Positions 1 through 64,000 of a stretch of 64,000 nucleotides of DNA are shown here, piece after piece. The DNA is taken from NCBI GenBank assembly GCA_050949345.1, contig JBMNFN010000001.1, positions 706,931-770,930 of the forward strand. Direction: 5' to 3'. The first letter of the stretch is position 1. Each line of letters begins with the position of its first letter. This DNA comes from Anaerolineae bacterium (GTDB taxonomy: Bacteria; Chloroflexota; Anaerolineae; UBA1429). Under the pieces are notes generated by a model that did no database searches, was not told the DNA's origin, and saw nothing but the letters and a program-made list of their open reading frames with translations. The translations under genes were made by a program, and so were the position numbers.

Positions 1-1
1 G

Positions 2-910
2 GCTGCCGGGCGTGATCTGCTGCGCCCCTTTGTGGAGGCCTGCCACCGTGCCCAAATGCCGGTGGGCTTTTACTACTCCCTGCTGGACTGGCGCTACCCC
101 GCCTATTTTGCGGGACCCCGGCGCGACCCGGCAGGCTGGCTCGAGCTGGTCCAATATATGCACGCGCAGGTGCGCGAGCTGTGCACCAACTATGGCAAGC
201 TGGATATCCTCTGGTACGACGGAGGCTGGCCCTATACCGCGCAGGATTGGCGCTCGGACGAGTTGAACACCATGGTGCGCGAGCTGCAGCCCGGGATCAT
301 CATCAACAACCGGGCGCAACTGCCCGCAGACTTTGACACGCCCGAACAGCATGTGGCAGCCTCGGCGCCGGGCCGCCCCTGGGAGGCGTGTATCACGCTG
401 AACGGGAGCTGGGGCTATAACGCGGCGGATGACGAATGGAAGAGTCCCCGGCAGGTGGTCAGTACGCTGGTGCGTTGTGCCTCAGGGGGCGGCAATCTGC
501 TGCTGAACGTGGGCCCCAGGCCCGATGGGACCATACCTGCGGAATCTGAGCAGATTCTGCGCCGGGTCGGAGAGTGGCTGGATGTCAATGGTGAGTCCAT
601 CTATGGCACGGACCGCTCTCCCTTTTTCACCTCCACAGGCATGACCACGCTGCGCGGCAAAAGTTTGTACGTGCACGTGCTGCGCTGGCCCGGCAGCGAG
701 CTGGTGGTGCCGCGCCTGCTCACGCCGGTCAGCTCGGCACGCTTTCTGGCGAACGGAGAGCCCATCGCCTGGGAACAGCGGGGTGACCGTGTGTTCCTCC
801 AAGAGTTGCCTGCAGCAGCGCCTGACGATCTCGATACCGTGATCGTGCTGGAGCTGGAGGGTGAACCGCGGGCGTTAGATTACTTTGTCGATGGCTGGGA
901 GCAGAGCTGA
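2..910 (+). CDS. alpha-L-fucosidase (GH29), N-terminus lies upstream of the window
   Basis: The 32..910 ORF frame is open to the window edge. GH29-like motifs are present (DILWYDGGW, LLLNVGP). The C-terminal fucosidase beta-sandwich is encoded. Confidence 0.75.
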   Translation, partial: AAGRDLLRPFVEACHRAQMPVGFYYSLLDWRYPAYFAGPRRDPAGWLELVQYMHAQVRELCTNYGKLDILWYDGGWPYTAQDWRSDELNTMVRELQPGIIINNRAQLPADFDTPEQHVAASAPGRPWEACITLNGSWGYNAADDEWKSPRQVVSTLVRCASGGGNLLLNVGPRPDGTIPAESEQILRRVGEWLDVNGESIYGTDRSPFFTSTGMTTLRGKSLYVHVLRWPGSELVVPRLLTPVSSARFLANGEPIAWEQRGDRVFLQELPAAAPDDLDTVIVLELEGEPRALDYFVDGWEQS

Positions 911-1153
911 AGGGGCCCGCAGGGGTATTGCGGTCCCCGACGGTTCGATCACCAGTTACCGAGGGGCATCGCCCGTGGTGGCAAACGCGCTCTCGAGCCT
1001 CGCGTGCACGGGAACGGATTGCCGGACGGAATTAACTGCTGAGCCGGTGTGCCACCAGGCTTGCGGTGCAACGGTCCGAGACAAGCGCGCCGCGCCCGGA
1101 CGGCGCCGCATGCATTGGGTCGAGCGCTCCGAGCACCCTGCGTCCATCAGTAG

Positions 1154-1186
1154 AAAAAGCAGGAGGCCACCAAAATGGCCTCCTGC
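1154..1186 (-). terminator. Intrinsic terminator downstream of the AOR gene
   Basis: GC hairpin gcaggaggcc-N8-ggcctcctgc followed on the minus strand by TTTTT, immediately after the AOR stop. Confidence 0.6.
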
Positions 1187-1207
1187 AGTCTCTTGTCGTT
1201 CAGCAGA

Positions 1208-3076
1208 TCAGAGTTGCTCGTACACCCAGGCAATGTCCAGCTCCTGCAGCTTGGAGAGGGTCGGCTTGCCGGTGGCGGTCTCCCACCCCATCATGCCGTA
1301 AAAGGTCTCCTTGGCCTCTTCCAAATCCTCCGGGTCCACAGGCTGTTCGTTCACCTGCCCGCTCACAAAGTAGGTCTGCATGCGACGGGGCAGGCGATCG
1401 TCATCGCGGGTGAGGCCCTCACGCAGGTTAAAAGCGCGCGCCATGGTGACTCCGCGCTCCCCGGCCCGCATCAGCTCCCACACGTTGGTCTGCCAGCCGG
1501 TGATGGCCGATACGATCTCGGCCATCTGCTCGCGCGACCAGGCAAGGAACATGCAGCAACCCACGTGATTGTAGACCCACTGCCAGTTGCTGCTGTACAT
1601 GTAGGCGCGCACCTTTTGTGGGTTGAGCTCGTACCGGCCCACCGGCGTGTAGATACCGAGCTCCTGCAGGCCCTGACCGGGGGGATCCATGGTGAGCCCC
1701 TCGTCCCAAAAGTTGTGCATGTGATCCGCACCGGTGGGCGAGACGGCATAGCCCAGCGCCTGCCCGTGCCGTGTGCGGCACTCGTGCAGCGGAAAAGGTT
1801 GGCCTTTGACCGTGATGGCATAGTCCATGGCGCTGCCACCAATACGGCGTGCCGCATACTCCGGACCTTCGGCCAGCAGGTCTCCCAGCCCCTGACGGCG
1901 GCAGATCATCTCCACCAGCGTGAGCATCGATTCGGCCTGGCCAAAGGAGAGGTCCAGGCCTCCCGTATCCTCCCTGGTGAGCAGCCCCTTCTCGTAGCAC
2001 TCCATGGCAAAGGAGACCGCCATGCCGCAGGAGATGGTGTCGAGGCTGTAGGCATTGCACAGCTCGTGAGCCTTGCTCACTGCCTTGAGGTCCCCGATAC
2101 CACAGTTGGACCCAAAGGCACCAATGGTCTCGTACTCGGGACCGCCATAGATGGGGTTGATTTTCATGCCCGGCTCGTCGACCTGGACAACGCGCTTGCA
2201 GCGGATGGGGCAGGCATAGCACCCCTCGCGACCGATCATGATGGTATCGCGCAGGGTCGTGCCGTTGAGCTGCTCGGCTTGATCGAACTGGCCATCCTGA
2301 AAGTTGCGGGTGGGAAGCGCACCAACCTGGCTGAGGCCCACCACGCCTCCAGGAGTGCCCACGTCATGGCTGCCCCAGCTGAACTCTTTCCAGTTCTGCG
2401 TCATATAGCGCGCCAGCTCACGGAACTTGGTCTGATTGGCCACTGGCAGGCGCCCCTGCCCACGAGCGGCTACCGCCTTTAGATTCTTGGACCCCATCAC
2501 GGCGCCGGTGCCACTGCGACCGGCAGCGTGTCGCAGGTCGTTGATCACGCAGGCATACCGCACCAGGTTTTCACCGCCGGGGCCGATCATCGCCAGGCGC
2601 ACACGCTTGTCATCCAGCTCGGCCTGGATGGTCTCCTGCGTCTCCAGTGTGTTCATGCCCCACAGGTGGCTGGCATCACGAATCTCAACCTCAGAGTCGT
2701 TGATCCAAAGGTAGACCGGCTTTTCGGCACGACCCTGGACCACTATGGCATCATAACCGGCCTGTTTGAGTTCGGCACCAAAAAAGCCACCCACATCCGC
2801 GCTGCCATAGCCACCCGTCAGCGGCGACTTGCAGCCTACGGTGCTGCGTCCCGCCCCCGCGATGGGAAGCCCCGTCATGGTGCCTGTGGCAAAGATCAAG
2901 AGATTATCCGGGCCCAACGGGTCCACACCCGCGGGCATTTCGTGCAGCAGGTAATACGCAATAAAGCCATTACCCCCCAGGTAGCGTCGGTAAAAGCTCT
3001 CGGGCTTTTCGTCGACCCAGGTACTCCCGTCGGTCAGGTTCACGCGCAAGATGCGATTCTGAAAACCGGCGACCAT
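1208..3076 (-). CDS. Tungsten-containing aldehyde:ferredoxin oxidoreductase (AOR family)
   Basis: 622-aa product with AOR N-terminal and C-terminal domain signatures (MVAGFQNRILRVNLTDG start; GGYGSADVGGFFGAELKQAGYDAIVV; CYACPIRC 4Fe-4S ligand motif). Start placed at the internal Met that matches AOR N-termini. Confidence 0.85.
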   Translation of the reverse strand: MVAGFQNRILRVNLTDGSTWVDEKPESFYRRYLGGNGFIAYYLLHEMPAGVDPLGPDNLLIFATGTMTGLPIAGAGRSTVGCKSPLTGGYGSADVGGFFGAELKQAGYDAIVVQGRAEKPVYLWINDSEVEIRDASHLWGMNTLETQETIQAELDDKRVRLAMIGPGGENLVRYACVINDLRHAAGRSGTGAVMGSKNLKAVAARGQGRLPVANQTKFRELARYMTQNWKEFSWGSHDVGTPGGVVGLSQVGALPTRNFQDGQFDQAEQLNGTTLRDTIMIGREGCYACPIRCKRVVQVDEPGMKINPIYGGPEYETIGAFGSNCGIGDLKAVSKAHELCNAYSLDTISCGMAVSFAMECYEKGLLTREDTGGLDLSFGQAESMLTLVEMICRRQGLGDLLAEGPEYAARRIGGSAMDYAITVKGQPFPLHECRTRHGQALGYAVSPTGADHMHNFWDEGLTMDPPGQGLQELGIYTPVGRYELNPQKVRAYMYSSNWQWVYNHVGCCMFLAWSREQMAEIVSAITGWQTNVWELMRAGERGVTMARAFNLREGLTRDDDRLPRRMQTYFVSGQVNEQPVDPEDLEEAKETFYGMMGWETATGKPTLSKLQELDIAWVYEQL

Positions 3077-3165
3077 AACACACCCCCCCACTGACAATAC
3101 AGACAGAAATCTGCAGCATAGCGGATAGTAGGCGAGGGCGCGCCCCGTGTCAAAGCTGTGCCCGG

Positions 3166-3194
3166 TTGACACCCCCTGACCCGGATGCTATAGT
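3166..3194 (+). promoter_or_regulatory. Sigma-70 type promoter (TTGACA-17-TATAGT) for the fusion gene
   Basis: Perfect -35 TTGACA at 3166-3171, 17-nt spacer, TATAGT at 3189-3194. Confidence 0.55.
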
Positions 3195-3310
3195 CGCGCC
3201 GCGATGAGGGGAGACAACGCTGCTGATGCAGGTCGACCAGTCTCTTGAGCGCTACGATTGTGACCATTTCACCCAACCCGCCGGGCTGGGTTGCGCCTGA
3301 TGGGAGTATT

Positions 3311-5581
3311 ATGTCCACCATTAAGAACGGGCGCCAGCAGGTGGTCGCCTTTGCCGGTACGCAGGGGCTTGCCATGCTGGTGTCAGCTTACCGCGATGCC
3401 CCCTGGGACATCACCGGGGTTGTACCGCCTGCCAATGCGGGCGCGGCTTTTGCACAGTTGCATTCGACCATCGGCGCCAGCGCCGACGAAATAGTGATCC
3501 CTACGCTGGACCGTGTAGAGGTTTGCGCCGAACTCTCTGATGGGGAACATCTGCTCGGAGAAAGCGCCATCACCGAGGGCGCCAACGGCGCTGTGATCAA
3601 GCGGGTCTTTTTGGTCTCGGACAGCCCCGGTCGGCCCACCAGCGATTTTCGCCCTACCCCCGAGGTGCTGCAGGCCCTCGAGTCGGCGGATGCCATCGTG
3701 ATCGGTCCGGGGTCCCTGTTCACCAACCTGATCCCCTCCCTGTTGATCAAAGAGATCAACTCGGCGGTGCGGGCCAGTTCCGCGCGCAAGATCTTTATCT
3801 GCAACCTGATGACGCAGCCCAATCAGACCGAAGGTTTTTCCGTGGCGGACCATGTGCGCACCATCCAGCAGCACTGCAGCCTGCGCTTTGACTATGTGCT
3901 GGCGCACCATGGGGGCGCCATCAGCCCCGAGGTGCTGCAGCGCTATCACGAGAGCGCCGCCGAGCTGGTGGTTCCCCAGCTGGTAGTCAACGATGGCTCG
4001 CAAGTGGCCATCTTTCCCGACTCTCCGCAAGAAATGGTGCTGGTGGAGGGCGCCATCCTGATGTTGCGGGACCTCGCCATGGAGGTGTTGCAGAACGACC
4101 CGGTCACCGGCGAGCCGCACCTGGTGGTCCGGCATGATCCCGTCAAGCTGGGTGACGCGTTGCGCTCGGTGCTGCACGACTATGCCCTGGAGAAAAAACT
4201 CTCGGTCAGCCGGGCCATCTTTCGCGAGTATGACATTCGCGGCATCGTGGGCGCCGAGCTCACCAACTCGGCACTGGAGGCCATGGGCCGCGCCTTTGGC
4301 ACCTATATCCTGCGACGTACCGGTCGCGGACAGATCGTCATCGGACACGACGCACGCCCGAGCTCTCTGCCTTTCAGCCAGGCCGCCATTCGGGGCCTGC
4401 TGGATGCGGGATGCGAGGTGCTGGACATTGGCCAGGTGCCGACGCCACTGACCTCCTTTGCGGTCAACCATTTTTGGGTGGATGGTGCCATTCAGGTGAC
4501 CGCCAGCCACAACCCCGCTGAATTCAACGGGCTCAAGCTGCAGGTGGGCATGGAGCCCCTGGCTGGCGCCGAGCTGCAAAAGGTAGAGCGCCTGATCGCC
4601 AGTGGCGCCTTTACCAGCGGGCGAGGCCAGCATCTGGTACGCGACGTAGAGTATCCCTACCTGAACTGCCTCCTGCACAAGGTGAGCCTTTCGCGTCCTT
4701 TTAAAGTGGCGGTGGACGCCGGCCATGGCGTCAACGGCCCGCTGGCCCTGCGCCTCTTGCGCGAACTGGGTTGCCAGGTGGTGCCGCTGTACTGCGAACC
4801 CGATGGCACCTTTCCCGCGCACTCGCCCGATCCGGCAGAGGCCGAGAACCTGCGTGACCTCTCCCAGGCGGTTGTCGCACACGGTTGTGATGTAGGCATT
4901 GCCTTTGACGGAGATGGCGATCGTATCGGCATCGTAGATGAGCGGGGCGCCATCCTGCCGCCAGACGTCTATCTGCTGCTCTTTGCCCGTGAGGCGCTGC
5001 GCGCCGGCCCTGGCAAAGCGGTGTTCGAGGTGCGCTGTTCCGAGATGCTCTTTGACGGCGTACAAAAGTACGGGGGCATCCCTATCATGTCACGCTGCGG
5101 CAATACCTCCATCCTGCCGCGCATGCACCAGGAGCGAGCGGTCATCGGCGGCGAGCTCAGCGGCCATATCTTTTTCAATGACCCGCCCATCGAGTTTGAC
5201 GATGGCTTGTTCGCTGCAGCGCGACTGCTGGAGTATCTGGACCGGTCTGGCATCCCCTTGAGCCAAATGGTGACTCAGCTGCTGGAAGGGCTGCCGCGCT
5301 ATATCAGCTCGCCCGAGATCCGCATCGATTGCCCCGACTATATGAAGGATCAGGTAGTTGAGATGGTGCGCGATGCCTATGCGCACCAATACCGGGTGAT
5401 CGACATCGACGGCGCCCGCATCTACTTTGACGACCGGGATTGGGCCCTGATACGGGCCTCTAATACGTCGCCCAAGCTCTCGCTGCGTTTCGAGGCGCTG
5501 GACCAGGTCAAGATGGAGGCGATGAAGGCCTCCATGCACACCGAGCTGATACGGCACCTGCCCGAGGTCAGGCCGTTTTAG
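3311..5581 (+). CDS. Fusion protein: YvcK/GlmR-like (UPF0052, CofD-like) N-terminal domain plus phosphohexomutase (PMM/PGM/GlmM family) C-terminal domain
   Basis: N-terminal motifs AIVIGPGSLFTNLIPSLL and ICNLMTQPNQTEGFSVADH are typical of YvcK. C-terminal TASHNPAEFNGLK (phosphoserine loop), GIAFDGDGDR (Mg loop) and GELSGH (sugar loop) match the alpha-D-phosphohexomutase superfamily. GGGAG RBS sits 5 nt before the ATG at 3311. A longer TTG-initiated ORF begins at 3245. Confidence 0.8.
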   Translation: MSTIKNGRQQVVAFAGTQGLAMLVSAYRDAPWDITGVVPPANAGAAFAQLHSTIGASADEIVIPTLDRVEVCAELSDGEHLLGESAITEGANGAVIKRVFLVSDSPGRPTSDFRPTPEVLQALESADAIVIGPGSLFTNLIPSLLIKEINSAVRASSARKIFICNLMTQPNQTEGFSVADHVRTIQQHCSLRFDYVLAHHGGAISPEVLQRYHESAAELVVPQLVVNDGSQVAIFPDSPQEMVLVEGAILMLRDLAMEVLQNDPVTGEPHLVVRHDPVKLGDALRSVLHDYALEKKLSVSRAIFREYDIRGIVGAELTNSALEAMGRAFGTYILRRTGRGQIVIGHDARPSSLPFSQAAIRGLLDAGCEVLDIGQVPTPLTSFAVNHFWVDGAIQVTASHNPAEFNGLKLQVGMEPLAGAELQKVERLIASGAFTSGRGQHLVRDVEYPYLNCLLHKVSLSRPFKVAVDAGHGVNGPLALRLLRELGCQVVPLYCEPDGTFPAHSPDPAEAENLRDLSQAVVAHGCDVGIAFDGDGDRIGIVDERGAILPPDVYLLLFAREALRAGPGKAVFEVRCSEMLFDGVQKYGGIPIMSRCGNTSILPRMHQERAVIGGELSGHIFFNDPPIEFDDGLFAAARLLEYLDRSGIPLSQMVTQLLEGLPRYISSPEIRIDCPDYMKDQVVEMVRDAYAHQYRVIDIDGARIYFDDRDWALIRASNTSPKLSLRFEALDQVKMEAMKASMHTELIRHLPEVRPF

Positions 5582-5643
5582 GGATTGAACAGCCAGGAGG
5601 CCCGCTTTTGGCGGGCCTCCTGTTATCCCGGCACCGGGAAGGT

Positions 5644-6999
5644 TCACGCGAGCGGCGTGGCATCCGGTTCCCGCCACACGCTCAGGCCGTGGAGCACATC
5701 CATCACCTCACCCATGGTAGCCACTGGCTCCACAGGCACCCCCAGCACCTCGGCCAGGTCCTCCAGCGTCACGTCGTCCAGGGTATGTTCGCCGGTTTGA
5801 TCGAGCATCGCCCTGGGTATGCACAGGACGTCTCCCAGAGCACAGCCCTGCAACGCCGCCTGGACATCCTCAGCGGTGAGCAGGCCCGAAACTGTGACTG
5901 TCTCGCCAAAGAAACGGTTGGTCACTGGAACCACGGTGAGCTGTGCACCGCTGCGCTCTGCCGCCTCGGCGGCCAGCCTCTGCAGGACTGGCGAGATCAA
6001 TGTGCCACACACCAGGGTGGCATGCAGTCCGCAAAAGATACCCGACTGGAGCTCCGCACGCTCTGCATCCCAGTCCTCCAGCAGACTGCGAACCAGCCCC
6101 ACGCCGTTCTCGATCTGTGCGGGATCATCATAGTGGGCCGCAGGAGGGACGGGTCTGCCCGTCAGGAGATACAGCTCGTCCGAGGGAAAGAGCCAGGTGC
6201 GCCGGGTGCGCCTGCGGATGGTCGGACGCAGCCCCTCGGCCAGATCCAGAATGGCCGAGGCCGCTTCGGCATCCATGGGTCTGAGAGCAGGGTTGCAATG
6301 GCGTGTGAGTCCGACGGGCACGAGGGCCAGCGTTCGCACGGTCGGCCACATCCGCAACAGGGCCCGCACGGACTCTTCCAGCACGGCACCATCGTTCAAC
6401 CCGGGGACGATCACGATCTGCGCATGTACCTGAACATTCAGGCGTGCCAGACGCTCCAGCTGGGGCAGAATATCGTCCGCCTGCGGATTGCCCAGCAGGC
6501 GCCGACGGTCATCCACAGAGGTGGCATGGACCGAGACGTACAGCGGGCTCAGATGCTGCTCACCGATGCGGTACCAGTCATCCTCAGTCAGGTTGGTGAG
6601 GGTAATGTAGGCGCCGTGCAAGAAGGAGAGTCGATAGTCGTCATCGCGAATGTACAGAGAACCCCGCATGCCCCGGGGCATCTGCGCTATGAAACAAAAG
6701 GGACAATGGTTGCGACACTGCCGCACACCGTCAAAGAGCGGCTCGGCAAAGACAAAGCCCAACTCTTCGTCATAGTCGCGCTGCACCTCGACGCGGTGAA
6801 CGCTGCCATCCCGCAGGATCCCCAGGACCATTTCCTCATCGGCACCATAAAACTGATAGTCAATCACATCGCGCAGAGGACGTTCGTTTATCGACAACAG
6901 CACGTCCCCAGGCTCGACGCCGATCTCCTCGGCGATGCTGCCCGGCTGCACTCCAACCACGCGCCCGCCCGGCCGTGCGGCCCCCCTGGTGCTAGGCAT
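5644..6999 (-). CDS. Radical SAM protein with N-terminal PDZ domain (DUF512 family)
   Basis: CRNHCPFC (CxxxCxxC) radical-SAM cluster motif. N-terminal PDZ-like segment. The domain order matches the DUF512 Fe-S oxidoreductase family. Confidence 0.7.
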   Translation of the reverse strand: MPSTRGAARPGGRVVGVQPGSIAEEIGVEPGDVLLSINERPLRDVIDYQFYGADEEMVLGILRDGSVHRVEVQRDYDEELGFVFAEPLFDGVRQCRNHCPFCFIAQMPRGMRGSLYIRDDDYRLSFLHGAYITLTNLTEDDWYRIGEQHLSPLYVSVHATSVDDRRRLLGNPQADDILPQLERLARLNVQVHAQIVIVPGLNDGAVLEESVRALLRMWPTVRTLALVPVGLTRHCNPALRPMDAEAASAILDLAEGLRPTIRRRTRRTWLFPSDELYLLTGRPVPPAAHYDDPAQIENGVGLVRSLLEDWDAERAELQSGIFCGLHATLVCGTLISPVLQRLAAEAAERSGAQLTVVPVTNRFFGETVTVSGLLTAEDVQAALQGCALGDVLCIPRAMLDQTGEHTLDDVTLEDLAEVLGVPVEPVATMGEVMDVLHGLSVWREPDATPLA

Positions 7000-7681
7000 G
7001 GCTGCCGTCCACGCTGGACTGGGTCACCAGCTCCAGGATAGCCGCCACCACCTCCTCGATAGAGAGGTGAGTGGTATCCAGATACACAGCGTCCTGCGCC
7101 TGGCTGAGGGGGGCGTACTGACGCGAGCTGTCGATCTGGTCACGACGGGCGAGGTCAGCCACCACCTCTTCAAAAGGAAGCTGACTGCCACGCCCGGCAG
7201 ACTCGACAAAGCGCCGGCGGGCGCGCTCATGAAGCGTCGCATCCAGATAGATCTTGTGGTCCGCCTCGGGCAGGACCACGCTGCCGATGTCTCGGCCCAC
7301 CATCACTACGTTGCCCGCCATGCCAATGCGCCGCTGCTGCCGCGTGAGCGCCTCACGCACGCCTTGATAGGCAGACACAGGCGACACCTGCCGGTTCACC
7401 ACCGCCTCGCGAATGAGCCAGGTGATATCCACCCCGTCCGCCAGTACAGTGTACTGCCGGCCATCATCCACGGTGGGAGGCTGCACCTGGATGTCCAGCT
7501 GTTCCGCGAGGCGCGTCACGTCATCCTCGTCCTCGATGGCGATGTTCCGATCGAGTGCCGCCCAGGTGACGGCGCGGTACATCACCCCGGTATCAAAGTA
7601 CAAGTGCCCCAGGGCCTGCGCCACGCGGGCGCCAATGGTGCTCTTGCCGGAGGCCGCAGGACCGTCTATCGCGATAATCAT
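6992..7681 (-). CDS. cmk: Cytidylate kinase
   Basis: MIIAIDGPAASGKST P-loop and full-length similarity to Cmk. 8-nt overlap with the downstream DUF512 gene. Confidence 0.9.
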   Translation of the reverse strand: MIIAIDGPAASGKSTIGARVAQALGHLYFDTGVMYRAVTWAALDRNIAIEDEDDVTRLAEQLDIQVQPPTVDDGRQYTVLADGVDITWLIREAVVNRQVSPVSAYQGVREALTRQQRRIGMAGNVVMVGRDIGSVVLPEADHKIYLDATLHERARRRFVESAGRGSQLPFEEVVADLARRDQIDSSRQYAPLSQAQDAVYLDTTHLSIEEVVAAILELVTQSSVDGSHA

Positions 7682-7685
7682 GCCT

Positions 7686-8474
7686 TCAACCCCGCGTATC
7701 CTGTTCTGTAATGTTGGCCAGGCCCACCGCCGCCCTCAGCGCAGCGATCTCGGCGGCCGTCAGTGGGCGGCACTGCCCGGACTCCAGTGTCCCCAGCCTC
7801 AGACTGGCGATCCGCAGGCGCACAAGCCGCCGCACGGCGATGCCCAGCATGTCCAGTGCGACACGGATCTCGCGCTTGTGCCCCTCGCGCAAGGTGATAC
7901 CGATCCACTGGCAGCCTGGCGGTACCGGCTCGCCGCGCCAGCGCCACCCCGCTGGAAGCTGCTCCACCTGCAGGCGTGCCGGGCGGAGCTTGTCAGGCAA
8001 CGACACGCCCCGGGCGAGCGTCGCTCTTTGAGCGGCGCTGAGCTCACCCTCGATGAGCACACGATATTCCTTCTCCTGCTCATAGCGCGGGTGCGTCAGC
8101 CGTTGCGCCAATTGGCCATCGTTGGTCAGCAGCATCAGCCCTTCACTGTCCAGATCAAGCCGGCCCACCGGAAAGACCCGTGGGACAGCGGGCACTAGGT
8201 CCACCACCAGGGCTCCCCCGTGGGGATCCCCAGCGGAGGAGAGGTAGCCCACCGGTTTGAACACTGCGTAATACGTCAACGGCTCCGGCCGATCGATCGG
8301 CTTGCCGTCCACAGCGATGCGATCAACAGAGGGGTTCACCAGCACGCCCTGCTCGGTCACAATGCTGCCATTGACGGTAACGCGCCCCTCACGGATGAGC
8401 GCCTCGCTGCCTCGCCGCGAGGCAACGCCTGCCTGCGCCATCGCTTTTTGCAGGCGCACCCTGTCAGCGGGCAT
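7686..8474 (-). CDS. rluB: Pseudouridine synthase, RsuA/RluB family (S4 domain plus catalytic domain)
   Basis: S4 motif VASRRGSEALIREGRVTVNG. Catalytic VGRLDLDSEGLMLLTNDG with the Asp nucleophile. Start chosen at the Met preceding the S4 domain. Confidence 0.8.
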   Translation of the reverse strand: MPADRVRLQKAMAQAGVASRRGSEALIREGRVTVNGSIVTEQGVLVNPSVDRIAVDGKPIDRPEPLTYYAVFKPVGYLSSAGDPHGGALVVDLVPAVPRVFPVGRLDLDSEGLMLLTNDGQLAQRLTHPRYEQEKEYRVLIEGELSAAQRATLARGVSLPDKLRPARLQVEQLPAGWRWRGEPVPPGCQWIGITLREGHKREIRVALDMLGIAVRRLVRLRIASLRLGTLESGQCRPLTAAEIAALRAAVGLANITEQDTRG

Positions 8475-9558
8475 ACAGGGGCACCTCCAGCAACGGTTGT
8501 CCGGCGAGATAGATCTCCAGCGTGCCCACCGGCACATCCGGGCTGGGGCTGGCGGTAGGGTTGCTGAGCCGGCGCACCATGCTGACCGTGCCCATTTTCC
8601 AACGGGGGACCACCAGGGTCAGCGGCTCACGAAGCCCAAAGGCGTGTGGGTTACCATTGGTGTCGATGTATCGATTGAGCGGTGTATCCGGCAGCTCAAA
8701 ATAGAGCTCGGAATAGTTGGCATAGAAAAAGTCCAACAGCAGGGTTGAATCGGCGTAGCGGTCGGTAGAACCCAACACCACGGTCAGGGCATCGCCCTGG
8801 GGTCGTTCCACCAGAGTAATCAGGCACTCACCGGCCTGTTCCTCTGTGCCGGTCTTGACTCCTACAGCGCCCCGATAGCTCCTCAACATCTCGTTGGTAT
8901 TGACGAGTCTGCGGTCGGCAGCCACCGTGTCAGCCGTGGAAAGGATCTGACGCAGCAACGGCACGGATTCCGCACGGAGCGCAATTTGCGCCATATCCCA
9001 GGCCGAGGTGTAGTTATCCTCCTCGTCCAGGCCATGGGCATTGGTAAAGTGTGAGTTGCGCAGGCCGGCCGCCTCGACCCACTCGTTCATCCAGCTGACA
9101 AACACTGCCTCTGTGCCGCCCAGCCCACGGGCGATGGCGTCAGCCGCAGCATTATCCGAGGGGATCAGCAGCACGTGCAGCAGATCATGCAGCGAGCGCG
9201 ACTCGCCGACCTGCAAGCCCACCATGGTCCAAACCCGCAGATCCTGCTCACTGATGGTGAGCTGCTGCTCGAGCTCTCCGTGCTCCAGGGCCACCATCGC
9301 CGTTACCAGCTTGGTGAGGCTCGCTGGGGCTCGCCGGGCGTTCTCATTGTGTGCTACGATAGTTTGGCCGGTGGCTGGATTGAGCATCAGATAGGCAGCG
9401 GCTGTAAGCGAGGGCTCCTGCAGGTCGCTTATCAGAGCGAACTGCTGCGGGGTGACCCACTTGACCGCAACATCAGAATCCGTGATGCGGGGGGGGCCAA
9501 ACCCCAGCGACAAAGCGCAGAGGCACACAAGAGCGATGGTTGGGAGCAAAAGCCGCAT
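8464..9558 (-). CDS. Serine-type D-Ala-D-Ala carboxypeptidase (PBP5/6, peptidase S11)
   Basis: SxxK (ASLTKL), SxN (SDN) and KTG (VKTGT) motifs. N-terminal signal peptide MRLLLPTIALVCLCALSLG. Confidence 0.8.
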   Translation of the reverse strand: MRLLLPTIALVCLCALSLGFGPPRITDSDVAVKWVTPQQFALISDLQEPSLTAAAYLMLNPATGQTIVAHNENARRAPASLTKLVTAMVALEHGELEQQLTISEQDLRVWTMVGLQVGESRSLHDLLHVLLIPSDNAAADAIARGLGGTEAVFVSWMNEWVEAAGLRNSHFTNAHGLDEEDNYTSAWDMAQIALRAESVPLLRQILSTADTVAADRRLVNTNEMLRSYRGAVGVKTGTEEQAGECLITLVERPQGDALTVVLGSTDRYADSTLLLDFFYANYSELYFELPDTPLNRYIDTNGNPHAFGLREPLTLVVPRWKMGTVSMVRRLSNPTASPSPDVPVGTLEIYLAGQPLLEVPLYAR

Positions 9559-9684
9559 GCCGATCTCCAGGGGGCTCGTTAGCTTGAACCATTCTATGCA
9601 TCGATCGGGTGGCGTCAAGGCCGCGTGGGGCCAGCAGCCGGTCACGCAGAGGCAACGGCCAGCCCACGGTGGGCAAACAATCTG

Positions 9685-9713
9685 TTGACAGACATACCCC
9701 CTGTTGGTATACT
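9685..9713 (+). promoter_or_regulatory. Sigma-70 promoter with extended -10 (TTGACA-17-TGgTATACT)
   Basis: TTGACA 9685-9690, 17-nt spacer, TG at 9705-9706, TATACT 9708-9713. AGGAGG RBS at 9742-9747 precedes the ATG at 9752. Confidence 0.55.
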
Positions 9714-9751
9714 GTGCGGCGTTTCACAGGTTGGCATCGTCAGGAGGCTGT

Positions 9752-12229
9752 ATGAGCACTGTTGTCATTGTCGGTGGAGTGGCAGGAGGAGCGACCGCAG
9801 CGGCCCGGCTGCGCAGGCTGGACGAATTCGCCGAGATCATCATCATCGAACGCGGGCAACACGTGTCTTTTGCCAACTGTGGGCTGCCTTATCACATCGG
9901 CGGCGTCATCAAGCAGCGCGACGCGCTGCTGTTGGCGACGCCCGAAAGCCTCCGCAGCACCTATAACATCGACGTCCGTGTGCAGCAGGAAGCGCAGGCC
10001 ATCGATCCCGAGGCTCACACGCTGACGGTGCGTAACCTCGTTACGGGTGAAGCCTACGAGCTGCATTATGACAAATTGATCCTTTCCCCCGGCGCCGCAC
10101 CCATCGTGCCCCCCTTGCCCGGCGTGGACCTGGACGGCGTGTTTACCCTGCGCAATATCGCCGATATGGACCAGATTCTGGCGCGCCTGGATACCCAGCC
10201 CAGAGATGCGCTGGTGGTGGGCGGTGGCTTTATCGGTCTGGAGATGGCAGAGAACCTCACCGCGCGCGGCCTGAACGTCGCCCTGGTGGAGATGGTGCCT
10301 CAGGTCATGGCGCCCATCGACCCGGACATGGCCGCTCTGGTGCATCGTGAGCTGCGACGCAACAACATCCGTCTGGCGCTGGGCGATGGCCTGCAGTCCA
10401 TCGAGCGCGCCCCCGACGGGCGTTTGACCGTGCGCCTGGCCAGCGGCCGCGCGGCAGAGGCGGATCTCGTAATGCTGGCCATCGGCGTGCGTCCCGAGAC
10501 GCAGTTGGCCAAAGCGGCCGGGCTGGAGCTTGGCCCGCGGGGCCACATCGTGGTGGACCCGTATATGCAGACCTCGCAGCCCGACATTCTGGCCGTGGGC
10601 GACGCGATCCAGGTCACGGATCCGGTGCTGAACCGGCTCACGGCAGTGCCTCTGGCAGGCCCGGCCAACTGGCAGGCCCGCATCGCTGCCGACACCATCG
10701 TCGGGCGCAAGGTGGCCTACCGCGGCACCTTTGGCGCCGCCATCGTCAAAGTGTATGACCTGACCATCGGCTGTGTGGGCGCAAACAGCCGTACGCTGGA
10801 CCAGGCGGGCATCGCCTACCGCACCAGTGTGACCCACTCTTATGACCACGCCGGCTACTATCCCGGCGCCACCCAGCAGACCATCAAGCTGCTGTACGCC
10901 ACGGAGGATGGCCGGCTGCTGGGCGCCCAGGCAGTGGGCATGCACGCCATCGATCGTACCATCGACGTGTTAGCCACGGCCCTCAGCCAGCGGGCGACGG
11001 TGTATGACCTGGAGCACCTCGAGCTGGCCTATGCCCCGCCCTTTGGCGCCGCCAAAGATCCGGTGAACATCGCGGGTTACATCGCCGCAGGCGCGCTGCG
11101 GGGCGACACTACGCCCGTCTCCTGCCAGGAGGTGGCAGCGCTAGACCCCACCCAGGCCACCTTGATCGACGTGAGGACCGATCTGGAGTGGGGACTGGGA
11201 CACATGGAGGGTGCTCTGCACATTCCGCAGGCGCAATTGCGCAGCCGGCTGGGCGAGCTGGACCGCGGACAGCGCTACATCACCTACTGCACCGTAGGAC
11301 AACGCTCTTATGTTTCTGAACGGGTGCTCAAACAGCACGGCTTGGACGCGGGCTCGCTCTCCGGAGGGTACGCGCATTACGAGGTGGCCACCGAGCAGCA
11401 GGATAATTGGGACAGCTGGAGGCCGCCCGAGTCCAAACTGAACGCCACCCCTGCATCACAGAGCAACCCTGTGGCGGCAGCGCCGGTGGCCGCCCAATCG
11501 GTGATCGAGCTCGACGCTTGCGGTTTGCAGTGCCCCGGGCCGATCATGGCCGTGTACCGTCGCATGCAAGAGCTCGAGCCCGGGCAGGTGCTGCAGGCCC
11601 GTGCCACCGATCAGGGGTTTGTGCGCGATGTGGCTACCTGGGCGGAGAGCACGGGCAATCGACTGTTGGACCTGACCCAGGACAAGGGCGTTATCACCGC
11701 CACGCTGGTCAAGGGCGAGGCGCTGCCCGAGCTGCAGGCAAGCCCCAGTGGCGCACTGCCCCGTGGCAAGACGCTGATCGTCTTTTCTGGAGATCTGGAT
11801 CACGCCATGGCAGCCATGATCATCGCCAACGGTGCCGCGGCCATGGGCCAACCGGTGAGCGTGTTCTTTACTTTCTGGGGTCTGAACCTGCTGCGCCGGC
11901 CCGACGGACCCACCCCGGCCAAGACCTTTATCGAGCGCATGTTTGGCTGGATGATGCCTCGCGGCGCACGACGCGTTCGCCTCTCCAACCTCAACATGCT
12001 GGGGCTGGGCACGGCCATGATGAAGGGCGTGATGCGCTCAAAGAATATCGACACGCTCGAGTCCCTGATCGCCTCTGCCCAGCAGGTGGGGGTCCGCCTG
12101 ATCGCCTGCCAGATGACCATGGACATGATGGGCATCAAGCCAGAAGAGCTGATCGACGGCGTCGAAATCGGCGGCGTGGCGACGATGCTGGGAGAAACGG
12201 ACAAGGGTAACGGCACCTGGTTTATCTAG
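9752..12229 (+). CDS. Four-domain CoA-disulfide/persulfide reductase: FAD/NAD(P) pyridine-nucleotide disulfide oxidoreductase (CoADR-type) - rhodanese - TusA-like - DsrE/DsrF-like
   Basis: VVIVGGVAGG FAD fold. Single-Cys CoADR active site SFANCGLPY. Rhodanese loop YCTVGQRS. TusA CPxP motif (LQCPGP). DsrE-like tail with conserved Cys (IACQMT). Confidence 0.85.
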   Translation: MSTVVIVGGVAGGATAAARLRRLDEFAEIIIIERGQHVSFANCGLPYHIGGVIKQRDALLLATPESLRSTYNIDVRVQQEAQAIDPEAHTLTVRNLVTGEAYELHYDKLILSPGAAPIVPPLPGVDLDGVFTLRNIADMDQILARLDTQPRDALVVGGGFIGLEMAENLTARGLNVALVEMVPQVMAPIDPDMAALVHRELRRNNIRLALGDGLQSIERAPDGRLTVRLASGRAAEADLVMLAIGVRPETQLAKAAGLELGPRGHIVVDPYMQTSQPDILAVGDAIQVTDPVLNRLTAVPLAGPANWQARIAADTIVGRKVAYRGTFGAAIVKVYDLTIGCVGANSRTLDQAGIAYRTSVTHSYDHAGYYPGATQQTIKLLYATEDGRLLGAQAVGMHAIDRTIDVLATALSQRATVYDLEHLELAYAPPFGAAKDPVNIAGYIAAGALRGDTTPVSCQEVAALDPTQATLIDVRTDLEWGLGHMEGALHIPQAQLRSRLGELDRGQRYITYCTVGQRSYVSERVLKQHGLDAGSLSGGYAHYEVATEQQDNWDSWRPPESKLNATPASQSNPVAAAPVAAQSVIELDACGLQCPGPIMAVYRRMQELEPGQVLQARATDQGFVRDVATWAESTGNRLLDLTQDKGVITATLVKGEALPELQASPSGALPRGKTLIVFSGDLDHAMAAMIIANGAAAMGQPVSVFFTFWGLNLLRRPDGPTPAKTFIERMFGWMMPRGARRVRLSNLNMLGLGTAMMKGVMRSKNIDTLESLIASAQQVGVRLIACQMTMDMMGIKPEELIDGVEIGGVATMLGETDKGNGTWFI

Positions 12230-12285
12230 ACAGCATCCCCTGACGAAGGAGAGAGAACAGGCCACCGACACCGGTGGCCTGTTGC

Positions 12286-14808
12286 TTATTGCGGCGTCGC
12301 CGCAGTGCGATACAGCTTGCGGTACCAGCTATAGTTCTCATAGATCAGCCGCACATAGTCGTGCGCCTGTTGCGAAGGCAACGTCTCCCAAAAGAGGTCG
12401 TGGTCGGTGATGGTGCCACCACCGCTCCACTCTTTGAGGTTGCCTGGGCCGGCATTGTAGGCCACCAGCGCGGCGATCCAGTCGCGGTCATACAGGTTGA
12501 TCAAAAAGTTCATGAACCAGGCGCTGTAACGCAGGTTCAGGTAAGGACGCACCAGCAGGCCCACGGCATAGTCCTCGGGTCCGATCTGCGAGGCGATCCA
12601 CTCGCCGGTAGGAGGCATGATCTGGGCCAGGCCTACCGCTCCGGCATAGGAGCGGGCATGGGTGTCAAAGAGGCTCTCCTGCCGCACCAGCGCCAGCATC
12701 AGCAGCGGATCCAGATCATAGTGCCGAGCGTACTCGGCGATCAGGTCGGCATAATGCACCGGATAGGCCAACAGCCGCAGGGCGTCGGGTGGCTGTGCCG
12801 CACCGGCCTCATTCCCCAAACGCAAGAGACGCTGTGCGGCCCAGATCTCGGTGGAATAGGCACGCCATGACTCGGCAGCCTGCGCCAGCTCCACCAGCCA
12901 AAAAGGTCGGTCTCGCACTACCTGGCGAAGATGCAGATCGCTTTCGCGAGCCTCCTGAAACCACTCCAGGTGGTACAGCGCCTCCGTCTCGTGAAAGGCA
13001 GGATCGTCGGTGAGCACCGAGTCATCAGCAGGTGTCCAGGAAGAAACCCATGCCTCGAGCCCCTCCCAGTCTTCGGGAGACAGGGCTCGGTCGAGCGCAT
13101 CTCCGCTGACACCAGACGGAAGGCGTGGCATGGTGTGCTGGAGCAGATCGGCAGCGCGCAAACCATAGTATTCGTTGGGAGCGATGCGTACCGCCTCTTG
13201 CCAAAAGATGTCCGCTTGGTCCATCTGCCCTGCCTGGCGGGCGGCAAGCCCCATCCACACGATCAGGCGCACCCGCATCACGGGATCCTGGGTGGCGTCC
13301 AGCCGGGCACGCCAGGTGTTGGAGGCGCTGTACGGATCCCGCATGGCGTACCAGGCCAGGCCCTGGCGAAAGGCGGCGTCCGCGGCACGCTTGTCGGCAG
13401 GATACTTGTCCGCCAGCAGCCCGTAATAGTCAGCAGCCAGCTTCCAGTTGCCCGCATCCTCAGAGGCATTGGCAGCCCGCCACAGCGCCTCTGCCGCCCT
13501 GGGATGATCGGGATGATTCACATAGAACTCGTGATAAAAGCCAGAAGAATCTGCCCCGCTGGCGCCAATGGTAAAGGCGCGGGCAAACCAGGCCTCTGCC
13601 AACAGCGCCTGATCGCCAGCGGACTCGGTAGCGGCGCGCAGGTGTGCCAGCGCCCCTTCATAGTCCCCCTGCTTGCCCAGAGTGAGCCCGATGTAATAGT
13701 GGGCTTCGGCCTGGCCCCGCTCCGGCTTGGCATCCAGATAATAGTTCAGATACTCCAGGGCCAGGTTGTATTCCCCAGCGAAATAGTGGATCTTGCCCCG
13801 CGTCAGATCGCTCAAACCCGGGGTGGCCACGGTGCCGCTCACCGGATCTGAAGCCTCGACCTCTGCCTCGGGCGTCTCGGGCAGGGCCAGCAACTCTTTC
13901 AAGGCCAGGGTGGCGGCAAAGGTCTGCGGGCTGTTGTTGGCCACCTCGTAAAAAGTGGCCACTGCCTCCTCCTCGTGGCTGGCCTCGCGAAGCGTTTCAC
14001 CCTTGTAGTGCGTTACCAGGGCACGATAGTCCGGGATGGAGGCAAAGCTGAGAATATCGTCATACACCGTCAGCGCGCTGTTGGGGTCGCTGTTGGCACG
14101 ATAGGCACTGGCCAGTTCTGAGAGCACTTCGGCACGAAAAGAGGGCTCCAGGCGCGTTGTGTCGATCTGTTCCAGCGCATCCAGCTGGCTTCCGATGTCG
14201 TCAACGGCCTTGTGACAGGCTGCGATGCGCCACCAGACATAGGGTGCGGCAGCGGGAACGCGTGCAGCGTACTCCTCCAGTGAGGCGGCGGCCGCACGAT
14301 AGTCACCATCCGCCTGCTGCGCCGTGCCCAGCAGCCCCAGGGCATCGGCGTGGACGCTGGGGTCGGCCTCTACAGCAGCCAACCAGGAGGCCTGCCCCAT
14401 GGCCTTTTCCGTATCTCCCGCCTGGAGATAGAGCTGCGCCAGCTCCCAGGCCACCTCGGTCTGCAGTTCTGGCTCTGCGGCCGCCCCAATCTGGTTCCAC
14501 AGAGCGATGGCATGCTCCAGGTCCCCGCGCCACGCCGCCTGGCGCGCATCTTGCCGCATGCTGTCGACATCCTGTGGCTCTGCCGGAGGCGTGGCGGTGT
14601 CGATCCCTTCCAGCGGATCCTCAGGGGCTGGCTCTGGGGATGCGGTGGCGACCGGGGACTCGGCCAATGCACCCCCTGGCTCTTCACCGTTGGCCCCGGC
14701 CGTTGCCGCAGGGACCGGATCCACCGATGGCAGGCCATCACAGCCCCCCAACATGACAGCCAGCAACAGGAGCAGGACGATCAACAGGTGACAGCGGGCC
14801 CGAGTCAT
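12286..14808 (-). CDS. Lipoprotein lytic murein transglycosylase with N-terminal TPR/Sel1-like repeats and C-terminal SLT domain
   Basis: Lipobox LAVMLGGC. Repeated TPR-like helical region. C-terminal SLT motif RQESLFD...SYAGAVGLAQIMP. Confidence 0.8.
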   Translation of the reverse strand: MTRARCHLLIVLLLLLAVMLGGCDGLPSVDPVPAATAGANGEEPGGALAESPVATASPEPAPEDPLEGIDTATPPAEPQDVDSMRQDARQAAWRGDLEHAIALWNQIGAAAEPELQTEVAWELAQLYLQAGDTEKAMGQASWLAAVEADPSVHADALGLLGTAQQADGDYRAAAASLEEYAARVPAAAPYVWWRIAACHKAVDDIGSQLDALEQIDTTRLEPSFRAEVLSELASAYRANSDPNSALTVYDDILSFASIPDYRALVTHYKGETLREASHEEEAVATFYEVANNSPQTFAATLALKELLALPETPEAEVEASDPVSGTVATPGLSDLTRGKIHYFAGEYNLALEYLNYYLDAKPERGQAEAHYYIGLTLGKQGDYEGALAHLRAATESAGDQALLAEAWFARAFTIGASGADSSGFYHEFYVNHPDHPRAAEALWRAANASEDAGNWKLAADYYGLLADKYPADKRAADAAFRQGLAWYAMRDPYSASNTWRARLDATQDPVMRVRLIVWMGLAARQAGQMDQADIFWQEAVRIAPNEYYGLRAADLLQHTMPRLPSGVSGDALDRALSPEDWEGLEAWVSSWTPADDSVLTDDPAFHETEALYHLEWFQEARESDLHLRQVVRDRPFWLVELAQAAESWRAYSTEIWAAQRLLRLGNEAGAAQPPDALRLLAYPVHYADLIAEYARHYDLDPLLMLALVRQESLFDTHARSYAGAVGLAQIMPPTGEWIASQIGPEDYAVGLLVRPYLNLRYSAWFMNFLINLYDRDWIAALVAYNAGPGNLKEWSGGGTITDHDLFWETLPSQQAHDYVRLIYENYSWYRKLYRTAATPQ

Positions 14809-14813
14809 CACGA

Positions 14814-15593
14814 TCACGATGCTGCCCCCGGCAAACCGGGTTTACGCGCCACCCAAAAGGCCCGCGGCGTCACCTCATCCGGTCGGTTCAGAGTAAAGCA
14901 GCGATACACCGCCTCTACCTGCAGCCCGGCATCACGCATGAGCGTGGAAATGTGTTCCACGGGATACGCCTGCTCAACGTGCGTTTCCTGAATTTTGCGA
15001 TAGAGCGCATCGACGCGCTCAAAGCAGGTGACCTGCACCGTGGAGCGGTGTCGCTCATAGTCATGTGAGCTGGCCATGATAACCGTCATGTCGGGGTTAT
15101 CGGTAACCCAGGCGCCCTCATCCCAGTAGTTCTCCAGGGCATAGGCGGTGTTCATGTCGCACAGAAACAGCCCTCCCGGATCGAGGGCGCCGCTGACATG
15201 CGCAAACACCGCTGCCAGGTCGGCCTCACACAGCATATAGTTGAGGCTGTCATAGAGACAGGTCGCCAGGCTGACCCGCTGATCCAGCGCAAAGGTGCGC
15301 ATATCGGCCTGCTGCCAGCGGATGGCGCTCGGCGCCAGCGCGCTGCCCAAAGCCTCCTGCTTGATGCGCGCCTCGTGCAGCATGTCGGCGGACTGGTCTA
15401 CACCGATCACCTGCCAGCCCTGCAGCGCCAGGGCGATGGCGACCGTGCCGGTGCCGCATGCCAGATCGAGCATGGCACCATGCCGGGTGGGGTGTCGCTC
15501 CAGCACACTGGCCAGATAGGGGATCATGCGCTCACTGAACGCGAGTTGACCGGAACGGTCGTAAACCGAGGCGTATTCGCGATAGATCGACAC
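14814..15593 (-). CDS. Class I SAM-dependent methyltransferase
   Basis: Motif I LDLACGTG, an acidic residue at the end of beta-2 (GVDQS), FLCDMN post-motif. Confidence 0.75.
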   Translation of the reverse strand: MSIYREYASVYDRSGQLAFSERMIPYLASVLERHPTRHGAMLDLACGTGTVAIALALQGWQVIGVDQSADMLHEARIKQEALGSALAPSAIRWQQADMRTFALDQRVSLATCLYDSLNYMLCEADLAAVFAHVSGALDPGGLFLCDMNTAYALENYWDEGAWVTDNPDMTVIMASSHDYERHRSTVQVTCFERVDALYRKIQETHVEQAYPVEHISTLMRDAGLQVEAVYRCFTLNRPDEVTPRAFWVARKPGLPGAAS

Positions 15594-15687
15594 GCTAAAG
15601 GAACTCCCTCAATCTGAGTGAAGAACGCAACCTGTCCCTGATTATAGGGGCCGCAGAGCCCCTCCGCAACCCCCTGACCCCATGCTG

Positions 15688-15715
15688 TTGACACTGAAAA
15701 GGGCTGCCATATACT
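15688..15715 (+). promoter_or_regulatory. Sigma-70 promoter (TTGACA-16/17-TATACT) driving a leaderless GNAT transcript
   Basis: TTGACA 15688-15693, TATACT 15710-15715. The ATG at 15723 lies only about 7 nt downstream of the -10, leaving no room for an SD. Confidence 0.5.
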
Positions 15716-15722
15716 AGAGGAC

Positions 15723-16541
15723 ATGGCTCGCATAGAGATTCGGCGTGCCCTCCCCACCGCCCACGACGCGGCTGCGTTTGCCCGCGTCGAACGGACAACC
15801 CTTGGCGACAGCGACCTCTCACCACAAGAAATGCTTTTGGTTCTGCGTCGTGCGGAGCAATACGTCTATCTCGCCATGGCGGACGATCGCGCAGTCGGTG
15901 TGCTGGCCACTTGCGAGACTGGGGCGCAAGGCGGTATCCGTCTCGAGTTGGACATGCTGGGGGTGCTGACGGCGTGGCGGAACATGGGCATCGCCGGGTC
16001 GCTGGTGGCTGCCGCCCTGCACGATGGCCGTAGCAGAGGATGTACTTCATTTCGCGCAGTGGTGGCTGCCGACAACCTGGCCAGCCAAAAGGTGATGGCA
16101 CGGGCGGGGCTGGAAACCAGTGCCAGTGGGCAGAGCCTGCTGACGCAGGTCTTTGCCGATGATCCCGCCTCACTCCAATTGCCGCGGGGCTGGACGGTGC
16201 GCCTGGTGGCTGATCTGGCGCAGAGCGCCCCAGAGAACAGGGACTGGGCGCTGCCGGGCCACTGGGGCCTGTATCTTTCCGATGAGAGCGGCCGCGAGGT
16301 CGCTGCTGCGGCGCTCTTGCCTGTACAGACCATGGCTTGCGCCTCCTGCTGGATCGAAAAACTCGTCGTGCGTGATCCCGAGGCGGGGCAAATCCTGTTC
16401 CGGGCTGCTGCGGTAGCGGCTCAGAGGCGAGGCCGCGACGAGATCGGCGTCCTCCTGCCCAGGGACTCTGCACCAGAGGCAGCAGCCCTTGCCGCGGGCT
16501 ACCAAAGCGGCGGCGTCTATCACATCCTGATGGGATCCTGA
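15723..16541 (+). CDS. GNAT-family N-acetyltransferase (tandem acyl-CoA N-acyltransferase folds)
   Basis: GNAT-like core (RNMGIAGSLVAAAL..., QRRGRDEIGVLL). Coding-like composition in contrast to the arginine/proline-rich antisense ORF 15595..16551. Confidence 0.55.
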   Translation: MARIEIRRALPTAHDAAAFARVERTTLGDSDLSPQEMLLVLRRAEQYVYLAMADDRAVGVLATCETGAQGGIRLELDMLGVLTAWRNMGIAGSLVAAALHDGRSRGCTSFRAVVAADNLASQKVMARAGLETSASGQSLLTQVFADDPASLQLPRGWTVRLVADLAQSAPENRDWALPGHWGLYLSDESGREVAAAALLPVQTMACASCWIEKLVVRDPEAGQILFRAAAVAAQRRGRDEIGVLLPRDSAPEAAALAAGYQSGGVYHILMGS

Positions 16542-16542
16542 G

Positions 16543-17232
16543 ATGGAGCAATTGAAAAAGTTCTGGCCGCTGCTCCTCGGTGCGGCGGCTCTGGTCGCCT
16601 TGGCGCTCTGGATACGAACCTCTGGCGTGCTGGATCGTTTTGGAGACTGGAACGCTCTGGCCACCATGACCGAAGAAGTGGGCGGTTGGATGATCGTCTT
16701 TTTGCTGGCGGCTCAGGTAGTGCAGGTGCTGGTGCCGGTGATCCCCAGCCAGCTGTTGGGCATGGCGGCGGGATTCCTGTATGGCATCGTGGGGGGCACC
16801 TTTGTCTCCTGGTTTGGGACGGCGCTGGGGGGGATTCTAGCTATCGCCCTGGCCCGTCGGTACGGCCGTCCCTTTGTGGAAAAGCACGCCAGCCCTGAAA
16901 CGATAGACGAGATCGATGCCATCGCGCGACGCTTTGGCTCGTGGGGCTTTTTCCTGGTGGCACTGATCCCCTTTATGCCCACTGACATCGGGTGCTTTGT
17001 GGCGGGGCTCACCGCGCTGCGCATGCGCTCCACCATCATCCCCATCTCTCTGGGCAGGGTCCCCGGGCTGCTGGTGCTGAGTTATCTGGGCGCCACCTCT
17101 AAAGAGATCAGCCTGGAGGCGATGGTTCTCATCAGCGCCTTTACGCTCATCGTTGCCGGGATCCTGTGGCACTATCGGGAGCGTCTCGAAGGGCTGGGGC
17201 ACCGCGTGATGCAGCGGCTCAAGCTGTACTAG
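16543..17232 (+). CDS. DedA/TVP38/SNARE-associated family membrane protein
   Basis: Multi-TM product with DedA signature regions (VIPSQLLGMAAGFLYG, LIPFMPTDIGCFVAG). Confidence 0.8.
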   Translation: MEQLKKFWPLLLGAAALVALALWIRTSGVLDRFGDWNALATMTEEVGGWMIVFLLAAQVVQVLVPVIPSQLLGMAAGFLYGIVGGTFVSWFGTALGGILAIALARRYGRPFVEKHASPETIDEIDAIARRFGSWGFFLVALIPFMPTDIGCFVAGLTALRMRSTIIPISLGRVPGLLVLSYLGATSKEISLEAMVLISAFTLIVAGILWHYRERLEGLGHRVMQRLKLY

Positions 17233-18513
17233 AGTCGCTGCCCGTACCCGAACCACCCCGGCGGGCAGCGTTGGCCTGCCTGATGGCGAGCCTGGCCTCA
17301 CGGGACGCCAGCTCCATCATGGCCCGGTGCGGATCGGCATCGGCGATCCAGCCAGAGGCAAGCGCTCGGACCGCACTCTGTACCACCCCCTGCGCCTGTG
17401 CATAGGATCTGAGATGATGCTCATAGTACTTGGCCAGCTCCACATAGGGATACAGCACGCCATCCTGCAGTGCGTCCTGCCACACCGCTGCCGCCTCTGA
17501 CAGGCGGCCCTGCCTCTTGAGCAGCGCCCCCAGCCGCTGGCGCGCCTCGCGCTGCACCAGCGGATCCGCGCTGGAGGCGGCCCGGCGGTAGGCCTCCAGT
17601 GCCTCCTCAGCCGCGGCGTCAGCCTCGTGCAGGCGGCCTACCGCCAGCGGATCGTGGTGGGCACCGCCGCCCCGGGAGCGCTGAGGATCGAGGCTGCCAT
17701 CAGCGTGCACCAGCAGAGTTACCATACTCAAAACGTCCAGTTTGTTGTGATAGAAAATGCCCTCCATCTCCCGGGGATCGCCGGTCATCTGGTACTGCCG
17801 ATAGATGTCGGGGATCAGGTAGCCGGGAATGTCCAGGCTGTCCCGTACCACACCCAGCACGCCAGTCTCCAATGCGCTGAGCGCACAGGAAGGTGAAAAG
17901 CGTCGCCAGAGGCGCCGGGCCACCGGCAGCAGATCCAGATGAGGCACACGGTACAACGGCGTTCGCGCATAGCCGTTCAGCACATAACGGGTTTCCAGCA
18001 GGGGCAGGTCAAAAGTGCGCCCGTTAAAGGTCACCACACCCGTGGTGGCTGCCAGGTCGTGCTCTAACAGCTCCAGCAAGAGTGCCTCGTCACCATAGTC
18101 AGGGGCCAGGTACTGTCGCACCTGGATGCCCTGCGCCTCGCGCCGGGCGGTACCCACCATGAAGCAAAAGGTGCCCGGTCCTCGCCCAAGGCCGGTGGTT
18201 TCGGTATCCAGGAAGAGCGCCCCGCGGACGTCAAAGGGCTCGGGCGGTTGAAAGAGTACGCTGGCCCACCGTGTCGCGTCGACCTGCTCCAGCTCGACCA
18301 AGGCGTGCTGGCCGTGGTGGTCGCTCCAGGTGCGGTGTGCCTCGGCCACAAACACGCGCGCCTCGCCCCGCTCGACCCAGGACCCATCAACAAGATCTTC
18401 CAGAGGCGGATACCGCCGGGAATCCCTCGATTCCGATCCTGCAGAGCTCTGTCCACCCAGTATGCGGGCGATACGATCCAAGAGGTCCAAGCGTCCCCCC
18501 TGTAGAACGACGG

Positions 18514-18517
<4 letters not shown>
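17219..18517 (-). CDS. MrfB/YprB-like RNase H-fold 3-prime-5-prime exonuclease with C-terminal TPR domain
   Basis: DnaQ-like Exo I motif ALFLDTETTGL. C-terminal TPR-like helical repeats. The TTG start overlaps the helicase stop (cTTGAcc), so translation is coupled. The longer ORF in the track (to 18595) overlaps the helicase by 82 nt and is unlikely. Confidence 0.75.
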
Positions 18518-23204
<4,687 letters not shown>

Positions 23205-23807
23205 CTATTCCTGCTTGAGCATAAAGTCCTCGGCAGCCCAGCCCGAGGTACCCACCTCGTCCTGAACCTGCCACCAGGTAAAGCCACTGGCCTCTTTGGG
23301 ACCACCGATGATCTCGACGATCTTGCCCTCTTCCAGCAGCTTGACCACGGGGTGCTCCGTGCCTGCCTCGGCGCGCAGTCGCAGACCTGCCATGTCAGTG
23401 CAGCAAACAGCTGCCCTGTCGTTGATGGCCAGGGGCGTGCGCGGCGTGTTCGCTTCGGCCTGCTGAGCCACTGCCGTCTCGGTTGCGGCGAGATCCACCT
23501 GAGGCGCACCCTCGCCGGCCCCAGGAGTGGTGGGCGGCAGCGTCGGCAGCACAGTAGTGGCGGTTGGAGCAAAGGCATCCAAGGTGGCCTGCTCGGTGGG
23601 GCCCTGCGTGGGCTGCTCGATGACACCTACCGGCCGTGTGGCGGTTACAGTGGCCTGAGCCGTCTGCTCTGCCGGAGGCGAGAACAGCGCCCACCACAGC
23701 CCTACCACCACAAACACCACCAAAGCGGGTACAGCAACATACATCCAGCGGGGCCAGGCCTCCTGCACGGAGCGCGTACCACCGGTCCGATCATTTCTCA
23801 CGGGCAT
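23205..23807 (-). CDS. Membrane-anchored protein with C-terminal bacterial SH3 (SH3b) domain
   Basis: N-terminal TM helix (VAVPALVVFVVVGLWWALF). Low-complexity T/P/A linker. C-terminal SH3_3-like segment (KIVEIIGGPKEASGFTWWQVQDEVGTSGWAAEDFM). Confidence 0.55.
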   Translation of the reverse strand: MPVRNDRTGGTRSVQEAWPRWMYVAVPALVVFVVVGLWWALFSPPAEQTAQATVTATRPVGVIEQPTQGPTEQATLDAFAPTATTVLPTLPPTTPGAGEGAPQVDLAATETAVAQQAEANTPRTPLAINDRAAVCCTDMAGLRLRAEAGTEHPVVKLLEEGKIVEIIGGPKEASGFTWWQVQDEVGTSGWAAEDFMLKQE

Positions 23808-23935
23808 GGACCCCTCCTTTTTTCGGACTGCTCGATCGCAACCATTATAGTAGCGCCCCGGACCTTGTCAACGGTTGCAGGGCGTCAGCCAGCGACCACC
23901 TGCCGACAGATCGGTGGACGCGCCCAAAGGGCCCT

Positions 23936-24793
23936 TCACGATGTAGAGCCGGTGTGTGCACGCACATAGTCTGGCAATCCGCGAATCAGTTCGGCCTGCG
24001 CGTCGCTGAGGGATCCGTAAGCAGTCAGATCTGCCTGCATCTCTCCCTGCTCGATCAGCCAGGCAATCACTTCTTTTGCACGGGAGGATGCCAGCCCCTT
24101 GTGCTCCAGATAGCGTTCTGCCCAGATCACCAGGTCGTTGGCCCAGGTGACCCCCACAGAGGCCGGCTCGGCCACGCTGCGTCCGGCTGGAGTGCCCTGC
24201 TGCTGGGCGCGGGCAGCGCCCGCCCCGCTGAGTGGCGCAGTCGCCCGGCTGCGAGCGGTGCCGCGAGGACGCCGCTCCGCGACGTTGGCTGTCTCAAGCG
24301 AGGCTGAGGCTGACTCGGTCTGTCGCCGACGCACCCGTACGCGGCCCTGCCCATCGATGTACGGCTCGTCGATGAACTCGCGCCGCCGCGTATCGTATGA
24401 GCACCATACCGTCTCCAGCCAGTAAAGGTAGCGCCCTACCCCAAAGTGTACGGCGGCCCGCTTGAGCGCATCGGACACGGCACTCTTCCACGGGTCCGCC
24501 TGTTCCCGCTCAGAGAGGAGGTGTTCGCCGACATCCTCGCGGGTCACTCCACACACCGTCAGGCTGGATTTGACCACCAAACGATCGCCCTGCACGCCCA
24601 GCGACTCCCAGCGAAAGGACCAGTCGCCCCCAACCACCTGGTCGAGGCGCTCTGAAACCACACGGGGATCCACATAGGCAACCGCCAGGGCGCGACCTCC
24701 CTCCGAAACCACCTGCGGCTTCCAGCGCACCTGATCCTCTCGAAAGGGCTCTGCCAGCTTCCTGAGCTTTTCCTGATCCAGTATCTCGCCCAT
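23936..24793 (-). CDS. Rad52/Rad22-family single-strand annealing protein (Sak/DdrA-like)
   Basis: Rad52_Rad22 core: QVRWKPQ, LAVAYVDPRVVSERLDQVVGGDWSF, SAVSDALKRAAVHFGVGRYLY. AGGAG RBS sits 7 nt before the ATG at 24793. The longer ORF in the track (to 25042) would run through the promoter. Confidence 0.7.
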   Translation of the reverse strand: MGEILDQEKLRKLAEPFREDQVRWKPQVVSEGGRALAVAYVDPRVVSERLDQVVGGDWSFRWESLGVQGDRLVVKSSLTVCGVTREDVGEHLLSEREQADPWKSAVSDALKRAAVHFGVGRYLYWLETVWCSYDTRRREFIDEPYIDGQGRVRVRRRQTESASASLETANVAERRPRGTARSRATAPLSGAGAARAQQQGTPAGRSVAEPASVGVTWANDLVIWAERYLEHKGLASSRAKEVIAWLIEQGEMQADLTAYGSLSDAQAELIRGLPDYVRAHTGSTS

Positions 24794-24832
24794 GTTGCTC
24801 CTTGTCTCTGCATTGTGGGCTGCCGATGCTGC

Positions 24833-24861
24833 ATCGTAGAACATATGTTCTATTCGGTCAA
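24833..24861 (-). promoter_or_regulatory. Promoter (TTGACC-17-TACGAT) with a Cheo-type LexA box GAACATATGTTC in its spacer
   Basis: On the minus strand: TTGACC (24861-24856), 17-nt spacer containing the perfect palindrome AGAACATATGTTCT (24837-24852), then TACGAT (24838-24833). It lies 40-68 nt upstream of the Rad52-like start. Confidence 0.55.
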
Positions 24862-24897
24862 GTCCCTGGCCTGGAAGTCGCCTGATTCGCTGTGCCG

Positions 24898-25665
24898 CTA
24901 CAGAGAGGCGCGCCAACCTCCATCCACGTGGATCGTGCGACCGGTGACATAGGAGGAGGCATCCGAGGCCAGGAACACGGCCGCGCCAATCAGCTCTGCG
25001 GGGTCTCCCCACCGTCCGAGAGGGATGTTCCCCTTGACCCACTTGTCAAAGGCAGGATCTTCCGCCAGCGGACGGGTCATGTCGGTGAGAAAATAGCCCG
25101 GAGCGATCGAGTTGACCCTTATCCCACGGGGACCCCACTCGGTGGCCATGGCCCGGGTAAGTGCATCCAGCCCGCCCTTGGAGGCGATATAGTTGGCGAT
25201 AGAGGGCCGGGCGGCCTCCACATTCAGCGAGATGATGTTGATGATGCAACCTCGCCCGCGCTCGATCATCCCTCGGGCTACCGCAGTGCTTACGGTAAAG
25301 GCGGAGGTGAGATTGGTCTCCAGCACGGCCTGCCAGTCTTCCAGCCGCATCTCAAGCAGCGGCGCTCGCCGTTGGATGCCCGCGTTGTTGACCAGGATAT
25401 CGATGGGCCCTTGCTCGACCTCGATGCGGGCCACGGCATCGTTCACCTGCTGCACATCGGTGACATCAAAGGGATAGCCAGAGAGCTCAAAGCCCTCCGC
25501 TCGCAGCGAGGCTACCGCAGGCGCAACGCTCTGCTCGCGGGTGCCATTGAGCACCAACTGGGCGCCATAGGTGGCCAGGCCACGGGCGAGTGCGTAACCA
25601 AGTCCACGGCTGGATCCTGTCACCAGGGCACGCCTGCCGGAAAGGTCAAAGAGATGAGCGGCCAT
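24898..25665 (-). CDS. Short-chain dehydrogenase/reductase (gluconate 5-dehydrogenase/3-oxoacyl-ACP reductase-like)
   Basis: TGSSRGLG cofactor motif, NNAG, catalytic YxxxK (YIASK), PG motif. Confidence 0.85.
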   Translation of the reverse strand: MAAHLFDLSGRRALVTGSSRGLGYALARGLATYGAQLVLNGTREQSVAPAVASLRAEGFELSGYPFDVTDVQQVNDAVARIEVEQGPIDILVNNAGIQRRAPLLEMRLEDWQAVLETNLTSAFTVSTAVARGMIERGRGCIINIISLNVEAARPSIANYIASKGGLDALTRAMATEWGPRGIRVNSIAPGYFLTDMTRPLAEDPAFDKWVKGNIPLGRWGDPAELIGAAVFLASDASSYVTGRTIHVDGGWRASL

Positions 25666-25719
25666 GTATTCCTCCCGGCGCCGGAGCAACGCGTTTCAGG
25701 CGCCAACAAGTAGCCTGGT

Positions 25720-26991
25720 CTAGTCGATCGCCCCATAGATGTTACGGTTATTCTCAAAGAGGAGCTTGCACGCCAGCGGCTGCACATCGGCGGCGCGCAG
25801 GGTTCCCTGCTCATAACGCTCGGTGAGAGCCTGAGCCACCACATGCCGCCAGGCCAATTGTGCGCCGATGCTTTCCTCCGGCACCCAGCAGTCACTGCCC
25901 CAGGTGATGCGGTTGACCGAGCGGGCCACATCCAGCAGCTCCTGGAGGGCACGGACGGCAGTGGTCGTGCTGATGGTGGCCGTCCAGGTGAGGGACGAGA
26001 TCACATTGGCATAGTTGTGGGCCAGCCCTGCGGCTTCGGCGATCCAGGGGTAGCCGGTATGAAACAGCACGAAACGGGTGTCGGCGTGCCGCTCGAGCAC
26101 CGGCAAGAGCAGCATGGGATTGGAGCCGCCCAGGTGACCGAGGCCTGTGTGGATCTGGAAGGGAACCTGCAGCTCGGCGGCCAGTTCACAGCAGCGGTTA
26201 AAGACATAGTTGCTAAAGAGACGCCGCGCCTCGGAGGACACCAGCTCCGGCGGCCGTCCAAAGGCTGCTTCGGCTGCGGCCCGGTCGTCCTGGTCGAAAT
26301 CCAGCCGGCGGTTGTAGGCCTCGGCGCACTTGAGTGCCGCCACCAGGCCGGCCGCATGACGCCGCTTTACCGTCTCGCGCAGGCAGGCGATATAGTCGTC
26401 CAGCGTACCGCCCTCGAAACCGTACAGCTCCCAGGGATAGATATCATCCGGGGCCACCTGGTCGGGGTGGTAGCCATACAGGAACTTGTCTATGCGGAAA
26501 GTGGGCACAAAGGCCTCGGGATGGCCCATGTCATCGCCCGGATTCCAGTAGGCGTCCTGGATGAGGCGCTCATAGCCATTGTTGAGCAGCGCCTGCCAGT
26601 GCAAGTCAGGGTTCTGTCGGTGGTTTTTCGACACGATACCCGAGATGTACTCCCAGTTCTCCATGGTGAGCGGCTCGGTGATGCCGTGCATGCGCTGCAG
26701 GCCGCGCTCGTACCAGACAAAGTACGAGTTGTAGCGCACATTGTCCAGGAGCGCCGCACGGGATGCCGGGCCAGAGTCCGGAACGAATCCGGTCCAGGCC
26801 ACATACGTCCTGGACAGGGACTTGTCCAGGGACATGCCCTCGGTAAAGAAAGAGTCGGGAAGGTGGTGCTCATGGTCGGAATAAACCGGCAGCGCGTCGA
26901 CATCGGCACGGATCGATGACAGATTTCGCTCAGGCACGGTGGCGATTCTCCTTGACGGGCAGCCCCCAGGCTGTCTTGATGGATCCATCTT
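25720..26991 (-). CDS. Amidohydrolase-2 family TIM-barrel metal-dependent hydrolase
   Basis: N-terminal metal-binding HxH-type motif (YSDHEHHLP). C-terminal HTGYPW and conserved Asp typical of PF04909-like proteins. The start is uncertain. Confidence 0.55.
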   Translation of the reverse strand, partial: KMDPSRQPGGCPSRRIATVPERNLSSIRADVDALPVYSDHEHHLPDSFFTEGMSLDKSLSRTYVAWTGFVPDSGPASRAALLDNVRYNSYFVWYERGLQRMHGITEPLTMENWEYISGIVSKNHRQNPDLHWQALLNNGYERLIQDAYWNPGDDMGHPEAFVPTFRIDKFLYGYHPDQVAPDDIYPWELYGFEGGTLDDYIACLRETVKRRHAAGLVAALKCAEAYNRRLDFDQDDRAAAEAAFGRPPELVSSEARRLFSNYVFNRCCELAAELQVPFQIHTGLGHLGGSNPMLLLPVLERHADTRFVLFHTGYPWIAEAAGLAHNYANVISSLTWTATISTTTAVRALQELLDVARSVNRITWGSDCWVPEESIGAQLAWRHVVAQALTERYEQGTLRAADVQPLACKLLFENNRNIYGAID

Positions 26992-27071
26992 ACGTGAGCG
27001 AGACGGCACCTGCAAGAGAAAACGCAGGGACGCTGGGCCCCTGCGTTGCTCGTGACGCGACCTGTCCGAGC

Positions 27072-29000
27072 CTATCGCCAGCGAAAAGTCCTCAGGGCAC
27101 TGGTGGGTGAAACCTCCAGCCACGCCTCGGAGCCGTTCTCACTGCGCACCACCGTTACATCCCACCGCAATCGATCGTCCCTGCGCCCGCGCGGTTGGAC
27201 TTCACGGCCGAGCCGCAGCGAGGTCGCTTTGGTACGATACTCGACCGGCTCCTCCCCGCGCGACGACGACCACACCCGCACGCGATACCACTCTTCCCTG
27301 GCCAGGATGCCCACCGAGGTCCATTGCAAAAGTGGAGACGTGTCGGTGGCACTGACCACCGAGCCATCCGTCGGGCTGAGCAGACGCGGCGCCCGATAGG
27401 TCCAGACCACCTGCGGCGTGCTGTCGCTCAGTGGCGCAGGCGTGCCTGCGCCACTCTGGGAACCCATCGAGTCAGACGCGACTGGGCTTTCACCCGAGCC
27501 GGCTTCTGCCGAGGACTCGGCCTCGCCCTCCTCCTGCGGTATCTGCAGCTCCTGGCCAATACTGAGGATGGACTCTAGCGACAGGTTGTTCGCTCGGGCG
27601 ATATCGGCCGAAGAGACCTGGTACTGGACGGCAATAGAGCCCAGTGTGTCGCCCTGCACCACCACATGCACCCGAGGCTGGGTGTCCTCGGCGGGGGGCG
27701 CGGTGGGCGTGGCCGTGGGCTCCTCCGTGGGCACCGGGGTTGGCTCCTCCACCGTCGGGCTCGGCTCTGCCGCCGGCTCGGCAGTCGGCTCAGCCGCCGG
27801 CTCGGCCGCCGCCACCTCGGGCACGGGCGTGGGAATCACCAGCTCCTGGCCGATGGAAAGAATGCTGGATAGAGTCAGATTGTTGGCGCTGGCCAGTTCC
27901 TCTTTGGTCACACCATAGCGTTGCGAGATGAGCAAGAGATTCTCACCACGCTGCACCACGTGCACCTGGGGTGCCGAGGGAGCCACTTCGGGCTCGGGGG
28001 TACTCTCGGCCTGCTCGGACGCTGCGTCAGCGGGAACCGCGGCGTTGGGGATCACCAGCTCCTGGCCCAGGCTTAGAATGGACCCAGCTGAGATGTTGTT
28101 GGCGGCAGCGATGGCGGCAGCATCCACCCCATAGCGAACGGCCAGCGCCCCCAGGGTGTCGCCAGCAGCGACCACGTGCACCAGTCGCTCCACCGTGGTG
28201 GTCTCGGCCTCGGATGCTGCACCGGCTGTAGGCACGGGCGTGGGAATGGTGAGCACATCGCCGATGCGCAGCACCGCCGACGGGCTGATGCCATTGGCGC
28301 GAGCCAGGTCCTCTACAGACAGTCCGTAGCGGACCGCGATTCGCCCCAGCACATCTCCCGCCACCACAGTGTAGGTCAATGGACCTGCGGGCTGTGGCTC
28401 CTCCGTCGCCGCTGGCGGGGCTTCGGGAGTTGGTTCAGGAGTGGGCTCGAGCGTTGCGGGCTCTGCCTCCTCAGAGGGCACCTCGCTGGGAGCAGGCTCC
28501 TGCGCCCCCGGATCCTCCTGCGGGGCAAAGGCCTCGACCTCCCCTTGACCGGAAGCCGTGCCCGCACCAGATGTCTCCCCTTCAGGTCCTGGCTCCACCT
28601 CCGTTTGTGGTGTCAGGGTCGGCGCTGTGGTAACCGCGCCGGGACCCACCGGTGCGGTTTTTGGCGCCACTGCAGCGAGCAACTCTGTGCGCGTAGGAGT
28701 CAACTCCACCCATGTGCCGCCACCCACGGGCAGCATCCACCACGCCAGGGCGATGCCGATACCCAGAATCACCAGGCTCGACAGCACGCGAACGAACACG
28801 GGAACAGCAGTCAGGAGGCTCGTGCGCCGCTCGGCGCCACAGTATGGGCAGCTCCTGGAGGTCCGCTCCAGTCGTGCGCCACACTCGTGACAGGTTACAT
28901 CCGAGTGCTCACCCGGGTCCTCGTATCCGCACATCGGGCACATGCTCAGGCTATGCGGATAGCGAGCCCCACAGGCGCGACAACGTTTCGAATTCAACAT
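27072..29000 (-). CDS. Membrane-anchored protein with N-terminal double zinc ribbon and four LysM peptidoglycan-binding repeats
   Basis: Zinc ribbons CRACG...CPMCG and CHECG...CPYCG, then a TM helix. Four LysM repeats (YTVVAGDVLGRIAVRYG, VHVVAAGDTLGALAVRYG, VHVVQRGENLLLISQRYG, VHVVVQGDTLGSIAVQYQ) are separated by P/E/T-rich linkers. Confidence 0.8.
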   Translation of the reverse strand: MLNSKRCRACGARYPHSLSMCPMCGYEDPGEHSDVTCHECGARLERTSRSCPYCGAERRTSLLTAVPVFVRVLSSLVILGIGIALAWWMLPVGGGTWVELTPTRTELLAAVAPKTAPVGPGAVTTAPTLTPQTEVEPGPEGETSGAGTASGQGEVEAFAPQEDPGAQEPAPSEVPSEEAEPATLEPTPEPTPEAPPAATEEPQPAGPLTYTVVAGDVLGRIAVRYGLSVEDLARANGISPSAVLRIGDVLTIPTPVPTAGAASEAETTTVERLVHVVAAGDTLGALAVRYGVDAAAIAAANNISAGSILSLGQELVIPNAAVPADAASEQAESTPEPEVAPSAPQVHVVQRGENLLLISQRYGVTKEELASANNLTLSSILSIGQELVIPTPVPEVAAAEPAAEPTAEPAAEPSPTVEEPTPVPTEEPTATPTAPPAEDTQPRVHVVVQGDTLGSIAVQYQVSSADIARANNLSLESILSIGQELQIPQEEGEAESSAEAGSGESPVASDSMGSQSGAGTPAPLSDSTPQVVWTYRAPRLLSPTDGSVVSATDTSPLLQWTSVGILAREEWYRVRVWSSSRGEEPVEYRTKATSLRLGREVQPRGRRDDRLRWDVTVVRSENGSEAWLEVSPTSALRTFRWR

Positions 29001-29015
29001 CGCAACAGATACCGA

Positions 29016-29588
29016 TCAGGCCAGCGTCCCGACGAGATCCAATGCGGGGGCAATGGTACGCAGGGCAGCGATCACCCGGGTGATGTGCTCGGCACGTTCC
29101 ACACCGAGCTCGGCCATGCCCAGCTCGATATCTTCACGGTTCACGCCGCGGGCGAAGGCCTTGTCTTTCCACTTTTTGGTAACGGACTTGGCCTCGAGAT
29201 CCAATATGCTCTTGCTGGGACGCACGAGGGCAGCCGCGGTCACCAAGCCTGTGAGCTCGTCCACGGCGAACAAGGTCTTGGCCATCAGCGTCTCACGAGG
29301 GACGTTCAGATAGAGTGCATGTCCTTTGACGGCGTCGACGATCTCTTCTGGCCAGCCCAGCTCCTGCAAGAGCGCCACGCCTGCCAGCGGGTGCTCCTCA
29401 GCCGTGGGGTGCTCCTCATAGTCCACATCATGGATCAAGCCGGTCACCGCCCAGAGCTCTTGATCCTCCCCAAACACACCGGCATAATAGCGCATGGCGG
29501 CTTCTACCGCCAGAGCGTGCTTGATCAGGCTGTCGGAATGGACATGCTCTGTCAACAGGTTCCAAGCGTCTTCTCTTGTCGGTCTCAC
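29016..29588 (-). CDS. HD-domain (HDIG-type) phosphohydrolase
   Basis: H...HD metal motif (IKHALAV...GLIHDVDY). About 190 aa, single HD domain. Confidence 0.7.
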   Translation of the reverse strand: MRPTREDAWNLLTEHVHSDSLIKHALAVEAAMRYYAGVFGEDQELWAVTGLIHDVDYEEHPTAEEHPLAGVALLQELGWPEEIVDAVKGHALYLNVPRETLMAKTLFAVDELTGLVTAAALVRPSKSILDLEAKSVTKKWKDKAFARGVNREDIELGMAELGVERAEHITRVIAALRTIAPALDLVGTLA

Positions 29589-30328
29589 GACCAGTCTCCT
29601 TTTCCAGTCTCTATCGCGTCCTGCTGCACGCGGAACAGCCTCTCGAGCCCCTGCTCCGCCAGCTCCAGCATCACGCCAAGCTGCGCTCGGGTAAAAGGAG
29701 CCCCTTCACCAGTGCCCTGCACCTCAACCAGCGTGCCTTCAGAGGTCATCACCACATTGAGATCGACGTCGGCCCGTGAGTCCTCCGAATAGTCGAGATC
29801 CAGCAGCGCACAACCGTCCAGCATGCCGACGCTGATGGCGGCGACCTGATGGCTCAAAGCATCGACCGTCAGAGCGCCCGAGCGACGCAAGCCGGCCATC
29901 GCCTGCGCCACCGCCACATAGGCGCCGGTGATGGACGCGGTGCGCGTCCCCCCATCGGCTCGCAGTACATCACAGTCCACCGTCAACGTGCGCTCTCCCA
30001 GGGCGGACCGATCCACTGCCATGCGCAAACTGCGGCCCACCAGACGGCGAATCTCCTGGGTCCTGCCCGAGGCGAGTCCCCGCTGTCGATCGGTCCGCCC
30101 GTCGGTGGCATAGGGCAGCATCATGTACTCGGCGGTCAGCCAGCCCACCCCCTTGCCCGCGAGCCAGGGCGGCACACCATCGCTCAACGTAGCCACACAC
30201 ACCACACGCGTGTTGCCCATACTCACCAGCGCTGAGCCAGCCGCCTGCTCGATGTATCCCGTGCGGATGGACACCGGGCGAAGCTGGTCAGGGCGCCGGC
30301 CACGGCGCGGTCCACTGCAATTATCCAA
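29585..30328 (-). CDS. rph: Ribonuclease PH
   Basis: GRRPDQLRPV N-terminus, TAEYMMLPYATDGRT, full-length RNase PH similarity. A TTG start is proposed at 30328, overlapping the ybeY stop (TTGGATAA) with a GAGGAGGAG SD directly upstream. The ATG-initiated ORF in the track extends to 30361. Confidence 0.85.
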   Translation of the reverse strand: MDNCSGPRRGRRPDQLRPVSIRTGYIEQAAGSALVSMGNTRVVCVATLSDGVPPWLAGKGVGWLTAEYMMLPYATDGRTDRQRGLASGRTQEIRRLVGRSLRMAVDRSALGERTLTVDCDVLRADGGTRTASITGAYVAVAQAMAGLRRSGALTVDALSHQVAAISVGMLDGCALLDLDYSEDSRADVDLNVVMTSEGTLVEVQGTGEGAPFTRAQLGVMLELAEQGLERLFRVQQDAIETGKGDWS

Positions 30329-30821
30329 GGGACTCCTCCTCAGAGGGCTCTTCCGGGACATAGCTCTTCAGGCGCAGCCCCAATTGGAAGAGTACCTGGT
30401 CCTGCAGGGTCCACATGGTCCTTTGTTCGTCCTGATCTGCATGATCGTACCCCAGGAGATGCAACGTCCCATGGGTCACCAGCAATGCCAGCTCTTCGAT
30501 GACTGGATGCCCCATGGCATCCGCCTGCCGCAGGGCCGTAGGATAGGAGATGACAATGTCCCCCAGCTCAGTATTGACCTCTGGCTGCACAAAACCAGCC
30601 ACGGGCCCTGAGCCAAAGGACAGAACGTCGGTCGGCGCATCCACACCACGAAACTGGCGATTCAACCGCTGGATCACGGCATCATCGGTCAAGGTGATCG
30701 AGAGCTGCACCTCATCGGAGGCGGAGGCAAGCACCAGCGTCGCCTCGACAACGCTCTGAAGCCTCGCGGCATCCCACTCTGTCAGGGGTGCATCGCCCAC
30801 ATCGAGATTCAGTGCGAGCAC
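30321..30821 (-). CDS. ybeY: rRNA maturation endoribonuclease YbeY
   Basis: Conserved HGxLHLxGYDH zinc-binding motif (THGTLHLLGYDH). Confidence 0.85.
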   Translation of the reverse strand: MLALNLDVGDAPLTEWDAARLQSVVEATLVLASASDEVQLSITLTDDAVIQRLNRQFRGVDAPTDVLSFGSGPVAGFVQPEVNTELGDIVISYPTALRQADAMGHPVIEELALLVTHGTLHLLGYDHADQDEQRTMWTLQDQVLFQLGLRLKSYVPEEPSEEESLG

Positions 30822-31546
30822 TGTTTCAATCCCTGTCCTTCTCCGTGCACAGCAGCGGGGCTGGCAACGCGCCCATCATCAACGGAATCTGCATACACGC
30901 CACGATATTTTTCGGGCAGGAGTGCAGCGATGCGCCGCATGACCTCGTCCGCATAGTCCTGCAACCGGTCAGCATCGGGCTTGCCCTCAAAGGTCCACCG
31001 GAATGGTTCCCCAAAAACAAGGTGACATTCCGGACGCTTGAGACGCCGCAAGTCGCCGATACGCTCAATGCCCCAGCAGGCAACCGGCACGATGATGGCA
31101 TCGGTACGGCTGGCCAGATAGGCCACGCCAGCCTTGGCGCGCTGCAAGCCGCCGGTTCGGCTGCGGGTGCCCTCCGGCGCCAGCGCCAGGGCTCCGCCCG
31201 CGTTGAGCACCTGCAGGCAGGCCCGCAAAGCGGTCCGGTCGACCTCACCCCTGCGTACGAAAATGGTGCCTGCTCCCCGCAGGAACTGTCGCACGAGCCA
31301 GTTCTTGGACCACTTGGCGGCAGCCAACACCACCACCTGCCTTGGAAGCGCAGCACCAGCGGCGACCGGGTCAAAGAGATGTAGATGATTCATGGCGAAA
31401 ATGGTGGGTCCAGCGAGGGGAAGCTGGTCCCTGCCCTCCACACGAAAGCGATAGAATGTGTGCATCAACACCCAAATGATTCTACGCAAGGTGTGGTACA
31501 CGCAGGGATGTGAGCTGTAGGGGATCCGCTCCGCTCGCCGGCCCAT
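30809..31546 (-). CDS. plsC: 1-acyl-sn-glycerol-3-phosphate acyltransferase (LPLAT family)
   Basis: NHxxxxD motif (MNHLHLFDP), FVRRG, PEGTRS motifs. 13-nt overlap with ybeY. Confidence 0.75.
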   Translation of the reverse strand: MGRRAERIPYSSHPCVYHTLRRIIWVLMHTFYRFRVEGRDQLPLAGPTIFAMNHLHLFDPVAAGAALPRQVVVLAAAKWSKNWLVRQFLRGAGTIFVRRGEVDRTALRACLQVLNAGGALALAPEGTRSRTGGLQRAKAGVAYLASRTDAIIVPVACWGIERIGDLRRLKRPECHLVFGEPFRWTFEGKPDADRLQDYADEVMRRIAALLPEKYRGVYADSVDDGRVASPAAVHGEGQGLKQCSH

Positions 31547-31710
31547 GATCCGCTCTCCCAGAGAAAAACTGTGCGCAGCTGGCCCGCGCATTCCAGAAGT
31601 TTAGCATGGTTGGTTCGGGTGGCAAGTACCGCGAGCGCGCAAGATGGTTGACACAGAACTATCCCAGGGACTATGCTCCGGCCATGTTCGCAAGACCAGA
31701 GGAGGCAGTG

Positions 31711-32607
31711 ATGGTCGCATACAGCAACCGAGAGGAAATCATCCAGATCACGTCACAGTGGAAAGGCGACCGCTTTGATGACGGGCGGCCGCGCGTTCCC
31801 GATGAGATCCTGCAGCGGCTGCGTGCACTGCAGATTGTGACCGAGGAGGCCTGGTCGGTGCTCTGGCATCATGGCTATGAGCGCCAGTTTGAAGGCAACT
31901 GGGTGAACCTGCGGCCGGACCGCATCATGATCGGACGCGCGGTAACCGCCACCTTTGTTCCCCACCGCCCTGATCTGCACGACGAGCTGATGAGCTATGG
32001 GCACGAGCAGGAAGGCCGCATCGGCGCCATGAACTCCTGGGTGATCGAGACGCTCCAAAAGGATGACGTGCCGGTGATCGACCTGTTCGGCAAGGTGTAC
32101 AAAGGCACCTTTTCGGGCGCTAACCTCTCCACGGCTATCGCTACCCGCACCGGCGTGGGACAAGTGATCTATGGCGGCATCCGTGACGCCCAGCAGATCC
32201 TGGAGATCCCGGACTTTTGCACGTTCTGCAAAGGCGTGGATCCTACGCCCATCCGTGACGTGACCCTGGTGGGACTGAACACCCCCTGCCGCATCGGAGA
32301 CGCCATCTGCCTGCCGGGCGACATTGTAATCGGCACTTACTCTGGGGTGCTGTTTGTGCCGCCGCACCTGGCCGAAGAGGTGCTCGAGCACGCCGAACGG
32401 ACGCACCTGCGCGAGGTGTTTTCGCACATGCGGCTGCGTGAAGGCATCTACACTTCCAGCCAGATGGACACCCAGTGGACCGATGCCATCACGGCGGACT
32501 TTGATGCCTGGCGCGCGACCCAGCAACCCGCCGGCGCCGAGGGGATCGACTGGAGTCGCCGCAGCCGCGCCGAAGAGGCGCAGTCTGGCGAAGAGACCAC
32601 CGCCTGA
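31711..32607 (+). CDS. RraA-family protein (RNase E regulator/4-hydroxy-4-methyl-2-oxoglutarate aldolase-like fold) with N- and C-terminal extensions
   Basis: Central region resembles the RraA/MenG-like fold (GGIRDAQQILEIPDFCTFCKGVDP, GDIVIGTYSGVLFVP). The start is uncertain; a TTG-initiated ORF begins at 31606. Confidence 0.5.
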   Translation: MVAYSNREEIIQITSQWKGDRFDDGRPRVPDEILQRLRALQIVTEEAWSVLWHHGYERQFEGNWVNLRPDRIMIGRAVTATFVPHRPDLHDELMSYGHEQEGRIGAMNSWVIETLQKDDVPVIDLFGKVYKGTFSGANLSTAIATRTGVGQVIYGGIRDAQQILEIPDFCTFCKGVDPTPIRDVTLVGLNTPCRIGDAICLPGDIVIGTYSGVLFVPPHLAEEVLEHAERTHLREVFSHMRLREGIYTSSQMDTQWTDAITADFDAWRATQQPAGAEGIDWSRRSRAEEAQSGEETTA

Positions 32608-32829
32608 CCTCCCAATACCCGTGCGGCGAGGGCAGGTCTCCTCGCCGCACGCAAGGCTCGGCCTCTAACGCCCCGTCAGCGGCACAAGGCCCGCCCGGAG
32701 CGCTCTTGGAGGAGCACAACCCCTGTGATAATATGTACCGACCGCTCTGGGTGAGCGAGGCTTTTCCCCGAGGCACCTGTGGGCAATTCACGCCGAACCT
32801 TGACCAGCTCTCCAGCACCGGCACAGGTC

Positions 32830-34767
32830 ATGCACGCCGCGCTGGTTCTGTTCCTGATGCTCGCGCTCTGCCTTGTCTTGAGTGATCGAACGGCAGCTCA
32901 GGACCCGATGCCGCAGGTGTCGCTGGTACCCGAGGGGCCACTGGGCACACTGGAACTGGCCTCGTTGACCGTGGATACCCAGGTGCAGTGCGACGAGACC
33001 GGCTGCCAGTTCCTGGTTGAGGAAGAGTATCGGATCTCCAACTCCAGCCGTACAGAGGCGGCCACAGCCACACTGCGATTGGAGCCTGAGGGGACTGACA
33101 TCGTTCCCCAGGTGCAGCTCGATCCGGGAGTTGCTGTGGGGTCGGATCGTTGGACGGTCGATCTGCCTGCCAATAGCAGTGCCATCGCCCTCCTGCGCTA
33201 CACCTGGACATCCAACGCAACCAATCTGCTGCACTATCAGTGGGACCCGGGCCCTGCCCTCGCCTGGCGCATTCCGGGGAGCGTCAGGCTCACCCTGGTG
33301 TTGCCGGACGATGTCAGCGACGACATCTTCCTGACGCGCGAGCCGGAGGGCTTTACTTTTGACGGCCGCACGCTGGAGTGGTCTTACGAAGGGCAACTGC
33401 CCGTCCACCCGCACGGCACCTGGATGCTGTCCCCCGCTGCCTGGGCACAGCTGACCACTCTTGAGCAGGCCGCTGACATTCCTACTCAGGTGGCACTGCT
33501 GCGCTCGCTCCGAGAGGAGGCGAAGGCGCAGCAGGCGCCCTATCCGGACCCGTGGTCCCGCATCCTGGGCCTCTTGCTGCAGGCGATAGAGCGATCTCCC
33601 TCCCCAGAGAGCTACCTGGCACTGGCGGATCAATATCAGCAACGCTTTACAGAGACGGAGGACAACAACTACCGTCTCCTGGCAATCGAGACGCTGGAGC
33701 AGGCTATCGAGACGGGGCACAGCGACGATGCCGTGCGAACGGGCCTGGCTGCGATGTATACCGACATGGCGGCCTGGGCAGCCCAGTCGGGTGACGCCTC
33801 TCGAGCCTTGGCCTATCTGACCGCCGCCAATCGGGCCAGCCCAGAGACGGCGCCTGTGGACAGTGAGTTGCGCGATGTGCTGATCCTCACGCAGGCGGTC
33901 GACCTGGCAGCACGGGGCAAGGTGGCCGACAGTCTCTTGCAGCTCGGTGATCAGCTGGCTCCTGCAGTTCAGGACGCCCTCTATCGTTACGCACCGCCGG
34001 TACGTGCCGCTCGCACAGACATCAACCGTGACGAGACCAGCCGCGGGGCGACCTACACCCTGCTGCTGTATCCCCCGGTCGCCGGGTCGGTCGGCCAACA
34101 CCTGAACGAATTGGCCGCTCGGATCGACGCCCTGGAGGGCATCGAGGCGACCCTGTTGCCTGCGGGCGATGATCCCTACGAGGCCGTGCTCCATGTGGTG
34201 AGCACTTTTGCCGACCCCATGGGCGAACGGATGCAGCGCGAGGCGCTGTACGCCTCCCTGGAGGGCGACCCCTCCTTCGTGGCTGCACTGATCGCGGCGC
34301 CCTGGAAGCCCGGGGAGGTGTTGCTCTCTGTGGAGCGTTCGCTGCTCTTTGATACCTATCGGTACCGGGAGCAACCGACGCTGCTGGACCCGATCACCGT
34401 CCGCGATGAGCAACTGGAGTACACCCGCTGGCGACTGGCCGAGATCACGGGCGTGGATGCGGGCACCGAAAAAGCGCGGCTGGAACAGCAGTTGGTGGCA
34501 CTGGCGCTGCGCCAGGAGCGGCAGATCTGGGAGAGCCTGTCCGCCTCGACCTATTGGAGCTATTCGGTAACCTTTGCTGAACCGTCGGCACTGGCTCCGC
34601 AAACCTGGCTGCTGGGCTGGGGACAGGAACGCCCGCTGGAGGTACTGTACCGGGCGGTACATTGGGGCCCGGTGGGCAAGCTGCTTCTGGTGATCGCAGG
34701 CGGTGTGGCGCTGCTCAGCATCGCCGGGCGAGCCTTCAACCGATCAAGTCGGCGTCAGCGAGCCTGA
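32830..34767 (+). CDS. Hypothetical secreted/anchored protein (signal peptide, helical-repeat middle, C-terminal TM anchor)
   Basis: N-terminal MHAALVLFLMLALCLVLS signal-like segment. C-terminal hydrophobic LLLVIAGGVALLSIAG followed by basic residues. No recognisable catalytic motif. Confidence 0.5.
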   Translation: MHAALVLFLMLALCLVLSDRTAAQDPMPQVSLVPEGPLGTLELASLTVDTQVQCDETGCQFLVEEEYRISNSSRTEAATATLRLEPEGTDIVPQVQLDPGVAVGSDRWTVDLPANSSAIALLRYTWTSNATNLLHYQWDPGPALAWRIPGSVRLTLVLPDDVSDDIFLTREPEGFTFDGRTLEWSYEGQLPVHPHGTWMLSPAAWAQLTTLEQAADIPTQVALLRSLREEAKAQQAPYPDPWSRILGLLLQAIERSPSPESYLALADQYQQRFTETEDNNYRLLAIETLEQAIETGHSDDAVRTGLAAMYTDMAAWAAQSGDASRALAYLTAANRASPETAPVDSELRDVLILTQAVDLAARGKVADSLLQLGDQLAPAVQDALYRYAPPVRAARTDINRDETSRGATYTLLLYPPVAGSVGQHLNELAARIDALEGIEATLLPAGDDPYEAVLHVVSTFADPMGERMQREALYASLEGDPSFVAALIAAPWKPGEVLLSVERSLLFDTYRYREQPTLLDPITVRDEQLEYTRWRLAEITGVDAGTEKARLEQQLVALALRQERQIWESLSASTYWSYSVTFAEPSALAPQTWLLGWGQERPLEVLYRAVHWGPVGKLLLVIAGGVALLSIAGRAFNRSSRRQRA

Positions 34768-36098
34768 ATCCTGGCTCCCCCCTCAGGTTTTTCGGCACCG
34801 TCCATGTCCCGGCTGAGGAAATAGCTCCAGAGGGCACAGAGCGTCGCCAGGACAAAGATCGGCGGAAAGCCGATGGCCTGCACCAGCAGTCCGCCCAGGG
34901 TAGGCAGAAACTGCAGCGGGCCGAGAAGCGTGTTGCTCAAGCCGATATAGGTAGGCCGCTCCTGATCGGGGGCGATGTCATACAGGTATGAGGTACGCGA
35001 AATATTGTCCGCAGAAATGGCGAGGCCTTGCAGCGAAAAAGGCACGGCAAACAGCGCCCCCACTATCACCGGAACCTCGCTGCCCCAAATGCCACGGGCC
35101 AGCAGTCCAAACAAGAGTACGGCCAGGGGCTCCACCGCGCCCAACAGCCGAGCGACGCGAAAGGTCCAGAGGTTGCCCCGCACACGGGTGGTGCGCGCCC
35201 ACAGTAGATTGCTGAACAGACGTACCAGCATCCTGGCCGAGAGATATACGCCCGACATGGCTGGTGATACGCCCAGCACTTCGGTGGCGTAAAGGATGAA
35301 AAAGGGATCCGCAATCCCCACCGCTGCAGTGGCCGCGCGAGCCTCAATGTAACGCAGAAAACGCTGGTCCTGGCGCAGCAGGTCCGGCGCGCGCTTGAGC
35401 TGCTGCCACAGATCCACACGGGTTCCCAAAGGTGCGCCTTTGGGTTCCACCACCATGCTGAGAGCACTGATGGCCAGCAGGAAAGAGAGCCCCGAGATCC
35501 CCAGCAACCAGGCATAGTTGACGGGAAAGGCCAGCCCCTCAGCGGAAAGCACGTACCCGATCAGAATGCCGGCGGTAAAACCCCCGATGTCCCCAGTGAA
35601 ACTGCGCATGGAGACCACACGCGAACGCTGCCCCGCAGGCACCATGCGCGCCACCAGCTCGGAACGGGCCACCGCCGAGCTGCCAGCGGCGAGACGTGCG
35701 ATGATAAAGAGCACAAACACCACGGTCAAAAAGAGGCCCGGGTTGGTACGATCGTGGTGCACCAGCAGCAGCGCCAAGAGCAGGTATACCAGCGTACGTA
35801 CTGCCTCCAGGGCGCGAACCGTCGGCAGAAAGCGCTTGAGCCTTTGCATGGGGGCGGCCACAAAGAACTGGGGCAGCAGCCAGCCAAAGAGGCGTACCGA
35901 GGGCACCAGCCCGGCCACAGCGTGAGACCCGCCCAGCTCACGGATCAACAGGGGCAACACCGTCGCCGGGTCGGAGAGGGTCATGCCACCCTCTACAAAA
36001 AAGTGGTTGAGAGCGCTCCAGCCGATGTTGCGTCGGATGGTGGCCTCAGAGTGGACGTGGCGGGTGCCGGAGGATGCTGTCTGAGTCATGCTGGGCAT
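34755..36098 (-). CDS. Major facilitator superfamily transporter
   Basis: 12-TM-like hydrophobic profile. MFS loop motifs (GQRSRVVSMRS, DRTNPGLF). Start set at the ATG at 36098. Further upstream the track ORF becomes low-complexity and runs through the divergent riboswitch promoter. Confidence 0.75.
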   Translation of the reverse strand: MPSMTQTASSGTRHVHSEATIRRNIGWSALNHFFVEGGMTLSDPATVLPLLIRELGGSHAVAGLVPSVRLFGWLLPQFFVAAPMQRLKRFLPTVRALEAVRTLVYLLLALLLVHHDRTNPGLFLTVVFVLFIIARLAAGSSAVARSELVARMVPAGQRSRVVSMRSFTGDIGGFTAGILIGYVLSAEGLAFPVNYAWLLGISGLSFLLAISALSMVVEPKGAPLGTRVDLWQQLKRAPDLLRQDQRFLRYIEARAATAAVGIADPFFILYATEVLGVSPAMSGVYLSARMLVRLFSNLLWARTTRVRGNLWTFRVARLLGAVEPLAVLLFGLLARGIWGSEVPVIVGALFAVPFSLQGLAISADNISRTSYLYDIAPDQERPTYIGLSNTLLGPLQFLPTLGGLLVQAIGFPPIFVLATLCALWSYFLSRDMDGAEKPEGGARIQAR

Positions 36099-36148
36099 TC
36101 TAGCAGCGTTGGCGTCGATGCCCAAGAAGCGCCTGTGCCGCCGATTGT

Positions 36149-36177
36149 TTGACACCGACCGTTCCCTGTGATAGCAT
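36149..36177 (+). promoter_or_regulatory. Sigma-70 promoter (TTGACA-17-TAGCAT) of the S-box leader
   Basis: TTGACA 36149-36154, 17-nt spacer, TAGCAT 36172-36177, about 25 nt upstream of the aptamer P1. Confidence 0.6.
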
Positions 36178-36199
36178 TTGCAGGCATCAAATGATGCGC

Positions 36200-36360
36200 T
36201 GGATTCATCAAGAGGGGTGGAGGGACCTGGCCCTGCGAAGCCCCGGCAACCTGACAGTCGACCCAAGCGACCGATGGTGCCAAGTCCGGCAGGCGGAGGG
36301 AGCGCCTGGAAGATGAATCGCCGGTTTCGTGTGTCTCCCCTGCGGGAGACTTTCTTTTTG
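36200..36360 (+). promoter_or_regulatory. SAM-I (S-box) riboswitch with intrinsic terminator expression platform
   Basis: UUCAUCAAGAGGGGUGGAGGGACCUGGCCCUGCGAAGCCCCGGCAACC matches the S-box consensus (YUCUUAUCAAGAGNGGYGGAGGGAYUGGCCCNAUGAARCCCRGCAACC). P1 closes with GAUGAA at 36312-36317. A terminator hairpin gtctccc-ctgc-gggagac plus a U-tract lies at 36333-36359. Confidence 0.8.
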
Positions 36361-36380
36361 TCCGGGGGTCCCAGCCTGTA

Positions 36381-37481
36381 ATGGCCGATAACCTTGGCGC
36401 GCGGCGCTTTACACCACGGTGGCTGCCACTTATCAATGGCGGCCTGCCCCATACCGATGCAGCCTCTGCATGGCAGTCGCTGGTGCATCGCTTTCCCCAG
36501 ATACCCAGCTGGCCCAGGCTCCCGCGCAAGAGCAACCTTGAGAACATGTACGTCCAGTTCAGCGAGCGGTTCCCAGGTATCAGCATGCAGAACGGCGGCA
36601 TCCTGGTGAATCGCAACAGCGACCTGGATGCAGGACTGGAGCAGTTGTACCTGGCCTATCTGGAGGACGATCTGGCCTATGGAGTGACCTCTGCCGCCTA
36701 TGCCGCCGGCCTGGACTTTCTGCTGCAGGGGAACGTGCAACTGCCCGAGACGCCGGTTGCCATCAAGGGCGAGATCACCGGTCCGATCAGTTGGGGCCTG
36801 ACTATCGTCGACCAGGAGCGCCGCCCGATCCTGCACGACCAGTTGCTGGAGGATGCTGTAGCCAAGCACCTCAGGCTCAAGGCCGCCTGGCAGGAGCGCG
36901 CGCTCGCCGAGATCTGCGCGCAAACCATCCTCATTGTCAATGAACCCTACATGGCCTCCTACGGCACCCCTACCCTGTCCAAACCGGCAGACGAGATCGT
37001 TCCTCTCTTTGAGGAAGTGTTTGCCGGGCTGCAGGGGCTCAAGGGGATCCAGTGCTCGGGCACTACGGACTGGGCTTTGTTGATGAGCACCAGCGCCGAT
37101 ATCGTCTCTTTTGATGCTTACGATTATGTCGATACGCTGGCGGCGGTGCCCGAGGCGCTGACACAGTTTATCGCCCGGGGCGGCATTCTTGCCTGGGGAA
37201 TTGTGCCCGCCGGTGGCGCTGCCCGCAGCGAATCGGTCGACTCTCTGTTGGGAAGGATGGAGGCAGGCCTGGATTTGCTTGCCTCGGTGGGCGTGCCGCG
37301 CGAGCTTCTGGTGGCCCAGGGCATGGTAGCGCCTTCAGCCAGCCTGGCTGCCCTGAGCGTGCCCCTGGCGGAGACGGTGCTGGATCTGACACAGGGGGTG
37401 AGCGCCGCTCTGCAGCAGCGCTATCCTTCTGAGGACCTGACAAGCGGCGCAAATGCCCAAGACACGCAGGAGGACACATAA
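36381..37481 (+). CDS. Cobalamin-independent methionine synthase C-terminal-domain-like protein (MetE core/YxjG-YxjH type)
   Basis: 366-aa URO-D/MetE-C-like sequence, immediately downstream of the S-box and upstream of methyl-cycle genes. The family assignment is inferred from length, context and weak motif similarity. Confidence 0.55.
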   Translation: MADNLGARRFTPRWLPLINGGLPHTDAASAWQSLVHRFPQIPSWPRLPRKSNLENMYVQFSERFPGISMQNGGILVNRNSDLDAGLEQLYLAYLEDDLAYGVTSAAYAAGLDFLLQGNVQLPETPVAIKGEITGPISWGLTIVDQERRPILHDQLLEDAVAKHLRLKAAWQERALAEICAQTILIVNEPYMASYGTPTLSKPADEIVPLFEEVFAGLQGLKGIQCSGTTDWALLMSTSADIVSFDAYDYVDTLAAVPEALTQFIARGGILAWGIVPAGGAARSESVDSLLGRMEAGLDLLASVGVPRELLVAQGMVAPSASLAALSVPLAETVLDLTQGVSAALQQRYPSEDLTSGANAQDTQEDT

Positions 37482-37491
37482 GTTGGCTATC

Positions 37492-39776
<2,285 letters not shown>

Positions 39777-39844
39777 GTTTGTGGTTGCCTCAAGGCCAGG
39801 AGCGAGCAGACCATAGATTTCATTCGCACAGAAGGAGTGCATTC

Positions 39845-41053
39845 GTGAATAACTTGATTCAGTCGCCTCGGTTCTTGTTTACATCCGAGTCGGTATCAGA
39901 GGGCCATCCGGACAAGGTCTGCGACCTGGTGTCGGATGCGATTCTGGATGCTATCATGGCCAAGGATCCTTACGGACGTGTGGCCTGCGAAACGGCTGTA
40001 ACCACCGGTCTGGTGCTCACCACCGGTGAGATCACCACCAGCTGCAACATCGACATCCCCAAGATTGTGCGGCAGACGATCAACGAGATCGGTTACAACT
40101 CACCCGATTCCGGGTTTGACGCCACAACCTGCGGCGTAATCACCTCGATCAAGGAACAGTCTGCCGATATCGCCCTGGGTGTGGATGAGGCCGCCGAGGC
40201 CAAGCAGGGTGCGATGTCGGATTCAGAGATCGAGGCTGTGGGCGCCGGCGATCAGGGAATGATGTTTGGCTATGCCTGCACAGAAACCCCCGAGCTGATG
40301 CCGATGCCCCTCCAGCTGGCCCAGGCGCTGGTCAAGAGGCTGGCGGAGGTCCGCAAGAATGGCACCCTGCCCTACCTGCGCCCCGACGGAAAGAGCCAGG
40401 TCACGGTAGAGTATCGTTACGGCAAGCCGGTGCGCGTGCACACGGTGGTTGTGGCGGCCCAGCACGAGGCCAGCGTATCGCAGCAGCAGATCGAACGGGA
40501 CATCCGCGAGCACGTGGTGCGAGTGGTTGTGCCTTCCAACATGCTGGATAACGACACGCGCTACTTCATCAACAGCACCGGCCGGTTTGTGATCGGCGGC
40601 CCCATGGGCGATGCCGGCCTGACGGGCCGCAAGATCATCGTGGACACCTATGGCGGCATGGTGCCCCATGGCGGCGGAGCCTTTTCGGGCAAGGATCCCA
40701 CCAAGGTGGACCGCTCCGGATCTTATGCGGTGCGCTGGGTAGCCAAGAATATCGTGGCGGCAGGCCTCGCCGAGCGTTGCCAGCTGCAGATCGCCTACAC
40801 CATCGGTGTGGCACAGCCTGTTGCCCTCAATATCGAAACCTTTGGCACCGGCCGCGTGTCGGACGCCACCCTCCAGGAGCTGGTCGCCGCCAACTTTGAT
40901 CTGCGACCGGGCGCCATCATCCGTGACCTGCGTCTGCGCCGACCGATCTACAAGCCAACTGCCGCCTACGGGCACTTTGGGCGTGTCGATCTCGACGCCC
41001 CATGGGAGCTCACCGACCGCGCTGCCAAGCTGCGGGCAGACGCCGGACTGTAA
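39845..41053 (+). CDS. metK: S-adenosylmethionine synthetase
   Basis: [26 protein letters not shown] motifs. GTG start at 39845 with a GAAGGAG SD. The TTG-initiated ORF in the track begins at 39779. Confidence 0.9.
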
Positions 41054-41074
41054 AAGCCGCACGGTATCAATCAA

Positions 41075-41108
41075 GCGGGGCGAAGGTGAGATCGCCCCGC
41101 TTTGTGTT
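41075..41108 (+). terminator. Intrinsic terminator after metK
   Basis: gcggggcga-N8-tcgccccgc hairpin followed by TTTGTGTT. Confidence 0.65.
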
Positions 41109-41176
41109 CCTGTCGTTCTCTGGGCCGCCTGCGGCCGCGTATCGCCAGCCTGTGGACTTGTCTCGACTGCTCCCTT

Positions 41177-41185
41177 TGGTATAAT
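41177..41185 (+). promoter_or_regulatory. Extended -10 element TGgTATAAT for the rmd-gmd glycosylation operon
   Basis: TGGTATAAT at 41177-41185. Weak -35 (TTGTCT) 17 nt upstream. Confidence 0.5.
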
Positions 41186-41206
41186 CCCATCGCTGGAGTG
41201 CGGACC

Positions 41207-41254
41207 GTGCGCATAAGCGTGCGCATAAGCGTGCGCATGAGCGTGCCCATGAGT
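41207..41254 (+). repeat. Four tandem copies of a 12-nt unit (GTGCGCATAAGC x2, GTGCGCATGAGC, GTGCCCATGAGT) in the rmd leader
   Basis: Direct reading of the sequence. The repeat starts about 20 nt downstream of the -10 and ends about 55 nt before the rmd start. Confidence 0.7.
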
Positions 41255-41310
41255 ATCCATCCGCGTGGTCCTCTCCATCATCGACAGACTGGCCAAAGGG
41301 GGCTAGAACA

Positions 41311-42276
41311 CTGCGCACACTGATCACCGGCATCGGGGGATTCGCTGGAAGCCATCTGGCCGAACATCTGCTTGAAGCAGGGTTCGACACATCCGGCACC
41401 CTCTCGCCACAGGGCAGCGCCGCAAACCTCGGGCAGTTGCAGGAGCACTGTCACCTCTATCGCCTGGACCTCACGCAGTATGACGATGTCCGGGCGATGC
41501 TGGACAGTGCCGCACCTGACATCATCTACCATCTGGCAGCGCGTGCCTCTGTCCCTGCTGCCTGGCGAGACCCCGCCGCGGTGCTGCACAATAACATCAT
41601 CTCACAGCTCAACATGCTGCGGGCAGTCGCCGAGTCCGGCGCCCGTCCACGGATGCTGATCGTCGGCTCCTCCGATGAGTATGGTCGTGTGTCTCCGGAG
41701 GACCTCCCGGTAGACGAGGACACGCCGCTGCGCCCGGTGAACCCCTATGCCGTCAGCAAGTTGAGCCAGGACTATTTGGGACTGCAGTACCATATGAGCC
41801 ACGGCCTGCCGATTGTTCGCGTGCGCCCCTTTAACCACACGGGTCCTCGACAGGAACGGGGCTTTTTGGTGCCCGATCTGGCCTCCCAGATTGCGGCTAT
41901 CGAGACAGGATCGCAGCAGGCGGTGCTGCAGGTGGGCGATACCAGCGCCGAGCGTGACTTTGGAGATGTGCGGGACACCGTGCGCGCCTATCACCTGGCG
42001 GCCACCAAGGGACGCGTGGGCGCCGTTTACAACATCGGCACCGGCCGTGCCACTGCGGTGAGCACCATCCTGCAGACGCTGCTGGACCTCAGCCGCGTGC
42101 CCATTGAGGTGACGCTGGATCCTCGACGCCTGCGACCCAGCGATGTGCCCCGCATCGTCGCCGACGCGCGGCGTCTTTATCACGATACTGGATGGGAGCC
42201 CCGCATCCCGCTCGAGCGCACGCTGGCCGATACGCTGAATGACTGGCGCGCGCGCAGCCAAAGAGGCACTGACTGA
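41311..42276 (+). CDS. rmd: GDP-4-keto-6-deoxy-D-mannose reductase / NAD-dependent epimerase-dehydratase (Rmd-like)
   Basis: Rossmann N-terminus LITGIGGFAGSHLAEHLL. YxxxK present. Lies adjacent to gmd. The frame is open from 41185 but holds no ATG/GTG/TTG before 41437. A CTG at 41311 is preceded by AAGGGGG at an 8-nt spacing. Confidence 0.7.
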   Translation: MRTLITGIGGFAGSHLAEHLLEAGFDTSGTLSPQGSAANLGQLQEHCHLYRLDLTQYDDVRAMLDSAAPDIIYHLAARASVPAAWRDPAAVLHNNIISQLNMLRAVAESGARPRMLIVGSSDEYGRVSPEDLPVDEDTPLRPVNPYAVSKLSQDYLGLQYHMSHGLPIVRVRPFNHTGPRQERGFLVPDLASQIAAIETGSQQAVLQVGDTSAERDFGDVRDTVRAYHLAATKGRVGAVYNIGTGRATAVSTILQTLLDLSRVPIEVTLDPRRLRPSDVPRIVADARRLYHDTGWEPRIPLERTLADTLNDWRARSQRGTD

Positions 42277-42286
42277 TCAACAGTAG

Positions 42287-43264
<978 letters not shown>

Positions 43265-43291
43265 ACAGCGAGTGTCACGAGAGGGGGAAGC

Positions 43292-44728
43292 ATGGCCAAG
43301 TCTCTGATCCGCTTTGGAACCGACGGCTGGCGCGCCGGCATCGCAGAGGACTATACCTTTGAGAACCTGCGCTACTGCGCTCAGGGCACCGCCGACGAGC
43401 TCCTGGCTGACGGCAGCGCCTCCAAGGGCATGGTGGTGGGATACGACACACGCTACCGCTCGGAGGACTTTGGCCGTGCCGTGGCCGAGGTGCTGGCGGG
43501 CAACGGCATCAAGACCTATCTGGCGAACCGCTTTATGCCCACGCCGGTGCTGTCCTATGCCATCCTGCCCTATGCCACAGCGGGAGGGATCTGGATCACC
43601 GCCAGCCACAACCCGCCCACGGACAACGGTTTCAAGCTGCGCTCGTCCTATGCCGGAGCCGCTGCTCCCGACACACTCGCTTCGGTGGAAAAGCGCGTGG
43701 CTGCCGCCCAGGCGGAGGAGCGGGTACGGCGCATGGATTTCGACGCGGCCGTCAAGGCGGGGCTCGTCGAAATCATCGACCCGGCAGTGCCGTATCTGGA
43801 GCACCTGGCGACCTTGATCGATCTGGAGGCGCTCAAGTCCGCGGGCCTCGACCTGGTGGTGGACCCCATGTGGGGCGTGGGCCAGGGCTGGTTCCCGCGG
43901 CTCTTTGAGGGTGGCCAGACGAAACTGCACGAGATCCACAACAGCCGCAACCCGCTGTTCCCCGAGATGGCCCGCCCCGAGCCTATTGCCGACAACCTGT
44001 CGACCCTGCTAAGCACCATCGTCGAGCGCGGCGCCGATGCGGGCGTCGCTTTTGACGGCGATGCGGACCGAGTGGGCTTTGCCTCTGAAAAGGGCGAGTT
44101 CGTGAACCAGTTGCAGGTCTACGCCCTGCTGGCCTATTACCTGCTCGAGTGCCGTGGCAAGCGCGGGCCCCTGGTGCGCACGATCAGCACCACGGCCATG
44201 GCCAACAAGCTGGCGGCGCGCTACAACGTGCCGGTCTATGAGACGGCGGTGGGCTTTAAATATGTGGCGCCCAAGATGCTCGAGGTGGATGCGATTCTGG
44301 GCGGCGAGGAGAGCGGAGGGTTTGCCTTCTCACAGCACATCCCCGAGCGAGACGGCCTGCTGGCAGGTCTGTTCCTGCTGGATCTGATGGTGCGTGAGGG
44401 CAAAACGCCCAGTGCACTGATCGAACACCTGTATGAACTGGTTGGGCCACACTATTACAACAGGATCGATGGGCGCATGCAGCCGGAGGATCGCGCTGCG
44501 GTGCTGGCACGGGTGCAGGCCGCCCGGCCGGAGAGCGTGGCCGGCCTTGCGGTCACGGAAATCGATACCCGAGACGGTTTTCGATATGTGCTCGAGGGCG
44601 GTGACTGGCTGCTGATCCGATTCTCGGGTACAGAGCCCGTGATCCGCGTCTACTGCGAGACCACGCGGGCCGACAAGCTGGACGACATCCTGCAGGCGGG
44701 GCTGAAAATCGCGGGGCTCGAGGGCTAA
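43292..44728 (+). CDS. Phosphomannomutase/phosphoglucomutase (alpha-D-phosphohexomutase)
   Basis: FGTDGWRA N-terminus, TASHNPPTDNGFK phosphoserine loop, FDGDADR metal loop, GGEESGG sugar loop. Confidence 0.85.
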   Translation: MAKSLIRFGTDGWRAGIAEDYTFENLRYCAQGTADELLADGSASKGMVVGYDTRYRSEDFGRAVAEVLAGNGIKTYLANRFMPTPVLSYAILPYATAGGIWITASHNPPTDNGFKLRSSYAGAAAPDTLASVEKRVAAAQAEERVRRMDFDAAVKAGLVEIIDPAVPYLEHLATLIDLEALKSAGLDLVVDPMWGVGQGWFPRLFEGGQTKLHEIHNSRNPLFPEMARPEPIADNLSTLLSTIVERGADAGVAFDGDADRVGFASEKGEFVNQLQVYALLAYYLLECRGKRGPLVRTISTTAMANKLAARYNVPVYETAVGFKYVAPKMLEVDAILGGEESGGFAFSQHIPERDGLLAGLFLLDLMVREGKTPSALIEHLYELVGPHYYNRIDGRMQPEDRAAVLARVQAARPESVAGLAVTEIDTRDGFRYVLEGGDWLLIRFSGTEPVIRVYCETTRADKLDDILQAGLKIAGLEG

Positions 44729-44731
44729 CGG

Positions 44732-45526
44732 ATGCTCTTTGACACGCACGCGCATCTCGCGTGCACACAGCTTGCCGGCGACACGGATGACGTCATTCGA
44801 CGCGCCCGCGAGGCAGGCGTGCAACGCATCCTTGCCGTAGGGGCCGATCTGGCAACCAGCGCACAATCTGTCTCTATCGCGGCGGCGTACCCCGGTGTGT
44901 ATGCCGCCGCCGGCATTCATCCGCACGATGCGCTGGCAGCCTCGGCGGGGGGCGTGTCCGCTGCTGATCCCTCCCATCCGGCGTGGGCAGCGATTCGCCA
45001 GTGGGCAGAACGGGGCGAGATCGTGGCGCTGGGAGAGATTGGGCTGGACTATTACTATGACTTGACTCCTGCGCCCCTGCAGCGCGATGTGCTCAAGCTG
45101 CAACTGCAGCTGGCCGCCGAGCTGGATCTTCCGGTGGTGCTCCACAATCGTGAGTCGGACGAGGACATGCTGCAGATCCTCCGTTCGAGTCCTGCTGGCT
45201 TGCGGGGCGTGTTGCACTGCTACCTGGGGGGGCCCGCCTTGCGTGATTGGGCCCTGGAGCACGGCCTGTACCGCGGCGTGGCCGGGCCCGTCACTTTTCG
45301 CAAAATGGATGCCCTGCTCGATAGCGTCGCCGCGACGCCACTGGATCGCATTCTGATCGAGACCGACGCACCCTACCTGACCCCTCACCCACTGCGTGGC
45401 AAGCGGAACGAGCCCGCCTACGTGCGGCTTACAGCGGAACGGGTCGCCGAGCTTTATGGCTTGACGCTGGAAGCGTTTGCACAGAGGACCACCGAGAACG
45501 CATGCCAGCTCTTTCGAGTCGCCTGA
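44732..45526 (+). CDS. tatD: TatD-family metal-dependent DNase/hydrolase
   Basis: MLFDTHAHL start, TIM-barrel TatD motifs (LHCY, ETDAPYL). Confidence 0.85.
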   Translation: MLFDTHAHLACTQLAGDTDDVIRRAREAGVQRILAVGADLATSAQSVSIAAAYPGVYAAAGIHPHDALAASAGGVSAADPSHPAWAAIRQWAERGEIVALGEIGLDYYYDLTPAPLQRDVLKLQLQLAAELDLPVVLHNRESDEDMLQILRSSPAGLRGVLHCYLGGPALRDWALEHGLYRGVAGPVTFRKMDALLDSVAATPLDRILIETDAPYLTPHPLRGKRNEPAYVRLTAERVAELYGLTLEAFAQRTTENACQLFRVA

Positions 45527-45527
45527 C

Positions 45528-46511
45528 ATGGCCGAGATCGATATCCTCATCGTCAGCTGGAACGTGCGTGACCTGCTGGCCGCCTGTCTGCGGTCCATCC
45601 TCGCTCAGCCGGGTGCCGGCAACCCCGAAGCGGACGGAACCCTCCCCCTGAACGGATACCGGGTGCGTGTGTGGGTGGTGGACAATGCCTCGCAGGATGA
45701 CACTCCCAACATGCTGCGGGCAGAGTTTGGATGGGTGCAGCTCATCGTCAGCGAGGAGAATCTGGGCTTTACCGGCGGCAACAATCTGGGACTGCAGCAT
45801 TGTCGCGGTGATTATGTCCTGTTGCTCAACCCGGACACCGAGCTGGCGCCAGGCGCCTTGCTGACCATGGTCGAGGCGCTGGCCGCCAGGGCAGAGATCG
45901 GCATCATCGGCCCACGGCTGGCCTATGGTGACGGGCGATCTCAACCCTCTCGACGCCGCTTTCCCACGCTGATGATGGCACTCTTTGAGAGCACCCTGCT
46001 GGAAGAGTGGTGGCCCCACAACCGATGGGCACGGGCTTTTCGCATGGAAGACGTGCCCGATGACCGGCAGCAGCGCGTCGATTGGCTTACCGGCGCCTGC
46101 CTGCTCACGCGCCGCAGTGTGTGGGACCAGATCGGTCTGCTGGATCCGATGTTCTTTATGTATTCTGAAGAGCTGGATTGGTGCCAGCGCGCATCCCAGG
46201 GGGGCTGGGGCTGCCTGTACGTCCCCGAGGCATTGGTGTACCATCATGAGGGACAGAGCAGCGGCCAGGTGTTGGCACGGCGACACTATCTCTTTCACTC
46301 GAGCAAGGTGCTATACTGGGCCAAGCACCACGGTGCCTTGCAGGCAGAGTTGCTGCGCTGCTTTCTGTTGTGCACCTTTGCCCTTCAGTTCGTGAGAGAA
46401 GGGCTCAAGTGGCTGGTGGGCCATCGCCGTGACCTGCGCAGCGCGAGGATAGCAGCGTACGCGTCGGTGTTAAAGAGTGGGCTGCGACGCCCATCGGCCA
46501 CCGGGAGGTGA
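45528..46511 (+). CDS. Family 2 glycosyltransferase (GT-A)
   Basis: ILIVSWN, VVDNASQDDT, DxD-like LLNPDTEL, QxxRW-like region. The ATG overlaps the tatD stop. Confidence 0.8.
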   Translation: MAEIDILIVSWNVRDLLAACLRSILAQPGAGNPEADGTLPLNGYRVRVWVVDNASQDDTPNMLRAEFGWVQLIVSEENLGFTGGNNLGLQHCRGDYVLLLNPDTELAPGALLTMVEALAARAEIGIIGPRLAYGDGRSQPSRRRFPTLMMALFESTLLEEWWPHNRWARAFRMEDVPDDRQQRVDWLTGACLLTRRSVWDQIGLLDPMFFMYSEELDWCQRASQGGWGCLYVPEALVYHHEGQSSGQVLARRHYLFHSSKVLYWAKHHGALQAELLRCFLLCTFALQFVREGLKWLVGHRRDLRSARIAAYASVLKSGLRRPSATGR

Positions 46512-46514
46512 GGG

Positions 46515-47696
46515 ATGAAAGAACCGTTGCGCGTGTTGATGGTGACTGGTGAGTACCCGCCGATGGAGGGCGGCGTGGCCGACTTTACCTCCATCATCGT
46601 GGGACGCCTGGTGGAGCGTGGCGCGCGGGTGGAGATCCTCACATCCGTTGGAGCTGAGGATGCGACCCGCGGCCACGATCAGGCTGCTGTGCATGCCACC
46701 ATGAGCCAATGGGGCTTTCGCGCGCTGTACAGGCAGCTGCACAGCCTGCTGTCCTCCTTTCAGCCTGACGTCATCAACGTCCAGTACCAGACGGCGGCCT
46801 TTGGCATGCAGCCAGCCATCAACTTTATGCCGCGCTTTACCCGGGGCGTTCCCGTGGTAGTCACCTTTCACGATCTGCGGGTACCCTACCTGCTCCCCAA
46901 GATGCCGCGGCTCCGGCAATGGGTGAACAGAACCCTGGCCCAAAAGGCGGCGGCCGTCATCGCCACCAATGCCCAGGATCGGGCGGATTTGCAGCAGTGG
47001 CCAGGGGTGCATCGGATCGAGGGAATCCCCATCGGCAGCAACATTCGTTTTCATCTGCCCGAAAACTATGATCGCGCCATCTGGCGAGGCCAGTGGGGCG
47101 TGTCACAACGCGATGTACTGCTCTCCTTTTTCGGCTTTCTGAATGACACCAAGGGTGCGGTAGAGTTGATCCAGGCACTGCATCGCTTGAAAAGGGATAA
47201 TGTTCCTGTCTGTTTGATGATGATCGGTGGCGCGGTGGCCTCCAGCAACGCGTCCAACCGCGAGTACTTTGATCGCGTGACGCAAACCATCGAACAACTC
47301 GGGCTGCAGGATGACGTCTTTTGGACCGGCTATTCGGCCAACGACCAGGTGTCCGCCGCTTTCCGGAGCTCGGATATCTGCGTGCTGCCTTTTTCGGATG
47401 GCGCCTCCTTTCGGCGCGGTTCTCTGATGGCAGCCCTTACCCACGGGACCGCCATCGTCAGCACACAGCCCCAGGTAGAGCTCCCTGAGATGGTGGACCG
47501 CGAGAACATCTATCTCGTACCGCCCCGTGACCCGGAGGCAATTGCCAATGCCGTCAAGGACATTGTGGAGCACCCCGAGTTAAAGCTGCGCCTGGAGCGT
47601 GGCGCTGACGAGCTCTCGCACCTGTTCGACTGGGACGGAATCGCCGACCGCACCTTGGATCTCTTTGAGACCGTCGCACACAGGACTGGTCGCTAG
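46515..47696 (+). CDS. Family 4 glycosyltransferase (GT-B, retaining)
   Basis: N-terminal RVLMVTGEYPPMEGGVADF. C-terminal EX7E-like region (PFSDGASFRRGSLMAALTHG). Confidence 0.8.
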   Translation: MKEPLRVLMVTGEYPPMEGGVADFTSIIVGRLVERGARVEILTSVGAEDATRGHDQAAVHATMSQWGFRALYRQLHSLLSSFQPDVINVQYQTAAFGMQPAINFMPRFTRGVPVVVTFHDLRVPYLLPKMPRLRQWVNRTLAQKAAAVIATNAQDRADLQQWPGVHRIEGIPIGSNIRFHLPENYDRAIWRGQWGVSQRDVLLSFFGFLNDTKGAVELIQALHRLKRDNVPVCLMMIGGAVASSNASNREYFDRVTQTIEQLGLQDDVFWTGYSANDQVSAAFRSSDICVLPFSDGASFRRGSLMAALTHGTAIVSTQPQVELPEMVDRENIYLVPPRDPEAIANAVKDIVEHPELKLRLERGADELSHLFDWDGIADRTLDLFETVAHRTGR

Positions 47697-47774
47697 CGGC
47701 CTGATGAAGAGATGTGCCAGAGTCGCTTCAGGCCTCGGCCTGTGTCCCACTCCGAGCCTGGCAGCAGAGGCCAG

Positions 47775-50567
47775 ATGAAGCGGTTGCGGGAGCGGTTAGA
47801 GCTGCGGGCACAAAACCTGCCCTGGAGTGCCTGGGTCTTGTTGCTGTTTGCATCAGGCCTGGCCATCCGTCTGTACCACTTGGGCAGCCAGTGCTTTTGG
47901 TTCGACGAGGCACAGACACTGTCCATCGCGCAGCTGCCGTTGGGCGAGATTTACCAGCGCGCCTACCGCCCCCCCCTGTATCATTACTTGCTGCACTTTT
48001 GGTCCCTCGTGGCGGGAAGGTCCGAGTTCTGGCTGCGGTTGCCCGGAGCGCTGGCCGGGGCGCTGGTTCCTCCCTTGCTCTATCTGCTGGGCAAGCACCT
48101 GTATGGGAAGCGGATCGGCCTGATCGCGGGTGCTCTCGCCGTGGTCTCTCCTGCCCTGGTGGCCTACTCGCAGGAGCTGCGGATGTACAGCCTGCTGGCC
48201 GTGCAGTTTGCCGCCCTGTGCGGGCTGGCCACGCCGCTGCTCGAGGATGATCGCCCCAGGGGCGTCGTCTCGCTGGGCTATGCCGTGCTCGCCATTTCAG
48301 CTCTGTACACCCATTACTTTGCGCTTCCTTTTATCGCCATCCTCGCGGCCTGGGGTGCTGTGGCGGCGCTGTTGGGTGGTCATCGGGCACGCCTGCGACG
48401 ATGGACTCTGCTGCATGCGGGGGCGGCGCTGGCTTTTGTCCCCTGGCTGCTGGTGATCACAGGCGGCCGGGGAGGAACCGGAGATTTTACCGATGCCACC
48501 GTAAGTCCAATCCTCAGCGAGGTGCCCGGTGTGGGCGCCTTTTTGGGACGGGTGTGGCTGTTCTTTGGCACAGGACCGGTGACCAGCGACTGGCCGCCTC
48601 TGCGGTGGCTTGCCTGGTGCCTTGCGGGATTGACCATCGTTGCCATCGCTGCAACAGCACTGCGTGCTGCCCTCTCCCTGCTTCGCCACAGCGCTGGTCC
48701 CGCCAAGCCCGAGGTTTGCGACCTGGCGCTGGTATGGCTTTTGCTGGCCCCTCTGACACTCGCCGGCGTAATGTACCATCTGCGACCGGGAACAGTCCAT
48801 CCACGCCACCTCACCATGCTGGCCATCCCACTGACACTGTTGCTTGCCCGTGCCGGCGACCTGCTCCGGTCCGTCCGCACCCGAGTGGCTCGTGCGCCGA
48901 TCGCCCTGCTCGGCACAGCATGGTGGTGCCTCCTCGGCTTGTTGTTTCTTGCCTCGACGGGACTCTACCTGGGCGATCCCAGGCTGCAACGGGCGGACGT
49001 GCGCTTGTTGGCCGAGCAGATCGAGGCGCGAGTGGCCGCGAGCGACGTGGTGCTGCTGCCCTATCAGGACTATGCCTTTGACTACTATTATCAGGGAGCC
49101 GCCAAGAGTTACTTTCTCGAGACACGGGTCGGAGATGAGGATCTGGTGGCGTGGGCCATGCCCTACCTGCAGGGCGCCCAGAGGGCGGTGCTGGTGCAAT
49201 GGGTGCATGCCCAATCCGATTCACGCTCCATGCTCGACTGGTTCCTTGAGGCCAACGGCCATCTGGTGGAACGTTTTTGGGTGGCAGAGCGCTGGGTCAA
49301 TGTGTACGATCTGGACCAGGATTTGGCCCTGCCCGAGGCACTCGCACGCGATGTGCGGTTCGGCCCTTTGCGCATGAGCGCGGTGCGGTTTTCACCGGCC
49401 CCACCCTCGGACGAGCGTGTGCCGATCGCCCTGCGCTGGGAGCTCGATTCCGAGACGGATACCGACTGGCGCGTCTCTTTGCGCCTGGTGGATGCCGGAG
49501 GCATGTTGCTCGCAGCGGACGATCGTCCGATCCTGGGCGAAAAGGCACCGGTGGGAACCAGTCTCTGGCGCGTCGGCACTGTTGCACACAACTATTACCT
49601 GCTGCCACCGAGCGCAGGACTGCCCCCGGTTGGCTACCGTGTGAAGGTGGTGGTTTATTCTGAGGAGGGGCCGCTTCAGGCGACCTCTGACGGCGAGCCT
49701 GCAGGCTCCGTAGTGGATGTCGGGGAGCTGGTACTGGCTCCGCCGCTGCAGGTCACGGCACCGCCGGCTCTGCCGGAGGATACCGTCACCCTGGATGCCG
49801 ATCTGAGTAAGGGATTGCGCATCGCCGGCATTGCCCCGCTTCCCGACAGCATCGAAGCGGGACAGCCGTTGCCGGTGGTGATCTACTGGCGTGCCATCGC
49901 GCAACTGCCCGCCGTGGAACCGGACATCGCCCTGATCGACGCTTCGGGCAGAGAAATCGCAAGGGATGCCGGCGCGCCCGTCTACGGGGGATATCCCACC
50001 GACCGGTGGCAAGTGGGCCAGCTGGTGAGCGACAGGCGGCTGCTGCATCCTGACCCTCAGGCAGAACCGGGCACGGCCGAGGTTATTGCCCGGCTGAATG
50101 GGCAAAGCGTACTTCTTGGCAGTATCGAGCTGACCCCCAGCGAGCGCGAGTTCTACGCCCCCCAGCCGCAAGTCACCCTCGAGGCGACCTTTGGGGAGTG
50201 GGCATCATTGGCGGGATACGACCTGGAGCCGGAGCTTGTTGCGGCGGGCGGTCCCCTGGCCCTGTCTCTCCACTGGGTGGCCCGTGCCGCCTCGTCCACC
50301 GACGCAGTAGTTTTTGTACAGCTGCTGACACCGGACGACCGTGTCATCGCCCAGGATGACAGTGCCCCCGCCCAGGGACGCTGGCCAACCTCAGGTTGGG
50401 TCCCGGGCCAGGTGGTGACAGACCGGCACGCGCTTCGTTTTACCGACACCGAGTACCGCGGCAAAGCGCGCCTGATCGCGGGGATGTACGACCCCAACAC
50501 CCTGACGCGCGTGCTCACCGCTGACGGACACGACCATGTGGTCCTCGCCACGGTGACCATACACTAG
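47775..50567 (+). CDS. GT-C membrane glycosyltransferase (PMT_2/ArnT-like, GT39/83-type) with three C-terminal repeated beta-rich domains
   Basis: N-terminal multi-TM region with DE loop motif (WFDEAQTLS) and the YR/PPLYHYLL helix typical of PMT_2. About 450 soluble C-terminal residues hold three ~100-aa repeats. Confidence 0.7.
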   Translation: MKRLRERLELRAQNLPWSAWVLLLFASGLAIRLYHLGSQCFWFDEAQTLSIAQLPLGEIYQRAYRPPLYHYLLHFWSLVAGRSEFWLRLPGALAGALVPPLLYLLGKHLYGKRIGLIAGALAVVSPALVAYSQELRMYSLLAVQFAALCGLATPLLEDDRPRGVVSLGYAVLAISALYTHYFALPFIAILAAWGAVAALLGGHRARLRRWTLLHAGAALAFVPWLLVITGGRGGTGDFTDATVSPILSEVPGVGAFLGRVWLFFGTGPVTSDWPPLRWLAWCLAGLTIVAIAATALRAALSLLRHSAGPAKPEVCDLALVWLLLAPLTLAGVMYHLRPGTVHPRHLTMLAIPLTLLLARAGDLLRSVRTRVARAPIALLGTAWWCLLGLLFLASTGLYLGDPRLQRADVRLLAEQIEARVAASDVVLLPYQDYAFDYYYQGAAKSYFLETRVGDEDLVAWAMPYLQGAQRAVLVQWVHAQSDSRSMLDWFLEANGHLVERFWVAERWVNVYDLDQDLALPEALARDVRFGPLRMSAVRFSPAPPSDERVPIALRWELDSETDTDWRVSLRLVDAGGMLLAADDRPILGEKAPVGTSLWRVGTVAHNYYLLPPSAGLPPVGYRVKVVVYSEEGPLQATSDGEPAGSVVDVGELVLAPPLQVTAPPALPEDTVTLDADLSKGLRIAGIAPLPDSIEAGQPLPVVIYWRAIAQLPAVEPDIALIDASGREIARDAGAPVYGGYPTDRWQVGQLVSDRRLLHPDPQAEPGTAEVIARLNGQSVLLGSIELTPSEREFYAPQPQVTLEATFGEWASLAGYDLEPELVAAGGPLALSLHWVARAASSTDAVVFVQLLTPDDRVIAQDDSAPAQGRWPTSGWVPGQVVTDRHALRFTDTEYRGKARLIAGMYDPNTLTRVLTADGHDHVVLATVTIH

Positions 50568-50671
50568 GCCCGGGCCCGCGGCCTGCCGGCGCTCGAGTGC
50601 AGCGTTTCGCAGCACCCACCGGCAGCGCTATAATGTCCAGATAGATGCACCTGCGTGAGGCACACCATTCG

Positions 50672-52942
50672 ATGACCATGGATTCGTCCAGCAGCCCTCG
50701 ACCACAGGTCCCGGCTTGGGGTTGGTGGGACCATATACCGCTGGCATTCGTTATTGGCGTATTTGTCGTTCTGGCGGCGCGATACGCTCTGGTGGTCCCC
50801 CCACTGGAGATGCCCGACGAGCCCTGGCACCTTCGCCGGGTGGCGACAGTGCTGGGGCGGACCCTGCCCGAGGGGCACCGGCTGTGGGCAGAGACAGAGA
50901 TGCGTTCCTCCGCCGATGCCCAGCCTCCTCTGTATTATGGCCTGGCTGCTTTGTTGACGGCCCCCATCAACTGGGACGCCGAACCGTCGGTGTATGAGCT
51001 CAACCCATACGTTCGCGTGGCGAACCTGTACGGCGTCACGAACCGCAATGCGATGTTTGCGCGCGTGCCCATGCACTGGGGCGATCCCCTCGGCCAAGTG
51101 TTAGCCGTCCTGCGTGGTATCTCTGTGTTGGCTGCGGCGGGCTCGGTCTATTGGACCTATCGCATCCTGCTGGTGATGTTCCGCGGCGACAGAGCCCTGG
51201 TCTGGACCGGACTGGTGCTTGCGGCGCTGCTGCCAGGGATGGTGTATCACGGCGCAGTGAGTGGACCGACCGCACTGGGCCACTGCCTCGGTCTGGCGAC
51301 AGCCTATTTTTCGTTGGATGCGGCCGCCACCGGCTACCCCTCGCTTGGACGCTTACGCCTCGCGGCGGTGTTGGCCGTTCTATGTGCGCTGACAGTGTGG
51401 TGGGGCTGGCTTGCCGTGGCGGTAGTGGCAGCTGCCCACACGCAGTATCGTCGCTCCAAGCCTGCTGCAACCAGCAGCATTCGACGCGAGTTGGCCCTCA
51501 CGCTTGGGCTGCTGGTATTGGTGGCGATGGCCTCGCCTGCCGGCCTGCTCCACTCTTCCCGGCTGTCCGGTGCGCAGAGCATGTGGGCCCCGGTCAGCGA
51601 GATGACCATCCCCCAACGGCTGGATCTGGCCTTGCGCAGCTATGTGGGAGTATTCGGCTGGCTGAACATCACCCTCGATCCAGCCATTTATACGGCACTG
51701 GGGGTGGTGGGCCTGCTGGGTCTCAGTGGACTGTTGTTGACGCTAGCCCACTGGCGCTGGCAAGGCCGATCACGCCTGCTTGATACAGGGTGGATTGGTA
51801 CTCGACTGGATCCTGTCAGGCGGATTGCGCTTGTCTGGGCGTTGTTTTCAGTGGTGATTGCTGCAGAACACCTCCTGCTGCCCCGACAGTACTACCTGGG
51901 GAGCACGTTTTTGTCTTCGAGCCCATTGTGGGGGTATCTGCTCGCCCTGGGGGTCCGCAGCTGGGCGCGCACCTATGGGCGCATCGTGTCCGGCGCGCTG
52001 GCCATCGTGGCGCTGGCCATCACCGTGGTGGCACCCAGCCTGTACATCCGACCAGCATACCTGCCCCCACAGCGCATCACGCTTCCACAGGTGCCCATTG
52101 ACGTCCACGCTCTGGATGTGAGCTATGGGGACAGCCTGTACCTGGTGGGCTACAAGCTCCAGCGTGGAACTGTGGAGCCGGGGGGGCACCTGCCCATTAC
52201 CCTGTACTGGCTGGCGCGCAGGCCCATGACCTCTGACTTTACCGTCAACCTGACGATGCTGGGCCGTAATGACGACATGCTATCCAATCTGTTCACCCGT
52301 GCCGGATCCAGCCTGCTCCCTTCGTCGCTGTGGGTGCCCGGCGATGTCATTGTGCAGGATGCGGTGCTGGCCGTCGACGCAGATGCCAGCATCCCCGTAG
52401 CAGGTCGGCTGGGCCTGACGGTGACGGAGGATGCCACAGGAACGGTCATCGAGCCGCGAAGCCCCGCAGGCGAGATGCTGCCGCCCGTGCTGGAGTTTGC
52501 CACCGTGCGGGTGGGGAGCGAGGAACCGGTTCCACTGCAGCCGGGAGTACCTCTGGATGTCAGTTTGGATGGACAGGTGACCCTCATCGGATATGAGGTG
52601 GCTCCAGCGGCGGATACCCTGCAGGTGACGCTGTACTGGCGCGCCGAGGGCCCGCTGTTGTACGACTATTCGGTGTTCGTCCATCTGGTGGACCGCCAGG
52701 GCAACATTCTGGAACAGGCCGATGGCACACCGATGAACGGCGAATTTCCCACCGGGCTTTGGCTGATGGGAGAGCAGGTGAGTGACACGCACCTGCTGCA
52801 GATTCCGGCAGACCTGCCACAGGGATGGTATTGGCTGCAGGTGGGGATGTATCGACTGGACACGCTGGAGCGCTTGCCAGTCCAAGGCTCGGATCCCGTC
52901 ACAGATTTCGTGCGCGTTGGACCGGTGAGACTGCAACCCTGA
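50672..52942 (+). CDS. Second GT-C-like membrane glycosyltransferase with two copies of the same C-terminal repeat domain
   Basis: About 450-aa polytopic N-terminal region with PDEPWH loop. The C-terminal repeats (LIGYEVAPAADTLQVTLYWRA..., YLVGYKLQRGTVEPGGHLPITLYWLA...) are homologous to those of the upstream protein. Confidence 0.55.
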   Translation: MTMDSSSSPRPQVPAWGWWDHIPLAFVIGVFVVLAARYALVVPPLEMPDEPWHLRRVATVLGRTLPEGHRLWAETEMRSSADAQPPLYYGLAALLTAPINWDAEPSVYELNPYVRVANLYGVTNRNAMFARVPMHWGDPLGQVLAVLRGISVLAAAGSVYWTYRILLVMFRGDRALVWTGLVLAALLPGMVYHGAVSGPTALGHCLGLATAYFSLDAAATGYPSLGRLRLAAVLAVLCALTVWWGWLAVAVVAAAHTQYRRSKPAATSSIRRELALTLGLLVLVAMASPAGLLHSSRLSGAQSMWAPVSEMTIPQRLDLALRSYVGVFGWLNITLDPAIYTALGVVGLLGLSGLLLTLAHWRWQGRSRLLDTGWIGTRLDPVRRIALVWALFSVVIAAEHLLLPRQYYLGSTFLSSSPLWGYLLALGVRSWARTYGRIVSGALAIVALAITVVAPSLYIRPAYLPPQRITLPQVPIDVHALDVSYGDSLYLVGYKLQRGTVEPGGHLPITLYWLARRPMTSDFTVNLTMLGRNDDMLSNLFTRAGSSLLPSSLWVPGDVIVQDAVLAVDADASIPVAGRLGLTVTEDATGTVIEPRSPAGEMLPPVLEFATVRVGSEEPVPLQPGVPLDVSLDGQVTLIGYEVAPAADTLQVTLYWRAEGPLLYDYSVFVHLVDRQGNILEQADGTPMNGEFPTGLWLMGEQVSDTHLLQIPADLPQGWYWLQVGMYRLDTLERLPVQGSDPVTDFVRVGPVRLQP

Positions 52943-53067
52943 TTCGAGCCTGCAGAATACTTACAACAGCGGTTTCCGCAGAGAGCCACGGGCAAGAAGA
53001 ATCCGCCAGCTCTGCGATGGAAGCCGTTGGCAACAGGGTGCGTGCAACTGTTCCGCGAGGCAGTGGA

Positions 53068-54081
53068 ATGTCAGACGACATCGCCCAGCGTCACGTCAGG
53101 GCCACCCATATCAGGCGCTTTGAGCCGTCCCTCCACCTGGCGGCCTTGGCGGATCTGGTGGAAAGCAGCTTTGCAGAGGATCTCGCTCGCACCAGAAATC
53201 CCATCACCGCTGAAATGCGTGAGATGGCTACCTGGGGACCACTGCTGCGCCTTCCAGGGGTGATGGGGCGCCAACGCCATGGACTGGTTTGGGTCGAACA
53301 AGACACCTTGCTGGGCAACGTCTCTATCACGCACGAGGGCGGCGGTGTTTGGTCTCTGAGCAACATCGCTGTGGTGCCCGAGGCCCGGGGGCGAGGAATC
53401 GCCTCTGCGCTCGTGGACGAGACCATCGCCCGGCTCCGCCACCGTGGGGCGCGATACGTGGTGCTCCAGGTTCGGCCAGACAATGCCATCGCACGGGGGC
53501 TGTATCAGCGTCGCGGTTTCATTCTGGCGGATCGCGTTCACGAGCTGGTACTCACCCGTCAAAGGTGGCCGCTCACCGTCGCTGTGCGCTCAACCCCAAT
53601 GAACGTAAGGGCTGCCACCCGGCGCGATCGCCCAGGGATCACCCAACTGGTAGAGATGGCCCGCCCGCCCCTGTGGCAACGGGTGCAGCGGTACTCACAG
53701 CGCCGCCGCTGGGCGCTATGGAGTGGCTCCCTGTGGCGAGCTCTGAGCACAGGGATCGACTGGGCGGATCGCTGCGGCTGTGTCGCCGAGGGCATGGGCC
53801 AATTGGTCGGCGCAGCCTGGATGACTGTACGTCCGTGGTCCCCTGTGTACGAGCTCGGACTGGCTCTGTCTCGGCAGGCAACCGCAGCCCTCGCCCTGAG
53901 GATGGCCGAGTGGTTGTTCGGCGAGATGGACCACCTGGTGCGCAAGGATGTGCACGCCACCGTTTCCACACAACAGACCGAGGCGCTGGAAGCACTGCGC
54001 TCCTTTGGATTTGAGACGATGCGCGTGCTGGATCGGATGGTGCTCAGCCTCGGCGATGCGGAGGTTGGCCTGCCCGGGTGA
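53068..54081 (+). CDS. GNAT-family N-acetyltransferase (two GNAT-like halves)
   Basis: IAVVPEARGRGIASALVDETIARLRHRGARYVVLQV...NAIARGLYQRRGF matches acetyl-CoA binding motifs A/B. Start chosen at the Met at 53068. Confidence 0.6.
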   Translation: MSDDIAQRHVRATHIRRFEPSLHLAALADLVESSFAEDLARTRNPITAEMREMATWGPLLRLPGVMGRQRHGLVWVEQDTLLGNVSITHEGGGVWSLSNIAVVPEARGRGIASALVDETIARLRHRGARYVVLQVRPDNAIARGLYQRRGFILADRVHELVLTRQRWPLTVAVRSTPMNVRAATRRDRPGITQLVEMARPPLWQRVQRYSQRRRWALWSGSLWRALSTGIDWADRCGCVAEGMGQLVGAAWMTVRPWSPVYELGLALSRQATAALALRMAEWLFGEMDHLVRKDVHATVSTQQTEALEALRSFGFETMRVLDRMVLSLGDAEVGLPG

Positions 54082-54241
54082 GTTACAGGACGGCCGCTGT
54101 GAGCGGGCAGACAGAAGATGCCAAGGCCCACCGCACCACACCGGGTGACGCATCGTCGCACGATGGTAATCGTGCGACAGGATCGAATTGCCTGGCGCAA
54201 AGGGCGCAGGCACTCCACAGAGCGCCTGCGCCTCCGAGCGA

Positions 54242-55201
54242 CTAGCGAATGATCTTGCGCGCCTCGGCCAGCCACTCGCTGAGGATTCCGCTGCGGATGA
54301 TGCTGCGCAGCACCAGTGCCAGCACGCCCGCACCGATCAGGATAAAGAGGAGACCGCGCATCGGTCGGGATATGAACTGCAGCGTGAGATAGTAGACGAA
54401 CTGCGGAAACGGTTGCATGCGATAGAGGTGTGTCAGCAGGTAGGCGATTCCGAGGCTCAGCCCCAGAGCGCCAAAGGTGATGAAAAAGAGCCAGCGTGCG
54501 ATATCGCTGCGCTCCACCCTGGCCCGCCCCGTCTGCTCCTCCAGCTCACGGGCCCGCTCTGAAAGCAGGACCATGGACTTGACCCGCGCCTCGCCCTCGG
54601 CGAGTGCTTCGGGCGTCACCGTCGCGGGCACAGAACGCGGCTCTCCGACGTGCCGCGTGATTTCTTCCTCCACCTGGATGTATTGCACCGCCGTGCTCAG
54701 ATCGCTGGCAACAGGAAAGTCCCTCTCCAAGTCAGCTCGGCCGAACACGTCCTCGATAGAGCGCTTGCCCAGAATCACAATGGGGCGCACGCCGGCCTGC
54801 TGCGCGGTATAGACATCTTCCAGCGAGTCGGCCAGCAGATAGCAATGCTCGGGCTGGAGCCCAAAACGCCGCACGGCAGCCCAAACGATGCCGGGCGCCG
54901 CCGCACGCTCGCCCCGCACATCCGGCAGGTCGGAAAAAGTGATCGAGACGTCCACCTGGCCACCGCCAGCCTGCAGTTGACTGGAGGATTCAGCCAGTCG
55001 ACGGGACATCGCAGCACCTTCAGCGGAAGGATCCACCCCATCCGACTGGGCCCCACAGAGCACCACAAAGCCCTCACCGTTACGCAACATGCGTACCGCC
55101 TCGATGGTAGCGGGCATCAACTTCCAATCGGGCTCGGGATCCACCGTATCGATGTGACTGTCTCGCAGCAGGCTGGCTTGATGAATGAAAACCGCCCTCA
55201 T
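54242..55201 (-). CDS. HAD-like domain protein (GmhB/HisB-like subfamily) fused to a C-terminal membrane region
   Basis: HAD-IIIA-like fold (VVLCGAQSD, LLADSLEDV), but the first Asp of motif I is not conserved (AVFIHQAS). Two or three C-terminal TM helices. Confidence 0.45.
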   Translation of the reverse strand: MRAVFIHQASLLRDSHIDTVDPEPDWKLMPATIEAVRMLRNGEGFVVLCGAQSDGVDPSAEGAAMSRRLAESSSQLQAGGGQVDVSITFSDLPDVRGERAAAPGIVWAAVRRFGLQPEHCYLLADSLEDVYTAQQAGVRPIVILGKRSIEDVFGRADLERDFPVASDLSTAVQYIQVEEEITRHVGEPRSVPATVTPEALAEGEARVKSMVLLSERARELEEQTGRARVERSDIARWLFFITFGALGLSLGIAYLLTHLYRMQPFPQFVYYLTLQFISRPMRGLLFILIGAGVLALVLRSIIRSGILSEWLAEARKIIR

Positions 55202-55731
55202 CGCAACTCGGTATCCTGACTGGGCTGCGGATCCTGCCCTGTAAGCCCTGCTTCGTCGTCAGCCGAGGGCGCAGCTGCGGTCTGCTCACTGACTGAACTG
55301 GGCACCGACTGCACCTCCACACCGCCGGCCTCCAGCAGTTGTGGATCGCTGGCAGCGGGCAGAGCGTCCACATCCTGCCCGTCCATATAGCACTGGCCCC
55401 GGAACAAGCCCCCTTCGTCGATCATCATCGACCCTACCGATACCTCGCCAAAAACGCGACCGGAGGACAGGATCTCGAGCCTGCCACTGGTCTTGACGGT
55501 GCCCTGGACCTGCCCCCAAACTTGGACAGCATTGGCACGGATGTCCGCGACGATGCGAGCGGAGGGTCCAATCACCAGGTTGCCCGCCGTCTCGATGGTT
55601 CCCTGCAGGACGCCATCGATACGGATATTGCCATCGGACTTGAGCACACCGCGAAAATCGGTGCTGGTGCCCAACACCGTCTCCAAACCACCCACTCCCA
55701 CAGGGGGGCGGTCACCTCCAAATAGTGGCAT
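55198..55731 (-). CDS. Bactofilin-family cytoskeletal protein
   Basis: Beta-helical DUF583 repeats (GNIRIDGVLQGTIETAGNLVIGPSARIVADIRANAVQVWGQVQGTV...). Confidence 0.7.
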   Translation of the reverse strand: MPLFGGDRPPVGVGGLETVLGTSTDFRGVLKSDGNIRIDGVLQGTIETAGNLVIGPSARIVADIRANAVQVWGQVQGTVKTSGRLEILSSGRVFGEVSVGSMMIDEGGLFRGQCYMDGQDVDALPAASDPQLLEAGGVEVQSVPSSVSEQTAAAPSADDEAGLTGQDPQPSQDTELR

Positions 55732-55799
55732 GTACGCTCTCCCTCTCGGCAACGAACCGCGCTGCGGGACCGCTGGTCCCGGCACCGGCAAATAACGAC

Positions 55800-56296
55800 T
55801 CAGCGTGTCGGCGCGTCCCCTTCTCGGGCAATACGCACCGCTTCCTGTTCCTCCTCACTCAGAGGACTGCTCGATACCCAGTTCTCCAGCGGGCGTGCGT
55901 ACAGGCGCGTGCTGGTGCGCCCGTGGAGGCTGCAAAGCACTACCCCCCGCCCGGTGGCATCGGCCAGGGCCAGCGCAAAGGAATAGTCGCCGCCGGTGTC
56001 CCCAAAGGGATTATACCGCACCAGCCCCACGTGACGCACCATGCGGGCGGTGTCGGCAACGATCCCCTGGCTCTGCTCTCGGAGCGTTGCGATATCCTGT
56101 GCGCTCTGTTCCACCCGGGCAATGTGCGCCAACAGGCCATCGGAGTTGTCGCCCTGCTGGCCGGCCTCCAGCACGCCGCTGTAGCGAGTTTGAAAGGCGC
56201 GATAGCGGCGCCAGTGCAGAAACACCACCACCGCCAAAGCCAGCAGAGCCAGATAGGCTACCGCCAGCGCAATCACCAGATACAAAGGAACGGACG

Positions 56297-56300
<4 letters not shown>
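55800..56300 (-). CDS. Hypothetical membrane-anchored protein (possibly DUF4446 family)
   Basis: N-terminal TM helix, then a soluble domain. Sits between rarA-fusion and bactofilin with 4-nt overlap to the former. Confidence 0.45.
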
Positions 56301-58543
<2,243 letters not shown>

Positions 58544-58720
58544 AGCCCGCCCTCGCGCCCTCCCTCTTTCAACTCTGCTCCCATTCTACCCCCACTCGCG
58601 GCCAGCGAACAAAGGCCCCCTGCGGTGACGGTGACGAACCTGGCACAATCCAGTACAATGGCGGCGTGCAACCTTGGGGCTGCTCCTGCGTATCGAGTGT
58701 GACATCAGGGAGGACGGCCG

Positions 58721-59407
58721 TTGCTGCCAAACTGGGTGCTGTTCTTTCTCAACGGAATCTGCCACCGCAACCCTGCGCATGCGCTCAGCACGGGCGGGAT
58801 GCCCACTCTGCTTTGCGCGCGCTGCACCGGACTGTTCTGCGCCAGCGTACTGGTCCTGTTGCTCCTGGCGCTGGCTGGCCTGCGGCGCCATGCCGGTGGA
58901 TTGCCCCCCGCCGCCCATGGGCTTGCGGCTGCCCTGGCGGTCTGGTGGGCCCTTGACGGGGTGAACTCGGCTGCGATGGTCTGGCTGGCAAGGCCCCTGG
59001 CCTATGAGCCCACCGCAGCTCTGCGGACCGTTACAGGTGCAGGGATGGGAATGGCCATGGCGCTGGAGGCCTGGCCGTTGGCAGCCAGTACCCTGTCCTC
59101 CGTCCCTGAACCGCAACCGGCAGTGAACAGCGGCTGGGAGTTGGCAGGTCTGCTGGCAAGCGCCCTGCTGGCGGCACTCTTGTTGCTCAGCGGCCGGTTA
59201 CCGTGGATCCTGGTGGCGGTGTGGTCGCTGGTGGGAGTTGCAGTCGCCATCGGTGGTGCCAACGTATTGCTGTTGGTGCTCCTTACGAACAGCGGCAGGG
59301 CGCGCTTCACAGGCTGTCGACGCATCGCACTCGTGCTGGGCGGGCTTGGACTGGCGCTGATAGAGACGGGAGGTTTGGCATGGGTGCGTGCCTTGACCGG
59401 TACCTGA
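58721..59407 (+). CDS. DUF2085-family membrane protein
   Basis: CHRNP...LCARCTG motif and multi-TM hydrophobic profile. Confidence 0.55.
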   Translation: MLPNWVLFFLNGICHRNPAHALSTGGMPTLLCARCTGLFCASVLVLLLLALAGLRRHAGGLPPAAHGLAAALAVWWALDGVNSAAMVWLARPLAYEPTAALRTVTGAGMGMAMALEAWPLAASTLSSVPEPQPAVNSGWELAGLLASALLAALLLLSGRLPWILVAVWSLVGVAVAIGGANVLLLVLLTNSGRARFTGCRRIALVLGGLGLALIETGGLAWVRALTGT

Positions 59408-59533
59408 GTCACGCCCTGTTGAGCATCGAGGAGGTTGTGCAGGCAAAACGGTAGCGATATACTGGGCCCATCGTATCCGCTGCGATCGTAAGGAGAGCCG
59501 ATCGCATACCAAGACCTAGCAACGGGAGGATCC

Positions 59534-60274
59534 ATGGATATCGGCAAGGCGTTTACGTTCATTCCGGAAGACAAAGAGTGGTTGAAAAAGATCGCGATCG
59601 GAGGCGTCTTGACCCTCCTGCCCGTGGCGAACTTTATCCCGCAGGGATATGCGCTGCGCGTGATGCGCAACGTCGCCACGGACGAGCCCGCCCCTCTGCC
59701 CGAGTGGAGCGATTGGGGTGGAGACTTGAAAAAGGGCTTTATGTGGTGGGTCGCGATGGCGGTGTACGCGATTCCCATCATCCTGTTAGGCATCGTGTTC
59801 TCAATCCTCGGCGCGGCGACGGGTGGCGCCTCGTCGGAGGAAGTGAGCGGCGTGTTGGGTATCGCCACCCTGTGCATGAACTGCCTGATGGGCTTGTATG
59901 CCCTGCTGATGGCGGTGGTGTTGCCCGCAGCCATGGTGCGCTTTGCGGACAAGTGGTCGCTGAAGGATGCCTTTGAGCTGGGCGCCATCAAGGCCCTCAT
60001 CACGAAAAAGCCCGGGGCTTATGCTACCGCAATCGTCGTGGCCATGCTCGGCGCGATGGCCGGCAGCCTGGGATCGATCGCCTGCGTGATCGGCGTGATC
60101 TTTACCACCTTTTACGGCACGCTGGCCGGCATGCATGCCCTGGGCCAGTTCGCCGCCGAGACCGAAGCGATCGAGGGCTCCGGTGTGGTGCTTCCCGAGG
60201 ACGATCTATTGGACGAGCCGGAAGAAGAAGACCTGGCCCCCCTGGATGATGAGCCCCCCGCACCGACGGAGTAG
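59534..60274 (+). CDS. Hypothetical polytopic membrane protein with acidic C-terminal tail
   Basis: 4-5 predicted TM helices. The C-terminus is EDDLLDEPEEEDLAPLDDEPP. TATACT -10 and GGGAGG RBS lie upstream. Confidence 0.5.
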   Translation: MDIGKAFTFIPEDKEWLKKIAIGGVLTLLPVANFIPQGYALRVMRNVATDEPAPLPEWSDWGGDLKKGFMWWVAMAVYAIPIILLGIVFSILGAATGGASSEEVSGVLGIATLCMNCLMGLYALLMAVVLPAAMVRFADKWSLKDAFELGAIKALITKKPGAYATAIVVAMLGAMAGSLGSIACVIGVIFTTFYGTLAGMHALGQFAAETEAIEGSGVVLPEDDLLDEPEEEDLAPLDDEPPAPTE

Positions 60275-60303
60275 GCTCTGCCCCGTAACCCCTGCCCCGT
60301 ATT

Positions 60304-60343
60304 GGACACCGAGAGAGACCCCTCTCTCGGTGTCTGTGTTTCG
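60304..60343 (+). terminator. Intrinsic terminator
   Basis: ggacaccgagagag-acccc-tctctcggtgtc hairpin followed by TGTGTTT. Confidence 0.55.
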
Positions 60344-60463
60344 TGCTGCATGGCGGTCCCTGCCCCCTCATTCTCAGTGCAATTGCCAACCGTCAGCCAC
60401 ACTTGGCAGCAATCAGAGGGTCTGTGACAGTTTCTGACAGCATCCGGGGACTAGACTGGGGCC

Positions 60464-61762
60464 ATGGCAGACTCACAAGTGTCCCTTGGCCTGAACAGCC
60501 GCGGCCAGCGGGGTTATACCTCGCGCCTGCCGGGGCTCTATCGCTTGTCCTTCTCTGAACGCCTGCAGCTCGTCGGTGGTGTAGCAGGCCTTTCAGAGGA
60601 CGAGATCGACACTCTGCGGGGAGTCTATTCCACCGGGCCCGAGGAGAGCGCCATCGAGAACGCCCTGGGCATGGTTCCCCTGCCGCTGGGCATCGGCACG
60701 AACCTGATCGTCAACGGGCGAGACGTGCTGGTTCCCATGGTTACCGAGGAACCATCGGTGGTAGCCGGATTCAGCAACGGTGCGCGGCTGGTACGCCAGA
60801 GCGGCGGCGTCATTGCCAGCTGCGATCCGCCCGAGATGATTGGCCAGATTCAGCTGTACGATGTGCTGGATCCGGAGGAGACCCAGCAGCGCATCGAGCA
60901 GGCGGAGGGCGATCTCCTGGCCGTGGCCAACGCGACCATGCCAGGAATGGTCGCCCGAGGGGGCGGCGCGCGCACGCTGCAGGTACGCCGTGTGGCAACC
61001 ATGCAGGGCACCATGCTCGTCGTGCATCTGGTTATCGACGTGCGCGATGCCATGGGTGCCAACGTGGTCAATACAGCTGCGGAGGCGGTGGGCGATGCCC
61101 TGGCGACGCGGGTGGCGGACCGCGTAGGGGTGCGAATTCTGACCAATCTGGCAACACACAGGTTGGCACGGGCCCACTGCAGCCTGCCAGTGAGCTCTCT
61201 GGGTACTGCCGAGCATGAGGGCGGCGCAATAGCGCAAGGCATCGTCTCTGCCTGTGCCTGGGCCGACGCAGATCCCTATCGAGCCGCCACCCACAACAAG
61301 GGCATCATGAACGGGATCGACGCCGTGGCGCTGGCAACCGGAAACGACTGGCGAGCGATCGAGGCGGGGGCTCATGCCTGGGCGGCGCATGGCGGTCACT
61401 ATGCTGCCCTGACGCGCTGGCAGATCGCCCAGGATGACCAGCTGGTCGGAGAGATCGAGCTTCCGCTGGCGGTGGGCACGCGGGGCAGCGCCATACGGGC
61501 CCATGCCGTAGCCCGGGTGGCCCAGCACATCATGCGGGTGAACACCTCCGGCGAGTTGGCTGAGATCATGGCCGCCGTCGGGCTGGTGCAGAACCTGGCG
61601 GCGCTGAGGGCGTTGGCGGCAGAAGGCATTCAGCGCGGACACATGAAGCTGCACGCCCGTCAGATCGCGCGGGCGGCGGCGCTGGAGGGTGCTGAGGACA
61701 TGCGATCCCACGCCCAGCACGGGGAGATGCCCGCGGACACAGAGGATAGAGAGCCATGCTGA
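60464..61762 (+). CDS. Class II hydroxymethylglutaryl-CoA reductase
   Basis: About 430 aa. [37 protein letters not shown] motifs typical of class II HMGR. Confidence 0.85.
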
Positions 61763-62802
61763 TGCACCCGCAACTGGCGACAGGCATCGTCGGGTACGGT
61801 GCCTATGTGCCGCGGTACCGCTTGCCCTCCAGCGAGGTGAACCGGGTCTGGCACGACGGCCTGGATGCTCCGCCCATCACGGAAAAGTCGGTGCCGGGAC
61901 CCGATGAAGACACGGTCACCATGTCCATCGAGGCGGCGCGCAACGCCCTGGCACGGGCTGGTATTCCCCCCGCCTCGCTGGGCGCCGTGTGGGTGGGCAG
62001 CGAATCGCATCCCTATGCCGTCAAGCCTACCTCCAGCATCGTGGCAGAGGCCATCGGCGCGGTGCCCCACGCCCTGGGGGCCGATTGGCAATTCGCCTGC
62101 AAGGCCGGCACCGAGGCGCTGCAGGCGGCAATTGCCCTGGTAGGATCGGGTATGGCCCAGCACGCCATGGCGATCGGAATGGACACCGCTCAGGGGCGCC
62201 CGGGAGATGCGCTCGAGTACACCGCAGCCGCCGGTGGCGCCGCTTACATTCTGGGCGGTGCCCAAGAGTGCATCGCCGTGCTGGAGGGCTCTACCTCCTG
62301 GATCTCGGATACGCCGGACTTTTGGCGACGGCCGGGCGAGCACTATCCCGAACACGCCGGGCGCTTTACCGGCGATCCCGCTTACTTTCGCCACGTGCTG
62401 GCGGCGGCACAGCAGCTCTTGCAGGGGCTGGGGGTGACGCCCCGGGATGTGGACCATGCGGTGTTCCATCAACCCAACCTGCGCTTTCCTCTGCGGGCCA
62501 GCCGCGAGCTGGGTTTCAGCCGGCAGCAACTGGAGGCAGGGCTGCTGGTCGACCGTGTCGGCAACGCCTATGCCGGCTCCTCGATGCTCGGGTTGAGCGC
62601 CGTTCTCGACGTAGCAGAGCCCGGACAGCGCATTTTGCAAGTGTCCTTTGGCTCGGGCGCCGGCAGTGACGCGCTGTTGTGGCGCGTAACCGAGCGCCTG
62701 GCACAGCGCAGGAATCTGGCGCCCAGCACTGCGCAGTACATCGGGCGGCGCGTAGTGGTGGACTATGCGCAGTATGCGCGCTATCGCGGCAAATTGGCCT
62801 AA
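61756..62802 (+). CDS. Archaeal-type (short, ~350 aa) hydroxymethylglutaryl-CoA synthase
   Basis: [14 protein letters not shown]-terminus, active-site Cys region ([11 protein letters not shown]), 7-nt overlap with HMGR. Confidence 0.8.
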
Positions 62803-62813
62803 GGGATGACATC

Positions 62814-63974
62814 TTGAGAGACGTCGCCATTATTGGGATCGGGCAGACACCGGTGGGTGAGCACTGGGAGTTGAGCCTGCGCGACCTGGGCTATCGGGCG
62901 CTCAGATCCGCGCTGGAGGATGCCTGTGTGGAGGCCCCCCAGATGCTGTTCGTCGGCAACATGCTTTCGGGGGCCCTTTCGCATCAGGAGAACCTGGGAG
63001 CGCTCATCGGCGACTATGCGGGTCATCGCGGCATCGAGTCCTTCAAGGTTGAGGCGGCCTGTGCCAGTGGCGCCGCGGCTGTGCGCATGGCCAGCCTCGC
63101 TGTAGGTGGTGGCGCCTGCGACGTGGCCGTGGCGCTCGGCGTGGAAAAGATGACCGACGGGCGCGGGGACGAGGCCACGGCAGCGTTGGCCATGGCCGCC
63201 GATGCAGACTATGAGAGCAGCCAGGGTCTGTCCTTTGTAGCCATCAATGCGCTGCTGATGCAGCGCTACATGCACGAGTTCGGGTATCGCCATGTGGACT
63301 TTGCTCCATTTGCAGTAACGGCCCACCTGAACGCCAGCACCAACGCCAACGCCATGTTCCGCAGCCGGATTACCGCGGAGCAGTTTGAAGCCTCGCGCCC
63401 CGTTGCCAGCCCCATCAACCTGTTGGACGCCTCAGGAATCTGTGACGGCGCGGCGGCGGTGGTGATCGTTCCGGCAGACCTGGCGCGCAGCACAAGTCCA
63501 TACCCGCTGGTGCGCATCGCCGCCTCCAGCTCGGCAATCGACTCGGTAGCGCTGCACGACCGGCGGGACCCTCTGGTGCTTCAGGCCGCAGCCGATTCCG
63601 CCTGGCGGGCCTATTCCCACGCGGGGATCGGGCCGGAGGATATTGACTTTTTCGAGCTGCATGACGCCTTTACGATCATGGCGGCACTGTCCCTGGAGGC
63701 CTGCGGATTGGCTCCCCACGGACGAGGAGTCGCCCTGGCAAACGAAGGAGTGCTTGGCAGGCAGGGGCGGATCCCCATCTCTACCCTGGGAGGACTCAAG
63801 GCCCGCGGGCACCCCGTAGGAGCCACCGGGGTCTACCAGATCGTCGAGACGGTGCAGCAACTGCGCGGCGCGGCCGGTGAGAACCAGATCCCCGGTGCCC
63901 GATTCGGACTCGCCCAAAACATTGGCGGAAGTGGCGCCAATGTGATCACTCATATTCTTGAACGCGCTTCTTGA
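62814..63974 (+). CDS. Archaeal-type acetyl-CoA acetyltransferase (thiolase, SCP-x-like)
   Basis: VAIIGIGQTPVGEHW, catalytic Cys region (VEAACASGAAAV), C-terminal GGSGAN. TTG start at 62814 with AAGGGA SD. A gene beginning ATGAGCAGC at 63992 runs off the window. Confidence 0.8.
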   Translation: MRDVAIIGIGQTPVGEHWELSLRDLGYRALRSALEDACVEAPQMLFVGNMLSGALSHQENLGALIGDYAGHRGIESFKVEAACASGAAAVRMASLAVGGGACDVAVALGVEKMTDGRGDEATAALAMAADADYESSQGLSFVAINALLMQRYMHEFGYRHVDFAPFAVTAHLNASTNANAMFRSRITAEQFEASRPVASPINLLDASGICDGAAAVVIVPADLARSTSPYPLVRIAASSSAIDSVALHDRRDPLVLQAAADSAWRAYSHAGIGPEDIDFFELHDAFTIMAALSLEACGLAPHGRGVALANEGVLGRQGRIPISTLGGLKARGHPVGATGVYQIVETVQQLRGAAGENQIPGARFGLAQNIGGSGANVITHILERAS

Positions 63975-64000
63975 CCGCTGGAGGTATCAGCATGAGCAGC

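Follow-up and report, generated by a model that had tools for sequence, protein, structure and literature searches.

An Anaerolineae gene encodes, in one chain, a CoADR-type flavoprotein, a rhodanese, a TusA and a DsrE-like domain, which raises the question of which reaction such a protein catalyses, in which direction sulfur moves among its carriers and under which conditions the gene is expressed. The window analysed here is a 64,000-nucleotide stretch of contig JBMNFN010000001.1 (assembly GCA_050949345.1), and all positions refer to it unless another contig is named. We consider it likely that the gene product is a cytoplasmic, NADH-dependent sulfane-sulfur (persulfide/polysulfide) reductase of the Npsr/CoAPR type, induced by reactive sulfur and under the control of a CsoR-family repressor. 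An intramolecular relay through the added TusA and DsrE-like carriers is plausible.

Gene boundaries, domains and catalytic cysteines

The longest open reading frame in this frame starts at a TTG (9704). The ATG at 9752 is nevertheless taken as the real start, because orthologue N-termini read MST(V/I)VIVGG, some of them with a stop codon just 5', and because a Shine-Dalgarno sequence lies just upstream. The frame from this ATG encodes 825 aa with no internal stop (Table 1). The gene is monocistronic, and there are no sulfur genes among its neighbours. The original prediction had given it its own promoter, Shine-Dalgarno sequence and start, and all three were recovered as described: TTGACA-17-TATACT with the TG extension, AGGAGG and ATG 9752. 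The promoter (9685-9713) agrees with the consensus at 11 of 12 positions. The hairpin downstream of the gene has a fold energy of -29.9 kcal/mol (z -4.4).

Table 1. Features of the four-domain gene and its flanking regions, in window coordinates
Feature	Position	Strand	Basis
-35 hexamer TTGACA	9685..9690	+	sequence; kept as TTGACA in 23 orthologous promoters
Predicted CsoR/CstR-type operator ATACCCCCTGTTGGTAT (ATACC-N7-GGTAT), between -35 and -10, overlapping -10	9694..9710	+	sequence match, conservation
Extended -10, TGgTATACT	9705..9713	+	sequence
Rex-like palindrome CTGTGCGGCGTTTCACAG, abutting -10	9712..9729	+	9/12 positions of TTGTGA-N6-TCACAA
Shine-Dalgarno AGGAGG, 4 nt 5' of ATG	9742..9747	+	sequence
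CDS, four-domain flavoprotein, protein P0001	9752..12229	+	translation, Pfam, homologues
CoADR-type FAD/NAD(P)H oxidoreductase and dimerisation domain, residues 3-432	9758..11047	+	Pfam; Cys43 codon 9878-9880
Rhodanese domain, residues 465-543	11144..11380	+	Pfam; Cys513 codon 11288-11290
TusA domain, residues 585-652	11504..11707	+	Pfam; Cys594 codon 11531-11533
DsrE2-like DrsE_2 domain, residues 673-820	11768..12211	+	Pfam PF13686; Cys786 codon 12107-12109
GC-rich hairpin, 12 bp, between convergent stop codons; probably bidirectional terminator	12256..12283	.	sequence and fold energy

Pfam models bear out the four modules of the original prediction in a single chain: Pyr_redox_2 (residues 3-286, E 5.5e-61) and Pyr_redox_dim (331-432) for the CoADR-type flavoprotein, followed by Rhodanese, TusA (E 1.2e-17) and the DsrE2-like DrsE_2 (E 2.3e-55; 187 bits against a cut-off of 25). 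The Rossmann folds and dimerisation domain of class I pyridine nucleotide-disulfide oxidoreductases are all found (PF07992, PF00070, PF02852). The four catalytic cysteines that had been read from the sequence are likewise present, in SFANCGLPY (C43), YCTVGQRS (C513), CPGP (C594) and ACQMT (C786). The loss of a conserved cysteine in any module on careful alignment would have spoken against the prediction; instead, all four are invariant among 47 aligned homologues with identities down to about 52%, as are GGVAGG (8-13), GGGFIG (157-162) and, in the TusA domain, P595 and P597.

Each of the four cysteines aligns with the catalytic or carrier cysteine of a solved relative. For residues 2-547 the matching structures are Shewanella Npsr (3nta, E 1e-158), B. 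anthracis CoADR-RHD (3icr) and E. faecalis CoAPR (8a56). Npsr has an identical SFANCGLPY motif, and its Cys43 aligns with Cys43 here; the counterpart of Cys513 is Npsr Cys531, the residue replaced by Ser in the C531S mutant entry 3ntd. Glu180 stands at the end of the second Rossmann strand, as in the NADH-dependent Npsr. In the carrier half, Cys594 aligns with Cys19 of E. coli TusA/YhhP (in LDALGLRCPEP) and Cys786 with the Cys of 3pnx, 2qs7 and 3mc3.

Structure prediction yielded an AF2 model with a mean pLDDT of 86.8, and Foldseek aligned it to solved persulfide reductases with target-normalised TM scores of 0.93-0.97, rmsd of 1.8-2.5 and 46-48% identity. Two linkers (562-581 and 659-668) have pLDDT below 50, and at a pTM of 0.67 the AF2 monomer does not fix the geometry between domains. 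The fold and both catalytic cysteines of residues 2-547 are common to Npsr (3NTA, from Shewanella loihica), CoAPR (8A56) and CoADR-RHD (3ICR), but these proteins end after the rhodanese and lack the TusA and DsrE-like domains, a difference of about 280 residues.

The scores for the CoADR equivalogs TIGR03385, NF010037 and NF007123 all fall below their cut-offs (458 vs 579, 355 vs 394 and 354 vs 458 bits), and by these sequence scores the protein is related to CoA-disulfide reductases yet not filed as a CoADR. Its last domain scores 86 bits with the DsrE2 equivalog NF047629, below the cut-off of 210.

Occurrence and previous descriptions of the fusion

The domain set is common to all of the 120 best homologues, and within the same family 28 of the 36 genomes have the four-domain gene. 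A different C-terminus in the homologues from genomes G018 and G031 was considered and rejected, as Pfam shows the same four domains there with a longer linker. Beyond the family, four-domain proteins are found in Chloroflexota, Bacteroidota, Bacillota and other phyla, and many Atlas clusters of 819-833 aa in Bacteroidota and Bacillota carry the same families. A domain-architecture survey, the counts of which are lower bounds (at least 7989 matches among the 8000 candidates listed), places the TusA-DsrE tail in proteins of similar size in at least about 8000 protein clusters.

The architecture has also been described in print. For Pelobacter carbinolicus Pcar_0429, both the four-domain arrangement and the same relay hypothesis were published in 2012 (PMC3543383), and the four-domain form was described for Bacteroides fragilis BF638R_0572 in 2018 (PMC6158253). 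By these published descriptions, both proteins share the four domains and their order and come from other phyla; the domain boundaries of BF638R_0572 are nearly the same, with its DrsE_2 ending at residue 825. The B. fragilis gene is under a MarR-type repressor, whereas the Anaerolineae gene has a CsoR-type operator.

The Anaerolineae gene is therefore an ordinary new example of a known fusion, and neither its architecture nor the relay idea is new. That the architecture is a common, already characterised family had been named as a ground for refuting the original prediction: common and described it is, but the literature searched yielded no paper on the enzymology of the four-domain form. As a discovery the gene carries little weight, the fusion being common and already described. 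What gives it meaning is the gap in a family of thousands in gut and sediment anaerobes, namely whether the TusA/DsrE arms feed the reductase or export sulfur.

Promoter sites and candidate repressors

The inverted repeat ATACC-N7-GGTAT inside the promoter is the sole match in the window, where 0 are expected. Seven exact sites occur genome-wide against 0 in the control; one of the seven falls in a CRISPR spacer and was set aside as a chance match. Of 25 orthologous upstream regions, 23 keep the operator inside the promoter. Its form is that of the validated cst operator of S. mitis, ATACCCTTATGGGGTAT, and the cst operator controls coaP in streptococci (PMC8643695). E. faecalis CoAPR is likewise CstR-regulated (PMC9405070), in parallel with the CsoR-type operator of the Anaerolineae gene. 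A relaxed scan for TACC-N7-9-GGTA gave no enrichment (64 matches against 232 in the control).

A candidate for the cognate repressor is encoded elsewhere in the genome. A CsoR paralogue at C1:2211254-2211529 has Tyr at the position of the Cu-ligand His of Geobacillus CsoR; CstR proteins are distinguished as CsoR-family members with two Cys and without this His, Y standing in its position (PMC8643695), and the sequence of the paralogue has these features. Its gene follows a thioredoxin operon that has a similar operator itself, and near-identical operators are carried by thioredoxin genes of relatives. Operator sequence alone does not separate the two paralogues; for the Cu-type CsoR of the same genome, a similar operator is present at copZ. 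ArsR-family genes lie directly 5' of two distant homologues of the reductase gene; having a single Cys, their products were not called BigR/SqrR-type sensors.

A second palindrome abuts the -10 element. Among 23 orthologous promoters 17 keep its position, compared with 1.3% of shuffles, and relatives carry a perfect TTGTGA-N6-TCACAA at the same promoter position, where the Anaerolineae genome has a degenerate form. Perfect sites are few in the relatives, being found at the four-domain gene, the trmD-rex operon and genes for ferredoxin-domain and DRTGG-domain proteins, and a rex gene was found in the Anaerolineae genome. The operator expected of a Rex regulon is TTGTGAA-N4-TTCACAA. To judge from its sequence, the palindrome may be a site for Rex or for a CRP/FNR-type factor. 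An RNA hairpin was rejected as its explanation because the left arm runs into the -10 and would lie outside the transcript. With a position weight matrix (PWM) built from the orthologous sites, the site of the Anaerolineae gene scores 11.5 bits, and at a threshold of 14 bits the whole genome yields 21 sites and the control 11, a weak enrichment; given this and the low score of the gene's own site, defining a Rex regulon by PWM in this genome was abandoned.

In the regulation that we propose, a CsoR-family repressor, for which the His-less CstR-like paralogue is the likely candidate, would bind the predicted operator inside the promoter, and Rex would probably also bind, in this lineage, at the palindrome abutting the -10. 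Under combined CsoR-family and Rex control, expression would rise with reactive-sulfur stress and with a high NADH/NAD+ ratio. The conserved double-operator promoter gives a simple way to test when cells call on the enzyme.

Proposed reaction, sulfur relay and alternative roles

Substrate, direction of sulfur transfer and identity of the bound repressor are inferred. In the scheme proposed for the enzyme, NADH would supply the electrons that FAD hands on to Cys43, which, by analogy with the solved relatives, would form a mixed disulfide with bound CoA, and the persulfide to be reduced to H2S would sit on the rhodanese Cys513. The TusA (Cys594) and DsrE2-like (Cys786) domains would act as two extra sulfur carriers on two disordered linkers, and the whole may therefore be seen as a CstA-like Rhd-TusA-DsrE trio joined to a CoADR. 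Most likely, the two carriers would collect sulfane sulfur from persulfides, either of low molecular weight or on proteins (or from thiosulfonates), and pass it to the rhodanese site.

Known carrier systems offer partial parallels. S. aureus CstA, as described, has the same three carrier domains fused in the same order and is under a CsoR-family persulfide sensor; within it, the rhodanese domain hands its persulfide on to the TusA domain (PMC9918477). It lacks a flavoprotein reductase, however, and works with SQR and CstB in sulfide oxidation. Cysteine-based relay of sulfane sulfur or thiosulfonate through the same domain types is also known from Metallosphaera cuprina DsrE3A-TusA, where DsrE3A passes thiosulfate to TusA (PMC4175335), and from Allochromatium Rhd-TusA-DsrEFH-DsrC. 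In contrast to the fused chain, the carriers there are separate proteins supplying oxidative pathways.

In sulfur oxidisers, sulfur canonically moves from Rhd to TusA and on to DsrE, away from the rhodanese; the flow proposed here runs opposite to this.

A tentative extension of the reductase reading, possible though we would not lean on it, is that in this lineage two stacked repressor sites, one for a persulfide sensor (CstR-like) and one for an NADH sensor (Rex), control the gene. The enzyme would then be a redox valve that spends surplus NADH on sulfane sulfur within the cell, and its tethered TusA/DsrE arms would allow it to strip protein persulfides besides those of CoA.

The main role could instead lie in energy and redox balance, with the protein acting as a fermentative or respiratory S0/polysulfide reductase that reoxidises NADH, sulfur serving as electron sink and detoxification being secondary. 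Exactly this was proposed for Pcar_0429 (PMC3543383), and also for Shewanella Npsr; the fixed position of the Rex-type operator in orthologous promoters would tie expression to NADH/NAD+, and the other perfect sites, at ferredoxin-domain and DRTGG-domain genes, point the same way. We nonetheless judge this role rather unlikely, as the Rex site is degenerate in the Anaerolineae genome, the CstR-type operator and thioredoxin co-regulation suggest a stress response, and no membrane or sulfur-uptake genes are found among the neighbours. A. fulgidus has an Npsr, yet cannot respire S0 (PMC7969121).

It is improbable that the protein is chiefly a sulfurtransferase that mobilises sulfur from rhodanese through TusA and DsrE to an outside acceptor for biosynthesis or oxidation, the flavoprotein merely resetting or editing the carriers. 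The chain order Rhd, TusA, DsrE does correspond to the direction of transfer in Allochromatium, as given in PMC9918477, and CstA can strip persulfide from SufS (PMC5480029). However, conservation is highest in the reductase half, from which no catalytic feature of persulfide reductases is missing, no dsrC-, hdr- or lbpA-type acceptor gene is found among the neighbours, and repressor control suits the removal of sulfur better than its supply.

A last alternative, which we regard as very improbable here, is a general reductase for thiol-disulfide exchange or oxidative stress, with substrates such as CoA disulfide, tetrathionate or thiosulfonates. Such a role was suggested for BF638R_0572 under the MarR-type BmoR; that gene is up 50-fold in a bmoR mutant and linked to TrxP and DoxDA (PMC6158253), and the best NCBIfam models are CoA-disulfide reductases. 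However, the protein falls short of every CoADR equivalog cut-off, and among solved structures its nearest relatives that include a rhodanese belong to the persulfide reductases rather than to the CoADRs.

A known architecture in a stand-alone gene

The gene at 9752-12229 (+) is an ordinary one, a new example of an architecture that is widespread and has been described before, and what can be added to earlier descriptions is limited to its promoter and likely repressors. Starting at ATG 9752, the reading frame runs unbroken to a stop at 12229 and encodes 825 aa. The formally longest open-reading frame begins at TTG 9704, and ATG 9752 is assigned as the start because AGGAGG precedes it and orthologues share an MST(V/I)VIVGG N-terminus, in some cases with a stop codon immediately upstream. 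All four motifs quoted in the original prediction of a sulfur relay (SFANCGLPY, YCTVGQRS, CPGP and ACQMT) are present in the protein, and the four catalytic cysteines (C43, C513, C594 and C786) are invariant in 47/47 aligned homologues, down to ~52% identity. The predicted promoter matches 11/12 consensus positions and the Shine-Dalgarno sequence lies where it was described, so that the observation is borne out in full.

Features of the four-domain protein (residues) and of its flanking DNA (window positions)
Feature	Position	Context	Source
Pyr_redox_2	residues 3-286		Pfam
Pyr_redox_dim	residues 331-432		Pfam
Rhodanese	residues 465-543		Pfam
TusA	residues 585-652		Pfam
DrsE_2	residues 673-820		Pfam
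Promoter TTGACA-17-TGgTATACT	9685-9713		
CsoR/CstR-type operator ATACCCCCTGTTGGTAT (predicted)	9694-9710	within promoter spacer; form ATACC-N7-GGTAT	
Rex-like palindrome CTGTGCGGCGTTTCACAG (candidate site)	9712-9729	begins within -10	
Shine-Dalgarno AGGAGG	9742-9747	before ATG 9752	
12-bp GC-rich hairpin	12256-12283	between convergent stop codons	sequence and folding

The same four domains occur in 120/120 best homologues, the nearest named ones among these coming from Anaerolineae/Chloroflexi MAGs, and the gene is carried by 28/36 genomes of the source genome's own family. Queried alone, in a search limited to proteins of similar length, the TusA-DsrE tail gave at least 7989 matches (8000 candidates scored), and the ESM Atlas has numerous clusters, 819-833 aa long, that contain these families, chiefly from Bacteroidota and Bacillota. 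A common, already characterised architecture would have counted against the original prediction; this one is widespread and has been described in the literature. For Pelobacter carbinolicus, the genome paper reported these four domains in Pcar_0429 and already proposed such a relay, with reduction driven by NADH (PMC3543383). B. fragilis BF638R_0572, listed with the same domains, is 50-fold derepressed when bmoR is mutated (PMC6158253). No enzymology on proteins with all four domains was found in the literature searched.

The gene stands alone between a diverging D-Ala-D-Ala carboxypeptidase gene upstream and a converging TPR/SLT transglycosylase gene downstream, with no sulfur genes nearby. 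The downstream hairpin (-29.9 kcal/mol, z -4.4) probably ends transcription of both convergent genes. A match to Rfam RF02819 (Vibrio antisense RNA AS7) at 9774-9942 (-), scoring 77.5 bits vs a gathering score of 90 (E 3.5e-14), falls on the strand opposite the part of the CoADR coding sequence that is most conserved; the model has most likely picked up protein-coding conservation there, not an antisense RNA.

Reductase, carriers and direction of sulfur flow

Residues 2-547 match solved rhodanese-bearing NADH-dependent persulfide reductases, namely Shewanella loihica Npsr (E 1e-158), B. anthracis CoADR-RHD and E. faecalis CoAPR. The Cys43 motif SFANCGLPYH is identical in the aligned solved enzymes, and the counterpart of Cys513 is Npsr Cys531, which is altered in the C531S entry. 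In an AlphaFold2 model built from the 47-sequence alignment (mean pLDDT 86.8), the first 547 residues superpose on those structures at TM 0.93-0.97, normalised to target. Because the protein falls below the cut-offs of all curated CoA-disulfide reductase models scored, we file it with the persulfide reductases and not with plain CoADRs. In the tail, Cys594 corresponds to E. coli TusA Cys19 in the alignment, and Cys786 to a cysteine conserved in three solved DsrE-like proteins; Pfam places the DsrE-like domain in DrsE_2, and its score is under the DsrE2 equivalog cut-off. Disorder is predicted for the linkers at 562-581 and 659-668, and the carriers are probably tethered rather than rigidly docked. 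The four domains together are not covered by any solved structure.

Analogy with Npsr and CoAPR supports a core reaction in which NADH would reduce FAD, FAD would reduce a Cys43-linked disulfide, and the persulfide on rhodanese Cys513 would leave as H2S, as in those enzymes. For the tail we infer a role from carrier systems. S. aureus CstA consists of these three carrier domains (rhodanese, TusA and DsrE), likewise arranged, and its TusA domain can receive persulfide from the rhodanese (PMC9918477; PMC5480029); in Metallosphaera, thiosulfate is handed from DsrE3A to TusA (PMC4175335). Given both transfers, either direction of flow is chemically feasible. Flow from the carriers toward the reductase is favoured, since conservation is highest in the reductase half, the gene is predicted to be under a repressor and no gene for an acceptor lies near it. 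The rival readings are a primary role as a sulfur reductase re-oxidising NADH; outward delivery of sulfur, which those same three points disfavour; and a general thiol-disulfide stress reductase.

Promoter and candidate repressors

The operator is the sole ATACC-N7-GGTAT in the window, where none is expected by chance, and the pattern occurs 7 times genome-wide vs 0 in a reversed control. It is kept in 23/25 orthologous upstream regions as TTGACA, 3-4 bases and (A/T)TACCCCC..TATGGTAT reaching into the -10. Its form is that of the streptococcal cst operator ATACCCTTATGGGGTAT used experimentally, which governs an operon that includes the CoAPR gene (PMC8643695); E. faecalis CoAPR is under CstR control (PMC9405070).

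Two CsoR-family proteins are encoded by the source genome. One retains the Cys-His-Cys copper ligands; the other has Tyr in place of the ligand His, a hallmark of CstR-type sensors under the W-X-Y-Z criterion (PMC8643695). The His-less gene follows thioredoxin and membrane-anchored thioredoxin-like genes in an operon (C1:2210173-2211529, source-genome coordinates) whose promoter, TTGACA-17-TATACT, is followed by ATACCCTACAGGGGTAT, and which probably encodes the sensor for the four-domain gene's regulon, under its own control. Thioredoxin genes of three relatives carry operators nearly identical to that of the four-domain gene, one pair differing by a single base. These sites suggest a small thiol and reactive-sulfur regulon governed by the His-less paralogue, with the copper sensor as an alternative. 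Another thioredoxin gene comes after the Cys-His-Cys gene (C1:1487748-1487930), and perfect palindromes ATACCCCCATGGGGTA at C1:1027160 and C1:1494229 precede a CopZ-like gene (adjoining lexA) and an aldo-keto reductase gene. A CRISPR array at C1:about 281,900-282,100 (repeat GTATTCCCCACACGCGTGGGGGTGAACC) contains one spacer that matches the operator pattern by chance.

Other lineages attach other regulators, namely ArsR-family genes beside some distant homologues and the MarR-type BmoR (PMC6158253), which fits a stress-controlled enzyme. On one distant homologue's contig (L039), an ArsR-family gene lies immediately upstream, and two Sulf_transp (YeeE/YedE-type) genes and a glutaredoxin gene (12545-14046) lie ~4 kb downstream.

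The palindrome overlapping the -10 matches TTGTGA-N6-TCACAA, the published Rex operator consensus (PMC5355995), at 9/12 or more positions and the same offset in 17/23 orthologous promoters; 1.3% of shuffled sequences do so, a figure that is not a probability, since the compared genomes are kin. Five relatives carry perfect copies at this position. Across the genomes of five relatives such copies are scarce (1-3 per genome vs 0 in the control); they lie at the four-domain gene and upstream of a trmD-rex operon, a 4Fe-4S ferredoxin-domain gene (three genomes) and a DRTGG-domain gene. In the source genome rex also lies behind trmD, but the palindrome is degenerate and genome-wide enrichment of the motif is weak. 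Rex control of the gene is thus about an even proposition in the source genome, and a better one in the lineage. An RNA-hairpin role for the palindrome is ruled out because its left arm would not be transcribed. Near-identical Rex-like sites TTGTGAATTATATCAC(T/A)A precede a DRTGG-domain gene in two genomes (the source genome, at C1:1626538, and G020, on L042).

Elsewhere in the window, a 778-aa frame at 3245-5581 (+) joins a CofD-like domain (PF01933) to complete phosphoglucomutase/phosphomannomutase domains I-IV, an unusual fusion, and a 318-aa frame at 15595-16551 (-), flanked by genes for a methyltransferase and a VTT-domain membrane protein, has no Pfam match.

Follow-up and report, generated by a model that had tools for sequence, protein, structure and literature searches.

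A chromosomal Rad52-family gene of Anaerolineales with a conserved LexA-type operator inside its promoter

An Anaerolineae chromosome carries, among ordinary housekeeping genes, a gene of the Rad52/Rad22 family whose promoter is overlaid by a perfect palindrome of the LexA-box type, and this palindrome is retained in front of every orthologue examined. The encoded protein has two domains, and its nearest relatives of the same build are phage proteins. When these observations are considered together, the model of a phage-derived Rad52-family gene that has come under a DNA-damage operator, is induced via LexA and acts on single-stranded DNA (ssDNA) appears probable, with good confidence that stops short of firm. 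The analysis was carried out on a window of 64 kb, which designates here the whole stretch of DNA under study, and the coordinates of the individual features are collected in Table 1.

The coding sequence was taken to start at the ATG at 24793 and not at 25042, to which the listed open reading frame runs on, because the orthologues begin with the same MG(E/D)xLD N-terminus in the alignment. The resulting protein of 285 residues is matched over residues 11-130 by the Pfam family PF04098 (Rad52_Rad22) with 45 bits (E 1.4e-11), the curated cut-off of this family being 20.3 bits, and by the annealing-protein family PHROG 1097 at E 6e-27. An identical protein (P0001), originating from the anaerobic-digester MAG GCA_012728955.1 labelled Anaerolineae, bears the NCBI name 'Rad52/Rad22 family DNA repair protein'. 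The Rad52/Rad22 assignment proposed in a sequence-only reading of this DNA is thus borne out both by the Pfam score and by the name given to the identical protein.

Table 1. Coordinates of the Rad52-family gene, its promoter and its neighbours within the 64-kb window
Feature	Position	Strand	Remarks
Rad52/Rad22-family CDS	23936..24793	-	285 aa; stop codon 23936-23938; ATG at 24793
N-terminal Rad52-type ssDNA-binding domain (predicted)	24344..24793	-	Residues 1-150; contains the SDALKRAAVHFG motif, residues 107-118
Arg-rich low-confidence linker	24149..24343	-	About residues 151-215; first ~10 residues still ordered
Conserved three-helix C-terminal domain	23939..24148	-	About residues 216-285; alignment A1, AF2
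Ribosome-binding site AAGGAG	24798..24803	-	4 nt before ATG; AGG invariant in alignment A3
-10 hexamer TACGAT	24833..24838	-	Promoter scan; orthologues TATACT, TATAAT or TATCAT
Palindromic operator AGAACATATGTTCT, Cheo / LexA-box type GAAC-N4-GTTC	24838..24851	.	Inside the promoter spacer
-35 hexamer TTGACC	24856..24861	-	Promoter scan; TTGAC invariant in 9/9 aligned upstream regions
Short-chain dehydrogenase (SDR)	24898..25689	-	Pfam; upstream neighbour, context only
Sigma-70-type promoter TTGACA-16-TATAAT	23844..23871	-	12/12 matches; without LexA-type box
SH3_3 protein	23205-23807	-	Pfam; downstream neighbour, outside the unit
NAD-dependent ligase LigA	21054-23147	-	Pfam; downstream neighbour, outside the unit
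MrfA-like DEAD/MZB helicase with HNH match	18514-21057	-	Pfam; downstream neighbour, outside the unit
MrfB-like RNase_H_2 exonuclease	17219-18595	-	Pfam; downstream neighbour, outside the unit
Downstream neighbour block, SH3_3 to MrfB-like	17219..23807	-

The relationship of the N-terminal domain reaches as far as eukaryotic Rad52. In a comparison at the profile level, 69 homologues taken together matched yeast Rad52 (8g3g) at E 6e-5, and the KxAVSDALKR..FG of the family was aligned in this match with the KKSAVTDALKR..FG of the yeast protein. The ssDNA-groove motif K-x-A-V-[ST]-D-[AG]-L-K-R ... F-G is accordingly present as KSAVSDALKRAAVHFG, invariant in the family and aligned to KKSAVTDALKRSLRGFG of yeast Rad52. 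A DNA-binding role of the K/R pair of this motif is well established for human RAD52. The sequence homology to the eukaryotic Rad52 N-domain (yeast 8g3g, human 1kn0/1h2i) includes this motif and is otherwise very distant; the protein described here differs furthermore by its bacterial context and by the lack of the Rad51-/RPA-binding C-terminal half. The AF2 model displays the beta-sheet plus long-helix layout of a Rad52-type fold, with pLDDT values mostly of 94-98 over residues 11-150 and of 89 for residues 91-100. Foldseek searches of a viral library returned viral Rad52/59/22 and Sak3 models with E values down to 5e-12, and a search of the PDB with the full model gave no Rad52 match, the best hit being a phage Gp77 chain at E 0.02. 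This member of the Rad52 family is predicted to bind ssDNA and is probably ring-forming.

The N-terminal domain is connected by the Arg-rich linker, which is modelled with low confidence (AF2 pLDDT 37-60 over residues 161-210) and differs in length and sequence between orthologues, to a three-helix domain for which the pLDDT exceeds 90. In this C-terminal domain residues W217, W224, L256, L262, A265 and Q266 are invariant (alignment A1). The domain has no match in Pfam and no profile match in the PDB, and a Foldseek search of the PDB with a separate confident model of it was likewise empty. A phmmer search against 1.8 billion representatives retrieved only its own family and three marginal matches. 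A partner-binding role is presumed for this domain. Both the domain and the phage origin of the nearest two-domain relatives had been overlooked in the sequence-only reading.

These relatives are three phage proteins (P0038, P0041 and P0050; 35-38% identity), the only homologues outside the Anaerolineales clade that share the C-terminal domain in addition to the N-domain. Their genes are accompanied by DnaB, SSB, terminase and MT-A70 genes, and their upstream regions contain no GAAC-N4-GTTC box. The same fold and groove motif are found more generally in the phage Rad52-type single-strand annealing proteins (SSAPs) such as Sak of lactococcal phage ul36 and PHROG 1097. The phage SSAP genes belong to replication/recombination modules and are devoid of a LexA-type box, whereas the gene described here is solitary, surrounded by housekeeping genes and equipped with its own operator. 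In a neighbour-joining tree of the N-domain, which is a rough distance tree, the chromosomal Anaerolineales sequences form a monophyletic clade on a long stem. As the nearest homologues that share the C-terminal domain are phage-borne and lack the box, the gene is best read, on the basis of these sequence comparisons, as a domesticated phage annealing protein.

To our knowledge, the only characterised chromosomal relative is DdrA (DR_0423) of Deinococcus radiodurans, like the present protein a chromosomal, non-phage protein with a Rad52/Rad22 domain. The N-domains of Deinococcus DdrA proteins and of the protein described here are 41-51% identical. DdrA is about 200 residues long as against 285 here, its C-terminal domain is unrelated (hhalign probability 0.3%) and the Arg-rich linker is a feature of the Anaerolineales protein. 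A repressor palindrome overlaps the promoter in both genes, which would thus follow the same derepression logic, ddrA being a damage-induced member of the DdrO/IrrE regulon (PMC6300522). The regulators differ, since the palindrome is the RDRM of DdrO/IrrE in Deinococcus and a Cheo-type (LexA-type) box here. The RDRM (TTCTGTCTTGACCGTAA) was located upstream of most Deinococcus ddrA loci, over their -35, and was not found upstream of the present Rad52 gene. In the same rough N-domain tree the DdrA and Anaerolineales clades are separate, each of them lying nearer to other, partly phage, sequences. An identification of the gene as a DdrA orthologue was therefore rejected on account of the separate clades, the unrelated C-termini and the missing RDRM.

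The resemblance to DdrA nevertheless bears on the activity to be expected. DdrA binds 3' ssDNA ends, protects them and blocks exonuclease I, and it showed no annealing in vitro (PMC515370; PMC6300522). Single-strand annealing by the Anaerolineales protein is predicted as a family expectation; it cannot be safely assumed, because of this result obtained with DdrA (PMC515370). Under an otherwise identical regulation, the protein could instead act in the manner of DdrA and cap 3' ssDNA ends against exonucleases until RecA-dependent repair takes place, without annealing. Such a mode of action is a serious possibility, though less likely than not. It agrees with DdrA being one of the nearest chromosomal relatives as far as the N-domain is concerned, and with the lack of an adjacent gene for a partner exonuclease, unlike the phage recombination modules. 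It fits less well with the tree, where the Anaerolineales clade is neither nested in DdrA nor sister to it, with the unrelated C-terminal domain and with the nearest two-domain relatives being phage SSAPs, one of them encoded beside SSB, of which annealing would be expected. The authors of the negative DdrA assay moreover cautioned that its outcome may depend on the conditions (PMC515370).

The expression signals of the gene are contained in the 104 nt that separate the SDR stop codon (24898) from the Rad52-gene ATG. A promoter scan recognized TTGACC and TACGAT, separated by a 17-nt spacer, as a promoter with 9 of 12 matches, and the end of the -10 lies 40 nt before the ATG. The -10 hexamer is weaker here than in the orthologues. 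The palindrome AGAACATATGTTCT, which agrees with GAAC-N4-GTTC without any mismatch, fills the greater part of the spacer and shares one base, the first, with the -10, a position from which a bound repressor would be able to block the promoter. It is the sole exact GAAC-N4-GTTC of the 64-kb window, where no other credible site appeared when two mismatches were allowed. At least one such site was however present in 25 of 100 shuffles, and its occurrence in the window is statistically weak when taken alone. The sequence-only reading had placed a palindrome in the 17-nt spacer of this promoter, 40 nt upstream of the gene, and had described the arrangement as that of a LexA operator. Every coordinate proved accurate, and the second statement stands with respect to a Cheo-type GAAC-N4-GTTC located inside the promoter and conserved in every orthologue examined; LexA as the protein bound to it is an attribution of the kind discussed below.

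Conservation was assessed on eight full-length orthologues (L001-L008) from other Anaerolineales/Chloroflexota MAGs, obtained by a protein-pattern scan with one genome per species. The selection used the protein pattern only and was blind to the upstream DNA. The orthologous proteins display an overall identity of 58-66%, their N- and C-domains being well conserved. GAAC-N4-GTTC is present in all eight loci between a TTGAC -35 and a TATAMT -10, 61-72 nt before the ATG, and each locus (5-20 kb) contains one such box. When the nine upstream regions are aligned, the invariant columns are restricted to the -35, the two arms of the box, the beginning of the -10, the ribosome-binding site and the ATG. 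The GAAC and GTTC arms are unchanged in 9/9 promoters, the N4 is read as ATAT, ATTA, ATTC, GGAT or ATTT and the flanks have diverged. Since the N4 varies and the arms display no compensatory changes, the box is to be regarded as a protein-binding site and not as an RNA hairpin. It is this conservation among orthologues, not the window statistics, that places the box beyond chance. As the same promoter-operator arrangement recurs in every orthologue examined, it is very likely that the gene is switched on by DNA damage.

We know of no characterisation of the SOS regulon of Anaerolineae. Within the Chloroflexi, GAAC-N4-GTTC is reportedly also the LexA box of Dehalococcoides, a finding ascribed to Fernandez de Henestrosa et al. 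in 2002. In Firmicutes and Actinobacteria this motif is the established LexA box (PMC3323433, PMC9578287). The operator core is identical to that of the Gram-positive-type SOS regulons (Cheo box CGAAC-N4-GTTCG; B. subtilis, S. aureus, M. tuberculosis; Dehalococcoides), where it also lies over the promoter. No Rad52-family member was found in the literature on described LexA regulons, nor did that search reveal any link of Rad52/DdrA-like genes to LexA or to Chloroflexi.

A metagenome scan performed with the pattern TTGAC-N6/7-GAAC-N4-GTTCTATA returned 80 loci. In various bacteria the same promoter-operator design stands upstream of eight dinB-type polymerases, one lexA and one rarA-like gene, the lexA (L062) belonging to Syntrophales/Thermodesulfobacteriota and not to Anaerolineales. 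A single family of predicted membrane proteins of about 230-250 residues accounts for 15 of the 80 loci, and all its named members come from Anaerolineales. Two further members of this family, fetched by protein identity alone, possess the same box as the sole one in 20 kb. At least two unrelated conserved genes of Anaerolineales are thus preceded by the operator, which therefore behaves like a regulon element. Searches by tblastn with the LexA of E. coli and B. subtilis and the RecA of E. coli detected neither lexA nor recA in the window or in any of the Anaerolineales loci retrieved, and uvrA was likewise not found in them.

From the identity of the motif and from the genes that have the same design elsewhere, we infer that the operator is bound by LexA. 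A different repressor, for instance a lineage-specific HTH regulator, would leave the gene outside the SOS regulon. This alternative can invoke the assignment of the binder from sequence, the Syntrophales origin of the sole lexA recovered, and the ddrA-type genes of Deinococcus, which can be under a non-LexA repressor (PMC6300522). It is considered improbable, as the arms match exactly the LexA consensus of neighbouring phyla, as the same design precedes dinB eight times, lexA and the rarA-like gene in other bacteria, and as chromosomal Rad52-family genes of other phyla have the same type of box. These last genes belong to a group of Rad52 proteins with a zinc-ribbon tail, the chromosomal copies of which come from Armatimonadota and Actinomycetota as well as from unassigned genomes or metagenome contigs. 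These copies (L010, L012-L015 and L179) have a palindrome of the form GAAC/AAAC-N4-GTTY directly in front of the -10, and no such palindrome was found for the prophage-borne member L178. They are similar to the present gene in their chromosomal location and in the palindrome before the -10; they differ from it by their CxxC...CPxC zinc-ribbon C-terminal domain and by their position in another clade.

The content of the window is that of an ordinary chromosome, including RNase PH, YbeY, LigA, peptidoglycan enzymes, glycosyltransferases, HMG-CoA reductase and an MgsA/RarA homologue. The earlier observation that no phage genes flank this copy can be extended to the entire 64 kb. Instead of a phage recombination module, the gene is flanked by SDR, amidohydrolase, LysM, HD, RNase PH, SH3 and LigA genes. 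The order RNase PH-HD-LysM-(amidohydrolase)-SDR-Rad52 constitutes a housekeeping synteny conserved in 9 genomes, the SDR gene being directly upstream in seven of the eight orthologous loci and absent from L003 according to tblastn.

A vicinity to a ligase-helicase-exonuclease operon had also been pointed out. The adjacency does exist here and in the closest relatives L001-L004, to which the ligA-mrfA-mrfB synteny is confined; L005-L008 have DUF3108/YhfC downstream instead, and no sign of co-regulation was observed. A functional coupling of the Rad52 gene to ligA-mrfA-mrfB was rejected as a conserved feature, and no indication of a designed coupling was seen, as the synteny is limited to a subclade, as the cluster contains no GAAC-N4-GTTC box of its own and as a consensus promoter intervenes. 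This TTGACA-16-TATAAT promoter would drive the SH3_3 gene that lies downstream and perhaps ligA-mrfA-mrfB too. Since the scan revealed no terminator following the Rad52 gene, read-through into SH3-ligA-mrfAB is possible.

The family being mostly phage-borne, as indicated by the PHROG matches and the phage contexts, the gene might be suspected to be the leftover of a decayed prophage, without host function, its palindrome being what is left of a phage operator or else a match by chance. This is very improbable in view of the lack of phage genes within 64 kb, of the housekeeping synteny shared by proteins whose two domains have remained well conserved, and of an operator that is invariant amid diverged intergenic sequence and missing from the phage copies. 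Nor is there much to recommend the palindrome as the transcription terminator of the SDR gene, a scarcely credible reading which its distance of 47 nt past the SDR stop codon and a possible 5-bp hairpin could suggest, since it is not followed by a T-run, was not called in a terminator scan, has invariant arms without compensatory changes, is framed precisely by the -35 and -10 and is kept in L003, which has no SDR gene upstream.

The preferred model of a domesticated phage gene under damage control can be briefly summarized as follows. A lineage of Anaerolineales would have taken over a phage single-strand annealing protein and set it under a DNA-damage operator. In the undamaged cell a repressor dimer, most likely LexA, would occupy AGAACATATGTTCT and is proposed to keep RNA polymerase off because this site covers most of the -35/-10 spacer. 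Upon DNA damage, the RecA filament would trigger the self-cleavage of LexA, the promoter would fire and the protein would accumulate. By means of the conserved groove bearing the SDALKR motif, the protein would then bind ssDNA tails at breaks or gaps, protecting 3' ends and/or annealing complementary strands, and the three-helix C-terminal domain may recruit a host partner.

Accounts of double-strand-break repair in bacteria usually centre on RecA. Proteins of the Rad52 type are seen as phage tools, DdrA being a curiosity of the radiation-resistant Deinococcus. The parts of the system described here are ordinary and their combination is new: a DdrA-like arrangement has arisen separately in the Chloroflexi, whose Anaerolineae are abundant in digesters and sediments. 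This makes a second, independent lineage in which a Rad52-type protein is encoded by a stably inherited gene of the chromosome, placed behind an operator of the damage type, and a third, the zinc-ribbon group, is hinted at by the data. It is conceivable, and put forward tentatively, that phage Rad52-type annealing proteins were captured independently by the chromosomes of several phyla and wired each time into the DNA-damage regulon of the host, through LexA-type boxes in Anaerolineales and in the zinc-ribbon clade of Armatimonadota/Actinomycetota and through RDRM/DdrO in Deinococcus. DdrA would then be one instance of a widespread and so far overlooked, SOS-inducible function of ssDNA end protection or annealing that complements RecA. 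The C-terminal domain, which the phage relatives also possess, is a candidate interface with a host partner and is as such of relevance to recombineering tools. If the operator is that of LexA, an SOS regulon gains a protein of the Rad52 family and a natural comparison becomes available for DdrA-like proteins with respect to end protection versus strand annealing. The operator and its two target families would in that case provide a first anchor for the reconstruction of the SOS network of Anaerolineae.

The window encodes, on the strand that carries the Rad52-like gene, a ligA, a MrfA-like DEAD/MZB helicase gene and a MrfB-like RNase_H_2 exonuclease gene, in that order (Table). The ends of ligA and of the helicase gene overlap or nearly overlap, and the helicase displays an additional match to HNH nucleases at residues 677-732. 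The synteny of the trio is maintained at three orthologous Rad52-like loci of other Anaerolineales (L002-L004). It is unusual for the essential NAD-ligase to be linked with a helicase/exonuclease pair of the mitomycin-repair type. The promoter of the SH3_3-domain gene matches the consensus at 12/12 positions, in a genome with a G+C content of 64%.

Coordinates of the features described in this section
Feature	Location	Strand	Description
ligA, MrfA-like, MrfB-like trio	window 17219-23147	-	
Consensus promoter	window 23844-23871	-	TTGACA-16 nt-TATAAT
SH3_3-domain protein	window 23205-23807		200 aa, behind the consensus promoter
MgsA/RarA-type AAA+ protein	window 56297-58543	-	748 aa
CofD-like/phosphoglucomutase fusion	window 3245-5581	+	778 aa
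ORF run	window 37168-45598		
Zinc-ribbon Rad52 clade	L009-L015, L179 (5001-5678)		Armatimonadota, Actinomycetota, unassigned MAGs or metagenome contigs
Phage two-domain Rad52-type genes	L173 (3932-5096), L174 (280-1444)		
Membrane-protein family	L066, L067, L069, L079, L082, L090, L093, L094, L099, L109, L111, L117 (377-1114), L120, L123, L128, L176 (10001-10711), L177 (10001-10714)		

The MgsA/RarA-type protein carries about 300 additional C-terminal residues with a weak match to the methyltransferase-like family Cons_hypoth95. No LexA-type box was found upstream of its gene; such a box is present upstream of a rarA-like gene in the metagenome locus L071. The fusion ORF combines a CofD-like 2-phospho-L-lactate transferase domain with a complete four-domain phosphoglucomutase/phosphomannomutase. 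The ORF run, which adjoins sugar epimerase and glycosyltransferase genes, returned no Pfam match; its third-position G+C is 0.59-0.67 versus about 0.75 elsewhere, and the run is possibly a surface-polysaccharide island gained by horizontal transfer.

At most Deinococcus ddrA loci (L016-L036), the RDRM TTCTGTCTTGACCGTAA lies about 64 nt upstream of the ddrA start, its centre forming the -35 element TTGACC, followed by TTCTGTTATAxACT at -10. The second ddrA-like copies of some genomes (L019-L021, L026, L030, L035) are devoid of RDRM and adjoin upstream genes. One clade of Rad52-domain proteins ends in a C-terminal zinc ribbon (C..C..K.LTKGQ...FG..LCP.CQ). Cheo-like palindromes (GAAC/AAAC-N4-GTTY) are placed directly against the -10 in its chromosomal copies; none accompanies L178, a related copy within an integrase-bearing element. 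In the phage relatives at L173 and L174, an SSB gene directly follows the two-domain gene, and a small LexA_DNA_bind-like protein is encoded two genes further. This gene order hints that the C-terminal domain common to these relatives and to the Rad52-like protein may work with SSB.

The promoter-operator design of the Rad52-like gene recurs as TTGACA-N6-AGAAC-N4-GTTCTAT, consistently upstream of genes for a large family of predicted membrane proteins of about 230-250 aa, with two boxes in tandem at L123. A Pfam search gave no match for this family, and no lexA adjoins its genes at the loci listed. It comprises more than 7000 homologues, every named one from Anaerolineales. The protein is a candidate SOS-induced membrane protein and, by analogy with YneA or ChiZ, might perhaps act as a cell-division inhibitor.
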